Shown: positions 1 to 64,000, counted from the stretch's first letter. The stretch is DNA of 64,000 bases from an uncultured Methanoregulaceae archaeon (GCA_963701095.1 OY969564.1:1248001-1312000); one strand, 5' to 3'. The notes: generated by a model from the letters alone, not told the origin. A program made the numbers and translations.

Positions 1-61
1 AGACTGCAGAGAGGGCAGAGATGCCGATCCGATTCCCGGTGCAGGGGCATCCGGAGCTCAT
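1..61 (-). CDS. possible 5' end of a gene running off the window edge (MSSGCPCTGNRIGISALSAV...)
   Basis: ATG at 61 on the minus strand with GGAG just upstream; frame open to position 1. Confidence 0.3.
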   Translation of the reverse strand, partial: MSSGCPCTGNRIGISALSAV

Positions 62-397
62 GGCGTTGCTCCTGATAGATTAACGAGAACTAAAATAAAT
101 AAAGGCAAGAATCTGTTATTTAATGTTGGCAGAAGATGAAAGTAACCCCATAAAAGTTTAGATGAGGTAACTATCTATTTTCTGACCCCATTCGGCCTCC
201 GTTTTTCCAGATATTTTAACTTCAGACGGTGTTTTTAAAAAGAGGGCCCGACAGCTGATGATTTCAAAAAAAAGACGGATCATGATCTGAAGAGTCCGGT
301 TAAAGAAAGGAGGACTCTTCCCTTATCCTTCACCTAAACAGCTCCATCCGTATCTCGATTCCATAAGAAAAAATTGAAAGAATGCGGGAGTGTGGAT

Positions 398-1243
398 TTA
401 GTAGGGGGGAGATTCATTCACGCCAAGGAAATTGAGCGTGGTCTCACCATACTCAACGGGTGCATACAGCGATCCGATATGGGGGAGGTCCTTGAACTCC
501 ACGAGCCATGATCCGTTGATCTGGCCCGCGATCTGGTGTGTTACGTTCGGGGGAGTGAGGATATCATCTGTTCCAACAGCGAGCATCACGCTCTTGTTGA
601 TCCCCGACAGCTGGTCCCAGGTACCATTCCACGCAAGGTTTGCCTCGGCCTCATTTTTCAATCCCGCAGGTGCTGATTGGTTAAAGGCCGTTGCCTCGAT
701 CACTGCGTAGAGCACTTTGGTGTCTGGAATCCGTATGCTATAGGTAACGGATTCAAGCACCAGCTTCCGGACCCGTTCGGGATGATCGATCACCAGCTGT
801 TGGGCTATCGAGGACCCCATCGAAGCCCCATATACGTTCATACTCGTATACCCTAGAGCGGGCATTAGGGCGGCAGCATCGTCAGAGTACTGGGATATCG
901 CCGGCGTCGCATTGGTATCGCTGCTGTACCCCATCCCCCGGTTGTCATAGATGTACACATGGTACTGCGAGGCGAGGATCCCAAGGAACGTCCCGTTCCA
1001 CATATTGTCCATGGTGCCGTTGAACCCGCAGATCATCAGGAGCGGCTCGCCGGTCCCGAACTCCCGGTACCCGAGCCGCACCCCATTGACATCGGCATAC
1101 TGGATGGGAATGGATGTGACATTTATGGCAGGGGCAGGAGTGACCACCGGAGCTGCTGCTGTTGTGCTGCTCGTGCACCCGCTGACGAGGATGACTGAGA
1201 GAAGGATGGCAATTGCGAGGATAGTGGAGATCAGTTTTTTCAC
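398..1243 (-). CDS. alpha/beta-fold hydrolase, predicted lipoprotein
   Basis: GTG start at 1243 behind GGGGGTG gives a signal peptide KKLIST...LVSGC (lipobox). Nucleophile elbow GASMG, D-x-R-G-x-G-x-S motif, C-terminal GTDD acid and His (LPH). Confidence 0.85.
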   Translation of the reverse strand: MKKLISTILAIAILLSVILVSGCTSSTTAAAPVVTPAPAINVTSIPIQYADVNGVRLGYREFGTGEPLLMICGFNGTMDNMWNGTFLGILASQYHVYIYDNRGMGYSSDTNATPAISQYSDDAAALMPALGYTSMNVYGASMGSSIAQQLVIDHPERVRKLVLESVTYSIRIPDTKVLYAVIEATAFNQSAPAGLKNEAEANLAWNGTWDQLSGINKSVMLAVGTDDILTPPNVTHQIAGQINGSWLVEFKDLPHIGSLYAPVEYGETTLNFLGVNESPPY

Positions 1244-1390
1244 AAAAACACCCCCGATCGATGGAACGATAGGGATGATGCATAATCGGAATAGGGGAAT
1301 ATGAACGTTGTTATTTTGAGGTTTTCCAGCGTTTCCGGCGAAAATATTTGGGGGGATACCTTTTAACCCGGTTAGTGACATCCTGAGATA

Positions 1391-2458
1391 ATGAATTCCA
1401 GAACGCAGCTCCATCTTGCTTGTGTAATTGTACTTGCGGTATTCACCATCTTTGCCGCAGGCTGTACCGGGACAGCACCATCATCCGGGCAGGGTAGAAC
1501 CGGGACAACAGTGAACGTGTCATCGGGAAACACGGGTATTCACACGATTTTTGTCGAACCTAATGACGGCCGAACTCTGATTCTCAGAACGATTGCCGGC
1601 GCACAAAAAACCATCACTCTAACCATCTACCAGCTCGACGATCCGGAGATTGTTACCGCCCTGGCTGCAGCGCAGGAGCGGGGCGTTTCGGTACGGATCA
1701 TCTACAACAATGCCTCGTTTGCGGCTGAAAATGTGTCCAACCCGAACGAGTACGCAATCGCAAATCTCACCCCGCTTGGGGTGCAGATGATGCCTGGTTC
1801 TCCCGTATTTGTCCTCACCCACCAGAAGACGCTCACCGCAGACGGGTCGGTAGCGCTCATCATGACGCTTAACCTGGACCCGACATTCTTTGGGACCACG
1901 CGGGATTTTGGGGTCATAACCAATGACCCAGCAGAAATACAGGAGATCGAGAAGGTTTTCGAAGCCGACTGGAATTACCAGAACGTGACGCCGATACAGC
2001 CATCGCTCGTCTGGAGCCCGGTCAATGCGCGGGAAAAGATCCTCGGCCTGATTAACGGTTCCACAAAGACGCTCGACGTCTATAATGATGCAATAACCGA
2101 CCCGCAGGTGATCGGGGCACTTTGTAACGCAGCCAGACGGGGGGTTGCCGTACGGGTGCTTGCGGCCGATAATGTGGGTAGTAACGGGACGAACGTGAAT
2201 GCACCGGCCCTTGCCACGCTCACTGCCAGCGGTGCCCAGGCAAAATCGATTGCGTCGCCGTACATCCATGCCAAGGTGGCGGTTGCCGATTACGGGACAC
2301 CCCATCAGGTCGCATACGTGGGTTCGGCATATTTTGCTGCGGAATCCCTGGACCAGAGCCGCAATCTAGGGATCCTTGTAACTGAGCAACCGATCCTCGA
2401 CCGGATCGAAACGGAGTTCAACCAGGACTGGAAGGTTCCCGCTGTCTCGGAACCTTAA
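1391..2458 (+). CDS. phospholipase D superfamily protein with two HKD motifs, predicted lipoprotein
   Basis: HQKTLTAD and HAKVAVAD motifs; N-terminal hydrophobic segment ending AAGC. Confidence 0.88.
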   Translation: MNSRTQLHLACVIVLAVFTIFAAGCTGTAPSSGQGRTGTTVNVSSGNTGIHTIFVEPNDGRTLILRTIAGAQKTITLTIYQLDDPEIVTALAAAQERGVSVRIIYNNASFAAENVSNPNEYAIANLTPLGVQMMPGSPVFVLTHQKTLTADGSVALIMTLNLDPTFFGTTRDFGVITNDPAEIQEIEKVFEADWNYQNVTPIQPSLVWSPVNAREKILGLINGSTKTLDVYNDAITDPQVIGALCNAARRGVAVRVLAADNVGSNGTNVNAPALATLTASGAQAKSIASPYIHAKVAVADYGTPHQVAYVGSAYFAAESLDQSRNLGILVTEQPILDRIETEFNQDWKVPAVSEP

Positions 2459-2480
2459 ACAGATAAAGGGGCCTGTAGCC

Positions 2481-2494
2481 CTCCTTTTTTTTCC
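2481..2494 (+). terminator. oligo-T archaeal terminator candidate
   Basis: T8 run about 25 nt after the PLD stop codon. Confidence 0.4.
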
Positions 2495-2627
2495 GTTACC
2501 AGCCCGTGCGGAAGTACGCCGGCCCGACTCCATACGATTGCCGATGCCCAAGCCTTATCTGTGGCAATCGCAGCCCGTGTCACTGTTTACCATTTGCATA
2601 TAATGGCAGAGCGGGTGCAGCGGAAAA

Positions 2628-4163
2628 TTACACTGCACTAACGGACGGGGTGGTGTTGATATTGAGATACTGCCCCGTTTCCCGCATATAATTCGGCCAG
2701 GTGATTTCCATCCCGCCGTTCGGGTTCCCCGTCTTTGCAAACCGGGTCCATAGATCCACGACATTGTCGGCAACCGCCGGATCCGTGCTGATCCCGGGGA
2801 TCCTGAAAAGCAGGACGAGCTCGCTACCATGAAATGCCCCTTCGGGCTGCCCGGGAATAATGTAGGAATACCGGTACATGTACGTGTCCGGACTGATGTC
2901 GCTCATTGAGCCCGCTGCGAACTTCACCGAATCGATGAAATCCGCGTTCTCCATGATCTGTGCAAGCTGGAGCTGGACTTGTGCCGTGGAATTGGCCGGG
3001 TACCGTGCAAAGACTGCATCGGCTTTGGTGCCGAACCGGCTTGTAAGGAAAGACCGGTATTCCGCAACGCTCATGTTGGCATCCGCGGAGAGCGTTGTCC
3101 CATCATTGGCGTTGTTCCCCACTATCAGGGGAACCGCGTCCTCCTGGTGATTGAGATACAGGTTGTCAAGGGTGTCCGGGAGGACCCACCCGTCAACGTT
3201 GGGCTCGAACATGACGGTATGGGTGCTCCAGAACTCTGACTGGGATGACGGGGTTGCATTGATCAGGGAATCTGGGGTGAGGTTCCTCATACAAACAATA
3301 GCATCCGGGCCGGAGCACCCGAGGCTTTGGGCATACTGGATCCCAAACTGTTCGGCATAATCCTTCGGATGGGTGGCGTTAATGATCGCCCCGTTGGCCC
3401 AGAAGGGACCGCTCTCCACGATTGCCTGGGAAAACAACCCCCTGCTCCCGGGGGAGACCAGGTGAATGTAGACGCTTTCGGCCCCGGCGGACTGACCAAA
3501 GATCGTCACCCGCGAGGGATCCCCGCCGAACGCGGCGACATTGTCATGTACCCATTTCAGGGCAGCCTGCTGGTCGAGGATCCCGTAATTGCCCGAGGCA
3601 TTGTGCGGCGATTCACGGTCCAGATCCGGGTGGGCCAAAAAGCCCAGCGACCCGAGCCGGTAGTTCGTGGTGACGACAATGACCCCTTTCTCTGCAAGGG
3701 TTGTACCGTTATACATCGGCATGGAGCCTTCAACGCCCGTAAATCCCCCTCCGTAGAAGAAGACCATGACCGGCAGCCCGGCACTCGCGTTCTGTACCGG
3801 GGTCCAGACGTTGAGATAAAGGCAGTCCTCGCTCACGTTCAGCGCAGGGGCTCCCGGCAGTGAAGGCTCTGAGCCTTTTTGCGCCTGGGGGCAGGTTGCC
3901 CCGTATTCCGTTGCCGCCTTCACGCCCTCCCAAGGTATAACCGGTGCCGGGGCTCTCCAGCGGAGATCCCTGACAGGCGGGGCAGCGAACGGGATCCCGA
4001 GGTACACCCGGATGCCGTCCTGGTTTATTCCCGATACGGAGCCGGCATCGATCTTTACGATTGTTGAGTCCTGCACTTGTTGCGTACAACCTGAAATCAA
4101 TACTAGTCCGGCAACAATAAGGCAGGCTGCCAGAATATACCCCTTACCATGAATCCTTTGCAT
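2628..4163 (-). CDS. type-B carboxylesterase (para-nitrobenzyl esterase-like), predicted lipoprotein
   Basis: GIPFAAPP, SEDCLYLNVW, YGGGF oxyanion loop, FGGDP, GQSAG nucleophile, FHGSEL; signal peptide ending ISGC. Confidence 0.92.
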   Translation of the reverse strand: MQRIHGKGYILAACLIVAGLVLISGCTQQVQDSTIVKIDAGSVSGINQDGIRVYLGIPFAAPPVRDLRWRAPAPVIPWEGVKAATEYGATCPQAQKGSEPSLPGAPALNVSEDCLYLNVWTPVQNASAGLPVMVFFYGGGFTGVEGSMPMYNGTTLAEKGVIVVTTNYRLGSLGFLAHPDLDRESPHNASGNYGILDQQAALKWVHDNVAAFGGDPSRVTIFGQSAGAESVYIHLVSPGSRGLFSQAIVESGPFWANGAIINATHPKDYAEQFGIQYAQSLGCSGPDAIVCMRNLTPDSLINATPSSQSEFWSTHTVMFEPNVDGWVLPDTLDNLYLNHQEDAVPLIVGNNANDGTTLSADANMSVAEYRSFLTSRFGTKADAVFARYPANSTAQVQLQLAQIMENADFIDSVKFAAGSMSDISPDTYMYRYSYIIPGQPEGAFHGSELVLLFRIPGISTDPAVADNVVDLWTRFAKTGNPNGGMEITWPNYMRETGQYLNINTTPSVSAV

Positions 4164-4569
4164 ACGAAACCTTTTCCCTTTCAGTTACCAGAACGTAACA
4201 AACCGTTTCCGGCATGGTAACGGGATGAAATCCCATTCCTGCCGGCGTAAATTTATGTACTCCCTTTACGGTATGGGGTGTATCATGCTGACGGTGTTTA
4301 ACCTTTTGGATCTTCAGGCACGTCCACAAAAACTTCAATCTCCAATTCCTCCATAGGACTGGAATGTCCTGCGGAAGAAGGCCGTTCAATGGATTCTTTT
4401 GCGTTGTCGGGACTTTAGATATTCAACATTGATCAATCACGATGATGTCACTTTATTAAGTCCCGTTACCCAATAGCATTCAACAACAAGATGGAACCTC
4501 CTTTTCACCAAAAACAAGGATTATAAATTCCCCGAATATTTATTACCATCATCATCCTATGGGGGGGAT

Positions 4570-5163
4570 ATGCGAAGATCTGTTCTCGCAGCATCGGCCC
4601 TGGCGCTTATCCTGTTCGTGGCATTTGTACTGTTGCTTTTTCCCTCTACTGACACCATTCCATTTACAGTTACCGGAAAAAAAGGAGAGATTGAGTTCCG
4701 CCAGTACCCTCCTCTGGTACTTGCGACGGTTAATAATTCAGAAGGCGATAATGGTTTCAACCTTCTTTTTGCTTACATTACCGGCAACAACAAACCCCAC
4801 ACTAGTATATCGATGACCGCTCCTGTCATAATGTCGCAACAGATCGCCATGACTGCCCCGGTGCTGTCCAGTGGTGGATCGATGTCATTTGTGATGCCCG
4901 CAGGAAAAATCCGGGATGAGATCCCGGATCCCCTTGACAACCGTGTTACGATTACCACTGTACCCGGTCGGGAAATTGCCGTGGTCCGTTTTAGTGGATA
5001 TGCCTCCCAGAAGGACATCGATGCAGAAACTTCCCGTCTACTGGAAGGGTTGGCGAATGCTAACATTACGCCCGCGGGCCAACCGTTTTTAATGCGCTAT
5101 AACCCACCGTGGACCCCCGGTTTCCTGCGCCGGAACGAAGTGGCGATAGAGATACAACATTAG
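4570..5163 (+). CDS. SOUL family heme-binding protein
   Basis: F-x-x-L-F-x-YI-x-G-x-N, duplicated I(S/A)MTAPV, MSFVMP, YNPPWT...RRNEV. Confidence 0.9.
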   Translation: MRRSVLAASALALILFVAFVLLLFPSTDTIPFTVTGKKGEIEFRQYPPLVLATVNNSEGDNGFNLLFAYITGNNKPHTSISMTAPVIMSQQIAMTAPVLSSGGSMSFVMPAGKIRDEIPDPLDNRVTITTVPGREIAVVRFSGYASQKDIDAETSRLLEGLANANITPAGQPFLMRYNPPWTPGFLRRNEVAIEIQH

Positions 5164-5259
5164 AATGCATTTTTGGATTCTGTAACTTGGTCAGGAGTCG
5201 AATATTTTTTTAGGTGTGAGGGATTTGATAAACTCCTGACAAAATAACAAATTATGGGG

Positions 5260-5754
5260 TCAGTTGAGGAGAAATACCCCTGCATTCAGAGCAGTCGCAA
5301 TGCAGACCCATGCGATGTAAGGAACAAGAAGGAGTGCAGCAGGTGTTGATACCTTGCGGAAGGCCAAAAGTGTTGCGACGATGAGCGCTAACATTACGAG
5401 AATACATACGAGGCCAGCAATGGGAGAATGCAATCCAAAGAAGAGCACCGACCAAAGGAGGTTTACGCTAAGCTGGGCAGCAAACAGGATAATTCCGGTC
5501 TTTAAGAATTTATTTTCCTCTCTCTTGGAAATGAAGAGATAAAGGGAGATACCCATCAGGATGTAGAGAATAGTCCAGACCGGGCCGAATACGTAATCCG
5601 GCGGTGTGAACCAAGGTTTGTTGAGCGTCGTATACCATCCACTTAGCCCGGTCACCGTGAAGATTCCTACAACGGCTCCCGAAACTACCGGTACCAAAAT
5701 ACAGACCGCAGCCAATCCAGCCGATCGAAGGTTAATCTTGTCCATGGTTTTCAC
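5260..5754 (-). CDS. tspO: TspO/MBR family tryptophan-rich sensory protein
   Basis: WY-x-x-L-x-KP-x-x-x-PP...FGPVWT, N-x-x-WS-x-LFFG, LLVPY-x-AW...ATALN; five TM segments. Confidence 0.92.
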   Translation of the reverse strand: MKTMDKINLRSAGLAAVCILVPVVSGAVVGIFTVTGLSGWYTTLNKPWFTPPDYVFGPVWTILYILMGISLYLFISKREENKFLKTGIILFAAQLSVNLLWSVLFFGLHSPIAGLVCILVMLALIVATLLAFRKVSTPAALLLVPYIAWVCIATALNAGVFLLN

Positions 5755-5879
5755 ACTTTGATTGGTAATCTCTCATACCGGGAGGCATCCCGCCGATATC
5801 CTTGGCTGAATTCAGCTGACAGGTATATAGTCCCAACAATAAGAACCTGAAGCGCGAACACAAATTCATTCAGGTTCAC
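5751..5879 (-). CDS. putative 42-aa single-TM small protein upstream of tspO
   Basis: GTG at 5879 gives MNLNEFVFALQVLIVGTIYLSAEFSQGYRRDASRYERLPIKV; its TGA overlaps the tspO GTG (GTGA). Confidence 0.35.
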   Translation of the reverse strand: MNLNEFVFALQVLIVGTIYLSAEFSQGYRRDASRYERLPIKV

Positions 5880-6108
5880 AAATCCACAAATGCTGGTTAA
5901 ATGTTTTTATGATTCTGTAAAGTTGTCGGAAGATAATATACTTATTCCATAATTAGTTCAAATTATATCTCCCGCGGATTTGTAAGAACCTTTTTCAGTA
6001 AGTTTTATTCAATCAAAATATAGATTATATTTATACATTTTGTGGCGATGATGAAAGTTACCCCCACTGAACATTCATGATGATGCAGGGGACTGATGCC
6101 ACATCATA

Positions 6109-7260
6109 TCAGGAAAAGAGGAATGACAGGAACGCTGTGGCTTCCCGTGTCCCAAACATCCCGTTTCGTGCTTCTTTCTCGGTCAGGCGCTTGCAGGTAT
6201 CCGTACCTTTGCCCGTTACTACAAACGGCACCGGGTCACGGGAATGTGTCTTGATCCGGATGGGGGTCGGGTGATCCGGAAGAACAGCTACGATACCATC
6301 AAACTCCTCCCGTATGGCACCCACTACTTTGTCCACATTTTCGATAGCCCGTACTTTTTCCTCAACACTTCCCAAATGCCCCGCTTCGTCCGGGGCTTCG
6401 ATATGGACGTACACAAAGTCGAGGCGTTTAATTGCATCAAGAGCATAACATGCCTTTGCCGTATAATCGGTGTCGAAGTACCCCGTGGCTCCGGGTACGT
6501 TGATGACTTCCATCCCGGCACAGCGTGCAATCCCATTGAGAAGATCGACTGCCGATATCATGCCTCCCGTTCGATTATATTTCAGGGAGAACGCGGGGAA
6601 TGCCGGCTTTCTCCCGCCGCTCCATGGCCAGATCTGCGTCGCCGGCGGTTTTCCCGCTTTTACCCGGGCCACGTTCACCGGATGTCCCTTAAACACTTCG
6701 CGGCTCGTTTCCATGCAGGATCTAAGAAGATCCGCATCCCCGTTCCGGGGGAGGTACCCAGCGATTGGTTGTCCGACAATATCATGCGGGGCTGTCGAAT
6801 CTGCTGCCAGTCCGTTAGGGACGACAAGGAGGTTGCGGTAGCTGACCCCGGCTTTTAAGGCAACGCCGGGTAGTTCCGGGGCAAGCGAGGTAAAGAGTGC
6901 GGCTCCTTCAGCACTGGAGATATGGCCTGCGGAAAAATCCACCATTATCTCATCTTTAACCGTTACAATATTGCACCGGTACGCGACATCGGTCGGTGCG
7001 AGATCAACACCCATACTCAACGCTTCAAGGGGGCCTCTTCCGGTATAGTACTGTGCCGGCGCATAACCGAGAATGGACATGTTCGCAATATCACTTCCCG
7101 CTTCAAAACCTTCGGGTATTGTCTGCAGCATCCCGCACGCGCCTTCCTTTGCCATCTTGTCCATGTGCGGGGTCTTAGCATATTCAAGGGGGGTTTTTCC
7201 ACCGATCTGGGCGAGAGGTTCATCCGCCATACCATCGCCAAGAATCAGGATGTATTTCAT
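6109..7260 (-). CDS. apgM: cofactor-independent phosphoglycerate mutase (archaeal ApgM type)
   Basis: GDGMADEP...KTPLE, GSDIAN, YTGRGPLEA, APDEAGH, DHPTP...THSRDPVP; start at MKYILILGDG. Confidence 0.93.
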   Translation of the reverse strand: MKYILILGDGMADEPLAQIGGKTPLEYAKTPHMDKMAKEGACGMLQTIPEGFEAGSDIANMSILGYAPAQYYTGRGPLEALSMGVDLAPTDVAYRCNIVTVKDEIMVDFSAGHISSAEGAALFTSLAPELPGVALKAGVSYRNLLVVPNGLAADSTAPHDIVGQPIAGYLPRNGDADLLRSCMETSREVFKGHPVNVARVKAGKPPATQIWPWSGGRKPAFPAFSLKYNRTGGMISAVDLLNGIARCAGMEVINVPGATGYFDTDYTAKACYALDAIKRLDFVYVHIEAPDEAGHLGSVEEKVRAIENVDKVVGAIREEFDGIVAVLPDHPTPIRIKTHSRDPVPFVVTGKGTDTCKRLTEKEARNGMFGTREATAFLSFLFS

Positions 7261-7270
7261 AAAAAATCCT

Positions 7271-8202
7271 TCACAATGCCTTGAGGAGATCACGTGTCGC
7301 AATCCTCACGCTGTCCTGTGATCCGATCTCTGGCTTCCAGCGCCGGCTTTTGATTCGATCAATGGATAACTGCATCCGGGGCACATCACCCACCCAGCCG
7401 CGTTCGCCTCCCGTAAACCGGAATTTTATATTGGGCAGGTGCATTTCTTCGGCAACGATCTCTGCTATACTCCGTACGTCAATCCAGTCCTCGGAGCCGA
7501 TATTGTAGATGTTAACCGTGTCCCGCGACCGCAAAGCAAAGAGCATGGCGGCAACGCATTCATGCACTTCAAGATAGGACTTAACCTGTTTCCCGTCCCC
7601 GAGAATCTCGAGCTCGGCCGGGTTTTCTTTGAGTTTCCGAATAAAATCCGTGATGACCCCATGACCGCTGCGTTCCCCAACGATATTTGCAAACCGGTAT
7701 ATCCAGGATTTCATACCAAAGGAATGGCAGTACGAAGAGATCAGTGCCTCGCAGGCAAGCTTAGTCGCCCCATAGACCGAAACAGGAAGCATCGGTGCGT
7801 AGTCCTCCGGGGTAGGGATAATTTTTGCATCCCCATAAACGGTGGATGTGGAGGTAAACACCAGTTCCGGGACGGCGTACAGGCGCATCGCTTCGAGCAC
7901 CCGGTAGGTGGCCATGATATTATTCTGCAGGGTAGGGTCCGGGTTGATCGCGCTCTGCCGGACATCCGGATCTGCCGCAAGATGGAAAATCCGGTCTGCC
8001 CCTTCGAGATGTTCCTGCCAGCCATCGCCGAGCAGATCGCTCTGTATAAACCTTACCTTGTAATCGTCGATATGCCGGGCGATTGTCTGGCGACGCCCGG
8101 CGAGAGAGAATCGATGACGAGTACTTCGTTACCCTGTGCAACGAGCGTGTCAACCAGATGGGAGCCTATGAATCCTGCCCCGCCTGTCACCACATCAAAC
8201 AT
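7271..8202 (-). CDS. NAD-dependent epimerase/dehydratase (GalE-like); one frameshift near 8101
   Basis: [17 protein letters not shown] from ATG 8202; after a one-base shift continues HLAADPDVR...STSTVYG...YGATK...GWVGDV. Confidence 0.88.
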
Positions 8203-8241
8203 CAATACCTAATATGTAGCCCATGCTATAGGATTACTGCT

Positions 8242-9120
8242 ATGTTCATCGGGATTGACCACGGCACAACCGGCATTCGCTTCGCATCAGAAAAGAACAG
8301 GTTCAAACTGACGCGCGAGGAAGCGACCGGATTTTCGTTAGAAGCGCTCGAAAGGCTCTGTCCAGCCGATGAGATCCAAGGGATCGCCATTTCCTATTCT
8401 ATGGGGGATAACTTCTCAAAGATCACCCGGATTGAAAAGGTAAAAAACCGGGGGATTGTCAGCCGTGAAGGGGCAGGCAAACACATTGGGGGGGGCACGA
8501 AAGTTTTTGATGAAATTAAAAAAAGCGGTATACCCGCTATAGTCATACCCGGTCTGCACCGGGGGTCACCTACCGATTCCCGGTTTAAAGCCTACTCCCA
8601 CCAATCCAGCCCCGAGAAGATCGGGATTGCGTATGAGGTCTGTCATGATCTGGGTGATGATGTCGTAGTTTCCGATACCAGTTCCAATACCGTGACTCTT
8701 CTTATCTCGGCGGGAAGACTGGTCGGGGCTTTTGATGCCTGCATTTTTGCCCCTGGCTCCTTGCACGGCGCACTTGACGTCGATGCTATCCGCCGCATTG
8801 ATGCAGGAAAGGGTACTGCAAATGAGGCATTCCAGCAGGCCGGGGTCAATTACACGGTTCCGGACGAAAACAATCTCCGCATAAGAACCGTTGCCATGTT
8901 TTCGGCGATGGAATGCGCCGCACTCCTCCTTTTAAACCCACGTGCGAAAATTGGCCTTGCCGGTTCACTTGCGCCACTTATCGCACCTGAAGTAGAATCA
9001 CTACTTGGCACCGATGTCACTGTGTATGATGAATGGTGCGCATCCTCCGGCCTCTCAAGACTTGCCCACGACGTCTTTTCCGGGGCCGAGGATATCCTCG
9101 GTCTTGCTGTGGATATCTGA
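8242..9120 (+). CDS. methanogenesis marker protein 12 (UPF0285, actin/ASKHA-like fold)
   Basis: MFIGIDHGTTGIRF, YSMGD, GAGKHIGGGTKVFD, YSH-x-x-SPEK, SSNTV, HGALD. Confidence 0.88.
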   Translation: MFIGIDHGTTGIRFASEKNRFKLTREEATGFSLEALERLCPADEIQGIAISYSMGDNFSKITRIEKVKNRGIVSREGAGKHIGGGTKVFDEIKKSGIPAIVIPGLHRGSPTDSRFKAYSHQSSPEKIGIAYEVCHDLGDDVVVSDTSSNTVTLLISAGRLVGAFDACIFAPGSLHGALDVDAIRRIDAGKGTANEAFQQAGVNYTVPDENNLRIRTVAMFSAMECAALLLLNPRAKIGLAGSLAPLIAPEVESLLGTDVTVYDEWCASSGLSRLAHDVFSGAEDILGLAVDI

Positions 9121-9379
9121 ATTATGATATTGATCCAGGTGAAATTGGCTTTCTATTTTCAGAATGAAAGGAAAACCCACCTTTTTCGAAAATATCATTA
9201 CATTAAAATCCCACGGGATTCTTTTATAAAACACACAAATAATCAAGATCCGGCTTTTTTCCTTTAAATCAGATGTATGGAGATTTTTTTTCAAAAAAAT
9301 TACTTATCAGCATTATTAATAATGATAAATGATGATAGTACTCTGCAAAAATCTTGAAGCAGAGTAGGATGAACTACCG

Positions 9380-9405
9380 TGTGTAAAGTCACGATAATTT
9401 ACACA
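9380..9405. promoter_or_regulatory. inverted repeat TGTGTAAA-N10-TTTACACA, candidate operator of porCDAB
   Basis: perfect 8-bp arms about 47 nt upstream of the porC start in an AT-rich intergenic region. Confidence 0.4.
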
Positions 9406-9451
9406 ACTGGTTCGTTAATTTATCATGTAAAATTATTAGGGGATTTTTCCT

Positions 9452-9997
9452 TTGAGAGAACTACGTATCCACGGCAGAGGGGGCCAGGGATCGGTCACCG
9501 CTGCAGAACTGATTGCAGTTGCTGCATTTGAAGGAGGCGTTTTTTCGCAGGCTTTTCCGGCGTTCGGCGTTGAAAGGCGTGGCGCTCCGGTTCAGGCATT
9601 TGTACGGTTTGATGACCGGAAGATCCGGCTGCGGAGCCAGGTCTACGAGCCGGACTATATCATTGTCCAAGACAGCACGCTCATAAAGGACGTGAATGTT
9701 TTCTCCGGCGTGAAAAAAGGCGGAATCGTTATCGTCAATACTGAAAAAGCCCCGGATTACAAGGTGCCGGAAGGCGTAAAACTGATAACCATCGATGCAA
9801 CATCCATTGCCCTTAAGGTGATCGGCCTTCCGATAACAAATACATCGCTCATGGGGGCATTTGCCGCTGCAACCGGGGAAATCAAGTTCAATGCGCTCAC
9901 GAATGCACTCATGCACCGGTTTCCCAAAGAACTGGCTGAGAAAAATATCGAAGCTGCCCGCCAGGCGTTTGAGACGGTTAAGGGGGCGACGGCTTAA
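9452..9997 (+). CDS. porC: pyruvate:ferredoxin oxidoreductase gamma subunit
   Basis: RIHGRGGQG, FGVERRGAPV; TTG start. Confidence 0.95.
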   Translation: MRELRIHGRGGQGSVTAAELIAVAAFEGGVFSQAFPAFGVERRGAPVQAFVRFDDRKIRLRSQVYEPDYIIVQDSTLIKDVNVFSGVKKGGIVIVNTEKAPDYKVPEGVKLITIDATSIALKVIGLPITNTSLMGAFAAATGEIKFNALTNALMHRFPKELAEKNIEAARQAFETVKGATA

Positions 9998-10257
9998 TGG
10001 CACTTGCTGTCGGATGTCGTGCCCGTCCCGGAAAAGGACGGGATAACAAAACCGGTTCGTGGCGTGTTTTCAAGCCGGTCTTTGACCATGAAATGTGCTC
10101 CAAGTGCGGGACATGCCAGACTATCTGCCCTGAAGGATGTATAACGGTTGATGCAGAGGGGTTCTTCGATCCCGATTATGCGTACTGTAAAGGGTGTGGC
10201 ATGTGTGCAGAAGAGTGCCCTAAAAAGGCAATCACTATGATTCAGGAGGAGAAGTAG
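9997..10257 (+). CDS. porD: pyruvate:ferredoxin oxidoreductase delta subunit (2x[4Fe-4S])
   Basis: KTGSWR, CSKCGTCQTICP and CKGCGMCAEECP. Confidence 0.95.
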   Translation: MALAVGCRARPGKGRDNKTGSWRVFKPVFDHEMCSKCGTCQTICPEGCITVDAEGFFDPDYAYCKGCGMCAEECPKKAITMIQEEK

Positions 10258-11412
10258 ATGCTTGAAATCACCGAGGGTTCGCATGCTGTTGCAGAGGCTG
10301 TGCGGCTCTGTCGTCCGCAGGTCGTTTCTGCGTACCCGATCACCCCACAGACTCATATCGTCGAAGCGCTCGCCGATATGGTGGCTGACGGGAAACTAGA
10401 TGCCGACTATATGACGGTCGAAAGCGAATTTTCTGCTTTATCCGCCTGTCTTGGGGCAAGTGCGGCAGGATCCCGTGTATATTCAGCAACTACTTCCCAG
10501 GGACTTGCCCTGATGTTTGAGGTCTGCTTTAACGTTGCCGGTATGCGTCTTCCTATAGTCATGACGATTGCCAATCGTGCTCTTGGGGCGCCTCTTTCCA
10601 TCTGGAACGATCAGCAGGACTCGATTGCGCTGCGTGATTCCGGTTGGCTCCAGTTTTACGCAGAGGATAACCAGGAAGCAACCGATCTCCATTATATTGC
10701 CTACCGTGTGGCGGAAAATCCCGCAGTCTTACTCCCGGCGATGGTCTGCTTTGACGGGTTTATCCTCTCCCATACCTACGAACCCGTGGATATGATCTCC
10801 CAGGAAGATGCAGATAAATATCTCCCGAAGTTTGCGCCTAAGGAACGGCTTGATGCGGCCGACCCGATCAGTTTCGGGATGTACGCAACACCCGATTATT
10901 ACCTTGAGTTCAGGTACAACACAGATAAAGCGCTCAAGGATGCAAAATCCGTGATCCAAGAGGCAGGTGCAGAGTTCAAACAAATGTTTGGCCGGGATTA
11001 CAGTGCGATGGTCGAAGGATACCGGATGGATGATGCAGAGACAGTTATCGTAGCGATGGGTTCGATCTGCGGTACCATAAAGGACGCGATTGACGACCTC
11101 CGGGCCGAAGGAATGAAGGTAGGGCTTTTGAAAATACGCGTGTTCCGGCCGTTCCCGTCGGACGAAGTAGCCCAGGCACTAAAAGGCGCAAAGCGGGTTG
11201 CTGTACTTGATAAAAACATCTCCCTTGGCGCAAAAGGTGCTGTCGCGCTTGAAGTTAAAGACGCCCTCTACGGCTCCGGGATTCCGGTATATGATTATAT
11301 CATTGGTCTTGGCGGAAGAGATGTACGGAAGAAGGATATCCGGGAAGTTATCTTGCTTGCCGGGAAAGGGCAAGGCGATACGTTCATCGGCCTGCGAAAA
11401 GAGGTGATTTAG
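10258..11412 (+). CDS. porA: pyruvate:ferredoxin oxidoreductase alpha subunit
   Basis: YPITPQT, ESE, TATTSQGL-like ATTSQGL, FRPFP, GLGGRD. Confidence 0.95.
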
Positions 11413-11414
11413 TC

Positions 11415-12311
11415 ATGGTTGATAAAACCTGTGAACTTTTCGACTGCGGACACCGCGCCTGCGGGGGATGCGGGGCGGCGCTTGCAGCCCGGCTTATGCT
11501 CAAAGCTGCAGGAACAAATACGATCGTCGTCTCTTCGACCGGGTGCATGGAAGTATTTTCCACGCCGTATCCCGAGACTGCCTGGAAAGTGCCTTGGATC
11601 CATTCACTTTTCGAAAACGCCTCAGCGGTCGCTTCAGGGATCGAAGCGTCGCTCAAAAAACAGGGACGGACCGAGAAAGTTGTCGTGATGGCTGGCGATG
11701 GTGCGACTTTTGATATCGGGATGCTTTGCATCAGCGGGGCGTTCGAACGCGGCCATGATATTACCTACATCTGCTATGACAACGAAGCTTACATGAATAC
11801 CGGTATCCAGAGGTCCGGGGCTACCCCGTATGATGCGAGCACGACGACAAGCCCGGCCGGGTCGCATTCTTTTGGGAACAAACGGCCTAAAAAAGATATG
11901 CCGGAAATTCTTGCAGCCCACGGTTCTCCCTACGTGGCAACAGCATCAATTGCCTATCCAAACGACCTGATCCAGAAGATAGAGAAAGCAATCAATACCA
12001 CCGGGCCGACCTACGTGCAAATCCATGTGCCCTGTTGCACCGGCTGGGGGTTTGAAGGCGAACAGACTCTGGCAATCGCAAAACTTGCCATTGAGACAGG
12101 TCTCTGGGTAAATTATGAAATGGTGGATGGAAAAGTCACTAAAGTAAAAAAAGTTATCAGGAAACCTGTCGAGGAATATCTCAAGACACAGAAAAGATTC
12201 CGCCACTTGTTCAAGCCAAAGAGACAGGACACGGAGATTGCGGCCATCCAGGCGATAGCTGACAAAAATGCTGCAAAATACGGCACCGAAATAAAGATTA
12301 AGAGAGAATAA
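11415..12311 (+). CDS. porB: pyruvate:ferredoxin oxidoreductase beta subunit (TPP-binding)
   Basis: [32 protein letters not shown]. Confidence 0.95.
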
Positions 12312-12443
12312 AGTCAACCCATTTTTTGGTTTAGTTACGATTTTAGGACCCTTTTGGTCAATGCCAGTTCCGCGCGGTTGTATGGGTTCGCGTGACCATC
12401 CTTTCTGTAGGTGTGCATATTATTATAAACAAATACAGACGGT

Positions 12444-12451
12444 TTTAATAA
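12444..12451 (+). promoter_or_regulatory. TATA box of the tRNA-Val gene
   Basis: TTTAATAA about 28-35 nt upstream of the mature tRNA 5' end. Confidence 0.5.
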
Positions 12452-12478
12452 GTTCCAGTCTGACATAAGTAAGTTATC

Positions 12479-12550
12479 GGGCTCGTGGTCTAGCGGTATG
12501 ACGTCGCCCTTACACGGCGGAGGTCGCCGGTTCGAATCCGGCCGGGCCCA
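12479..12550 (+). tRNA. tRNA-Val(TAC), no intron, CCA not encoded
   Basis: acceptor stem GGGCTCG/CGGGCCC plus discriminator A; anticodon arm TCGCC-CT TAC AC-GGCGG; T loop GTTCGAATC. Confidence 0.96.
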
Positions 12551-12615
12551 TCGGTTCTAAATTTCTACGTCTCTGGCGTAGACCTCAATATCTGCCATAA
12601 AGTGTTAAAAAAAAT

Positions 12616-13224
12616 TCAAGGGGTTGGTGTTGTGGCTGCAGCGCTTACGTTACTCCCCTTTGTTATTCCGACGACCTTTATGTCGAATGTGAGGTTCTGG
12701 CCTGCGAGGGGAGAATTCGCATCTATAGCTACCCCAGCGTTGGTCACATTGACAACAGTAACAATAGCTATGCTGCCATCTTGTGATCTCTCGTACAATT
12801 TTTCACCGGGTGTGAGTGTCTGGTTCGCCGGGAATTGGCTCAACGGGACTATCCCAACGAGGTCCGGGTTGTAGGCACCATAGGCCTGCATATACGGAAT
12901 AGATACCGTTTTTTCCTCATTTAATTTCATACCCACTACCGCAGCATCGAAACCATGGATGAGCTGACCGGATCCAACCGTAAATGTCAGTGGGGAGGAA
13001 TTTACGTTCGTATCAAAAACCGTTTTATTATCAAACATGCCGGTATACGTTACATTAATCGTATCCCCGACTGCCACAGAGAGCGGTGGATTGAATACAA
13101 ACAGATATGCAGCTACACAGATGATGATTACCGCAACAACCGCTATGATACCGATTAATTTGTACTGTTGTTTGCTTTCTGTGGCCTTTTTCTCTTTGCC
13201 TTTTTCTTTCTCGGATTTCTTCAT
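12616..13224 (-). CDS. FKBP-type peptidyl-prolyl isomerase (SlyD-like with IF domain), N-terminal membrane anchor
   Basis: VFDTN, GSGQLI-x-GF, AYG, IDANSPLAGQNLTF; N-terminal TM helix. Confidence 0.9.
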   Translation of the reverse strand: MKKSEKEKGKEKKATESKQQYKLIGIIAVVAVIIICVAAYLFVFNPPLSVAVGDTINVTYTGMFDNKTVFDTNVNSSPLTFTVGSGQLIHGFDAAVVGMKLNEEKTVSIPYMQAYGAYNPDLVGIVPLSQFPANQTLTPGEKLYERSQDGSIAIVTVVNVTNAGVAIDANSPLAGQNLTFDIKVVGITKGSNVSAAATTPTP

Positions 13225-13336
13225 GATTCTCGCATCTAGGATTAGCCGGTAAACAATATACCATTACCTCTCAGATAAATACCTAAGAATTATCGGGGAA
13301 GCAGTACATTATTTGATATTTACGGAGAAGGTTGTC

Positions 13337-14445
13337 ATGGAGAGAAAGGACCCTATAACCATTTCAGGAGCCATTTTATCCTTGCACAAAACACTCCGGG
13401 AAGAAATCCAAAAAGAACAGGAACGGGATCGTTCCCTGTATGCTGCGGGGACATCGGGAAGGGTAACCCTCATCATCCTCGGTGCGGCGATACTCGCAAA
13501 TATCATTGTTTTCCTCAAAGATCCGTTATTTCCCCTGCTTTTTATTTCCGCCAGTTTTTTCCTGTTTATGATCTATTTTATCACGCTCCTCATTCCCCAT
13601 AACCTTCGTCACCCTTCCCTGCCACAGACAGAAATTTCCCGATACCTCACGGGACTTCGCGTTACCGGCATAACCACGAGCACAAAAAGGTTTACCGGGT
13701 CTTTCTTAATGCTTTTTTTATCAACTGCCGCCCTCTCTTTTACGGATTTGCCCTTATCTTTTCCATAGATATTGTGCTTGTAATCGCCATGGCTCGTTCG
13801 GGAGCACTCTCCCCTTATCACACCGGGATTGTCCTTTTTGAATCGTCCGCCATCATCCTATTCTATTTCCTCGTCTGGAAACTGGAGCCATACACAATAG
13901 ATTTTTTTTCCGATGTCTCCGGGATGAAAAATCACCTCCTCAAAAAAAAGGTCCCTGAGCAGGTCGTTTCTTTCCTGTTCCTGCTCGGAGCGGCACTTGC
14001 TCTTGTTGGTATTGTCACAACGATAATTCTGCTCCCGGGAATGACATTCAATGACTTCCTCTCGGTTTCAGAAGTCAAGGAGCTCGGGAATTTTTTTATT
14101 GCCGTTAGTGTGATGATTTTCACATTATATGTGATCGTAAGATATATTCACGGCATTACCAGCCGTGATCTGCTTGACCGGTTCACCAAAAACAAAACCG
14201 ATTGTCTCTACGGCCAGATCGAAATTACAGTAGACACTTCCCGGTTTTCCTGTGCTGAAGGACATACAGACGATACTGATTTTTCCGCATTACAGCAGGC
14301 AGCCGATCTATTACTCGAAACACAGATCTATCAGGTCGAGAAAAAGACCCTTCTCGGTACCTTTCCTGTCTATATCGTCAACCCAGATTTTTCCTGGGTA
14401 TTCTCCCTTCAGGCACCTCAAGACGAAGAAATTCCCAACCATTGA
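13337..14445 (+). CDS. multi-pass membrane protein of unknown function; frameshift near 13698
   Basis: two hydrophobic ORFs (13313-13768, 13774-14445) join into one reading with a one-base shift (...FTRVFLNAFFINCRPLF...). Confidence 0.65.
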
Positions 14446-14543
14446 CATTTTCGATTATCTCCGGCATTTATCGCATGGTTTGTCTTAATTACCCCGATTG
14501 AACTTTATTTATAGATGGAAAACTCATCTAACACGTGGTGCCT

Positions 14544-15438
14544 ATGTCAGAAGAAATAAAAACCGCAGAGGTTGCGGGAAGGAAAGTACAAATGGGATCC
14601 TGCCCAGATGAGAAAAATTCAGGAACACCCCTGCTTTTCCGAAAAGGCATGTCATGCCTTTGGCCGCTGCCATATTCCTGTGGCGCCGAGATGCAATATC
14701 CAGTGTAATTACTGTATTAGGGATTTTGATTGTGTTAATGAAAGCAGACCCGGTGTAACTACCCGGGTTCTCAACCCCAATGAAGTTATGGAAATGGTAA
14801 AAAAGGTTACGGAAAAATACGACTATATCAAGGTCATAGGTATTGCCGGTCCCGGAGATCCTCTTGCAAACGAAGAGACTTTCGAGACGCTTCGCAGGCT
14901 TCACGAGCAATACCCGGGAGTGATCAAGTGCATCAGCACAAATGGTCTCCTTCTGCCAGACAAAATCGATCTGCTCCAGGAATATGATGTAGGAAATATT
15001 ACGGTCACGCTCAATGCGATAGACCCGGAGATTGGGGCGAAGATCTACCAGTTCATCGATTATAAGGGAAAACGGTATACAGGTATCGAGGGGGCAAAAT
15101 TGCTTCTCTCACAACAGTTGAAGGGAATTGAGATGGCGGTGGCACGGAATATGATCGTTAAAGTAAACACAGTCTATATTCCGGGCATCAATGAAGATCA
15201 CATTGTGGACATTGCAAAGAAGGTCGGCGAGATGGGGGTTTATACTTTCAACCTCATTCCGCTTATTGCCCAGTATAAGTTCGCCGATATTGCCCCACCC
15301 ACACCTGAAATGAAACGGAAGATGCAGGATGCCTGTGGAAAGTATGTCAAACAGATGCGGCACTGCCAGCGATGCCGGGCCGACGCAATAGGGAAACTCG
15401 GGCATGATGTACAATCATGCATGTACGAAAAGAAATAA
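14544..15438 (+). CDS. nifB: NifB-type radical SAM protein (stand-alone, no NifX domain); frameshift near 14592
   Basis: all NifB signatures present: HPC, CNIQCNYC, ESRP, AGPG, TVTLN, CQRCRADAIG; ATG 14544 after GTGGTG. Confidence 0.88.
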
Positions 15439-15553
15439 TCCCCTTTTTTCTCTAAACGTTCACTTCGGTTTGCAATAGAAATAGAGATCTCTTCCTAAAT
15501 CCCCCACTTTTTTTCGCACTCCGTCGATATGAATCTGCGGGTTTAATACGAAT

Positions 15554-16042
15554 TTAACGAGCGATCCCAAGTGTTGGATAGATAGGTTTCGTTGCATTAG
15601 CACTCGTAATAATGTGGTTCATTTCCCCGATAATTGACTCAAGCGAAGGGGGGACATCGGTCTCCTGGGCCCTTACGGTTTTTCCCTGATAACTGATAGT
15701 ATAGGTCATAATGTTCTCCCCCTGATTCGCAGCAGGATAGTTTGTCTGGAGTTCGGAGAACTGTGATTCGTTAAGTAACACTGAAATGAGTGAAAGATCT
15801 GTGGCATTCAGCGTGATTTCGGCATTTGATGAAACTGTGGAGATCACTGAGACCCCATTGTCGAAAATGATCAGGCGATCGTTGACGTTGGAAACGCCCC
15901 CGGTCCGATGGTAGTCAACAAGTATCGAGGGAGGCGAAGTTGCGGTGGGAGTGAGCGATTTTGTTCCTAAACAGCCGGTGCACACAAGAATGAGACCAAG
16001 AACAAAAAGGGTGAAGAAGGGGATTATTTTAATACGCATCAC
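15554..16042 (-). CDS. hypothetical lipoprotein
   Basis: signal peptide ending TGC; Y-x-RTGG motif. Confidence 0.7.
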   Translation of the reverse strand: MMRIKIIPFFTLFVLGLILVCTGCLGTKSLTPTATSPPSILVDYHRTGGVSNVNDRLIIFDNGVSVISTVSSNAEITLNATDLSLISVLLNESQFSELQTNYPAANQGENIMTYTISYQGKTVRAQETDVPPSLESIIGEMNHIITSANATKPIYPTLGIAR

Positions 16043-16065
16043 TCCGGAGGTGTGGTCTTTTCGGG

Positions 16066-16394
16066 TTATAACTGAAGGATATCTGTTTTTTTGGTTTTTG
16101 CCGCTGATTTGCGTTCAGGCAGCACATCTTCGAGAGCTTTTACGAGACTGTCCGTCTTTTCATTATTAAAGATCGCCTTAAAAGCTGCAGCTCGGTGGCG
16201 TTCATTATCATGATACCTTTTTTCTTCATGGGAAGCCCGTGTTCGTTCTGGGGATTGATATCAATCGCAAGCGAAGCAGGGCGGTTTTTTGTTGCAGGGA
16301 GCCGGATTATGGCAACCCCGGGAAGTGTAGTCTGTTTCCGTTCCCAATCGCCGCCTTCTTCAATGAAGGCCTTGAGCGTTTCAGTTAATTCCAT
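16066..16394 (-). CDS. hypothetical protein; frameshift near 16190
   Basis: MELTETLKAFIEEGGDWERK...; shifted frame continues AAFKAIFNNEK...DILQL to the stop at 16066. Confidence 0.65.
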
Positions 16395-16548
16395 GAAAGA
16401 ACTGTTAATCTATATATTAAAAGTCTATCCGTTCCTTTGTGAAAATAAAGAGAGATAATGTCCTATATAAAATAATAGAGATGAATTTTTTTTGTTTGCC
16501 AGAATCTAAAACCTTTGAAACCAGAATAGCTGAACAGAGCAGTTTATC

Positions 16549-17409
16549 ATGCCAAGGATCGTGCTTTCTCCTCAAGAACCCTTTTCACTTGACCAGACCC
16601 TCGGATGCGGACAAGTTTTCCGCTGGAACCGTTTTCCTGATGGGAGCTGGATTGGAGTCGTGGGCGACCGGGTAATCCGGTGCCGGCAGAAAGGATCAGT
16701 CCTGACATTCAACGGTGCAGACGAGACATTTATCCGGCATTATTTCTCACTGGACCTCGACCTCCCCACAATTCTGGCATCGATAGATGTGGATCCATTC
16801 ATCCAAACAGCGATTGAACAATGCAGGGGCCTTCGTCTTGTACGACAACCTGCATGGGAGTGCCTCTGCTCGTATATCTGTGCCACAAATTCCAATATTC
16901 CTATGATCAGGCGTCGAATCGCTTCCCTTGCTGAAACGTTTGGCGATGAAATTGAAAAAGGTGAAACGAAGTTATTTTCATTTCCTCATCCATCAAGGAT
17001 CACCTGCATTGATGATTCCAACGCTCTTGCTGCGTGCAAGCTCGGGTACCGGCAACCCTACATATTGAGTACTGCCCGTGATGCAGCGGCTCAAAAAGAT
17101 TGGGCCATAACCATCGCCGCGATGCCGTATGAAGCAGCACGCACACAGATAATGAAGTTTTCTGGTATCGGGCCAAAAGCAGCAGACTGTGTCCTGCTCT
17201 TTGCATTCCAGAAATATGATGCCTTCCCGGTCGATGTCTGGATCCGGCGGATGATGAGAGAAAACTACCTTACGACACTCAGCCAGGACGGTGCGCTGAG
17301 CGATCGGGAATACAACGAGATACTGATATTTGCCAGGAAACATTTCGGGAAGTATTGCGGGATCGCCCAGGAATATCTGTACGCGGCACGGGAAGGTTCA
17401 AAGACCTGA
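16549..17409 (+). CDS. 8-oxoguanine DNA glycosylase (OGG1-like, HhH-GPD)
   Basis: TLGCGQVFRW, Q-x-x-WECL-x-SYI, LGYR, GIGPKAADC...FPVDVW, G-x-AQEYLY. Confidence 0.92.
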   Translation: MPRIVLSPQEPFSLDQTLGCGQVFRWNRFPDGSWIGVVGDRVIRCRQKGSVLTFNGADETFIRHYFSLDLDLPTILASIDVDPFIQTAIEQCRGLRLVRQPAWECLCSYICATNSNIPMIRRRIASLAETFGDEIEKGETKLFSFPHPSRITCIDDSNALAACKLGYRQPYILSTARDAAAQKDWAITIAAMPYEAARTQIMKFSGIGPKAADCVLLFAFQKYDAFPVDVWIRRMMRENYLTTLSQDGALSDREYNEILIFARKHFGKYCGIAQEYLYAAREGSKT

Positions 17410-17421
17410 ATCATCCCATAT

Positions 17422-18401
17422 ATGTCAGAACCCGGTCTCTCCGGACACATGATATCCATGAACCTCTTTTCCTTTCCCATCCTGCGAAAACCGATCGTTG
17501 CACTTATAGGTGCAACCGTACTTTTTGGGACGGCAACACCTCTCCTGAAAATTCTTGTTGACGGGATGTCACCTCTGATCCTTATTGCGCTTTTATCCGT
17601 TGGATCAGGGGTCGGGATCCTCTGCTGGCGGATGGTGAGTGAACCCCATTATACGAGAGAAAGACTACCAGTCAGCAGAAGGCAAATGTCCCTTCTGGCA
17701 GGAACGATCGTTATAGGCGGCTTTGTGGCGCCGGTGATCCAGTGTTTTGCTCTCATCGTTACTCCAGCGGCAACAGCGGCACTGCTTTTAAACTTCGAGA
17801 TCGTGTCTACGGTCCTGCTTGCTTTCTGGGTGTTTCATGAACCGGCAGATAAAAAAATGGGATTGGCCCTTGTGCTTATTTTTGCCGGCAGCATCCTTCT
17901 TGGCTGGAATGGCGAGGGTATAATCGGTATTTCCCTTGGGGCACTCGGAATTATCCTGTCCGGATTTTTCTGGGGGGTGGACAACAACTGCATGGCGCAT
18001 ATTACCGCATATCCACCCGGGCATATCGCATTATGTAAGGTGATTTTTGGCGGAAGTATCGCTACAGTGCTTGTATTAGTCCTTGGCGAACATCTACCTG
18101 GCGTTAACCTGATCCTTCTTGCATTACTAACCGGATTCTTTTCTTTTGGCCTTGGCCTCATTTTGTTTATTGTTGCCCTTCAGGGTATGGGCGCAGCCCG
18201 GGCGGAGCTATTTACGCGGCGGCACCGTTCATCGGTTGTATAGCTTCCCTTTTTGTCTTTTCCGATCCACTCGGCAGCCAGTTCTGGTTTGCTGTCCCTC
18301 TCTTCGTCGCAGGAGCGCTGATAGTTATTCGCGAACAGTGGATATTGGATAACGGTTCCGGAATGGTGGGAGCACCAGCTTTCAACCCTGACAGGAAATA
18401 A
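17422..18401 (+). CDS. EamA/DMT family transporter; frameshift near 18205
   Basis: about 10 TM segments, AALLLNFE, WGVDNN, GAAR; shifted frame supplies AAAPFIG and the last two TM segments. Confidence 0.82.
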
Positions 18402-18449
18402 GTCCTTCCTAAAAAATTAACTTTCTAAAAATAGCTACCATCAGGATTT

Positions 18450-19676
18450 TCAGGTTCCAATATCCCAGCTGCACTGGTATTTCTTTTGGGCCGCACTGAG
18501 CTCATCGATGGTAAGACCAAGAGAAGCCAGTTTGAGCCGGGCAACCTGTTCGTCGATTTCCTGAGGTACCTCATACACACCGCCCTTGAGAGAATCGCCA
18601 TGTTCTGCGATGTACCGGGCACAGAGCGCCTGAAGGGCGAAACTGAGATCCATAACCTCGATGGGGTGGCCCATCCCTTTTGGTGTGGCAAGGTTCACGA
18701 GCCTTCCTTCGGCAAGCACATGAACCGGTTTTCCTTTGAGGATATAGGTCGTGATCCCGTCACGCTCAATGATCGAATCTGCCTGTTTTGCAAGCCACAC
18801 TAAGTCGATCTCGACGTTGAAGTGGCCGGCATTTGCGAGGATTGCACCCGGTTTGAGTTTCCCGAAGTGATTCTTTCCGATTACGCTGGTATTTCCCGTT
18901 GTGGTGACAAAGATGTCTCCGACTGCGGCTGCCTGATCCATCGTCATAACATGGTACCCATCCATGTGTGCTTCCAGTGCCCGGCGGGGATCAATTTCAG
19001 TGACAACAACCTTGGCGCCAAGACCATGGGCTTTACTGGCAAGACCCCGGCCGCAGTATCCATACCCTGCAACAACGAAATATTTGCCGGCTATCAGGGT
19101 GTTTGTGGTTATCATGATCGCGGAAAGTACGCTCTCCCCGGTACCATGCACGTTGTCAAAGAACCGTTTCATTGGTGTATCGTTGACCGCAACCACAGGA
19201 AATTCGAGTTTTTTCTCTGCTGCCATCGCCCGCAGCCGGTGGATACCGGTCGTCGTTTCCTCGCAGCCCCCAATTATTTTCTTAAGCAGTTCGCGGCGTT
19301 TTGTGTGCAAGTAATAGATGAGATCCATCCCGTCATCGATGGTTATTGACGGCGCGGCATCAAGAACCTGTTCGATGGCTGTGTAATATTCTTCAACCGT
19401 GCAGCCGCGTTTTGCGTAGCAATGAACATTTTTTATTTCGTTTAATGCCGCTGCCACATCATCCTGCGTGGAGAGAGGGTTGCATCCGGTTATGTAGACC
19501 TTTGCCCCGCCGGCAGCAAGCGTCTGGACGAGGTTTGCGGTCTTGGCCTCTACATGGAGTGCCATTCCTATGGTCATACCCTTAAAGGGTTTGTCTTTCT
19601 CAAATTGTTTTCTTATAGAGGCAAGCACAGGCATGTACTGCGCGGCCCAGTCAATCTTCAACTTACCGGTATTCAT
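18450..19676 (-). CDS. ahcY: adenosylhomocysteinase / S-inosylhomocysteine hydrolase
   Basis: CNPLSTQDD, EETTTG, FDN-x-HGTG, GYGYCGRG, NAGHF, GRLVNL, GHP-x-EVMD-x-SF. Confidence 0.95.
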   Translation of the reverse strand: MNTGKLKIDWAAQYMPVLASIRKQFEKDKPFKGMTIGMALHVEAKTANLVQTLAAGGAKVYITGCNPLSTQDDVAAALNEIKNVHCYAKRGCTVEEYYTAIEQVLDAAPSITIDDGMDLIYYLHTKRRELLKKIIGGCEETTTGIHRLRAMAAEKKLEFPVVAVNDTPMKRFFDNVHGTGESVLSAIMITTNTLIAGKYFVVAGYGYCGRGLASKAHGLGAKVVVTEIDPRRALEAHMDGYHVMTMDQAAAVGDIFVTTTGNTSVIGKNHFGKLKPGAILANAGHFNVEIDLVWLAKQADSIIERDGITTYILKGKPVHVLAEGRLVNLATPKGMGHPIEVMDLSFALQALCARYIAEHGDSLKGGVYEVPQEIDEQVARLKLASLGLTIDELSAAQKKYQCSWDIGT

Positions 19677-19823
19677 GAAAACACCCGTGCAACCCGTCTG
19701 CCCGCGGGCATGGACTGCTCAATCACGTACCCAGTAAATAGGGTGATAGATGCAGATAAACTTCCCCGTGAAAACAGTCTGGCAGATAGGTAGATAGCAT
19801 TTTAGAGAGAAAACAAGAATGAA

Positions 19824-20630
19824 ATGGTGCTGACGCGTCGGATTATCCCCTGTCTTGACTTAAAAAATGGCCGGGTCGTAAAAGGGACAAATTTCCTTGG
19901 TCTGCGGGACGCCGGTGACCCGGTAGAACTTGCCGAACGCTACAACGAGCAGGGAGCTGACGAAGTCGTGTTTCTGGATATTACCGCTTCCAAAGAGAAA
20001 CGCGGTATTATCATAGACGTAATCCAACGTGCGGCCGACCAGCTCTTCCTTCCTCTCACGGTTGGTGGCGGTCTGCGATCTCTTGACGATATCCAGCAGA
20101 TTCTCCGGGCAGGCGCCGATAAAGTAAGCCTGAATACGAGTGCCGTGCATGAACCAAGCCTGATTACCCGGGGCGCAGAATCGTTCGGAACCCAGTGTAT
20201 CGTAGTCGCGATGGATGTCCGCCGTAATTTCACGCCAAATCCCACGGCCAAACCAGTTACACTGGATGACGGGAGTACCTGTTGGTACGAGGTTGTCATT
20301 TATGGCGGGAGCAAACCAACAGGTAAAGACGCAGTGTTATGGGCTAAAGAGGCTGAAGAACGGGGTGCCGGTGAGATTCTCTTAACGAGTATGGAAACTG
20401 ATGGAACCAAAAACGGTTTCGATATAGCAATTACCCGTGCAATTTCAGAATCGGCAAATATACCGGTAATCGCGAGCGGTGGTGTTGGGACCCTTAACCA
20501 TTTCTATGACGGATTTACAAAAGGAAAAGCCGATGCCTGCCTTGCTGCAAGTGTTTTTCACTACGGCGAATTTACCATTTGTGATGTGAAAAAATATCTT
20601 AAAGGAAAGGGTATCCCGGTACGGCTCTGA
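19824..20630 (+). CDS. hisF: imidazole glycerol phosphate synthase cyclase subunit
   Basis: RIIPCLD, VVKG, GADE-x-x-[26 protein letters not shown]. Confidence 0.96.
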
Positions 20631-22227
20631 GATCGATTTCAAACGCCGCAACCGGTTGTTCCAGCTCAAATGCGATCAGCACAGACGGATGGAGCTCTCC
20701 AAACACACCCACTTTTTTTCCACTGACGTTAATATCGACCCGTCTTCCCTCTATAAATGCCGCATCTTCAGATATTTCGGCAACGTACACTATGCCAAGT
20801 TCACGGAGCACGGCATCTGTGTTGGCATATGCTTCAGAGAAATCCGCAGCTGTATGAGTACTAACGGCTGCCAGTCGTTGTGTAGTCTTAAGGTCAGAAA
20901 GCACATCGCCGGTTGCAAAGAGACGTTGCGGGAGTTCCCGGTGCCGGTTGACCTGAAGCATCTCCAGAAGGAGGGGCAAAATCTCCGTTCTGACCACTGT
21001 GTACTCTTCGCTAATGGGGTGCATGAGATGGAGAGTAGAGGAGAGCCGCGGCCGATTGAGGTAATCGCAGAGCACTTTTTCATTTGTCAGTGTGAAAGGC
21101 ATCATCTCCAGGTACCCGAGGCCTGAAAGAATGGCGCGCACCTGTGCTGCGATCTTGTTTACCGGGTGTTGCGTCCCAATAGAGAATGTAGGGGGAATTT
21201 CTACACAGAAGTTCTCGTACCCGTACGCGATCGCAACATCTTCAAAAAGATCCCAGTCGTGCATAATATCTGCCCGGTAACAGGGCACCTGAACCCTGAT
21301 CTTGTCTGTCCCGATGGGTTGTGCCCCTAACCGCATTTTTTCCAGCAGTCCTGCCATTTGTGGTGCAGAAAGTTCAACACCGATAAGATCCGTGCATTCC
21401 CGGACGCTCACGGTACGTTCTGTCGGGTTAAGATCCGGAATGACTGTCCCGTTAATTTCCACACTTTCAATAGCGGCGCCCGCTTCGGCCATAGCGGTAC
21501 AGATAATGTTTGCTGCAACGCTGACTGCCCTTTGATCGGTACCGGTAACATCAAGAAGTATGTTTTTTGTCCCGGTCGTTACCCGGGTTCTTTCCCCGTT
21601 GATAATGGGCGGGAACGAACAGACATTGTCCTCATTGTCAGTAATCAACGGAAAAAGAGGGAAATCCTTCACAATCTTTGCGTAGTCCCGGCCTTTCGGG
21701 TGCTCTATAAGGATTTCATCGAGGCTCAGCTCTTTGGTAAAATCGAGCGGGACAAATTTCCTGCTCCGTGGCGCTGCCGTATAATGGAACGGCGCTGTGA
21801 TAGTGTCGAGATCATGGATGCCTATTGCAACCTTACTCCGGCCCCTCCCGACAGCCCAGTGGAGTGCCTCCTGGAGTGCCATGATGGAAAGGATGGACTC
21901 ATCGTCGAAAGAGACGTTTCGGATGACTGCTGAAGCCAGAAAAGGGCGGACATTTTCTAGGTTTGGATCGACAGTGAAGCTGATCCCGGATGGCTTTACA
22001 GAATATACCGGAAGGCCGGCCTCAATATCCAGAAATCCCCGCATGGCACGGGCCACACCTTCAACGGAGAAGAGATCAGGACGGTTTGGGAAGAACTCCA
22101 CGTCAGCATGGTCTTCTTCAAGGCGTTCGATCTCAGACCCTATCATGGGAAGACGTTTTAGAATGGTGTCACGGTCGGTACCAGTGAGTCGTTCAAGATA
22201 CTTGTAGGAGAGACTAATGATCGCCAT
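20599..22227 (-). CDS. pheT: phenylalanine--tRNA ligase beta subunit
   Basis: PNRPDL-x-SVEG, [21 protein letters not shown]. Confidence 0.95.
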
Positions 22228-22228
22228 G

Positions 22229-23677
22229 TTACGCCTTCCTCCCGGTTTGCGCAGGGGCATGAACGGGACTCCTTCTGATCCATTCGAGATCGCTCTGGTA
22301 CAACTGCCGCAGATCCTTTAAACCCAGCCGCAGCATTGCAACCCGGCTTACCCCAAGTCCCCACGCAAGAACCGGGCACTTCACACCCCACGGATCGGTT
22401 ACTTCCTGACGGAAGACACCTGCACCACCCATTTCAACCCAGCCAAGACCATCGACCCAGATCTCGGGTTCAACCGAAGGCTCTGTGTAGGGAAAAAAGC
22501 CCGGCCGAAACCGCACATCGGAAAATCCCATCCGCTGGTAGAATTCCTTTAAGAACCCGAGCAGATGGCGGAATGTGACATTTTTGTCCATAACGATACC
22601 TTCGAGCTGCTCGAACTCGGGTGTGTGGGTAGGATCAATTGCTTCCCGGCGGTAGACCCTTCCAATGCAGAAAGCCTTTACCGGAGGTTCAGGATGAGTG
22701 GCAAGATATTGGATTGAAAGACTGGTCGTATGGGTGCGGAGTACACACTGCTGCGCTTTCCCGGGGTTCCATTTCCCGCCCCAACCAGTCGAAGAGGTGT
22801 TCCCGCCATGTTCGTGCATATCACGAAGACACTCCCATCCTTTGGGAAGCGACGCTTCCTCTTTGAGATAAAATGTGTCCTGCATCTCACGTGCCGGGTG
22901 ATCCTGAGGCTGGAAAAGCGCATCGAAGTTCCAGAAAGCACTCTGCACGATCTCACCGTGCATTTCTGTAAAACCCATTTCAAGGAGGATCTGGCGCATC
23001 TCTTCGATGAGTCTTTGGTAGGGATGGGATTTACCCGGGTAGATGGTTTTTGGCAGTTTTTTAACGTCATACTTACGGAGGTTTGCTGTCTTCCATGCAC
23101 CGGAAAGGATCTGGTCCCGGGTGAGGGTGCCAATTTCTTCTTTGAAGTCAATACCCTGATTTACAAGAGCGGTTCCCTTAGGAGTGATGGAAATAATATA
23201 CCGGACAGTCTCGGACTCAACAAGGATCCCTCGCTTGATCAAGTCTTTTGTATTTTGCTCACCGGAAACCGGATTCTTCAATGCTAATTCTTCCGCTTGT
23301 GTGGACTTGTTTTCGTTTTTTGTTACTAAAGAGCCAGCAACCCGGATGAGCCCTTTTTTTCGTAGCTGGCCAAAACCGATTTTAAATGCCGGATGGCCCT
23401 GAAGATCGGCAAGAGTTGTACCCGGTTTGACTATTTTGAGTATTTGCGTTTCGGGCAGCCCGTTCTGGAGATATGTCTTTCCTTCTTCGGTGTATTCGAA
23501 TTCCTTCTCAACAATTCTCTCAACTTTCGCAAGCTCTTTGTCTTCGGCAAGGTGCGCCCACTGGACAACTGCTTCCGGTGTCGCATTAAGGAAACAGGCG
23601 AGATTTACTGCATTGGCCTTCTTCTCCTTTGAAAGCGCAGCAAGCAGCCTTTTCTCGTTTAATGTCAGTTCCGCCAT
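22229..23677 (-). CDS. pheS: phenylalanine--tRNA ligase alpha subunit
   Basis: [42 protein letters not shown]. Confidence 0.95.
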
Positions 23678-23682
23678 TTGCC

Positions 23683-24938
23683 TCACACCTCGATTCTCTC
23701 TGCTGCCACATCCATCTTCTCCTTGAAATCCTTTAAAAATGCCACGACCCGGTCTGCAGTCTCCCTCTTACACTGCCCACAGGTAATTTCACCGGAACAG
23801 CACTTGCGATGGATTTCCGCAAGTTCTGCATCATCGGTCACCATATGGAACATGTTAAGCAGGTAAAGCGTGCATTTATTCGGTTCACCACCGAGCCGCC
23901 GTTGTTCCTCAAGGGTCATCCTGCCCCCGGTAAGACCGCTCATTACTTTCTTTCGCACCACCGCTTCGGGTTCAAAAAATGAAATCAGGCTCTCGGGAAT
24001 GCTTGACGACATTTTGCCGCCGGTGAGGCCGGGCAGGAAGATATGGTACGTGGATGAGGGGGTGTAAAACGCATAACCTCCACAGACCCTCTCAATTTCT
24101 CTGACCTTCGCACTTACATCATCACATCCGGCGCCCGGATATCAATATGGCCCTCATATTTCTTTGCGTAAGGAAACGCTTTTTTTATTGCATCAAGTGC
24201 TGAATCAGGGGCGTTCTTCGAACGTACACTTATGTACCCATCCCGTTCTTCGACAATGAACATCCTGAATTTATTCGCGATTCCCCGAGTGAGCCGGATG
24301 TGGGGGTCCTGATCGATTCCTACGGGAACCAACGTGGGGGCTGGTTCTCCTTCAACCTGCGGGTACAGGATATCGGCAACCTGTGTAATTACACTGTCAG
24401 CGTGAGCGAGAGCCGTTTCCGGGGAAAAACCGTAGATCGCATTTAGTTCGGAAAAGTTTACCTTAGTTGCTGCCTCGAAAGCTAGATCCTTGAGTCTGTT
24501 ATTTTTGCTTTGGAAATAGGTCTTTCCTTCAAAGCCAAGAGCATAAAGACAGGAGAGGTATTCCTTTCCATATTCCCTGCATTTCTCCCAGGAAAGTCCC
24601 CGAACTGCATATGCTTCCCGATCCGCTATGGTTACATACCCGGTTGCCCCCTGCTGCACATGCCAGACAATTTCTTTCATAAGCATGAGATGACCGAGAT
24701 GGGGATGGCCGCTTGGCATAAACCCGGTCAAAAGATAAAACGGCGTACGGTTCCGGATGGCACGGGCAATCGGGAGATAGTCGCGCTGGCCGACCACAAT
24801 GCCCCGGCGCATGAAATAGGGTATCTCGGGCAATTCGGAAAGTATCGGAGCTATCGGATCGATACCAAATTCGGCAAATGTCTTCTCTACATCAAGAGAG
24901 GGGGTGCTTGACCAGGGATTAATCGATGATTCAGGCAT
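23683..24938 (-). CDS. trpS: tryptophan--tRNA ligase; frameshift near 24135
   Basis: TGFMPSG-x-x-HLGH, VPVG-x-DQDPH; after the shift, PGLTGGKMSSS and TGGR. Confidence 0.92.
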
Positions 24939-24980
24939 ACCGGGTAACTCACTGGGATAATTTTGGGGAGGGTATCATTT

Positions 24981-25991
24981 TTAGAGTTTTATACGGGCGA
25001 ATTCGACGAACTGGATTCCGTTAGTATGTACACAGCCAAACAACATCTTCTTTTTGACGCTGTGGGCCATCCTGACTGAACGGGAGATAACGCTCATGGG
25101 CAGGACTGCCTCTTTTTCTATCGCATGCACCAGCATGTCGGAATGAACATTCTTTCCACAGTAAACCCGGAAATGATGGCCGAACTTGTAACCGGTCCGG
25201 GCAATAAAATCATGCCGGCGTAGTTCGGTGTAGACTTTGTCTTTAGCAGCGAGTTCCGGATCATTTGCTTTCGCAACTTCAAAAAACTCTGTTGAGTTCA
25301 GCGGCGAATCTTCTCTGGTAAGACGAACAATTTCCTTTCCCATCAGATACAGCAGTTCTACCGGTGTAATCATAAGCCGTTCTTCATCAAAACGCTTACC
25401 AAAACCTGCTTTTTCCAGTTCAGACTGAGGTGGCACCCGGATCATTGCAGATGATCCAACCAGTACGGCATCGGAGAGCTCAATTCGGGGAAGAGGAATA
25501 CCGGGGTCAGCCAGTTTCTGGATCTTGATCTCGTAGTAGGTCAGTTCTTCCTCATCGTCGACAACTGAAAGTACGTATTGTTTACGCATATTCCTTGCAG
25601 TGACTACTTCTTCGATCAGATTCGTAAACCGGATCGGTTCTCGCTCCGAGAGGACGCGGACAAGGTAAAGCGACTCACCGGTACCTGGTTTTTCACCGCG
25701 CCGGAATACCCGAAAATCGTGCGGACCTGTCTGGACGACATAACCACGTTCACGCAGATCGCGGTACACGAGGAAGCTTCGCAGGAAATTGCGCTGGTTG
25801 GCGTACTCATAGAGGAGGGTATCAAACGTGTAGCCCGGAATCTCAATCCTCTTGCGGTGAAGCAGGTAGAGGGCTTCCTGAGGCGCGAGTCGTACCCCGT
25901 CACCTTCGGGTCGCCCATACCCGCTCTGGTCGTACAGCACCCGTCCATCCCTTCCAGTCAGCACAGATGTGCCGTCAAAAGACGCCTTCAC
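24981..25991 (-). CDS. endA: tRNA-intron endonuclease (tandem-repeat alpha2 type)
   Basis: two endonuclease repeats; catalytic repeat TGYKFGHHFRVY...HS...RMAHSVKK. Confidence 0.93.
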   Translation of the reverse strand: MKASFDGTSVLTGRDGRVLYDQSGYGRPEGDGVRLAPQEALYLLHRKRIEIPGYTFDTLLYEYANQRNFLRSFLVYRDLRERGYVVQTGPHDFRVFRRGEKPGTGESLYLVRVLSEREPIRFTNLIEEVVTARNMRKQYVLSVVDDEEELTYYEIKIQKLADPGIPLPRIELSDAVLVGSSAMIRVPPQSELEKAGFGKRFDEERLMITPVELLYLMGKEIVRLTREDSPLNSTEFFEVAKANDPELAAKDKVYTELRRHDFIARTGYKFGHHFRVYCGKNVHSDMLVHAIEKEAVLPMSVISRSVRMAHSVKKKMLFGCVHTNGIQFVEFARIKL

Positions 25992-26265
25992 TGCCAGATC
26001 TATTGTTGCCGAAGCGTTATAAGTGCACGGGAAAAAGGAACGTGCCCTTATGCGCGTCCCGGTATTTCCAGATCGAAATCCTTATGAATTACAATAATCT
26101 GGAACAATGCCTATTAAAAGGTAAAAATCGAACATGTATAGTCAGATTGTATCTCATAAGTATGCTTATTTGCACGTCCCCGAGAGTGGATTAATTCCGG
26201 GAATATTTGGGTAATACTATAAGGTACATTGATCACCCACACACCGGATTCATTTCAGCAGCCAA

Positions 26266-26925
26266 TTGTACGCGGCGAAAAAAATGATGGTGCATCAGAA
26301 CAGCGACCTTGGATGCCGACGCAGGAGTAACATCAACCTCGCGGGTTTTCTCGCGAGGTCAGCGGTAAACGGTCCTGGCATCCGGGCCGTTATCTGGGTG
26401 CAGGGGTGTCCGATCCAGTGTAAAGGTTGTTTTAACCAGGCATTCTGGTCTTATTCTCGAGGCAATCTGGTTTGTGCAGATGATATCACCGACAGAATCC
26501 TTGCTACGAAAGATATCGACGGGGTTACGTTTTCCGGGGGAGAGCCGTTTGCACAGGCAGACGCACTTGCATCCGTGGGAGAACAGGTTCAGGAAGCAGG
26601 GTACACGGTCGTGACCTATACAGGGTATACGTTCGAGCAGCTTACCTCAAGTGCAGATCCTGCATCGAGCCGGCTCCTGAATGTTACCGATCTTCTCATT
26701 GCAGGCCCCTATATCAGAGCCCAGGCATGCAATCACCCATATATCGGTTCATCAAACCAGCAGCTCATCTCCCTTACAGAAAGGGTTTGCACGGATTTCG
26801 TGAATGAACAAACCGATAGTGAGATTATCGAATTTTCGATTACACCAAGAGGAGTAATCACGACGACTGGTTTTCCGCAGGAAAACATGGTCCGCAAGAT
26901 TGCTACCCTCTGCAGGGAAACGTGA
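26266..26925 (+). CDS. radical SAM protein, NrdG/PflA activase-like
   Basis: NGPG-x-R-x-V-x-WVQGC-x-x-x-C-x-GC-x-N, GVTFSGGEP, DLLIAGPY, GSSNQ; start uncertain (TTG 26266 or ATG near 26284). Confidence 0.85.
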   Translation: MYAAKKMMVHQNSDLGCRRRSNINLAGFLARSAVNGPGIRAVIWVQGCPIQCKGCFNQAFWSYSRGNLVCADDITDRILATKDIDGVTFSGGEPFAQADALASVGEQVQEAGYTVVTYTGYTFEQLTSSADPASSRLLNVTDLLIAGPYIRAQACNHPYIGSSNQQLISLTERVCTDFVNEQTDSEIIEFSITPRGVITTTGFPQENMVRKIATLCRET

Positions 26926-26929
26926 TATC

Positions 26930-27328
26930 ATTTCACATTTCAGCCGTATTCGAACTACCTTCCGGCACCGTGAAGCATTAATCCAGTGCATGCAGGAGCT
27001 CGGCTATACAGTCGAAATAGAGACCACCATCAGGGGCTACCACGGCCAGCACAACGTGGACATTGCTGTGAAAAATACGGGAGGATACGGACTTGGTTTT
27101 GTAAAAAACCCAGACGGCACGTACGACATGGTAGCGGACTGGTGGGGCATTTCAGGAAAAGGCGAGAAAAAGATTGCCGAAGAACTCAAACAACAAGCAG
27201 AAAAAATCCAGAAAGAATATGCAAAAAAAATAGTGCTCGAACAAACAGCTGCCGACGGATTTTCCCTGATCTCAGAAACCGAAGAGTCAGACGGGACCGT
27301 GCGGATAGTTGTCAGGAGGTGGAAGTAG
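26930..27328 (+). CDS. DUF1257 / Ycf35-like protein
   Basis: (M)SHFSRI-x-T...L...ELG, IRGY-x-G, GF...DG-x-Y-x-x-VADWW, Y...GF...DGTVRIVVRRW; ATT lies where the family Met is expected (alternative TTG at 26900). Confidence 0.85.
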   Translation: MSHFSRIRTTFRHREALIQCMQELGYTVEIETTIRGYHGQHNVDIAVKNTGGYGLGFVKNPDGTYDMVADWWGISGKGEKKIAEELKQQAEKIQKEYAKKIVLEQTAADGFSLISETEESDGTVRIVVRRWK

Positions 27329-27331
27329 TCT

Positions 27332-28891
27332 ATGCAAATTGCTGAACCCGATTTTTCCCGCAGGTTGAATGTCTCGCTCAGGGCCCGGGTTACGCTGATT
27401 GTAGTGATTACACCGGAAGAAGAACGGGTTGTTTCGCAAATCCATGATGTCTGCGAGAGATGGGATCCTCCCCGCCAGTGTATCGCCTGGGATAGCGTCG
27501 ATGGTTTTTCTGTGATCGTTGGCAATAAAAATTTCATGAGCCAGTCCAAGGACCCACTCGCGGCACTCGATGATATCGTCAAGACAGGAGAGGATGCAAT
27601 TGTTATTCTCAAAGATTTCCACGAGTATTGGAACAATCCTCAGGTAAAACGACGGATTCGCAACTTTTCGCAGGCATTCCGGTATAACCGGCGCACGATT
27701 GTGATCGTGACCCCGACACCGCGGGTGCCGGATGAGATCCGCGACGATGCGGTAATCGTGCATTTTCCGCCACCTTCGGCAGCAGAGTTATCTGCTGATC
27801 TCGATACCCTGCTTGCCACAAGTGGCATCGCTTGTTCACTATCTCCCGCAGGCCGGGAAAAGATTATCCAGGCCGCCATCGGCATGACCCTGAACCAGGC
27901 ACGCCGGGCATTCTCAAAAGCGATTGTGACCCATGGCACGCTTGACGACCGGGATATTGATGCGATCATCGCGGACAAAAAAGACATCCTGAGCTCCTCG
28001 GACGCACTTGAGTTTTATAGTTATACTGAGGCTCCGGAGAACGTTGGGGGCCTTGCTGTGCTCAAGGAATGGCTTTCCTTGCGTGAACGGGCATTCACAC
28101 AGGATGCACGCGACTTCGGGCTCCCGTCGCCAAAAGGTATCGCGTTGATCGGAATCCCCGGCACCGGTAAAAGCCTCACTGCAAAAATGATCGCCGATCT
28201 CTGGCACTTACCCCTGCTCAGGCTCGATGTCGGGGCACTCTTCGGCAGCCTCGTCGGAGAATCTGAGGAGAGAACGCGCCGGGCGCTCTCACTTGCCGAG
28301 ACTATCAGTCCCTGTATCCTTTGGGTGGACGAGATTGAGAAAGCATTTGCGTTTGGCAGCGGGGATGCAGGCACGAGCCAGCGGGTCTTTGCCCACCTTC
28401 TTACCTGGATGCAGGATAAAACTTCTCCCTGTTTTGTAGTCGCCACGGCCAATAACATCGCCGCCCTCCCACCGGAACTCCTACGAAAGGGCCGTTTCGA
28501 CGAAATATTCTTCCTCGACCTTCCAACAACTGAAGAGCGTCGCGAGATTTTTACGGTGCACCTTAAGAAACGCAAATGCATCCCTGCTGAATTTGATCTC
28601 GATTCCCTTGCGCAGAAAAGCGAAGGCTACGTAGGCGCCGAGATCGAGCAGACGATCATTGATGCGATGTACCGGGCATTCAGCGAGAATATGCGCCGGG
28701 TAACGACCGCTGACATTCTTCACTGCATGAAAACACAGGTCCCCCTTTCTGTCTCACAACGGGAGACGGTGGCAGCTCTCAGGGGCTGGCTTGCTGAAGG
28801 TCGGGCGCAGTCTGCATCGCGGGTAGCCACGACACCATCAGGGAACGGAAAAGTGATTGCACTGGAGACTTTTGATAACAGACACGCTTAG
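27332..28891 (+). CDS. Ycf46-like AAA+ ATPase
   Basis: degenerate N-terminal AAA-like domain (EEERV, LKDFH); VGGL, Walker A GIPGTGKS, pore loop GSLVGESE, Walker B WVDEIEK, ATANN...LPPELLRKGRFDEIFF. Confidence 0.92.
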   Translation: MQIAEPDFSRRLNVSLRARVTLIVVITPEEERVVSQIHDVCERWDPPRQCIAWDSVDGFSVIVGNKNFMSQSKDPLAALDDIVKTGEDAIVILKDFHEYWNNPQVKRRIRNFSQAFRYNRRTIVIVTPTPRVPDEIRDDAVIVHFPPPSAAELSADLDTLLATSGIACSLSPAGREKIIQAAIGMTLNQARRAFSKAIVTHGTLDDRDIDAIIADKKDILSSSDALEFYSYTEAPENVGGLAVLKEWLSLRERAFTQDARDFGLPSPKGIALIGIPGTGKSLTAKMIADLWHLPLLRLDVGALFGSLVGESEERTRRALSLAETISPCILWVDEIEKAFAFGSGDAGTSQRVFAHLLTWMQDKTSPCFVVATANNIAALPPELLRKGRFDEIFFLDLPTTEERREIFTVHLKKRKCIPAEFDLDSLAQKSEGYVGAEIEQTIIDAMYRAFSENMRRVTTADILHCMKTQVPLSVSQRETVAALRGWLAEGRAQSASRVATTPSGNGKVIALETFDNRHA

Positions 28892-28897
28892 CATCCT

Positions 28898-31689
28898 ATG
28901 AAAATTCCTCCCCTATTTCCGGTTATCGGCCCTTTTTTTTCCGGCGTTCGGTTCGTGGTATTGCCAGAGCTGCGAAATGCGGGGATCTCCAGGCAGTCCG
29001 CAAACTCACCGCCATTGTTTCGTCCTGCCCGGATAAATTTTCCCGTTCCAGGGCTCTTGAGGTCCTTGCATCGCTTTCATCGCAGGCTGCCATCGACGAA
29101 TTCTGCAAAGAGGTGATAATCCGGGATAATCAGGAACTTGAAAAAGTTGCTATCAACCAGGCATACACACCTTTGGAACCGGGATCGAGGGCGGTTTTTC
29201 TTTATGTCACCGGGCAGGATGAAGCGTTATGCCGGTTCGATCCTGATGCCCATCACCCGTTATTAGCTAATGGGTATGCTACGGCACCGGCCAGAATAAA
29301 AAACCGGGTTCTCTGCGGTGCTTCTTCTCCCCGCATGGACCGGATTCTTGCCCATGCACTAATCGGAACTGACCCGGTGCGCGCTGCAGGTATATTGACC
29401 TACCTTGAGTGGGAGGTAGTCATCTCCGGTTTGACCCGGGAGAAAGCATGGGATGTGCTGTGGCTTTTGGTTATTGCTGCACCTCCATCACTTACAGTAG
29501 TAGTTTTAGAAAACATGAGGGTTGCCGGCTGGAAACCGTTCGGTGACAGCATGCGGGTCTTTGAGGATCTGATCAACGAGCTTCCGGAAGGATGGGCTTA
29601 TCCCGCTCCTGAAAAACCTATCCTATCCATGAGCGACCAGAACAGCCAGTGCCTGAGACTTGCATTCTCCCGTGATGGCACTCTTCTTGCGGCAGGAAAA
29701 AGCGACGGGAAGATTGCAATCTGGCAAGTCTCCTCAGCCCGGCTTTTAACCTCCCTCTCAACAAATGCCGGATCGATCAATTTCATTTCATTCACATCGG
29801 ACAATACGAACCTTATCATAGGCGGGCGCACTGGAATGATCGCCTGCTATGGCATTCCTTTAGGAAACACGATCTGGTCGGACAAAGGTCGCCCGTTTTC
29901 TTGTGTTGCAATGTCAAGAGATAGAGAAGAAATTATTGTCAGTGATGATCAGGGAAAGATTACCCGTCTTATGTGTCAGACCGGCAAAATTCTGCTCACA
30001 ATATCAGGACTCATATCCAAGGTTACGGTCATTTCCCTTTCCCCTGACAAAAAATATATTGCTTTTGGCCATATGGATGGCACCATTTGCTGTAAGGAGG
30101 CAGGGACCGGCACAGATGTATGGACAGTGCCGGGTACCGGCAACGCTGTAAGGGCCCTTGCATTTACCGGACAAGACAACCAGCTGTTCGTAGTTTATGA
30201 ACGAGTTCTCCCTGCCCTTAGGGACGGAAATACAGGAATTTTCCTTAGGACTTTCGATGGATTTTCCGGTCGCCCCTCCTGTTATGCGATATCAGCGGAA
30301 AACAGTATGGCAGGGATTGGCAGCGATGATAGAGTACTTCGTTTCTGGAACATGCATGATAAAAACCCGATAGCATCATTTCCCTTCTACAACCGCATCC
30401 CGACATGCTGTTGCCTGACACCTGATGCTAATCTAGCCGCTGTCGGTTGCAACGATGGAACGATCTTCTTTTTCAGTGTTCACGAAAGACAGAAAATAAA
30501 AGAATTCCGGGGGTGTAAACAATCCGTCGCCACCTGTTCGATCTCTCCGGACGGAAATATTCTTGCTACGACGGGAGGAGATGGAACCGTCACCCTCTGG
30601 AGTATTCCTACCGGAGAACTTCTCCGGACACTCCGGAGACCGGCAGGTGCGATAACCGCCCTTGCTCTCACTTCCAGCGCTGCTGGTGCCGGCATAATTG
30701 CAGGCACTACTGATGGCAGGATCCGCATCTTCTCCTGTGAAGATGGCGGACTTGTAAGATCTATCGATATGTACACACCATCGATCACGACCCTTGCCGT
30801 CAGTCCTGATGGAACATACCTTGCCTGTGCCGGAAAAGACGCAAGCCTTCGTTTCTGGGACCTTGCCAAAGGAGGCCTTGTTGCCACGTGTGATACGCCC
30901 AAATCGAGTGTGCGGTGTCTTGCCTTCCTGCCGGATAGAGCCGCATGTATTTCCTGCGGTTGGGATGGAAAAGTGCGGATCTGGGATGTGACAGGTGGAA
31001 AACCGCAGGAGATCCTGGTCGGGCATTCGAGTATTATAACCTGTTGCAGTGTAGATCCCCGAGGACGTTTTTTTGTCACTGGAAGCAATGACACGACCCT
31101 AAGGATCTGGCAACTGACCGGTGAAAAAACGAGTGTCGTTCTCAGGGGTGCGAAGCAGGAGGTGAGTGTCTGTGCGATTTCCCCGGACGGGACACTCCTT
31201 GCCGCTGCTGGCGCTGATCCTGAGATCCAATTATACCATTTTCCGGAGGGGATTGTTGCAGGAACTATCCCCCAGATCCCAGGAAGACCCTCGGCACTCG
31301 CTTTCACTGATGACGGGCTTATGATTGTGGTTGGATATGATCATGGCACCACCGCGTTTTATGCTGTCCACGGACATTCCCTGATCCGGATTCTGCCCAC
31401 CCACTCAGGAAAAGTTACCGGAATCGTTGCTATAAAAGGAGAGGACTGCTTCGTTACCAGCGGTACTGACGGGATGATCCATATCTTCCGGATCCCTTTT
31501 ATGCGGCCCTTATCCCGGACCTCATTTACAGACCTTGCTCTTGCCCGGGAACAGGCTGCCGTTACTGGATCTACGGCAGCACAATGGAGGTTCCTATGCC
31601 ATCTTCTATCCTTTCGGTTCCAGAACGAAATCGAACTCTGCCCGACATACCGTGATGCAGGAATATATGATATCCAAATTGTCGGGTGA
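28898..31689 (+). CDS. large WD40-repeat protein with helical N-terminal region; frameshift in the poly-T run near 28932-28941
   Basis: many repeats of the type SPDG...A(T/S)GG-x-DG-x-(V/I)-x-(L/I)W; removing one T joins ATG 28898 to ORF 29113-31689. Confidence 0.88.
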
Positions 31690-33312
31690 TTCTCGTGAAC
31701 AGGTACGCACAACCCACCCTGCCAACAGTTCAGCTCGGCGTAGACTTCGGAACCAGTTCGCTGGTCATTTGCATACCAGGACAAGGTAACGACGGATTCC
31801 GTACTCTCGCATTCCCCGGGTGGTCACAGGAGATAACCGGAGCGATTTCTGGTGAAGCGGTCAACGCTGTACCGGTATTGATCCTTTACGATCAGGACGG
31901 GAAGAGAACCATTGGTGATGAAGTTACGCGTGCGGGTGCTGCTGATCATCCAACAACGGCACGTTGGATCCGAAAGTACCTGCTCGAGGAGAGCCCGGTG
32001 CTGATCCCAGCCGGCGGGAATCGCCATATATCATTTCGCGGTGCGGCAGCGGATTTTCTGGGGTCAGTTATTAGCCGGGCAATAAAGGAGGCCCCTGAAT
32101 ATTCTTCCATGGTCTTTGTTATTCCTTCCGGTGCGCCTGAATGGTATATAAGATGGCTCGGGGATATTGCGCAAACCGCGGGAATCAGATCATGGAATAC
32201 GATTACTGAGCCTGCAGCAGTTGTTGCGGGTTACGAGCTGATTCCTGAACCGGGGCAGGCCTATCTCATTGTCAATTGGGACGAGACAGAACTTACAGTA
32301 TCGTTTGCGTTATCTGAAGAACCATCGGATCATCATCCTGCCGGGGGAGTATTTGCAATCAGTACCGCGTGTGATGATACGGGGTGTAAAGCGGTCGATG
32401 ACTGGATTGCCCAGGATGTGCTTGCCCGGAGCCCCCTTAAGTATATGGGGGCAAAGGCGCAGAGGATTTACGCAAATATTACCGGAAGGAGTAGGGAGCT
32501 TTACAGTCAGCTGGCAAAATCGGATGAGGCTCTGATACACATTGAGGATCCGCTTTCCGGAACAACCCTTTCTGCAAGAATATCCCGTGAAGATATCAAA
32601 AGGATCCTGACTGAGCATGAAATCCCCTCAGTCCTTGAACGAACAAGCAGCCGTGCACGGGTCGTCGCCAGCTCCAGGGGGTGTAAAGGGCCTGACACCA
32701 TCCTGATGACCGGTCGCGGATGTGCAATACCCATGGTCCGGGAACTCGTGAAACAGCAGTTTCCAGGAATGAAGATCCTTTCAGATCATCCCGTTGATGC
32801 CGCTGCCCGCGGGGCTTCAATCTTTTTACCCCGTGCGAACCTCCCTGATCGGGTTAAAAATGATTATGCTCTTCGGGTACTGGGACCCAAAAAGCCGGGA
32901 GCACCGGTACCGGTTCCTTGTCCGCAGCGGGGCCCGGTACCCGAGTGCTGGCCAGGTAGCCCGCATCACTATCAGTGCCGCGTACGATGGTCAGACCCGT
33001 CTCGGAATCCCCCTCTACGAGATGAGTGCGTCTCCAGACACAGACATCCCTGATATCGAACTGGTCTCGGACCCCGCCGGGGGAATCCGCCTCGCTGCTC
33101 CGCCGGAAAATACTGGAGGCGGAGGCAGAATCCACCCGGTAAACGAGCGGACTCCGACACTGCTGGTCGCTGACCCGCCGGCACTTAAAGGCGAACCGCG
33201 ATTTGAACTAACGTTCATGCTTGACCGGGAAAAACTACTGCGCGTTACAGCGCGCGATCTTGTAACCGGTACGCTTTTGAAAAAAGATGTACCGGTATAT
33301 AAACTGACATGA
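31686..33312 (+). CDS. divergent Hsp70/DnaK-family protein; frameshift near 32877
   Basis: LGVDFGTS, TEPAA, MTGRG-x-x-IP-x-V, AAARGA; shifted frame gives a beta-sandwich tail (GEPRFELTF-x-LD...LRVTARDL-x-TG). Confidence 0.82.
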
Positions 33313-33329
33313 CAACAGGAGGATAATAA

Positions 33330-33533
33330 ATGGAAATGCAGGAAATGGAGATTACGATCGATACAGAAGGCAGAATACAGGTTACCGTGACGGGCGCACA
33401 CAATACTGAATGCCTTGAGCTAACCAAAAAGCTCGAGGAGGCCACAGGTGTTGTTGAGGAACGGATCTATTTACCGGCATATTATGAGCACCAAGTAAGC
33501 GAAGACCAGAATGCCCGTATCCGGCGCTCTTAA
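33330..33533 (+). CDS. DUF2997 family small protein
   Basis: EITID-x-x-G-x-I-x-V-x-V-x-G...C-x-ELT-x-x-LE-x-x-x-G-x-V...YY; RBS AGGAGG. Confidence 0.85.
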   Translation: MEMQEMEITIDTEGRIQVTVTGAHNTECLELTKKLEEATGVVEERIYLPAYYEHQVSEDQNARIRRS

Positions 33534-33539
33534 AAAGAA

Positions 33540-34397
33540 TTACCGGGCGAGATCCCGTACAGCCCGGATATTACCCCGGTCATCGCGCCGGTCGTCAACG
33601 GGAGTTTCGCAGATAAGTGGCAGGCGATTAAACACCGGGTTATGGAGGATGCACCGGAAACCATCTTCACCAATGAACCCCATGCCTATATGTTCATGCC
33701 GGTCAAGGCCACTCCCGAGATCACCTTTTGTGTCGTTGGCATGGATTACTTTGAGCCTGCCGATACCCACGGTTTCATCAAGCTGCGCAAGAGTGGCGGC
33801 AAGACCGGTCTCAGTACGCAGCTCATATCCTGCGGCAAACGCATGGCAGGTATCAAAGCAGATCCCTATCCGGTTGGATCGTTCGATCCCGCTGATAATA
33901 CCCTGAATTTGCTCGAAACTGCTTCCTACACTATTCTTCTCTCCAGCGGTATTTTCCAGCAGCAGTATAACGTTTGTATCGGACGCATCAAGCGCCATAT
34001 TCACCGCTTTTATTACCCGTCCCCTGCCTCCCGCTATTCCATCCCCGAGATGGTGGCCAAGATGCGTGACAAGATAGGGAATTTCAAGCCTTCCGCACCG
34101 GTCAAGCTCTGCCTGAAGCGTTTGTACTGATTTATCCCAAATCTCTGTTTTAGGGGAGGCAAGATTGGGGAGGTAGGGCATATGATCGACCGGTATAATC
34201 CCGGTCGTTGCAATTTTCTTCCGGAAAAGGGTGCAGTCATCATCGGTCAGGGGCTTGAACCCCCATCCCCGGGGATTACGCGAGAACATCTGAAAAACGT
34301 CGCATCCCGCATCTTTTGCACGGTCGACGGTAAGATCGAGTGAACCGGCTATAGAAACATGGACGCCTACTTTTACCTGTGCCACAGTTTTCCACAC
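33540..34397 (-). CDS. nfo: endonuclease IV (AP endonuclease 2)
   Basis: GVHVSIAG, H-x-PYL-x-NLAS, LLENTAG, CFDTCH-x-FAAGY, HAND...DRHEHIG-x-G, ETP. Confidence 0.94.
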   Translation of the reverse strand: MWKTVAQVKVGVHVSIAGSLDLTVDRAKDAGCDVFQMFSRNPRGWGFKPLTDDDCTLFRKKIATTGIIPVDHMPYLPNLASPKTEIWDKSVQTLQAELDRCGRLEIPYLVTHLGHHLGDGIAGGRGRVIKAVNMALDASDTNVILLLENTAGEKNSVGSSFEQIQGIISGIERSNRIGICFDTCHAFAAGYELRTETGLAATLAQLDETVGIGRLKVIHANDTKGDLGSGLDRHEHIGMGFIGEDGFRCILHNPVFNRLPLICETPVDDRRDDRGNIRAVRDLAR

Positions 34398-34491
34398 TCC
34401 TGCATTTGAATTACCTGCATCAGATCACCATTTCAGCACATTGGTACATGGAGATTGTGATCGATCCCACCGCACCTTACAAAAAGAAGGG

Positions 34492-35060
34492 TTATTCACT
34501 GCGCCGGTGAGCAAAGATAACAACAATACCCAGACCATGGACACTGATTGCTATAAACGGCATGCCAGATTGTTGAGTCGTTGTGGCAATCAAGGCTGAT
34601 ACGGTTATCGGTTCGGAAGAGGATACAACCGAGGCCAATGTACCGCTCATACCAACCGGAGGAACAATAAAACGAGATAATCAGAGATTGGCTGAACGCC
34701 GGTCATAAGGGAGTATGCCGGACACGAAACCGATGACGCATGACCATCTACAAATGTAACATTAACGTTTGAGGCATCGCTACGACCATTAAAAAAGAGC
34801 GACTTCCCCAGGAGAGGTGTTTCTGCAACTACCCTCGTACCGCTGGTAGTCGTCACGTCTGATGAATCTGCCGTGCATATTGTCCCGGTACACACGGAAC
34901 AATTCGGAACCGTAGCCCCGTTTACTGAATAGTCACCGACAAGTGATGTTGGGGGGCTGCCAATATCTCCGATCTCGTCTATGGCATAATTTGCACTGGG
35001 CTTGGATCCGTACAGTTTTTCGAGCGCGATCCATTTCCCACCGGCTTGCCCAAAACTCAC
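34492..35060 (-). pseudogene. fragment of a cell-surface protein with a C-terminal sorting-like tail
   Basis: Ser/Thr/Gly-rich reading; a one-base shift near 34668 yields ...TTTQQSGMPFIAISVHGLGIVVIFAHRRSE*; no signal peptide seen. Confidence 0.45.
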
Positions 35061-35151
35061 ATGATGTTTCCGGAATTGTAAGAACGGGGATTTATTATAC
35101 GTTGGTGGGGGCACCTGTAATTTGATGTTAAAGGACGGCTAATGTCAGGAT

Positions 35152-35895
35152 ATGCAGGTTACCTTTCTTGGGACAAATGGCTGGTATGATTCACCAACGG
35201 GAAACACAGTCTCAGCGCTGATCTCAGCCCGGGATTACGATATTATTCTTGACGCGGGAAATGGTATTTCAAAAGCAGACCGGTATATTTCTCAGGATAA
35301 ACCGGTCTTCCTGTTTATCAGCCATTTCCATCTTGATCATACGGAAGGACTTCACACGTTGGTAAAATTCCGGTTCAGAAAAGGATTGACGATCTGTGGT
35401 CAGCCAGGCACATCGACGGATCTTGCGGGGCTCGTCCGTGAACCCTATACTGTGCCCCTTGACAAGGTCCCCTTTAGGGTTACCGTGACCGAACTTACCG
35501 ATGGTACTCACGAGATTCCGTTTAAAGTTACCAGCCTGCCGCTTTCCCATCCCGTTCCTTGCAGGGGCTTCAGGTTCGAGATTGACGGAAAGGTCGTTAC
35601 TTATTGCACAGATACGGGCATATGCGATAATGCAATTACCCTCGCGCGCGGCGCAGATCTTCTCATTACCGAGTGCGGCTTAAAGCCCGGTCAGAAAAGT
35701 CCAGATTGGCCGCATCTCAACCCTGAAGAGGCTATCCATATTGCAAAGGTGGCTAAAGCTAAACGCCTCGCACTGATGCACTTTGGGGCAGAGGTGTACA
35801 AATCACTCGATGAAAGGCGGAATTTGAAAAAGCAGTTTGAAAAAGAGTGCCCGGACCTTGTTGTATCTGAGGACAATATGACTATCGACGTTTAA
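35152..35895 (+). CDS. metallo-beta-lactamase fold hydrolase (RNase Z/BN-like)
   Basis: FLGT, LDAGNG, SHFHLDH, YCTDTG, LITEC, HL...LMHF. Confidence 0.88.
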   Translation: MQVTFLGTNGWYDSPTGNTVSALISARDYDIILDAGNGISKADRYISQDKPVFLFISHFHLDHTEGLHTLVKFRFRKGLTICGQPGTSTDLAGLVREPYTVPLDKVPFRVTVTELTDGTHEIPFKVTSLPLSHPVPCRGFRFEIDGKVVTYCTDTGICDNAITLARGADLLITECGLKPGQKSPDWPHLNPEEAIHIAKVAKAKRLALMHFGAEVYKSLDERRNLKKQFEKECPDLVVSEDNMTIDV

Positions 35896-35968
35896 GCTTG
35901 TTTTGGTACAGGATTTATCGATTCCGTTTCCTCTATAAACTGAAAAACCGATCATTCAGGTATACTCA

Positions 35969-37414
35969 ATGGATCTCCAATCACTTATCCCAAAGGACGC
36001 CCAGGCCTTCAAAACAAAGACCATCGATAAGCTCATGGAGTGCACTAATGGCGAACATTCGCTCAGAAAAGTACTTTCACCGCTTGATCTGACCCTCATG
36101 GGCATCGGTGCTATCATTGGCACGGGAATCTTCGTAATCACGGGCGTGGTAGCGGCAAACTATTCTGGTCCTGCGCTTGTTGTCTCTTTTGTTATCGCCG
36201 GAATCGTTTGCGCATTTGCAGCCCTTGCGTATGCGGAGTTTGCTTCAATGGTACCGGTCTCCGGGAGTGCTTACACCTACAGCTATGCCTCACTTGGCGA
36301 GATCTGGGCATGGATCATCGGGTGGGACCTGATTCTCGAATATGGTGTTTCCATTGCAGCAGTTGCTGTGGGGTGGTCAGGATATGCTACAAGCCTTATT
36401 GCAGGTGCTGGGATAACACTACCTGCTGCGTTCATAAACCCGCCCGGAACAAACGGGGGACTTGTCAATCTTCCGGCGATGGCAATCATCCTTCTGGTCA
36501 GCGTTATCCTCATAATTGGTGTACGGGAAAGCGCCCGGGTCAACATGGTAATTGTTGCAATAAAACTTGCCGTAATCTTTCTCTTCCTGTACCTTGCCTT
36601 CGGTCACATCCGGCCCGCCAACTGGGTACCCTTCATGCCATTTGGTTGGAACGGGGTAATCACCGGTGCGGCAATCGTCTTTTTTGCCTATATTGGTTTT
36701 GACGCGGTTTCAACTGCGGCAGAAGAGGTGAAAAACCCAAAACGGGATATACCCATAGGCATTCTCTCCTCACTTGCAATTGCGACGATCCTTTATATCG
36801 CAGTCTCCGCAGTTCTTACCGGGATCGTTCCTTATACGCTTTTTGCCGATACAAGCGCACCGGTTGCTTTTGCGCTTGAACAGATCGGGATATCCTGGGG
36901 ATCAGCGCTTATCTCCGTCGGAGCCATCTGCGGGATTACGTCCGTTATCCTTGTGCTCCTGTACGGCCAGACGCGTATATTCTTTGCAATGTCACGCGAC
37001 GGTTTGCTCCCCGGACTATTCAGGCAGATCCATCCCGTGTACCGAACCCCGGTCAAAGTGACCATCCTTGTAGGCATGGTCACTGCTTTCCTCGCCGGAT
37101 TTCTCCCGCTCACTACTATTGCAGAGCTTGTCAATATCGGAACCCTTGCCGCATTTATTATTGTCTCGCTTGGTGTGATCGTTCTCCGCCATACACAACC
37201 GACGTTGCCCCGGCCGTTCAGGTGTCCTTTTGTCCCCTATGTCCCGATCCTTTGCATCCTTTCCTGCGGGCTGCTGATCCTTGCACTCCCCCTGGTTACC
37301 CACCTGCGATTCGTACTCTGGCTTGCAGTCGGCCTTGTAATCTATATCCTATACAGCAGGCATAACAGCAGGATTAACGATGATACAAGTGCTCTCGATT
37401 GCTGGAAGGAGTGA
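35969..37414 (+). CDS. APC family amino acid permease (CAT-like)
   Basis: GAIIGTGIF, YAEFAS-x-x-P-x-SGSAY-x-Y, FFAYIGFD-x-VST-x-AEE-x-KNP, AMSRDGLLP. Confidence 0.93.
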   Translation: MDLQSLIPKDAQAFKTKTIDKLMECTNGEHSLRKVLSPLDLTLMGIGAIIGTGIFVITGVVAANYSGPALVVSFVIAGIVCAFAALAYAEFASMVPVSGSAYTYSYASLGEIWAWIIGWDLILEYGVSIAAVAVGWSGYATSLIAGAGITLPAAFINPPGTNGGLVNLPAMAIILLVSVILIIGVRESARVNMVIVAIKLAVIFLFLYLAFGHIRPANWVPFMPFGWNGVITGAAIVFFAYIGFDAVSTAAEEVKNPKRDIPIGILSSLAIATILYIAVSAVLTGIVPYTLFADTSAPVAFALEQIGISWGSALISVGAICGITSVILVLLYGQTRIFFAMSRDGLLPGLFRQIHPVYRTPVKVTILVGMVTAFLAGFLPLTTIAELVNIGTLAAFIIVSLGVIVLRHTQPTLPRPFRCPFVPYVPILCILSCGLLILALPLVTHLRFVLWLAVGLVIYILYSRHNSRINDDTSALDCWKE

Positions 37415-37457
37415 ACGGAAAGAAACGTATCCGATGTCTGTGAAAAGAGAGAAAAGA

Positions 37458-38030
37458 TTACTTTTTGAGTTTTTTCATTACCCATGCCATATTTTCGCCA
37501 AGCACTTTCATGGTGTTGAGCCCTTCATCGTCGTGTTCCACATCTCCGGGCGCAAGCCCGATACCGACATTCCAGTAACACGAGCCGGGAACGACCATCT
37601 GACTGATGAAGAAGAAATGGTTGATTGTATCGAACGTGTGGATTGCACCCCCACGGCGAACAGCCACAACCGCAGCTCCAACTTTGCGCCGGAACATGCT
37701 ATCATTTGCCATGGCAACAAAGCCCGATCGGTCGATCAGCGCTTTCATTTCAGTGGTCACATCTGAGAAATATGTTGGTGATGCGAGAATGATCCCGTCG
37801 GCTTCGTCCATTTTACCTATGCATTCGTTTGCAAAATCGTCAATCACACATCTGCGATCCTTATTCTCCATGCATTTCATGCAGGCAGTACATCCATGCA
37901 CTTTCTTTCCTGCGAGCTGAACCAGTTCAGTTTTGATACCTTCTTTCTCGAGTTCTTCGAATAGTGTCCGCACGAGGATTGCAGTGTTTCCATCTTTGCG
38001 GGCACTCCCGTTAAATGCGACAACCTTCAT
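37458..38030 (-). CDS. iron-sulfur flavoprotein (flavodoxin-like, Isf family)
   Basis: NGSARKDGNT, CTACMKC...C, ASPTYF, RRGG. Confidence 0.9.
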   Translation of the reverse strand: MKVVAFNGSARKDGNTAILVRTLFEELEKEGIKTELVQLAGKKVHGCTACMKCMENKDRRCVIDDFANECIGKMDEADGIILASPTYFSDVTTEMKALIDRSGFVAMANDSMFRRKVGAAVVAVRRGGAIHTFDTINHFFFISQMVVPGSCYWNVGIGLAPGDVEHDDEGLNTMKVLGENMAWVMKKLKK

Positions 38031-38198
38031 GATACTCTCCCTAATAATTCCCGGTAGAATCGCTCCACAGATAATACATTCAGTTTCTTGAAAGGGATCT
38101 TATAAGAGAACGTGGTGAAATAATCCGGACCTACATATTGCAAAAACTATGTACTAGGGTATCATCTTATGAACCCGCGCGCCAAATAGTCGTGCGAT

Positions 38199-39798
38199 AT
38201 GAATACTAAGAGTACAGTTTTCCGATCTTTCCCTTTCAAAAGAGATCGCGAAAGCCATCGAACAAATGGGCTTTGAAGAGCCCACCCCCATCCAGGCACG
38301 TGCAATACCCCTCATCCAAAGCGGCCGGGATGTGACAGCACAGGCACAGACCGGCACCGGAAAAACCTCGGCTTTTGGTATCCCGGTCATTGAAAACATA
38401 GACCAGACCCAAAGGGTTGTTCAGACTATCGTGCTCTGTCCAACGCGTGAACTCGCCATTCAGATCGCCGAAGAATTCTCCCATCTTCTTGCATATCTCC
38501 CGAAAATTTCAATTCTCCCGGTATATGGCGGCCAACCAATTGAACGCCAGCTAAAGCTCTTGCACATGGCGTCCATATTGTTATCGGAACCCCTGGACGC
38601 GTGATGGACCATCTCCGGCGCCGGACACTCTCCCTTGACCATGTCTCGATTGTTGTTCTTGATGAAGCCGACCAGATGCTCGATATGGGATTTCGCGAAG
38701 ATATCGAGCATATTTTAAAAAGTGTCCCGCAGAAACGGCAGACACTGCTCTTCTCCGCGACGATGCCCCAGCCTATTATAGAGATTTCAAAACGGTTCCA
38801 GAACAAGCCCGAGTTTGTCCGAATAGAGTACCAGGAACTAACAGTTCCTGCTACAGAACAATCCTATATCGAAGTCAAGGACCGGGACAAACTTGATTCC
38901 CTTTGCCGGGTAATCGATGTCGTCGACCCACAACTTGCCATAATCTTCTGTAACACCAAGAGGCGAGCAGAGGATCTTGCCAGTCATATCAGGGCACGGG
39001 GTTACCGCGCCGAGGAACTTCACGGAGATATGAAACAGACCCAGCGGGACCGGGTCATGAACAGTTTCCGGAAAGGCACTCTCGATATCCTGATAGCGAC
39101 CGATGTCGCCGCGCGGGGAATAGATGTTGAAGATGTCGATATCGTAATTAATTACGATGTTCCTCAAGATGTCGAATACTATGTTCACCGCATCGGCCGC
39201 ACGGGGCGAGCCGGGAAAAGTGGCCGGGCAATCACCTTTGTAACACCCCGGGATTTAACCAAACTCCGCGAGATCCAGAAATACATAAAAGTTCAGATCC
39301 CACGAAAGAATCTTCCGACTGCAGACGATGTCGTTGAATCAAAAACCAAGACAATTATCGAAGAGATCCGTGAGACTGTCCAAAAGGGTGGTATTGACCA
39401 GTATAAACGGATGATCGAAAAGGAGAGCGAAGGAGATCTCTCAACGCTTGAGATCGCTGCCGCTCTCATGAAATTGCGTATGGAGCAGGGAGCGGAAACC
39501 CGCAAAGAACGCAACGCCCCGGCCGATTTCGGAGATACCGGCGCAGAGGCCGGCATGGTACGGTTCTTCTTAGGTCTTGGACGGAACCACAATGTCAGCT
39601 CCCAAGGACATTGTCGGCGCAATAGCTGGTGAAACCGGTATCCCTGGCAAATCAATAGGGGCGATAAGGATACTCGATACCTATTCCTTTGTTGAAGTAC
39701 CCCGCGATTGTGCAGAAGAGGTCTATACTATCATGAAGGATCGCACGATCCGCGGCCAACCAACCGGGATAGAACCGGCCCAAGGCCGTAATGAGTGA
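38199..39798 (+). CDS. deaD: DEAD-box RNA helicase (DeaD/CsdA-like with DbpA RNA-binding domain); frameshifts near 38210, 38555 and 39600
   Basis: Q motif GFEEPTPIQ, AQTGTGKT, PTRELA, TPGR, DEAD, SAT, ARGID, HRIGRTGRAG; C-terminal IVGAIA-x-E...IG-x-I...SFVEV. Confidence 0.9.
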
Positions 39799-39930
39799 AG
39801 TAACCTTTTTTAGAGCGTAATAAATTTTCTTTTTTATATTTGCAGGAATGTGCAGAACCCAGGAAATATTTATATATAACGAAAATCTGCTACGCACAAT
39901 CCTATATATCACGCAGTTGAACTTTCCAGT

Positions 39931-40431
39931 ATGAATATGAAGGTTCTTTTTGTCGGTCTTGTGTGTCTCGTCCTTGTGCTTGTTGCAGCTGGTTGTACAC
40001 AACCTGCCGCGCAGCAGGCAACGCCGGTTCCCACACAAGTCGCAACTCCCGTAGAACAAGTTAGTACCCTAACTGCAGCTCCAACCACGTTTATACCCGC
40101 TACCCCCGGCCCAACGGAGACATTACCGAGCAACTGGGGTGTGACTGTTCAGGTTCAGAGCAACGGACAGGCGATAAACCCCCAGGTGATTTTCACTTTT
40201 GAGGGGGGCATGGGCCAGAATTTAATTCCTGAAATTGACGTCCAGCTCACCAGGTCTGATGGGACCGTGGAAACAGGCAAAATGACGCAACCCCTAGCTA
40301 TAGGGACGACTACCGTTAGTCTCCCGGGAACAACAGGCAATAATGACCGGGCTCAAGTATGGGCTTTAACCCCTCAGGGAGATAAAGTTTTGATCTACGA
40401 CCAGTATGTGCCATTCAGGGCTTATGCATAA
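39931..40431 (+). CDS. hypothetical lipoprotein
   Basis: lipobox AAGC, Thr/Pro linker, F-x-GG-x-GQ motif. Confidence 0.75.
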   Translation: MNMKVLFVGLVCLVLVLVAAGCTQPAAQQATPVPTQVATPVEQVSTLTAAPTTFIPATPGPTETLPSNWGVTVQVQSNGQAINPQVIFTFEGGMGQNLIPEIDVQLTRSDGTVETGKMTQPLAIGTTTVSLPGTTGNNDRAQVWALTPQGDKVLIYDQYVPFRAYA

Positions 40432-40482
40432 TCTTTCCCTTTTTCATCCTGTTTTCGGGTAATTCACATCAGAATATACTAG

Positions 40483-40937
40483 TCAATAATCATCAAGATG
40501 CAACGTCTGCCACGTTATCGTTCCTTCTTCCACAGCTTTTTTATCACCCGCTGGGTTCGGGAAAGGGTAGCACTCCCATGCTTCACGTCCATAAATACAA
40601 TCCTGATAGTTGACCCTTTCTCATCGGCGACTGATGAAAGGCCATCAAATATTATGTAATCGACCGGGGAGCCGATGAACCGGGCATCCGCCGGGAGGTA
40701 CCCAAACGATGGCAAAAGTGGTGCCATCTGTTCACCAATTTTTCCTTTCAGGGTCGAGCGGGACCGGTTCACCGAATCTTTCCGGATCTCAGCAGCATAT
40801 TCTATTTTCCATCGCTCAAGATCAGCCCGATACCGTTGTTCAATTGCAGAAATTTGCGCTTTTACAAAGCACCAACCAAGAAAAAAACCGGCGATCAGGG
40901 CAATTACAATGTAGACGAGGGTATCTTCAAATGCCAT
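40483..40937 (-). CDS. Holliday junction resolvase-like endonuclease (membrane-anchored); frameshift near 40540
   Basis: N-terminal TM; R-x-DS-x-x-RSR-x-x-L-x-G-x-I-x-EQ-x-AP, DARFIG-x-PVD-x-I-x-FDG, F-x-DVK-x-G. Confidence 0.85.
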
Positions 40938-41198
40938 AAAAGTGGTACGACACCAGCTTTTAATGCAGATGGGCAGGGAGTGTGAAAATAACTGCTTACG
41001 ATCAGGATGTACCTTTCTGCCGACGAAATACTTTTGACGTTCAAGCGATCGCATTTTTGAAGAATGGAGAAAGGAGTTTCATTTAAAAAGATGCAACTAT
41101 TCTCCAAGGGGAATATTTTCTCCATTATTATGGATACATACAACCAGTGTGAACCACAATTCTTTTTTCCCGTATGGTAGACTTAGGATTGTATAGCT

Positions 41199-41663
41199 AT
41201 GCAGAAAATTCCAACCCGAAAATACCAGGTAGTCGAGGAAGCAGAGATCGATCTCGTCCTCAAGTCCAGGGACAGCCGCGAATTTTATGAGCAATATCTC
41301 AAAGTATTTCCTGATACCAAAAAAGGGCTCGATAGCATTAGTAAAATATGGAAACGCCGTAGCGAATTTGCAAAGAAGCGGCCACTTATCCTCCCCCAGG
41401 CAGAAGGCGGTTCACCAAACGCTCACGAGATACAGGCACTTATCACCGAACAGACAAAAATCATGACGGATATAGCCGCTCTCACTAAAGAAAACCTTGA
41501 AATCAGCAGACAGATTCTCCAGGCGCTCGCCCATCAGAACCGGATTATGTCCGGACATAATGAAGATACTGCAAAGGAACCGGTGCATCAGGCTCACACT
41601 TCAAAACCAGCGGCGCAGAAAAAAGCTCCGGAAAAACAGACACCTATTCTGGTGGGTTCATAA
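41199..41663 (+). CDS. hypothetical protein (helical N-terminal domain plus coiled coil)
   Basis: 154-aa ORF in an AT-rich region, followed by T-rich terminator-like sequence. Confidence 0.7.
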   Translation: MQKIPTRKYQVVEEAEIDLVLKSRDSREFYEQYLKVFPDTKKGLDSISKIWKRRSEFAKKRPLILPQAEGGSPNAHEIQALITEQTKIMTDIAALTKENLEISRQILQALAHQNRIMSGHNEDTAKEPVHQAHTSKPAAQKKAPEKQTPILVGS

Positions 41664-41878
41664 TCGAAAACATCTCTTTATATTTTTTTCATTCCCGCGC
41701 ATATCTTTTTTTAAAAGTTATTTCAAAAGAATACTGATAAATTCTCCTTCTTCTGGCCAATTTCCTTACTAAAACAGATTGTTTAACAAATCCATTTACA
41801 GATTACTTTAATCATATAATAAAGAGGGGCCAGAATCACCCTATTCATATATATAGATCCAGACAAAAATTTTTGTAT

Positions 41879-42163
41879 ATGCCACGTGGACGCCCTAAAG
41901 GTTCAAGGAATCTGAGCGCATATGAACGCGGAAAAGTAAAAAGAATACGTGAAATTCTTTTGCAGAAAGGAATTAGCGATTTTGACCGTCTGCGCGATCA
42001 GCAGATTCTCAATAATATTTATGTTAATACTGATGGCGAAATATTTGTTAAATTTGGTTTAGGCAAAATTATTACCGAAGAAAAGGTTCCCCTGAACCGG
42101 ACTGGCGAGAAGATTCTCGCAAAACTCGAGAAAAACATTGCATTATTGCGCACTGTTATCTGA
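41879..42163 (+). CDS. small basic protein with an N-terminal AT-hook-like motif
   Basis: MPRGRPKGSRN; upstream TATA-like TATATATA; ATG at 41879. Confidence 0.65.
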   Translation: MPRGRPKGSRNLSAYERGKVKRIREILLQKGISDFDRLRDQQILNNIYVNTDGEIFVKFGLGKIITEEKVPLNRTGEKILAKLEKNIALLRTVI

Positions 42164-42419
42164 AAAAAAACCTGATTTAATTTTATCTGGAAAAAACATC
42201 CAGAATATAGGCAATATTTTCTTTTTGTAAAAGATCTTTTCTTACTGCTTTTGCCTATCCTTTGACCATTTGCCATATCCCGATGTTATCAAATTTTACT
42301 AGTGAAATTGTAACCGTTTTTACTTTCGAACCTGTATTTCCTGTAAAACATATTCGCGAAAATCCAGGTAGTTCCATAAAAACAATATCCCGTGACGTCA
42401 CACCCATTCTTACATATCG

Positions 42420-43148
42420 GTGATTATTGTTTCACTCATTCCTATACCGTACCGCATAACAGACTCTTACGGAGGAAAAGAACGCCTTATTTGAGTATCC
42501 CGTTCATCGTCTCGCAGATGTGATCCGGGAGGTCGGGTTCCGGTGCACAGGCTGCGCAAAATGCTGTTCCCGGGTATTCAACGGTCACGTTTTTCTTCTT
42601 GATCAGGAAGTGGCTGTTGTTCGGGCAATTGATCCTAATGCGATCGAGCCGCTCCGGATCCTGAGTTCTGTGACCAAAATGGCACATTTTATGTATCAGG
42701 TTATTCACTTAAGGTGCAGGATGATGAAAGCGGATCGTGCTGGTTTCTCAATAAAGGCAAATGCAGCATATACGACCGCAGGTTTTCTATATGTCGGATC
42801 TATCCGTACATGCTTCACCGGGAGCCTGACGAAAGGGGAAACATTGACTGGCGCCAGATCTCCGGGTTGGACAAACACGGCGAATATAATACTGCAATCA
42901 CAGAGGAGGAAAGCCTCACCATTGCCCGCGTAACCCTCGAATATGAACATGCGTTCCTCGATCATCAGATCGCTTTTTTAGATTGTGTCCAGGATTGGTT
43001 TGCTCGGCACCAGCTCCGGCACGTGCAGAAAATCTATGACACAAGGTTGCGACAGCTCAGGAAGGGTGTACCGATCACGGTCATGGTCTACACTGACGGA
43101 AATTTCGAAAAATGCCAGATTTGCACTGATACAATATCCCGCAAATAA
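42420..43148 (+). CDS. YkgJ family cysteine-cluster protein; frameshifts near 42466 and 42655
   Basis: GFRCTGCAKCC; C-x-FL...CSIY-x-x-R-x-x-ICR-x-YP. Confidence 0.8.
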
Positions 43149-43275
43149 TAAACGGATATCGTTGACATTCCGAATAGTGAGTTTTTCATCCGGAAAAGGG
43201 AGGATCCTTCAGAGAGGCAATCAATGTTTCAATCCAGTCCGATGAACAAGAATCCGATAAATCTAAAAAAGGTAA

Positions 43276-44127
43276 TCAGATGTTACCTGGAATAAACTGC
43301 TGATTATTTGAAGGGGCAAACGCGCCCTCAATTACACCAGGCGGAAGGATACCGGGTGCCGATCCGGTTTTTGCGTACATGTAAAGTGCCACAGTGAAAA
43401 TGCCCTGCATCGCTGAAGCCAGTATAGCAAGGACGGCGATGAGAACGATAAAGAGCGCAAGGGCGATGTAAAAGAGTGTTGTGTCACCGATAAAGAGGGT
43501 ACCGATTACAAGAATCAAGCCGACGAATCCGACAACCGCAAAGATCAAGGAGATAGAGAGCGTTCCAACAACACTTTCCCCCCAGGTCTTTTTAAAAAGT
43601 TCAAGTGATTCCTTCATTGCATCAAACACACCTTTGTCCTCAAAGGCAAGCACGGGAACGACAAAAAGGGTAATAAGGCTCCAAACTCCGCCAATGATCG
43701 AGGCAGCAATCTGTCCAAGGAATCCGGACCGGTCTTCTATCATACGCAGGATTAGGCCTACGGTGGCAGCTACAACGGCCCAAACGAGAATGGCAGGAAG
43801 ATGGCGGCTTGCAGCGGAGAGACCTTCGCGTATGGTCATGGACTTTCCATTTAGCTTTGCATAAACGCAGCTTATCAAACCTACGTTAAAGAAAATGACT
43901 ACAAAATAGCTGACCAGATAGAAAAGGAATACAAAAATAATTCCACCCAAAGTACTCGTGTTAAATGAAAAGATACTGGTTGAGAGGAAAACTGCAAAAA
44001 ATGATGCAATCACCAGAAGCGTTACAATACCAGAAATTATGGGGAATGCAAGGAGTCGTTTATCCTCCATGAGGATCTTCCAGCTCGCCTTCACCAATTC
44101 GAAACTTCGAATTATCCGATCTATCAT
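43276..44127 (-). CDS. conserved membrane protein (DUF6159-like)
   Basis: about 6 TM; LL-x-FP, WA-x-x-x-ATVG, T-x-FVVPV...E, S-x-x-LFKKTWGE. Confidence 0.75.
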   Translation of the reverse strand: MIDRIIRSFELVKASWKILMEDKRLLAFPIISGIVTLLVIASFFAVFLSTSIFSFNTSTLGGIIFVFLFYLVSYFVVIFFNVGLISCVYAKLNGKSMTIREGLSAASRHLPAILVWAVVAATVGLILRMIEDRSGFLGQIAASIIGGVWSLITLFVVPVLAFEDKGVFDAMKESLELFKKTWGESVVGTLSISLIFAVVGFVGLILVIGTLFIGDTTLFYIALALFIVLIAVLAILASAMQGIFTVALYMYAKTGSAPGILPPGVIEGAFAPSNNQQFIPGNI

Positions 44128-44301
44128 AATTCTCTATTCGCAGTCCTGCGGGATGAATGTTATTTCCTGCCAACCCGTTTTGTTTCACTTTAATGAAAAA
44201 AATGAAAAGAAGATCTATCTTGGCACATCTATCGCGCACCCATGAACCGGGAATAATTCTGGATACCGGGTTTTTGTAATAACGATAGAATGCTTGGGAT
44301 C

Positions 44302-45193
44302 TTACCGCCCGAATGCCTCCCGTGCAAAGGTTCCCGCACGGGATACCGCATCGCGAGCCTCAGGTATCTGTTTGCCAAATATCTGCCATGAATGGAACAT
44401 ACCTTCCCAGATCTCGTACCTGATAGGTATTCCCGCCCAACTCGCTTTCTTTGCAAACGCGGAAATATCATCGAATATGAGCTCGCCAGAACGGCTTGTA
44501 TATAGAGGCGGGGGAGTCTCGACAGGCTGGCATGAATCGGGGAAGCCCGCATATCAACGGGATCTGTCCCGGCAAGGTAATGGGTCCTTATTGTAGCAAG
44601 ACGAGCCGGAGTAAGCCAGTCTTTATTCTGATTTTCAATGACTGAGCCCCCCCAAAAGCAAGATCAACCATAGGTGACATGCAGATAGCTGCGGGAGGCA
44701 TCAGCAGGCGATTATCGCGCAACGAAAGAAGAAGCTCGAGTACAAGATTTCCCCCAGCGGATATACCGATTGGAATAATCTTGTGGGGAGGAACACTATG
44801 ACTGGTAAGGTATCGGTACGCGGCCATTACATCTTCCAGCTGTGCCGGGAAAGGATGCTCTGGCGCAAGCCGGTAATCAACAGAAAAAACCCGGGCCTGG
44901 GCAGATTTTGCGAGTTCCGCACAGAATCCCAGATGGTCTGCCGTTGATCCTACAGAGAAAAAACCGCCGTGAAAGAAGAGGAGGGTTCGATCCTGTATTG
45001 CTCCCGGAACCGAACACCATACCCCCCGCAGATCATCCCGGATCGCCACCTGTTCGGTTGTGGGGCGTTCTTCAGACTGGAATTCTGTGAAAAATTCCGA
45101 GAATTCCTGTCGGGCCACACCGACCGGTTCCCTGGGGTCGGGGACGTACGATTTGAGGGTGTCCAGGAACTCCTGAGGTGTTTCACGAATCAT
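44302..45193 (-). CDS. HSL-family esterase/lipase; frameshifts near 44650 and 44490
   Basis: FHGGFF, DYRLAPEHPFPA, GISAGG, SP; rebuilt tail ASP...G-x-x-E...GMFHSW. Confidence 0.85.
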
Positions 45194-46364
45194 ATTGTGT
45201 GGTTATGGTGCGTTTGGGAAATAAAGTCTGGTACTTGCATTTGCTCACTGACAGAGCCGGACTCAGGTACAAATCTCCTGTACGATCCTTTTGGGACAAA
45301 CATCTCGAAGCGTGCGCCTTTTCCCGCCATTCCGGTTTCATGAATCGTAATACCGGTAATAGAAAGAATCTCACGAGCCAGAAGATCTGCAAATGTTTTC
45401 CCCACTAGTTCAGCCGGACTGTAGCCGATGATGTCCTGAACCTGGGCACTTGCGCTGATGAAATAACCATCAGACGAACTTTCCCAAATCCAGGCATCGA
45501 TTTCCTCTGAAATCATCTGGTACCGCTGGTCAATCATCCGAATTGCATCGTCACTCTTTTGATTTCTTCAAACTGGTATCGCAGACCGTCCTCTGTCACC
45601 ATAAGCTGGTCGATTGCTTTTTTTAGTTCCCCTTCAGAGCGCCGCCGTTCGCTGATATCCCGGACGAATGCAAATATCATTGATCCCTGTTCGCTATAGT
45701 TGAGCACCAGTTCAACAGGGAGATGTAAACCATCTTATTTTACAAGAACTTCTTCAACGGTAGCGTATTTGTATGAGCAGTTTATTCCAGCCATCAGAAA
45801 GAGAGTAATAGGAAAGGCCCGGCCTGACGTCCGAAACAGAGGGCCCGGAAAACTCGTCTGGGGTATACCCTAACATAGTGCAGACAGCCTCGTTGTAATA
45901 TGTGATCCCCCCGTTTACTTTCATCCAGAGGATACCTTCAGATGCATGATCGACGGAAAACTTCATCAGATGCAGTTCAGTTTCTGCCTTTCTCCGCCGC
46001 ACAATCTGTCTTACCCTATGGGAAAGCTCCTTGAACTGTGACCGGGGATCTCCCCCTTTCTGGATATAGGAATCGGCACCGCTGTTGATCGCTTCGATAA
46101 CAACCTCCGCCCGACCCCTGCCAATAAACAGAAGAAAGGGCAGGTCAGGAGCCGCTGGCGTACTTTACGGAGGAATGTTATACCATCAATTTCCAGCATC
46201 TGATAATCAGAAATAATGGCATCGAACTGCCCGGTGTCTAGTCGACCGAGTGCTTCTTTCACCGATGATTCGGTAACGACAGATATGTCTCCTTCCTGCT
46301 CAAGAAAAACCCGGCACAGATCCAGCAATGCAGAGTCATCATCGACATAGAGCAGGGAAATCAT
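45190..46364 (-). pseudogene. degraded receiver-PAS-PAS signalling gene
   Basis: REC domain (LYVDDD, IISDYQM, GADSYIQKGG) and two PAS remnants, broken by three frameshifts and an in-frame TAA at 45735-45737; no kinase domain. Confidence 0.75.
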
Positions 46365-46519
46365 TAATGATTGTTCTCACCTGATACCATTTAATTCTTT
46401 ATCATCCTGCCCCAGATTTTTATTTTTTTTCATGATTTTTTGATAGATGCCTTATGGAAGATGTAAAAAACTATTTATAAGGATACTTTTTTTGAAAGAT
46501 CGGGAGATCACCTGTTCTT

Positions 46520-47322
46520 TCACTTATTGTCCGATAATTTATCCCAGAACCGGGCTAGAATTCGCCAGATCTTTTCGCGTAACTCAAGGACCTGATCTTC
46601 GCTTGCAACAGGTCGGTGACCATGGATACCATCAGTCTCATAGAGCTTCCGGTTTACTTCTATCTGGATCCACGGTATCCCTTTACGCCAGTAATGGGCG
46701 TTTGAAATGAAGCCTCCGGAGAAGGGAACATTGATTGCAACTTCATCTTTTCCTTTAAATTCGTCCCTGAATATCTCTGCAAGGCCCACGACCCAATCCG
46801 CGGGGCAGGTGATAAGGCTCCCGGGTTTTGCCTGACCCGTTTCATCACCATAGTTCCCCAGACAGATGAGCGGCCTGCATTTACCTGCATCACTTTGTTC
46901 TGCGGATCCATACGGGAGCATGGAGTGGCAATCAAACGCTATCTGTATTGGATGTTTGTCGATAATCTCATCGATTCTCTGGTGATAAGGAAAATACCAT
47001 TTCACCATAAGCTGGTGTATAAGATTCAAATCGGGAAGCTGTCCAGGCCGGTAAACCTGCCGCCCGTCCACAGTCCTGACCTTGATGATCCCATCCGGGT
47101 CCCGGGGGGAAGCGGTAACGGCGGACGATTTAGATCGATAACCATTCGGGAAATGGGCGTATCAATTGAAGATTCCACCCACTGGCCGAAGTCAAAAAGT
47201 ATCCTCGTGGCAGGATCGCAATACCAGGATACCTCCTCAGGTAAAAGAGCAAGCCGGCTAGATACTTCCTCCGGTATCTCATTTCCACCATGGGGGATCG
47301 ATATAAGAAAAGGATATTTCAT
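46520..47322 (-). CDS. N-formylglutamate amidohydrolase family protein; frameshift near 47105
   Basis: ISIPHGG, SR-x-VIDLNR, Y-x-PYH, DCHSM, N-x-PFSGG, IQIEVNR-x-LY. Confidence 0.85.
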
Positions 47323-47910
47323 AGGAGTGCTCCCGTTCAAGAGAACCTGAGCCGGGCTTTTTTGTTAATCTTTTGGATAGGGCATCGTGCAGGAAATATT
47401 TCCTTCGTGGTTTTATTGCAAAATACATCGGTTTTCTTTTTTGAAGATTTGGTTCCGGAAAGGCTCATTTCGCTCAGCTCAAATGTAGTATAGTGACCGT
47501 AAGATATATTTACAAAAGCAATTAGATTTCATTTTATTATTATAATTTGAGGCAAATTACCATAAAAAGGATATTTCAACAGGCTCTAATTCACAGTTTA
47601 ATTAATAAAAAAACGTAATATTTACTTATTTTCCAGTGGAAATAAAGGGGTATAAAAGGATGATCAATTTGCCGGATTAGCATAATATTCATTATACAAA
47701 TATATATGAGCAAAGTGAGCCCGAAAAAGAGAGGAAACGTCTCAGCTGCGATCGACTACAAAGAAAGTTGTATTTCTTCAGCAGATCATCAAAAGAGGAG
47801 TACGTCATGGAATTTGCAAAGGATGTTTCTCAAATTGGAAATTGCATAAATCAATTTATTGATGTAGGTGATAAAAGGCGAGGTAAATTATTGAAAAAGA
47901 GATGGGAAAT

Positions 47911-48754
47911 ATGCCGTATATTTCTGTCGGAAAAGAGAATTCGGGAGAGATCGATCTCTACTACGAAGATCATGGTGAGGGAACACCGGTAGTCTTGATC
48001 CATGGATGGCCGCTTTCCGGAGATGCGTGGGAGAAACAGGTGCCAGCCCTGCTTGGCGCGGGATATCGGGTTATTACATATGACCGGCGAGGGTTTGGTC
48101 GCTCCAGTAAGCCTGTAAAAGGTTATGATTTTGATACGTTTGCCCAAGACCTTGACAAATTGATGACTGCACTTAATCTCAACGATGTTACTCTGGTCGG
48201 ATTTTCTATGGGAGGCGGTGAAGTTGCGAGGTATCTTGGTACTATAGGCTCCCGGCGTGTAAGTAAAGCAGTATTTATCTCAGCAATCCCACCTTACCTG
48301 ATAAAAACAAAGGATAACCCGGCAGGCATCGATGGAAGTGTCTTTGAAGGGATTAAAAAGGGAATTGTAGCTGACCGCCCATCATTCCTGACTCAGTTTT
48401 TCCACAATTTCTACAACGCTGATATCCTCAAGGGGAAACTCATTTCGGAAGAGGTAATGAAGCTCAGCTGGAATACAGACTGTCGTCGCTTCACCCATTG
48501 GTACATTAGATTGCGTTACGGCATGGCTGACGGATTTTCGGAAGGATCTTTCAAAGATCACGATCCCTGTTCTCGTTGTCCACGGCAATGCAGATCGTAT
48601 ATGCCCCCTGGAATCTACGGGAAAACGTACGCATGAAGCAATGCCGGGGAGCCAGCTTGTAGTTATAGAAGGAGGGCCGCACGGATTAAACTGGACGCAT
48701 GCCGAACATCTTAACAAGACACTGTTAGTCTTCCTCACGAAACATTCAGGATAA
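47911..48754 (+). CDS. non-heme haloperoxidase/perhydrolase (alpha/beta hydrolase); frameshift near 48478
   Basis: YEDHG-x-G-x-PVVLIHGWPL, YDRRGFG-x-S, GFSMGG; shifted tail HG-x-AD...GGPHG-x-x-WTH. Confidence 0.88.
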
Positions 48755-49098
48755 CCGGGTTCTGGTAATTCTCCGCTGGGATTAAAGCAATAGGAGAGAC
48801 TCAGTGCGGAATTATTGTTGTTACCAATAAGACTAAAACAATTTTTTGACTAAATCTTCACTTTGGGAGAAGGTCAATTTAGTTTTAGCAACCTGATTAG
48901 CAGAATGTTTATACTACAAAATGTAACTTATCTTTTACAAAATGTGATGGGTAACTCATTGCTTACAATGGGGTTCCGTTCATTTTCGATCCCCATCCGT
49001 ACGCTTTATTGGTACGAGCCATCACATTCAGGATTGATTATTATGGCCTGTATTATCATGGAGCAGTTAATAAAATGTAACTGCAGGAAGCGAGTTCC

Positions 49099-50676
49099 GT
49101 GAAATTCATCCGTGTAGCCCTTATTGGATTTATGCTGCTGTGTTTTTTCGGGTGTATTGCAATCCCGGTCGCAGCGGATAACAATACAACCACTACGGCC
49201 ACTACTATTCCAACTACTACAACCACTACTGTTGCTCCAACCACTACGGCAACTACTATTCCAACTACTACAACCACTACTGTTGCTCCAACCACTACGG
49301 CCACTACTATTCCAACTACTACAACCACTACTGTTGCTCCAACCACTACGGCCACTACTATTCCAACTACTACAACCACTACTGTTGCTCCAACCACTAC
49401 GGCTACCACTATTCCAACTACTACCGCAACACCACTGGTTGCCTTATTCACAGCATCACCCACTTCGGGTACTGCACCTCTCACGGTACAATTTAGAGAT
49501 ACATCTACCGGATCTCCCACTACCTGGGACTGGAACTTCGGTGATGGAGATTCGAGTAACAATGAAAACCCATCGTACGTGTATACAACTGCTGGAACCT
49601 ACTATGTCCAACTCACGATCGGAGATGGAGGGGTTCTTCCTGGCAGCACCAGCACTCAAACTACCCCTATAACGGTGACAGGTGGAACAAATTCACTTCC
49701 GGTTGTGACGAGCATATCGCCGACATATGGGCCGATTTCTACGGGCACTACAATAACCATCACCGGGACAGGTTTTACCGGCGCAACTGGAGTTACAGTT
49801 GGGGGTACTGCAGCAATCGACGTTGTGGTTGTTAGTAGCACTGAAATTACTGCAACTACCCCGGCAAGTTCGACCGCGGGACCAGTTGATGTTATTGTTT
49901 CAACCCCGGAAGGCACATCCACAGCAGTCGCCGGTGACAAATACAACTTTGCAGCGGCAGCAACGTCAATCCCGGTACCGATATTTTACGCGACACCAAC
50001 TTCAGGGACTGCACCACTTGAAGTTACCTTCACTGATGAATCCACGGGAAACCCGGCGTCCTGGAGCTGGACCTTCGGGGACGGTAATACGAGCACTCTG
50101 CAAAATCCAACCAACACCTATGCTACCGACGGAACGTATACGGTCTCATTGACTGAAGTAAACTCTCTTGGCACAAATGAAACCACAATGACGGGATACA
50201 TCGTGGTCGGAGCCGCAACACCGGTTGCTGCATTTTCTGCGTCGCCCTTATCGGGCCTCGCACCCCTCACCGTTCAGTTTGTGGACCAATCTACCAATTC
50301 ACCTACGCAATGGGAATGGTCATTCGGGGATGGGAGTACGGGATCCACTGAAAACCCGTCTCATATCTATACGAACCCGGGGACCTATACAGCAACCCTC
50401 GTATCCATGAACTCATTGGGCAGTAGTACAAATGGCCCTACCCAGACCATTACAGTTAACGCAGGAGGAGCGGCAACGACAATTCCCACGTTCACAACAG
50501 CACCTACCTTCGCGGTTGGCGCCGAATCCACAACATCCTCGGTGAGTTCCTGGCTTGCACAGCAACAAGCTATTGCAACAGTAGTGCCTACCCATAAGTC
50601 CCCGGGATATGACGCGTTTGTTGCGCTTATCGGGTGCGGGATTATTGCAGGTATCGCCCTTCACAGGAAAAAGTAA
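49099..50676 (+). CDS. cell-surface glycoprotein: Thr-rich repeats, PKD, IPT/TIG, PKD, PKD, PGF-CTERM-like anchor
   Basis: signal peptide; three SG-x-APL-x-V-x-F-x-D-x-ST...W-x-W-x-FGDG PKD units; ISP-x-x-GP...ITGTGF IPT unit; C-terminal SPGY, TM segment, RKK. Confidence 0.9.
   Translation: MKFIRVALIGFMLLCFFGCIAIPVAADNNTTTTATTIPTTTTTTVAPTTTATTIPTTTTTTVAPTTTATTIPTTTTTTVAPTTTATTIPTTTTTTVAPTTTATTIPTTTATPLVALFTASPTSGTAPLTVQFRDTSTGSPTTWDWNFGDGDSSNNENPSYVYTTAGTYYVQLTIGDGGVLPGSTSTQTTPITVTGGTNSLPVVTSISPTYGPISTGTTITITGTGFTGATGVTVGGTAAIDVVVVSSTEITATTPASSTAGPVDVIVSTPEGTSTAVAGDKYNFAAAATSIPVPIFYATPTSGTAPLEVTFTDESTGNPASWSWTFGDGNTSTLQNPTNTYATDGTYTVSLTEVNSLGTNETTMTGYIVVGAATPVAAFSASPLSGLAPLTVQFVDQSTNSPTQWEWSFGDGSTGSTENPSHIYTNPGTYTATLVSMNSLGSSTNGPTQTITVNAGGAATTIPTFTTAPTFAVGAESTTSSVSSWLAQQQAIATVVPTHKSPGYDAFVALIGCGIIAGIALHRKK
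49189..49425 (+). repeat. 51-bp in-frame tandem repeat, about 4.6 copies (TTTATTIPTTTTTTVAP)
   Basis: units start at 49189, 49240, 49291, 49342 and 49393 (partial); near-identical. Confidence 0.95.
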
Positions 50677-50843
50677 TAAGTCCATTTTTTTAACAATGTC
50701 CCCAGATTCATACAAACTGACATGCATTTCTGAATGTCATCGATGGTGTTTTTCCCCGAAAACTACCCTTGCTTGTCATCCTCAACAAAGATATACAGTT
50801 GATCGTTGATATGATACTTATACAAACAGGAGAACCCAGATGA

Positions 50844-51515
50844 GTGACGACAGACTTTTATGACCAGCAGCCGTTGGGAACCGTTACCTTCGCAGAAAAT
50901 CCAGAACCCCGGTGTCCCTGCCTCCTGTTGCTGGATACATCCGGTTCCATGGCGGGAAAGGCGATAGCGGAGCTCAATGCCGGGTTGCGATCCTTTTACG
51001 AGGAACTTCAGAGTGATTCCCTTGCCGTAAAACGAGTGGAAGTAGCACTCGTTTCCTTCGGCCCGGTCCGGGTCATTTCAGAATTCAATACCGCGGATTT
51101 CTTTCTCGATCCCACGCTTGAAGCAGAAGGGGACACACCTCTTGGTGAAGCAATTCTTAAAGGAATTGATCTGATTAGGAAACGCAAAGAGGAATACCGG
51201 GCAAACGGGATCTCTTTTTACCGGCCCTGGATCTTTTTGATAACCGACGGGTCTCCAACGGACGAGTGGCAGCGCGCTGCAGCTGCCGTTCGAGAAGGTG
51301 AAAGTTCAAAATCGTTTGCTTTTTTCGCGGTCGGTGTCCAGAACGCTGATATGTCAGTTCTCAGGCAGATAACGGTCCGGCAGCCACTTAAGCTCCAGGG
51401 CCTCAAATTCCGGGAATTCTTCCAGTGGCTCTCAAATTCCATGAAATCGGCCTCCCGGAGCAATCCGGGAGACAGGTTACTGCTTTCTCCACCGTCAGGG
51501 TGGAGCGAGATATGA
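50844..51515 (+). CDS. terY: TerY/YegL-like von Willebrand factor A domain protein
   Basis: [19 protein letters not shown] (MIDAS), [15 protein letters not shown], F-x-EFF-x-WLS-x-S, C-terminal P-x-GW. Confidence 0.88.
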
Positions 51516-52282
51516 CCTGGAAACATCTCTCCCTTTCAGTTACGGGAAAATCGCATAGTGATCGGAACGAACCGGGTCAGGATTACTGCCGGGCTGGATC
51601 TATCCGGATCTCGGACCGGGATTTTTTTATCGGTATAACCGCGGATGGTGCGGGCAGTACAACCAATGGGGGTATCGGTGCAGAAATTGCCTGTGAATCG
51701 ATGTACTCCCAAATCCTTTCTTCTATCCATGAAGGAAAGGCTATTTCATCCGTCACTAACGACGACATCACTGAGTGGATCTTCACGGCCCGCGAGATCG
51801 TCGTTGCCCATGCAAAACAAAATGGCCAGCGGGTAAAAGACTATGCCTGCACGCTTATCGGCGTTGTGATGGCCATCGACAATTCACTCTTTTTCCAGAT
51901 CGGAGATGGTTGCATCGTGTTTGGAGACAAAACAGGATACTCCACGGTTTTTTGGCCGGAACAGGGAGAATATGCAAACATGACTTATTTTGTAACCGAC
52001 GATGATTTTCGGGAGCACATCAGGATAGATCATAAGGAAACCCCGCCGGATGAGGTTGCGCTTTTCACCGATGGTCTCCAGAATCTTGTACTCTCATTTT
52101 CTTCACGGACTGTACATGAAGGGTTTTTCCGGCCATTATTTGCTGCACTGAGAAGCGAACCGGGAAATGAATGTCAGAGTCTGTCCGCTCACCTAGCTGC
52201 ACTGCTTCTGCGGGATGATGTAAATGCCCGAAGCGACGATGACAAAACCCTGATTCTTGCCGTTAACATTCCCACGAGCTGA
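51512..52282 (+). CDS. PP2C-like phosphatase (YegK/PphC-like)
   Basis: SV-x-G-x-SH...QD, ADGAGS, ACTL, QIGDG, GEYAN-x-T-x-F, FTDGLQ, DDDKTL; ATGA overlap with terY. Confidence 0.9.
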
Positions 52283-52287
52283 AAAAA

Positions 52288-54267
52288 ATGAGCCCGTCAC
52301 CCAACCTCTACGACAGCAGAGGCAACCACGTCAGCCTTGGAAAAAAGGTGGGCAGTGGAGGGGAGGGGGATGTCTTTGAAATTGCACCTCACCGGAAAGA
52401 TGTTCTGGCGAAAATCTATCACAAGCCACTTGCCGGTGAACGGCAGGAAAAACTCAGCCTGATGGTCAGCGGCTGTAATGACGAACTAAAGGAATTTGCT
52501 GCGTGGCCTCTGGATCTTCTTCATGAGAGTAAAGGCGGCCCTGTTTGCGGTTTTGTAATGCCGAGGATCACTGATTGCGAACCGATCCACCGGGTCTATG
52601 GCCCCTCGCACAGGAAAGAATCCTTTCCCAATGCAGACTGGAAGTTCCTGGTGAGAACGGCAAAAAACCTCGCTGCTGCCTTTTACATCATCCACAAGTA
52701 CGGTTATGTAGTTGGTGATGTCAATGAGGGTAATATTCTGGTCACAAAAAAAGCATGCGTTCGTCTTATAGATTGTGACTCGTTCCAGGTCAAGGCCCAT
52801 GACAAGACCTATTTCTGCGAAGTGGGGGTTGCCCAGTTTACTCCTCCTGAGCTTCAAAAATCAAAAGATTTTAAGATGCTTCGCACCCAGAATCATGACA
52901 ATTTCGGGCTTGCTATCCTTATATTCCTGCTACTCTTTATGGGCAGGCACCCGTTCTCCGGGGTCTATAAGGGAAAAGACGATATGCCTATAGAACGGGC
53001 AATTGCTGAACACCGGTTTGCATTTGGCAGGAACGCTTCACAGAAAGCAATTGCACCCCCGCCAAACGCAGTCGGCCTGTCCGTTGTTCCCAGTGATGTT
53101 TCCGGTCTTTTTGAGCAGTCTTTTGCCGATCCAAAAATCCAGGACCACGAAAGACCGACGGCAAATGACTGGTGGAACGTGCTTGATTCACTTGAAAAAC
53201 GGCTTAAAAAATGCTCAAATGAATCTATGCACACCTATTATACCGGTCTCACTGCCTGTCCGTGGTGCAACCTGGAAAACAGTTCCGGGGTACTATTATT
53301 CCTGAGTTCGGATGCAATCTCGCGGATCGATTTAACCGCAGAGTGGCAGAAGGTTCTTGCGATTAAACCGCCGGGACCTGTTCCTGAAATCAGCCCGCAG
53401 AAGTTCCATTGTATGCCATCACCATTATCCCCTGAAATCTCTCGCGCTGTCAGAATGGGAAAAATACGGCAGACCGCACAAGTTGTGCTTCTGATCACCA
53501 GTGCCTTTGCCATTCTGGTACCAGCAGGTTTAGGGAATATTGGCCCGATTGATTCCATAGGAATTATCCTTGCGGGTTTGGCAGGACTTCTCCAGATTTT
53601 ACCCGGTAAAGACAAGGTTGAAAAGAAACGCCGGAAAAAAGTATTCGAAGATGCTCGGTATAGCTGGCATCTCTGGGAAAAGAAATGGAAGACTGAAGCT
53701 GGTGATACAGAATTTCTCGCCAGGTTAAAAGCGCTTACGGCTGCCAAAGAAAAATACGAGACGATAGCACGTGAATACAAGAATGCCGTCGCTGCGCTTC
53801 AGCACACATCACGAGACCGCCAGCTAAAAAAATTCCTGAAAAACTGTTTAATTGACTCCAGTTCTTTACCCTGGCTCAGCGAAAACCAGAAAGCTGCGCT
53901 CCGGTCAAGGGGAATAGAATCTGCGGCAGATGTAGTCTACCAAAAGATTACTAACCTACCGGGTTTTGACGCCGCACTCACAAACAATCTGATAAAATGG
54001 AGCAAGCAACAGGAAGACAAGTTCGTATTTGACGAAAACTCACGCGTCTCTGTGTCTGATATCCAAGGCTTGATCCATACGTTTCAACCAAAAATCCGGC
54101 CGGTTGAACACGAAATCTTGTCAGGTGTCGAAAAACTATACTCAACCCAGCAGAAAATTCTCGTAAATCGCACGAAGTTTCAGCCAGTCATAGAAAAAAG
54201 TGCAAAAGATCTCGCCCAAGCCTACGCAAATTTCTCTGTTTTTACCCTGACCGGGAAATTATTTTGA
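52288..54267 (+). CDS. YegI-like Ser/Thr kinase with Cys/His motif, TM hairpin and C-terminal HhH-like domain
   Basis: GSGGEGDV, AKIY, WP, VGDVN-x-x-N, LIDCDSFQ, PPELQ, D-x-FGLA, GRHPFSG, C...H...CPWC, two TM segments, GIESAAD...PGF. Confidence 0.9.
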   Translation: MSPSPNLYDSRGNHVSLGKKVGSGGEGDVFEIAPHRKDVLAKIYHKPLAGERQEKLSLMVSGCNDELKEFAAWPLDLLHESKGGPVCGFVMPRITDCEPIHRVYGPSHRKESFPNADWKFLVRTAKNLAAAFYIIHKYGYVVGDVNEGNILVTKKACVRLIDCDSFQVKAHDKTYFCEVGVAQFTPPELQKSKDFKMLRTQNHDNFGLAILIFLLLFMGRHPFSGVYKGKDDMPIERAIAEHRFAFGRNASQKAIAPPPNAVGLSVVPSDVSGLFEQSFADPKIQDHERPTANDWWNVLDSLEKRLKKCSNESMHTYYTGLTACPWCNLENSSGVLLFLSSDAISRIDLTAEWQKVLAIKPPGPVPEISPQKFHCMPSPLSPEISRAVRMGKIRQTAQVVLLITSAFAILVPAGLGNIGPIDSIGIILAGLAGLLQILPGKDKVEKKRRKKVFEDARYSWHLWEKKWKTEAGDTEFLARLKALTAAKEKYETIAREYKNAVAALQHTSRDRQLKKFLKNCLIDSSSLPWLSENQKAALRSRGIESAADVVYQKITNLPGFDAALTNNLIKWSKQQEDKFVFDENSRVSVSDIQGLIHTFQPKIRPVEHEILSGVEKLYSTQQKILVNRTKFQPVIEKSAKDLAQAYANFSVFTLTGKLF

Positions 54268-54365
54268 GTTTTTCCTGCCCGGATGAATGAAAAACACTCG
54301 TCGCAACCAGCGTTCAATTTTTTCCTGAGATAGAGATAAATTTCGGGGACACCATAAGATCAATA

Positions 54366-54695
54366 ATGAAATATACATCACGGCATGTGAAAAAATTCCT
54401 TGAAGAAGGGAAAATCGATCCAGAACTCTGGAAGATCCATTTCCCCCACGTTCTCCCTTCCCATGTTCCTGAATGTAGCGAATGCGAAGATAAAAAGAAT
54501 GATCTCTGTCAGGGCGGAAAAAACCCGGTAGACTGTTTCCTGGGCATTTATGCAGAAAGTGAAGCGGCAAAAATTTCCGATAACGACCGGAAAGCCCGAA
54601 AGGACAAATCCAAGAAATTTTTCCCGGACGCGAAAGGAAAGAAGTCGAAGGTGCCCGCAGGAGCGAATATCAGCTTTGACCAGTCAAAAATGTGA
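54366..54695 (+). CDS. small hypothetical protein with a four-Cys cluster
   Basis: C-x2-C-x7-C-x8-C followed by a Lys-rich tail. Confidence 0.65.
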   Translation: MKYTSRHVKKFLEEGKIDPELWKIHFPHVLPSHVPECSECEDKKNDLCQGGKNPVDCFLGIYAESEAAKISDNDRKARKDKSKKFFPDAKGKKSKVPAGANISFDQSKM

Positions 54696-54856
54696 AGACG
54701 CTCCCTGAATTGTTCCGGGAATGCTCAGTATTATTTACGGTTGGCTAATTTCGTTCTTCGAGGAAAATCCCCTTTTTCTCCCTTTTGCCCCCCAAAAAAA
54801 TGCATGGGGTATACCATACACATATTCTTTGTGTTTTGTATTGTCTTCGGATGACC

Positions 54857-55636
54857 TTACTCGTTGAATTTTTTATAAAGCCGGTGTGCCACAAACTGGA
54901 AGATCAAAATAAAGATCAAAAGTGCCACAATATCCCACACTGGAGAAAAGAGCGAGGTTCCGGTATATGCATAGGATATCATATCGTTCCCATACGTCAA
55001 TGGCGAAAAGAGTGCGATGATCTGGCCAATCTGCGGAATTTGTGAAATTGGGATAAAGACACCGGAAATAAAGATGAGAGGCAGGCGGACCGTATTGAGC
55101 ATCGACATTACTTCTCCAACGTTTTCGGTCGGATAAGCCGCAAAGAGGGTACCAAGGGTGGCAAAGCAGAATGCAGTCAGGGCCATGGCGATAATAAGTG
55201 CCAGAACATGTTCTATCGATGTACTAAACATCACAATCCCGATAACAAGGGGGAGACAAGCTATACCCATGCTGTAAAGGAAACCGCTGACGCTCTCACC
55301 GAAAACCAGTGAATGAAGAGAAATTGGTGCTGAGAGAAGCCGGTCAAATGTCTTTACCCGCCTTTCAATGGGGATGGAGACCGGCTCTATCGAGGAAGCA
55401 GAGAAAAGGAGTGTAATAGCAATGAGGCCCGGGATGAGGGAACCCGGCGGTGCATTCTTACCGATAGCAAACGCGAGAAACATGAAAACGGGAAAGAGGA
55501 TACCGGAGACAATGATATTTGGCTTGATGTAGTAGGTTACCATGTCCTTACGCGAGATCGCCCACGCGGCAGAGATCTCGTGGCTGATCCGTACAAACCA
55601 CGCATTTGTTCTTTCTTTCTCTTCAGTCGATAGCAT
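54857..55636 (-). CDS. ABC-2 type exporter permease
   Basis: six TM; ER...RLL-x-API, F-x-SGVF-x-P, SPLTY. Confidence 0.9.
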   Translation of the reverse strand: MLSTEEKERTNAWFVRISHEISAAWAISRKDMVTYYIKPNIIVSGILFPVFMFLAFAIGKNAPPGSLIPGLIAITLLFSASSIEPVSIPIERRVKTFDRLLSAPISLHSLVFGESVSGFLYSMGIACLPLVIGIVMFSTSIEHVLALIIAMALTAFCFATLGTLFAAYPTENVGEVMSMLNTVRLPLIFISGVFIPISQIPQIGQIIALFSPLTYGNDMISYAYTGTSLFSPVWDIVALLIFILIFQFVAHRLYKKFNE

Positions 55637-56579
55637 GGATCACGCCCCCCGTTCTCTGCAGGCCGGTCAGTTTGATGAAGACATCTTCGAGGCTCGGACC
55701 AAGCGTCGAGATACTGATCACCCGGAGATTCCGTGCCTTTGCATATTCCATCACGGATTCAATTACGGTTGCAGGATCTTCCGTATAAAGCCGGAACTTG
55801 TCTCCTTCCTTTACAGCATCGTTGACCATGGAAAGATTACGAACCTCGTCAAGCTGATGCAAAGATATATGATCAAAAGAAACCACAATCGACTGAACAC
55901 TCTGGATCGTTTTCTTAAGGCGCTCCGGGGCATCAATTGCGGCTATTGTACCCTTATTGATGATTGCTACCCGGTCGCAAATCATGTTCGCCTCCTCTAT
56001 ATTGTGCGTAGTCAGAAAAACGGTGACCCCTTCATGGATAAGACCTGTTATCACTTCCCGGATAATGAGATTGCTCTGGACGTCAAGACCTGATGTCGGT
56101 TCATCGAGAAAAAGAACCTGCGGGTTGTTCACGAGACCCATGGCGATGGTCAGCCGCCGTTTCATACCTTTGGAAAATCCATGTGCCTTGTCGTGACGCC
56201 GTTCATAGAGATCAAACGTGGTGAGGAGTTCTTTTGCTTTTTCCTCGCGTATATCCCGTCGCACATGGTAGAGTTCAGCAGAAAAGATCATGTTCTGCCA
56301 TGCGGTCAGGTCATCATAAACGTTGGAGGTTTCTGAGACAATCCCCATGGACTGGCGTGCTGCAATGGTATCTTTCTGTATATCATGACCAAAGATAGAT
56401 GCTGTTCCTGAGGTGGGGTTCGAGATTCCTGTAAGGATTCGAATCGTGGTTGTTTTTCCCGCACCGTTCGGGCCAAGGAAACCAAATGTTTCTCCCCTGT
56501 CAACCGAGAAGGTTACATCATTGAGCGCCGTTAGGGCGCCAAACTTCTTGGTCAGGTGCGAAACATCTATCGCATGCAT
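55623..56579 (-). CDS. ABC exporter ATP-binding protein (DrrA-like)
   Basis: GPNGAGKTT, FSKGMKRR, FLDEPTSGLD, TTH, SLEDVF. Confidence 0.93.
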   Translation of the reverse strand: MHAIDVSHLTKKFGALTALNDVTFSVDRGETFGFLGPNGAGKTTTIRILTGISNPTSGTASIFGHDIQKDTIAARQSMGIVSETSNVYDDLTAWQNMIFSAELYHVRRDIREEKAKELLTTFDLYERRHDKAHGFSKGMKRRLTIAMGLVNNPQVLFLDEPTSGLDVQSNLIIREVITGLIHEGVTVFLTTHNIEEANMICDRVAIINKGTIAAIDAPERLKKTIQSVQSIVVSFDHISLHQLDEVRNLSMVNDAVKEGDKFRLYTEDPATVIESVMEYAKARNLRVISISTLGPSLEDVFIKLTGLQRTGGVIHAID

Positions 56580-56775
56580 ATTATCCCAGATATGCATGCG
56601 AAACCCTTAAAGATCATCTATAATGGTTGCAAAAAACGGAATTCTTTCTTTCATTCTCAGGTTTCATAAGAATCCGTTCAGGATCATTTGGGCATTTTAT
56701 TTGAGCTGTGTGTCTCTTCCTTCTTTGCAATTTTTCCAGGTCGCGGTCGATCCTCATGAATCCCGTGATCGATAT

Positions 56776-56970
56776 TCAAATCCTTATTCTCCGGCCCGTG
56801 TGGGGATGATGACGGGGGGGAAGTTCCGCTTTTTTTTGGGCATGGTGAGGAGGATGAATCGCAGGAACTGCAACAGGATGGTGCTCATGGTCTTCCGCAT
56901 GGCGGTTTTTGTCCTGGCCTTTTGGGTAGTTTTTCCTGGATGCGGCGTCGGTCGCCCGTGTTGGTGACAT
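56776..56970 (-). CDS. putative 64-aa His/Pro-rich peptide
   Basis: ATG at 56970; 10 His in 64 aa; same strand as and upstream of the ABC exporter. Confidence 0.35.
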   Translation of the reverse strand: MSPTRATDAASRKNYPKGQDKNRHAEDHEHHPVAVPAIHPPHHAQKKAELPPRHHPHTGRRIRI

Positions 56971-57187
56971 ATTCAAGGATACAGAACTGCGGATAGATAA
57001 AACCATGCCAGTCAAGGAGCATAAACCGTAGATAATACTGGTGTTCTCTTCCTTTTACAAACCAAAATCCTTCTTATTCTTACCCAGCATAAAAGTCACC
57101 AGAACAAGTAATAACCGAGAACCGGATCTCGTGCAACCATGCGGTTCTTTGTGGCGCTTATTCTCACACAGGCTTATCCTACATACC

Positions 57188-57691
57188 ATGGAACCCGAAC
57201 AGGAACAACAAAAAATCGGCTCTGCAACTCATCCAGCTGATAATATCCAGAAATTCTTTATCCGGCCATTTTTCCTTACGCTTACCATAGGACTTCCTTT
57301 TTGCATCTTCAAAGGGCTCTTTGGTATCGCCGCCATCCGTGCCGGGACGCCATCCAATCATATTTTGGCAGGTTTTGGGTGGTTAGTGGTTATATGGGCG
57401 GTAACTGATTTTGTCATGAACACCGTGAGGGCTGGAGGGGACCTTATGCATATTCCTACTCCGTTGGAATACTGCACGCTTGCTGAGCTCGGACGTCTAC
57501 TACATCGCCCGATGGTTTTTCTTGCGGCGGATACCCTTCTTTCATTTTCCATCATCTGCGTTATGCTGTGGTCCGGGTGGATCATGCAATTAAAACAGGA
57601 AGAATCGTACTTGTGGTATGCGGCAACGACGCTTAATCTGATCAGCATCTCTCTTGTGTCACTCTATAACGAAGCAAAGAGAGCAACCTGA
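57188..57691 (+). CDS. hypothetical membrane protein
   Basis: about 4 TM segments from MEPEQ. Confidence 0.7.
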   Translation: MEPEQEQQKIGSATHPADNIQKFFIRPFFLTLTIGLPFCIFKGLFGIAAIRAGTPSNHILAGFGWLVVIWAVTDFVMNTVRAGGDLMHIPTPLEYCTLAELGRLLHRPMVFLAADTLLSFSIICVMLWSGWIMQLKQEESYLWYAATTLNLISISLVSLYNEAKRAT

Positions 57692-57743
57692 ATTCTTCTG
57701 TACCAAAAGATCTTAAAAGAGATCTTACCTGCGATTTGATTTT

Positions 57744-58574
57744 TCAAAATCCAATTTCGGGCATCTTGTCACCCGTAGTGACCGGACCATGAAGCAGGTA
57801 ATTAACGACCCGGTTCACGACTTCTTGACACTGGGGCAGGCGGATATGACAATACATTATGGGATCTTTTTCAAGCATCGCAGGATCCGCTGGGACAATA
57901 TCCAGAATAGCACCAGGCAGGACTGAATCGCTGTGAGGAACAATACCGTCCCCGGCATATGTCATGCCCCAGCTGCCATCAGGCCGCAATTCCCAGGTCT
58001 TTCCCTCAAAACAGGGAAAAAAAGAGGGAGATTGCGTGATATTTTCTGCGCAGACAAGCCGGTACTGAATATCAGACCGGATTCCGGCTTTACGAAGAGT
58101 GGCCATCGTCACACTATCTGGGCGACATGCCTGGACGATGACATCAGCGGCAGGATCAAAATTCCGGGGAACAAACGTTCCGCATAATCTCCCGGTAATG
58201 ACAGGGCCGAAAACCGGATCGCAGAAAAGTTCGGCAAGGGCCGAGCCGTTATTTGGCGGGCCAATTGCAATTAGTTGGCGTACTTGTTCATGCCGGGCGT
58301 GGCCATCGTTTACTTCAAGAAGGTAACGGGCGATGCAGGAACCTATGGAATGGCATACGATATCGACGCTGCCGGTATATTCATACTCTTTTCTTTTTGC
58401 AGCAATAAACTCCCCAAGGTTTTTGGCAATCTCTTCCATTGCAGACCCATCGAGTACCGTATAATCAAAAATCCAATAGGAAATCCTCGAATCGTCGAGC
58501 CGTTCCGTAAGCCGTTTCCATATTCCGGGATGACTCTTCCAACCATGGACAAGTATCACGGGTATCATGGGCAT
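57744..58574 (-). CDS. lipase-like alpha/beta hydrolase (PGAP1/lipase class)
   Basis: PVILVHG, CHSIG elbow, PNNGS, GDGIVP, C-terminal His. Confidence 0.85.
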   Translation of the reverse strand: MPMIPVILVHGWKSHPGIWKRLTERLDDSRISYWIFDYTVLDGSAMEEIAKNLGEFIAAKRKEYEYTGSVDIVCHSIGSCIARYLLEVNDGHARHEQVRQLIAIGPPNNGSALAELFCDPVFGPVITGRLCGTFVPRNFDPAADVIVQACRPDSVTMATLRKAGIRSDIQYRLVCAENITQSPSFFPCFEGKTWELRPDGSWGMTYAGDGIVPHSDSVLPGAILDIVPADPAMLEKDPIMYCHIRLPQCQEVVNRVVNYLLHGPVTTGDKMPEIGF

Positions 58575-58629
58575 GAATTCGTAAGGCTTAGTGAAGCATA
58601 GTTCTTGTGAAAAAGAAGCACGAAAAAAG

Positions 58630-59118
58630 TTATAAGGGAGAGTCGTCTCCGAGTGATTCCCGGCTCCTCATCTGGTAAAGCACCATCGGGTCCATTTCCT
58701 TATACTCTGAGGGAGTCGTCCTCATAACGACACGATTAATACCGCTGTTAACGATCATCTTGGAACACAGAAAACACGGCCAGATCTGCGTGAGTTCCCC
58801 CGTAGAAACTTCAAACCCGGCGAGATAGAGGGTACATCCTCGGGCTAGTTTCCCTGCCTGAAGCAACGCGTTCATTTCCGCATGCACACTTCTGCACCGT
58901 TCGTAGTTGGAACCGGAAGGGATATTATGCTCTTTTCTCCAGCAGTGTTTGAGTTCGGTGCAGTCCATCTGTTTACGGGGTGCCCCGGTATACCCCGTGG
59001 ATACGATAGTGTTGTATTCGTCGACAATTATTGCCCCGAAGTTGCGTCGCAGGCAGGTGCCCTGGTTTGCACACCGCTGTGCGAGATCAAGAAAATACTG
59101 GTGCCTGTTGGTTCGCAT
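58630..59118 (-). CDS. dCMP deaminase family protein (ComEB-like)
   Basis: STC-like TCLRR-x-x-GA-x-IV, TGY-x-G-x-P, HAEMNA, PC-x-x-C. Confidence 0.9.
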   Translation of the reverse strand: MRTNRHQYFLDLAQRCANQGTCLRRNFGAIIVDEYNTIVSTGYTGAPRKQMDCTELKHCWRKEHNIPSGSNYERCRSVHAEMNALLQAGKLARGCTLYLAGFEVSTGELTQIWPCFLCSKMIVNSGINRVVMRTTPSEYKEMDPMVLYQMRSRESLGDDSPL

Positions 59119-59173
59119 TCAAGGAAATATGACCTGCCCCGATATTAAAAGAGAGGGGTCATTGACTAAAATC

Positions 59174-59467
59174 TTATATAAATGGCAGAACCTGAACGGC
59201 TGAAAGATAGGCTATGCCGGAAATATGAATGATCAAAAATACCGGTACGAGGTAAAATTTTCTTTTCCTTGTTTTGTGACGGAATAGGTGCATCGCTGCA
59301 TACGCACCAAACGGCCCACATAATGCAGCCGCAATAAGAAGGCGTTCAGAAAGCCGCCACCTATCAGTGCTGGCAGTGTGCTTGTCATACGCGTACATAA
59401 GGAAAACTATGCTATTGACAAGAGTATAGCACACAAAAACGATAAGCACGAAAAAAACGGAGAGCAT
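59174..59467 (-). CDS. DUF1294 family membrane protein
   Basis: Y-x-x-DK-x-x-A...WR-x-SE-x-x-L...G-x-x-GA...FRHKT-x-K-x-x-F. Confidence 0.9.
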   Translation of the reverse strand: MLSVFFVLIVFVCYTLVNSIVFLMYAYDKHTASTDRWRLSERLLIAAALCGPFGAYAAMHLFRHKTRKRKFYLVPVFLIIHISGIAYLSAVQVLPFI

Positions 59468-59563
59468 GTAAATACCTGTTTGAGATGGTAGGATAAAGGA
59501 CTTAAAAAAGTGGAGAGTTTTTCACTTTCTCCCTGCACACCCTATTTCTTTAATACCCACAGG

Positions 59564-60785
59564 ATGGATCTTTCATACAATATGATCCTCGGTAAGGGGG
59601 CGTATCTCCGGCAAATGACCACTGCAACGTCGCAGATGAAGTCGGTAGAAGTGGGTAAGGAAATGACCGGCAGCTCCCCGCCATCGGTTTTTATCGGCAG
59701 TCTGGAATTACCCGGATGTTTTCGCCGGTCCTATGATAGCGCCGATCCATGGTGACACCGCGATCATGGATCGGCCTGAAGAATGGATTAGCAGCAAACT
59801 GACTCAGGAGGAGATCATAGGGTACCGGATGAACCTTGTCCGGGGTAAACACATGACCAACGCATGTGATGTTAGCAGCCGGTTTGTCGAAAAACTTCAG
59901 GAAATCGTCCTCGCTGACAGTTCTATCGAGAGCGAGGCTGCTTTTGAGAGTGCTCCTTCTGGTTTCACTTTTTCAGAAGAACACACCCCATTTGGCCCGA
60001 GTGGCTCTCTTGAAAATTTTGAAATCGAAGCAGGACGCTGGGATCCGTCACTCGAAAAAGTTTTTTATGATACCGACATGGCGGCCCGAAATGCCGTGCT
60101 TGATTTACACAGTTCGGGTCTTGCATTCTCTACAATCCAGAAGGCATTCTCTGCAGGGACAATGGGAAGAGGTCCCAAACGACGTCTTGTTCCAACACGG
60201 TGGTCGATAACCGCATGCGACACAATGATTGGAGACCAGCTCCTGTGTGAAGTGAAAAAATATCCGGTAATTGATACTATGCGACTTTATGAGTTCGCAA
60301 GCCTTCATAACAGGTACGCGGTTCTTCTGATGCCAACAAGCTGGCAGTATGAATGGACAGAAGCGTTCATTCACGTGCTTGGGAATGAGGAATATGTCTT
60401 TTCAGATCATGAAGGTCATAAAGGAAAGGAAGGGTATTCACCTCTTGGTGGGTGTTACTATTCATGCAAAATGGCTGTCCTTGAAGCGCTTGCCCGGGAA
60501 CACCATCAGGCCGGTGCTATTATCCTTCGTGAGGCATTGCCCGGTTATGTGCCCATGGGGGTATTTAATGTCCGTGAGAACGTCAGAAGTGCAATGCAGG
60601 AATCGTTCACCGAATTCGAAGATCTGAAATCTGTTCTTGGGCATGTTTCTGATACATTTACTCTTCCTGTTCAGCGGTTTATCACCGAGACGACACTTCT
60701 CAGGGAAAGCCTGAAACAGCGCCAATGCACCCTGAGTGATTTTTCGGGTTTTTCGGGAAAACATGGCGGTAAACCCGATGCCTGA
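59564..60785 (+). CDS. nreA: Nre family DNA repair protein; frameshift near 59702
   Basis: G-x-SPPSVFIG-x-x-x-YP-x-V, P-x-GPS, RRLVPTRWSITA-x-D, GGCYY, P-x-GV-x-x-VRE-x-VR, C-terminal PIP-like QCTLSDF. Confidence 0.88.
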
Positions 60786-60830
60786 GCAACAGGGAATGTC
60801 CCTTTATATTGCATACATTACGTTACAAAG

Positions 60831-61964
60831 ATGAGAGATCGCGGTATAATGGCTTTCGACGGGGAAAATACCCTTAATTCCCGGATTATACTCCATGCAG
60901 ACATGGACTGTTTCTATGCAGCCGTCGAAATGCATGACTACTCACAGTATGTGGGAAAACCAGTAGTTGTTGGTGCTGATCCTCAGGGTGGTACCGGCCG
61001 GGGCGTTGTTTCTACGTGCTCCTATGAGGCTCGAGAGTACGGTATCCGGTCTGCAATGCCGATATCTCAGGCATACAGACTCTGTCCTGACGCGGTCTTC
61101 CTGCGCCCCCGCATGGATCGTTATGCAGAGATATCTGAAGAGATCATGGACATCCTCAGATCTCCCGGGTTCCGGTTCGAACAGGTAAGCATCGATGAGG
61201 CCTTTTTAGACATGAGCTCAGCGGGCAGTTTTTCCCGTGCACAGAATGTTGCAGAGAACCTAAAAAAGGGGATTAATACCAGGTGCGGGATTACCTGTTC
61301 ACTGGGTCTTGCCCCAACAAAGATTGTTGCAAAAATAGCATCGGATTTCAAAAAACCCAATGGTTTCACCATCATCGAACCAGCTGGCGTTCCTTCATTC
61401 CTGGCACCTCTGCCAGTACGCAGGATCCCGGGGATCGGCAATAAGACAGAAAAAGAATTGCAGATTCTGGGAATACATACGATCGGCGATCTTGCCGCTT
61501 ATGATATTCAGGGTCTTCTCGGGCGTTTTGGACGAAATGCCGTTATACTGCACGAAGTGGCACGTGGTATTGATGGAAGCGAAGTTGTGGAACGTGACGG
61601 CATAAAATCTCTCTCAAAAGAGATGACTTTTGATAAAGATACTGATGAACCCGGTGAAATTATAACCGCATTGGAAGGTATGATCGGAGAATTAGGTATC
61701 TTCCTTGTCAGAGAAAACCTCTTTTTCAAAACAGTGACGATCAGAATTAGATCAGAAGGATTTGTGACAAAAACAAAAGCAAAAACCCTGATTCATTACC
61801 ATAAAGACGTGGAAACGATCCGGGAATGCGCACAAGAACTTCTCCGCGAACTCTTCAGGGGAGCGAAAATCCGTAGGCTTGGCCTGCGGCTTTCCGGATT
61901 GAAAAAACAGGACGCACGACAAAGGAAACTTTTTAGCCCGGATGACTCGGAACCCGGCGATTGA
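60831..61964 (+). CDS. dinB: Y-family DNA polymerase IV
   Basis: HADMDCFYAAVE, SYEAR-x-YG, SIDEAFLD, AKIASD-x-x-KPNG, IPGIG, R-x-LG. Confidence 0.94.
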   Translation: MRDRGIMAFDGENTLNSRIILHADMDCFYAAVEMHDYSQYVGKPVVVGADPQGGTGRGVVSTCSYEAREYGIRSAMPISQAYRLCPDAVFLRPRMDRYAEISEEIMDILRSPGFRFEQVSIDEAFLDMSSAGSFSRAQNVAENLKKGINTRCGITCSLGLAPTKIVAKIASDFKKPNGFTIIEPAGVPSFLAPLPVRRIPGIGNKTEKELQILGIHTIGDLAAYDIQGLLGRFGRNAVILHEVARGIDGSEVVERDGIKSLSKEMTFDKDTDEPGEIITALEGMIGELGIFLVRENLFFKTVTIRIRSEGFVTKTKAKTLIHYHKDVETIRECAQELLRELFRGAKIRRLGLRLSGLKKQDARQRKLFSPDDSEPGD

Positions 61965-62071
61965 CATCTCACTTCAAAACACTGGTTTTTATGTACGTGC
62001 AAGGGTGGGAAGTTGTGTGTATGGATATGTTAATTATTTGCAACGCCGTTTATATACATGGAGTTGTTGGC

Positions 62072-62419
62072 ATCACAGAAAATCCGAAAAAGAAAGGAGG
62101 CAGTAACGAAGTTGAGGGGGCTGACGGTTTCAATCCCGATGGTACCCCCTTTGTCCGGGTCAGGCTTCCCAAAAAATGGAATAATGAAATGTTTGGATCC
62201 GCTGACCTTATGATGGGCGCAAACCATATACGGGTGCGATGTTTCGATGGGGTCACCCGTATGGGACGGATTAAAGGCAAGATAAAAAAACGGGTCTGGA
62301 TACGAGAAGGAGATACCCTGATTATAGTCCCATGGAGTTTCCAGGACGATAAGTGTGATATTATCTACCGCTACCTTCCGCCTCAGGTTGACTGGCTGCG
62401 GAAAAACCGGTACCTGTAA
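62072..62419 (+). CDS. eif1A: translation initiation factor aIF-1A (start uncertain)
   Basis: RVRLP, G-x-x-H-x-x-VRC-x-DG-x-x-R-x-GRI-x-GK-x-KKRVWIREGD, PW-x-FQ-x-x-K-x-DI-x-YRY. Confidence 0.92.
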   Translation: MTENPKKKGGSNEVEGADGFNPDGTPFVRVRLPKKWNNEMFGSADLMMGANHIRVRCFDGVTRMGRIKGKIKKRVWIREGDTLIIVPWSFQDDKCDIIYRYLPPQVDWLRKNRYL

Positions 62420-62504
62420 TTCTTTCTTTTTGCTGTTTTTTAGTACCCTTGAGCCGATTGATGATTACAATCCGACCTGATGCTGGTTTAAAAAAGTGAT
62501 TCTA

Positions 62505-63572
62505 TTACATTGACCACGCACGTTCCCAAAGCATCACAAAAATCTCAAATGCAATAAGGAGGATCACTACCCATTCAAGGAAATTTGAGTGTTGGATCCT
62601 GACTTCGTCGGAGAGCATCGAATAATTCTCGCGGATCACTTTGATCTTCCTGCTGACACTTTCACTCCATTGACTACTACGGAGGATCTTGAGTGCAGCC
62701 GAATAAACACGGGCGTAATAAATATCTTCAGTCACCTTGATCAGGTTGTCGACTTTTTCGATCGTCTCCGAAATCTCCGCAGACGTCTTCATCTGGTGTT
62801 TCATAATTGAATGATACTGACGACTCCGGCTAAACCAGGAAAGCCGGTCCGCATGTTCAATATCATCATACATCCGGGCCATTTCTCGGGTAAGCTCGCG
62901 ATCATAATACCTTAGTTCGAGCACCTGCACATTAGCGAATTCGATAAGGTCTATAAGATCCGTTGGACTCTCAGGTCCGCATAAAAGGGCAGAATCCCAG
63001 GAAATTACCGCCAAATCCTCATCTGAATAACTAAGTGAATTCTTTATGATGTCTTCGCGTATCTGAGGTGATACACAGGTCCGGTCACCAAGAAGAAGAG
63101 GCACCGGGTCGATTGAGTCGTCCCGTCGGTCAGTAACATAAATGGTATAGTCTTCGTAGAAATCCGGGTCAATGGCAAAATTCTTGATATGGGGTTTGAT
63201 GATTTCGCCAAGCGTGGAAAGATACTGGAGGAAAAAGTCCGAAAGCCCCTCCTGACCGGCAAACAGGAACGCGAGATCCTCGAGCCTGTTGTGATCTGCC
63301 TCCGGGTTTTCATGAATAAAACAGAGGCTGATAACCCCGATATCGTATACCCGTGCGACCGCCGAAAACTCAAACGACCGTCCTTCCCTCTCCACCATGA
63401 TTGGCAGCATACGGATCAAAATCGGAGAAGATTCGATCATGATGGATTTGGGTTTGACCCGGACAAAACTCGTCCTGGCTGTAAAATAATTCCGGGCAAG
63501 GGACTTCTCGAGCCAGTCAATATCGATCTCCCGGCCGATGTCAAAGATGCGGTAAAACCGGAGTGATATCAT
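62505..63572 (-). CDS. RMD1/DUF155-like protein with a C-terminal TM segment
   Basis: C-terminal HS-x-x-LEW-x-x-I-x-LI-x-x-EI pattern; EFANVQ-x-LELRYYD; D-x-Y-x-ARVY. Confidence 0.7.
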   Translation of the reverse strand: MISLRFYRIFDIGREIDIDWLEKSLARNYFTARTSFVRVKPKSIMIESSPILIRMLPIMVEREGRSFEFSAVARVYDIGVISLCFIHENPEADHNRLEDLAFLFAGQEGLSDFFLQYLSTLGEIIKPHIKNFAIDPDFYEDYTIYVTDRRDDSIDPVPLLLGDRTCVSPQIREDIIKNSLSYSDEDLAVISWDSALLCGPESPTDLIDLIEFANVQVLELRYYDRELTREMARMYDDIEHADRLSWFSRSRQYHSIMKHQMKTSAEISETIEKVDNLIKVTEDIYYARVYSAALKILRSSQWSESVSRKIKVIRENYSMLSDEVRIQHSNFLEWVVILLIAFEIFVMLWERAWSM

Positions 63573-63763
63573 GCCTTGCGCCCCTTTGAAAAGATTCGCA
63601 CTATGGCTCTAGTATAGTGCCCGGAACACGATAAACCCTTATATCGTTAGTAACTCAAGAATTGATCTAGAAATTATCTCAATTCTTTATACATATTATT
63701 TCAATATGTTTAATGCGGGGTAATTTATATGCTGGCAGTGCAAACCAACGAAAGAGAGATTCA

Positions 63764-63976
63764 ATGAGTGCTGATTTTCTATCCATCGGAATGGTCACGG
63801 TTGTCGGACTCATGGCAGGTACTGCAATCGGCCTTTTTATCGGGTATCTTGCGAAGATCCAACGATCCCATTGGGCTGATATGACCGGACGCGAAAAAAC
63901 ACTCAATATGGCACTTATCCTAATCTGTTCTGTAATCTGCATTGCCGGACTTGCATGGCGTTTTCTCCTTCAATAA
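63764..63976 (+). CDS. small two-TM hypothetical protein
   Basis: MSADFLSIG...; two hydrophobic helices separated by a Q...W-x-x-MT-x-REK loop. Confidence 0.7.
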   Translation: MSADFLSIGMVTVVGLMAGTAIGLFIGYLAKIQRSHWADMTGREKTLNMALILICSVICIAGLAWRFLLQ

Positions 63977-64000
63977 CCAATTATCCTGCTTCGGGTTCTT

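Follow-up and report, generated by a model that had tools for sequence, protein, structure and literature searches.

A modular, dispensable six-gene cluster of Methanoregulaceae read as a protein-remodelling machine with a Ycf46-type AAA+ ATPase and a DUF1257–DUF2997 pair

The open reading frames ycf46 and ycf35 are conserved in cyanobacteria and plastids, and their function has been unknown for decades. In a stretch of 64,000 nucleotides from an uncultured Methanoregulaceae archaeon, analysed here as a whole (the window), a Ycf46-type AAA+ ATPase and a DUF1257 protein of the Ycf35 family are encoded side by side within a run of six genes, which also specifies a radical SAM enzyme, a WD40 protein, an Hsp70 relative and a DUF2997 protein. 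The question raised by this locus is whether the six genes form one dedicated unit, as a preliminary description drawn from the sequence had supposed, and what such a unit might do.

ORF calls and the Pfam matches of the flanks confirmed that six co-oriented genes lie where they had been placed, between the EndA and Nfo genes (Table 1). The spacings calculated from the ORF coordinates (4 nt, 3 nt, 6 nt, a 4-nt overlap with the sequence GTGA, and 17 nt) agree with the gaps of about 3–17 nt and the overlap reported at first. All six family assignments were likewise upheld, using Pfam, NCBIfam and, for the Hsp70-like protein, a profile search together with Foldseek. Frameshifts in the WD40 and Hsp70-like genes and the ATT start of DUF1257 were both absent from the preliminary description.

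Table 1. Genes and flanking features of the cluster, numbered from the first letter of the window.
Feature	Coordinates	Strand	Remarks
EndA tRNA-intron endonuclease, divergent flank	24981..25991	-	PF01974 1.3e-49
endA–cluster intergenic region, presumed promoter	25992..26283	.	AT-rich stretches on reading
Radical SAM ORF	open 26266-26925	+	start in relatives is the ATG at 26284
NrdG-like radical SAM enzyme, about 213 aa	26284..26925	+	ORF open from TTG at 26266
DUF1257 (Ycf35 family), 132 aa	26930..27328	+	ATT at the canonical start; in-frame TTG at 26900
Ycf46-type classical AAA+ ATPase, 519 aa	27332..28891	+	N-terminal domain of ~235 aa, AAA core and lid
HEAT-like N-domain + WD40 protein	28898..31689	+	about 931 aa once the missing T is counted
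WD40 protein as assembled	28898-29116 + 29113-31689	+	two frames
Lid-less Hsp70 paralogue	31686..33312	+	about 541 aa without the extra base at 32875
Hsp70-like gene as assembled	31686-33053 + 32794-33312	+	two frames
DUF2997, 67 aa	33330..33533	+	PF11211 4.3e-12
AP_endonuc_2/Nfo-type AP endonuclease, convergent flank	33540..34397	-	PF01261 2.1e-52

As assembled, the window carries two frameshifts, one in a T run at 28933–28940, by which the N-terminus of the WD40 gene becomes a separate 72-aa ORF (orf72), and one in a G run near 32875. DUF1257 is moreover without an ATG: its start, which in 21 of 21 orthologues is the residue just before an SHF motif (19 ATG, 2 GTG), is the ATT at 26930, and the X1 and X2 contigs, assembled from public sequencing runs that may be of the source sample, cover this position with the same letters. 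Such a state could be that of a decaying or accidental neighbourhood, with the frameshifts and the lost ATG as signs of pseudogenes, or with six genes that share no more than their place. However, the run contigs have one more T behind 28932 (depth 13.3/13.3 in X1, 8.43/8.43 in X2 and 3.6/3.6 in X6) and one base fewer at 32875 (13.3/13.3 in X1 and 8.22/8.22 in X2, the X6 contigs giving no cover there). Both frameshifts are therefore homopolymer assembly errors, and the sampled DNA has the WD40 and Hsp70-like genes intact; the pseudogene reading of the frameshifts is refuted to the extent that sequence data allow. Furthermore, other genes of the window are split in the same way when compared with genome G103 (about six real genes among 9 split rows), which, with a completeness of only 86% for this one-contig genome, indicates an indel-rich assembly. 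Given also the conserved gene order and the selection on all six genes described below, decay or accident is barely credible as an explanation of the locus.

Related Methanoregulaceae and Methanomicrobiales loci were compared using tblastn, and all six genes were present in the same order in 53 of 64, a recurrence which indicates that the arrangement is more than chance. Nine more loci are cut by contig ends; one (L125) gave no tblastn match for DUF2997 only, which blastp found on the same contig (L063), and one (L090) is without the WD40 gene and the ATPase domain of the Hsp70-like gene. The location between EndA and Nfo is shared by eight congeners and several further genera, and in five of five congeners that have no cluster EndA adjoins Nfo. 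This comparison of presence and absence at the endA–nfo locus, which the preliminary description had proposed as a check, shows the cluster to be kept or lost whole, and bears out the view that its genes, held or lost together at one locus, form one dedicated unit. In the family sample 16 of the 43 genomes carry the cluster, as against 1 of 157 among the other families of the order sample; a tree of the flanks with 43 rows needs at least four changes between presence and absence, which we read as separate losses.

Selection was estimated from median dN/dS values over 13 genome pairs with a flank dS of 0.3–0.8. The medians were 0.06 for the AAA+ ATPase, 0.09 for DUF2997, 0.10 for DUF1257 and 0.17 for the substrate domain of the Hsp70-like protein, with 0.05–0.12 for the flanks, and the fastest evolving parts of the cluster were the radical SAM enzyme (0.21), the Hsp70 ATPase domain (0.24) and the WD40 protein (0.26). 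The dS of the cluster was similar to that of the flanks. To judge from these sequence comparisons, all cluster genes are under purifying selection, and the cluster is both dispensable and vertically inherited.

The AAA+ ATPase (PF00004, 7.3e-30; AAA_lid_3, 8.7e-11) shows in alignment a Walker A motif (GIPGTGKS), a Walker B motif (WVDEIEK), an LVGESEE loop and the stretch RKGRFDE, and the classical AAA core, with Walker A and B, arginine fingers and lid, is conserved across archaeal and bacterial members. Its label as Ycf46-type is to be taken as a lead, as it comes from a language-model neighbour list, in which the nearest Atlas clusters are named ycf46, and not from alignment to a named cyanobacterial protein. 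DUF1257 matches PF06868 over the whole profile (positions 1–103 of 103; 2.3e-22, 79.6 bits against a gathering score of 22.2), and DUF2997 reaches 46.1 bits against the 24.1 required for PF11211, with I8, G14, V20, G22, C28, T32, E36 and G40 invariant. A search of the PDB with the DUF1257 sequence gave only an HMG box at chance level (E 0.28); its AF2 fold (pLDDT 80), compared with 48,161 chains, gave a best Z of 6.9, below the informative level of the tool, the best matches being common arrangements of KA1/AMPK-type and TBP/START-like proteins.

Modelled as a complex, DUF1257 and DUF2997 obtained a score of 0.62, with 0.00 for the best of three controls. Among solved complexes 116 of 157 reach the mark applied, and among mismatched pairs 2 of 215, figures that are a rough guide here since our own alignments were used, and these were shallow (17 rows). 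At least 93% of contacts agreed between runs, with a partner pLDDT of at least 55. In the modelled interface the C-terminal strand of DUF1257 pairs with the N-terminal strand of DUF2997, and the prediction supports binding of the two proteins to each other. Viral contigs contained 80 loci with DUF1257, and DUF2997 directly adjoins it in 76 of these; near DUF1257 at the same 80 loci our own HMMs gave no match for AAA, Hsp70-like, HEAT or radical SAM genes.

The WD40 protein (WD40, 4.8e-65) has a conserved HEAT-like N-domain and a conserved C-terminal tail (...YDIQIVG), and its orthologues are encoded in a single frame (931–963 aa), as are those of the Hsp70-like protein (530–554 aa). The Hsp70-like ORFs alone had no Pfam match. 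A profile of 17 aligned orthologues, 10 of them from other genera of the family, matched BiP, Hsc70 and DnaK in the PDB at 7e-37 in two stretches. An AF2 model (pLDDT 82), built for the orthologue of genome G019 and not for the protein of the window itself, had DnaK and Hsc70 structures as its top Foldseek matches (TM 0.53–0.55), headed by a DnaK lacking SBDalpha (5obu, 3.6e-27). According to this model the protein consists of a nucleotide-binding domain and a beta-sandwich substrate domain and then ends, with no helical lid (SBDalpha).

Binding of ATP by an Hsp70 requires the glycine-rich phosphate-2 loop and the GG of the adenosine motif, and the protein of the window does not carry this combination; its phosphate-2 loop, DxGGGTxD in Hsp70, reads NWDETELT. 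The pattern GG[GDSA] fails in this loop in 21 of 21 loci titled Methanoregula (three keep GG), and the glycine-rich loop is kept in all 10 loci titled Methanolinea. Being without glycine-rich ATP-binding loops, the Methanoregula protein is unlikely, as far as its sequence can tell, to cycle like a normal Hsp70.

The radical SAM enzyme (Fer4_12, 2.5e-33) is nearest to the glycyl-radical activases in NCBIfam (NrdG 6.7e-31, PflA 1.1e-17), with which it shares its size, an N-terminal CX3CX2C in a GxR...GC context and a GGE motif. The stretches NGPGxRxVxWVQGCPxRCxGCFN and TFSGGEPF are conserved in 20 orthologues, and with them both features of the superfamily, CX3CX2C (GCPxxCxGC) and the SAM-binding GGE. 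In contrast to NrdG, however, it falls below the equivalog cut-off of TIGR02491 (107.3 against 126.1 bits) and neither adjoins NrdD nor follows its presence: NrdD occurs in four of four genomes searched, far from the cluster, whether or not the cluster is there. The strong Fer4_12 match in G000 and G103 is the cluster gene only, and G020 and G004, which have no cluster, lack a corresponding gene, so that the enzyme is lost along with the cluster, and a C-terminal extension (EFTI..DG..T.TGFP) is conserved that sets it apart from NrdG and PflA. By these marks the enzyme is NrdG-like and not the housekeeping NrdG.

Its closeness to glycyl-radical activases would suit a machine for the maturation or repair of a radical or iron-sulfur enzyme, in which a glycyl radical or another modification comes from the NrdG-like activase, while the Hsp70-like protein and the AAA+ ATPase, as chaperones, load, protect or recycle the partner. 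An iron-sulfur protein, Fed7, neighbours DUF1257 in cyanobacteria according to passages of PMC4284462, an IscA-type Fe-S_biosyn gene lies directly upstream of DUF1257 at the cyanobacterial locus L145, and the weak NCBIfam matches of the Hsp70-like protein are to HscA, an iron-sulfur chaperone of the Hsp70 family. Yet a Gly_radical domain was found in none of the four genomes searched, no glycyl-radical partner was found for the enzyme, NrdD is distant and independent of the cluster, and most bacterial versions of the cluster contain no iron-sulfur gene. A glycyl-radical site in DUF1257 (IRGYHG) was considered and rejected: the GYxG stretch agrees with only 4 of the 7 fixed positions of the glycyl-radical signature, its first glycine falls just short of invariance, and two aligned bacterial members retain the stretch with no radical SAM gene beside them. 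We regard a maturation machine as very improbable.

Partial versions of the cluster occur in other lineages. In Methanocella a radical SAM gene, DUF1257 and AAA (66% identical) are followed by a contig end. In Armatimonadota an Hsp70-like gene adjoins DUF1257 and DUF2997 at four loci (L142, L182, L183 and L184), where the contig allows with an AAA that has the same N-domain (4e-79 to 1e-11 with our own HMM; the AAA of L182 is 59% identical to that of the window). The HEAT protein of L142 matches the N-domain of the WD40 protein (2e-22), FGE-type domain proteins accompany the core twice, and at one locus a weak GrpE-like gene (4.4e-5) precedes the Hsp70-like gene. Some Armatimonadota genomes hold 3–4 Hsp70-like paralogues and one locus holds three AAA paralogues; core genes are missing from the surroundings of the closest Hsp70-like match of this phylum (L181, on a contig of 7.5 kb) and of 15 paralogues less closely related. 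In Myxococcota 1–4 FHA proteins are followed by AAA (40–43% identical; 40–41% in the full-length comparison), DUF1257 and DUF2997. The radical SAM gene was seen only in anaerobic archaeal versions. Hsp70-like protein, HEAT-like domain and AAA/DUF1257/DUF2997 core thus stand together in Armatimonadota also, against the possibility, raised in the preliminary description, that such partners never meet the core elsewhere.

The same three core families are found in cyanobacteria and plastids as Ycf46 (slr0374 / Synpcc7942_0417), Ycf35 and DUF2997. According to passages of the literature, slr0373-0374(ycf46)-0376 is an operon of unknown function that responds to multiple stresses (PMC7496141), severe oxidative stress induces the ycf46 operon in Synechococcus elongatus (PMC13683863), and DUF2997-ycf35-fed7 is a conserved cyanobacterial cluster (PMC4284462). 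The last of these is a likeness in that DUF1257 and DUF2997 adjoin, and the AAA of the window, with its family-specific N-domain, is a putative orthologue of Ycf46 by the Atlas neighbour list. In contrast to the cyanobacterial arrangements, the window has the three core genes in one cluster that also encodes a HEAT/WD40 protein, a radical SAM enzyme and an Hsp70 without a lid; this cluster has no ferredoxin gene, and its host is an anaerobic archaeon.

Bi-chaperones of an Hsp70 and an AAA+ disaggregase are well known as DnaK–ClpB and Hsp70–Hsp104. Likewise, the cluster encodes an Hsp70-family protein that presumably works with a ring AAA+ remodeller. However, this AAA+ protein belongs to the single-ring classical clade and is not a ClpB, it has extra, obligate small partners, the Hsp70 is lid-less with ATP-binding loops that are degenerate in Methanoregula, and the cluster encodes no J-domain partner.

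A role in conflict or against viruses had also been suggested at the outset. In a system of this kind an invader protein would be picked up by the WD40/HEAT scaffold together with the peptide-binding Hsp70 relative, the AAA+ ATPase with DUF1257–DUF2997 would remodel a target, and the radical SAM enzyme would supply damaging or signalling chemistry. Several observations are also those expected of a conflict system: the cluster is dispensable, repeatedly lost and patchily present, the dN/dS of the WD40 protein, the Hsp70 ATPase domain and the radical SAM enzyme is 2–4 times that of core and flanks, some Armatimonadota genomes hold several Hsp70-like paralogues and one locus several AAA paralogues, and the recognition domains vary between phyla. 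These domains (WD40, HEAT, FHA and FGE-type) are among those of NTPase conflict systems according to passages of Kaur et al. 2020 (PMC7159879), which describe a similar ATP-driven chaperone core with variable beta-propeller, FHA or FGE-type domains and a patchy spread. The AAA core (residues 260–480) moreover aligns with IetA of the Iet system (PADLOC 4.5e-24).

However, searches of the six proteins with Pfam, NCBIfam and PADLOC revealed no effector domain, whether nuclease, protease, pore or of another kind; a client or a target of the radical SAM enzyme was likewise not identified. PADLOC 2.0 returned no complete anti-phage system, and its matches were generic: IetA for the AAA core, pVip at a weak 3.4e-4, and for the WD40 part a HEAT-ARM model. 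The likeness to Iet is one of the generic AAA core, far below the family cut-off (83 bits for NCBIfam IteA against 510), with another N-domain, other partners and no IetS protease gene. NCBIfam gave no specific family for the Hsp70-like, WD40, DUF1257 and DUF2997 proteins. Neither MoxR nor vWA families are among the Pfam matches of the six proteins, and unlike the MoxR–vWA ternary systems the window has no MoxR-type AAA+, vWA protein, effector-associated domain or GTPase; in the text of PMC7159879 'Ycf46' has 0 occurrences and Hsp70 is described only with GTPase systems.

Gene-wide dN/dS is well under 1 throughout, and the core families, by the cited passages and general knowledge, are ordinary conserved cyanobacterial and plastid genes. 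The locus has no defence-island context but is fixed between housekeeping genes across several genera, and it shares the synonymous divergence of the flanking genes; nothing therefore points to the horizontal turnover by which defence genes are usually marked. Hence, an antiviral role is possible but found no specific support, and we consider an antiviral or conflict system unlikely. In PADLOC and the literature we found no described system of matching architecture, which leaves standing the preliminary view of the cluster as an uncharacterised system.

We read the cluster as a modular, dispensable protein-remodelling machine, and give an even chance to its being the Methanoregulaceae version of an undescribed machine of wide distribution, composed of a Ycf46-type AAA+ ATPase and a DUF1257–DUF2997 pair, for which we propose the following working. 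DUF1257 and DUF2997 would form a heterodimer by the strand pairing predicted in the model, and the AAA+ ring, with all its ATPase motifs kept, would take this dimer as a dedicated adaptor or a regulated substrate, a use that we infer because of their strict co-occurrence. A lineage-specific input module would recruit or sense client proteins. In Methanoregulaceae this would be the HEAT-like/WD40 scaffold with the lid-less Hsp70, which in Methanoregula, without ATP-binding loops, is probably a passive peptide holder; in Myxococcota it may be the FHA proteins, and in Armatimonadota the Hsp70-like protein, joined in one case by a HEAT-like domain and in two by proteins with FGE-type domains. A radical-based modification of a component or client may be the part played by the NrdG-like radical SAM enzyme. 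We infer in this way the division of labour that the preliminary description had outlined, with WD40 and Hsp70 sensing, the AAA+ ATPase unfolding and the radical SAM enzyme modifying. Since the cluster appears dispensable and vertically inherited, a conditional stress or regulatory remodelling role fits better than a mobile defence system. Cyanobacterial ycf46 itself lies in an operon described as stress-induced in passages of PMC7496141 and PMC13683863.

In a bolder and quite unlikely reading, the core is an ancient switchable unfoldase module of bacteria, archaea, plastids and viruses with lineage-specific sensors. In methanogens its sensor would be a double WD40/HEAT platform with a nucleotide-blind, peptide-holding Hsp70, and the radical SAM activase would arm the machine with an oxygen-sensitive radical modification. 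If this were true, anaerobic archaea would have a new type of regulated system, one for surveillance or of an immune-like nature; were the conflict reading true, the cluster would represent a new archaeal defence architecture. Through the cluster and its bacterial cousins, ycf46 and ycf35 become genetically connected with one another as well as with DUF2997 and a dedicated Hsp70 paralogue, and a testable physical prediction arises, namely a DUF1257–DUF2997 dimer served by an AAA+ ring; in methanogens a radical SAM enzyme and a WD40 platform come in addition. The natural presence and absence of the cluster among close relatives provides ready comparisons for finding its phenotype.

The six genes occupy 26.27–33.53 kb of the window, tightly packed on the + strand, as read from open reading frames, with EndA and Nfo at either side (see table). 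Pfam bore out the families named in the preliminary description for Fer4_12/radical SAM, DUF1257, AAA with AAA_lid_3, WD40 and DUF2997, and profile and fold upheld its placing of the fifth protein among the Hsp70s; an ATPase domain and a β-sandwich are present, and the lid is missing. The AAA protein is putatively of Ycf46 type. A conserved tail, YDI[QE]IV[GE], closes the WD40 protein, and the AAA protein has a similar stretch, hydrophobic-x-L-[ED]-x-hydrophobic, at its end (IALETF in the window; IQLDPL, VQLDLF or KLEM/L elsewhere); the two may possibly share a C-terminal tag.

Features with their positions, profile matches and substitution rates
Feature	Position	Observation	Median dN/dS
EndA tRNA-intron endonuclease		divergent from cluster; PF01974, 1.3e-49	
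Nfo-type AP endonuclease		convergent to cluster; 2.1e-52	
Flanks			0.05–0.12
AAA			0.06
DUF2997			0.09
DUF1257			0.10
Hsp70 substrate domain			0.17
Radical SAM			0.21
Hsp70 ATPase domain			0.24
WD40			0.26
AAA C-terminus	window 28850–28880; L013–L069	stretch like WD40 tail	
WD40 C-terminus	window 31669–31689; L013–L069	conserved tail	
Genes frame-split relative to G103	window ∼8104; 23686–24938; 38553–38562; 39598–39605; 47107–47119; 59703–59818		
NrdD-end frames	G103:C1:5948–6106; G020:C1:177854–178018; G004:C10:104717–104866		
Kofleriaceae locus	L146 10672–12263	eCIS_core (3.2e-19); pentapeptide repeats	
Kofleriaceae locus	L150 11011–11985	pentapeptide repeats	
Cyanobacterial locus	L145 1342–2222	Fe-S_biosyn (4.4e-20)	

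The Hsp70-like gene is present in 9 of 24 other congeners, and in all eight congener loci fetched EndA and Nfo enclose the six genes in an identical order. Five congeners without the Hsp70-like gene gave no AAA orthologue (best matches ∼33% identical), and in these EndA directly adjoins Nfo; the endA-nfo comparison proposed in the preliminary description yielded full sets and empty sites. A DUF1257-anchored scan, limited to a single genome of each species, yielded 64 loci from Methanoregula, Methanolinea and other Methanoregulaceae/Methanomicrobiales. All six genes were found by tblastn in 53, contig ends cut nine, and L125 missed DUF2997 alone by tblastn, blastp locating it on the same contig (L063). 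The Methanoregula locus L090 (24-kb contig) has neither a WD40 gene nor the ATPase domain of the Hsp70-like protein; immediately after its AAA gene come the Hsp70 substrate-domain part and then DUF2997, an arrangement that is possibly a misassembly (coverage ∼1.8).

Sampled evenly across the order, DUF1257 occurred in 16/43 genomes of the family, 1/20 of a second family and 0/137 of four others; a phylum sample gave 14 of 401 genomes (12/28 of the family, and a single one from a further family). When mapped onto a tree built from the three flanking proteins, limited to the 43 rows in which all three reached 90% cover, the empty loci of the five congeners imply at least four changes and are nested inside cluster-bearing clades, and deeper-branching genera hold the cluster at the same locus, so that repeated clean loss is the simplest reading of its absence. 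Gene content across these loci indicates that the six genes are one unit, which is either retained or lost in its entirety.

As assembled in the window, the WD40 gene is short of 70-odd codons at its start, and these form a 72-residue ORF in a different frame; the Hsp70-like gene is two overlapping ORFs. Orthologues of both are single-frame (931–963 and 530–554 residues, respectively). Contigs of public sequencing runs carry an extra T after 28932 (X1, 13.3/13.3 depth; X2, 8.43/8.43; X6, from another study, 3.6/3.6) and one base less at 32875 (X1, 13.3/13.3; X2, 8.22/8.22; X6 has no coverage there). Both lesions are assembly errors; X1 and X2 may represent the source sample of the assembly, as the assembly check requires. 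Indels appear to be frequent in the window assembly: compared with the complete congener G103, 9 of 60 rows are split (about six real genes, many rows being shadow ORFs), such as the gene for Trp/Tyr-tRNA synthetase (418 residues in G103 versus 274 + 109), and the one-contig genome scores only 86% complete. The DUF1257 gene begins with ATT (26930–26932), orthologues having ATG (19/21) or GTG (2/21). This ATT is upheld by the run contigs and is a real difference in those runs; translation may start there or at an in-frame TTG 30 nt upstream (26900), which overlaps the end of the radical SAM gene.

Selection was estimated by the Nei-Gojobori method in 25 genomes, with medians taken over 13 pairs at flank dS of 0.3–0.8. 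Cluster dS resembled flank dS, and the WD40 scaffold, the Hsp70 ATPase domain and the radical SAM enzyme evolved at 2–4 times the rate of the core (AAA, DUF1257 and DUF2997). Judged by these substitution patterns, all six genes are functional. Decay or chance adjacency was refuted by the run contigs, which mend the frameshifts, by purifying selection and by the conserved order. The nearest relatives of the window are L080, L081 and L079, whether by flanks or by cluster genes, and neither this comparison nor dS against the flanks gave any sign of recent transfer within the family.

The radical SAM enzyme is nearest to NrdG in NCBIfam, yet under the cut-off (107 versus 126 bits), and it retains the cluster-binding and SAM motifs together with a conserved C-terminal extension. 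Two cluster-bearing genomes have no other strong Fer4_12 gene, two cluster-less genomes have no counterpart of it, NrdD is encoded elsewhere in all four, and none of the four has a Gly_radical domain, which indicates that the enzyme is dedicated to the cluster. Maturation of a radical or iron-sulfur enzyme would account for this activase and for the iron-sulfur neighbours of DUF1257 in other lineages, but no client was found and we regard this reading as very unlikely. Separately, small 127-residue frames that match the NrdD model at its C-terminal end only (∼508–562) lie apart from the main NrdD gene in G103, G020 and G004; the genome G000 showed none among the matches listed.

Controlled complex prediction gave DUF1257 with DUF2997 a score of 0.62, the best control scoring 0.00; the score mark was reached by 116/157 solved complexes and 2/215 mismatched pairs, a rough guide since the alignments were our own. 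The runs showed at least 93% contact agreement and a partner pLDDT of at least 55, and the modelled contact pairs strands of DUF1257 residues 121–132 and DUF2997 residues 1–16, both conserved stretches. The model thus supports binding of DUF1257 to DUF2997. For the DUF1257 model (pLDDT 80), the fold search retrieved only common α/β arrangements (best Z 6.9).

For the Hsp70-like protein the G019 orthologue was modelled, which has 52% (N-terminal) and 78% (C-terminal) identity to the two parts in the window; of the two halves, the substrate domain is the more conserved. All ten Methanolinea-titled loci have a phosphate-2 loop of the form DxGG[GDS] and retain GG in the adenosine motif. In all 21 Methanoregula-titled loci the loop falls outside this pattern (NWDETELT in the window), with GG retained in three; this loss suggests that the protein probably serves there as a holder or scaffold that works independently of nucleotide.

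Beyond the family, one Methanocella record reads radical SAM, DUF1257 and AAA (66% identical) up to the contig end. The bacterial survey covered few loci, anchored on patterns and HMMs made in this analysis. An Armatimonadia contig, L142, encodes a HEAT protein, similar (2e-22) to the N-terminal domain of the WD40 protein of the methanogens, beside an Hsp70-like protein (PF00012, 2.3e-25), DUF1257 and DUF2997. Of 301 genomes sampled from its phylum, 58 had lid-less Hsp70 relatives (E at most 1e-30), and 20 loci were fetched. In L182, L183 and L184 the Hsp70-like gene lies, in varying order, beside DUF1257, DUF2997 and AAA with the same N-domain (three such AAA genes in L184). The recurrence of partners with the core, on which the preliminary description had staked its proposal, was seen at these four loci for the Hsp70-like protein, and at L142 also for the HEAT protein, but not at L181, the closest Hsp70-like match (7.5-kb contig), or at the fetched loci of 15 more distant paralogues, where no DUF1257, DUF2997 or N-domain AAA was seen. 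A gene with weak GrpE similarity (4.4e-5) lies at L183, and an FGE-type gene at both L183 and L184.

In Myxococcota, one to four FHA-domain proteins are followed by AAA (40–43% identical), DUF1257 and DUF2997. The L182 AAA is 59% identical to that of the window, against 40–41% for Myxococcota, which suggests that bacteria and these archaea exchanged the gene long ago, in either direction. In the Kofleriaceae locus L146 an eCIS_core protein directly follows DUF2997, and both L146 and L150 encode pentapeptide-repeat proteins; these are possibly lineage-specific output genes of the FHA-linked form. In viral contigs (L201–L280), DUF2997 lies directly upstream of DUF1257 in 76 of 80, the order of the cyanobacterial DUF2997-ycf35 pair, and our HMMs detected neither AAA nor other cluster genes in the 80 viral stretches. 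A cyanobacterial locus has an IscA-type gene directly upstream of DUF1257.

The patchy presence and fast-evolving recognition parts would also be accounted for by a conflict system, the anti-virus or conflict role entertained in the preliminary description. The cluster has no effector, shows no mobility and matches no listed system (PADLOC returned none, its sole signal of note being that the AAA core generically resembles IetA), and we consider this role unlikely. The available text of Kaur et al. (2020; PMC7159879) does not mention Ycf46 and discusses Hsp70 solely in connection with GTPase systems, and that of PMC4284462 gives a cyanobacterial cluster list holding DUF1257/DUF2997. In the literature searched, five papers name DUF1257 or DUF2997, and the search, judged in part by titles and abstracts, found no paper on this gene set, in agreement with the earlier statement that no described function was known for the combination in a methanogen.

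We give about an even chance to the cluster being a modular, dispensable protein-remodelling machine. Its core would be an AAA+ ring with DUF1257-DUF2997 as adaptor or substrate, onto which a lineage-specific input module would be added, with a radical modification step added in anaerobic archaea. Cyanobacterial ycf46 operons are stress-induced, according to the accessible parts of two papers (PMC7496141, PMC13683863), with which a conditional role of such a remodelling machine would fit.
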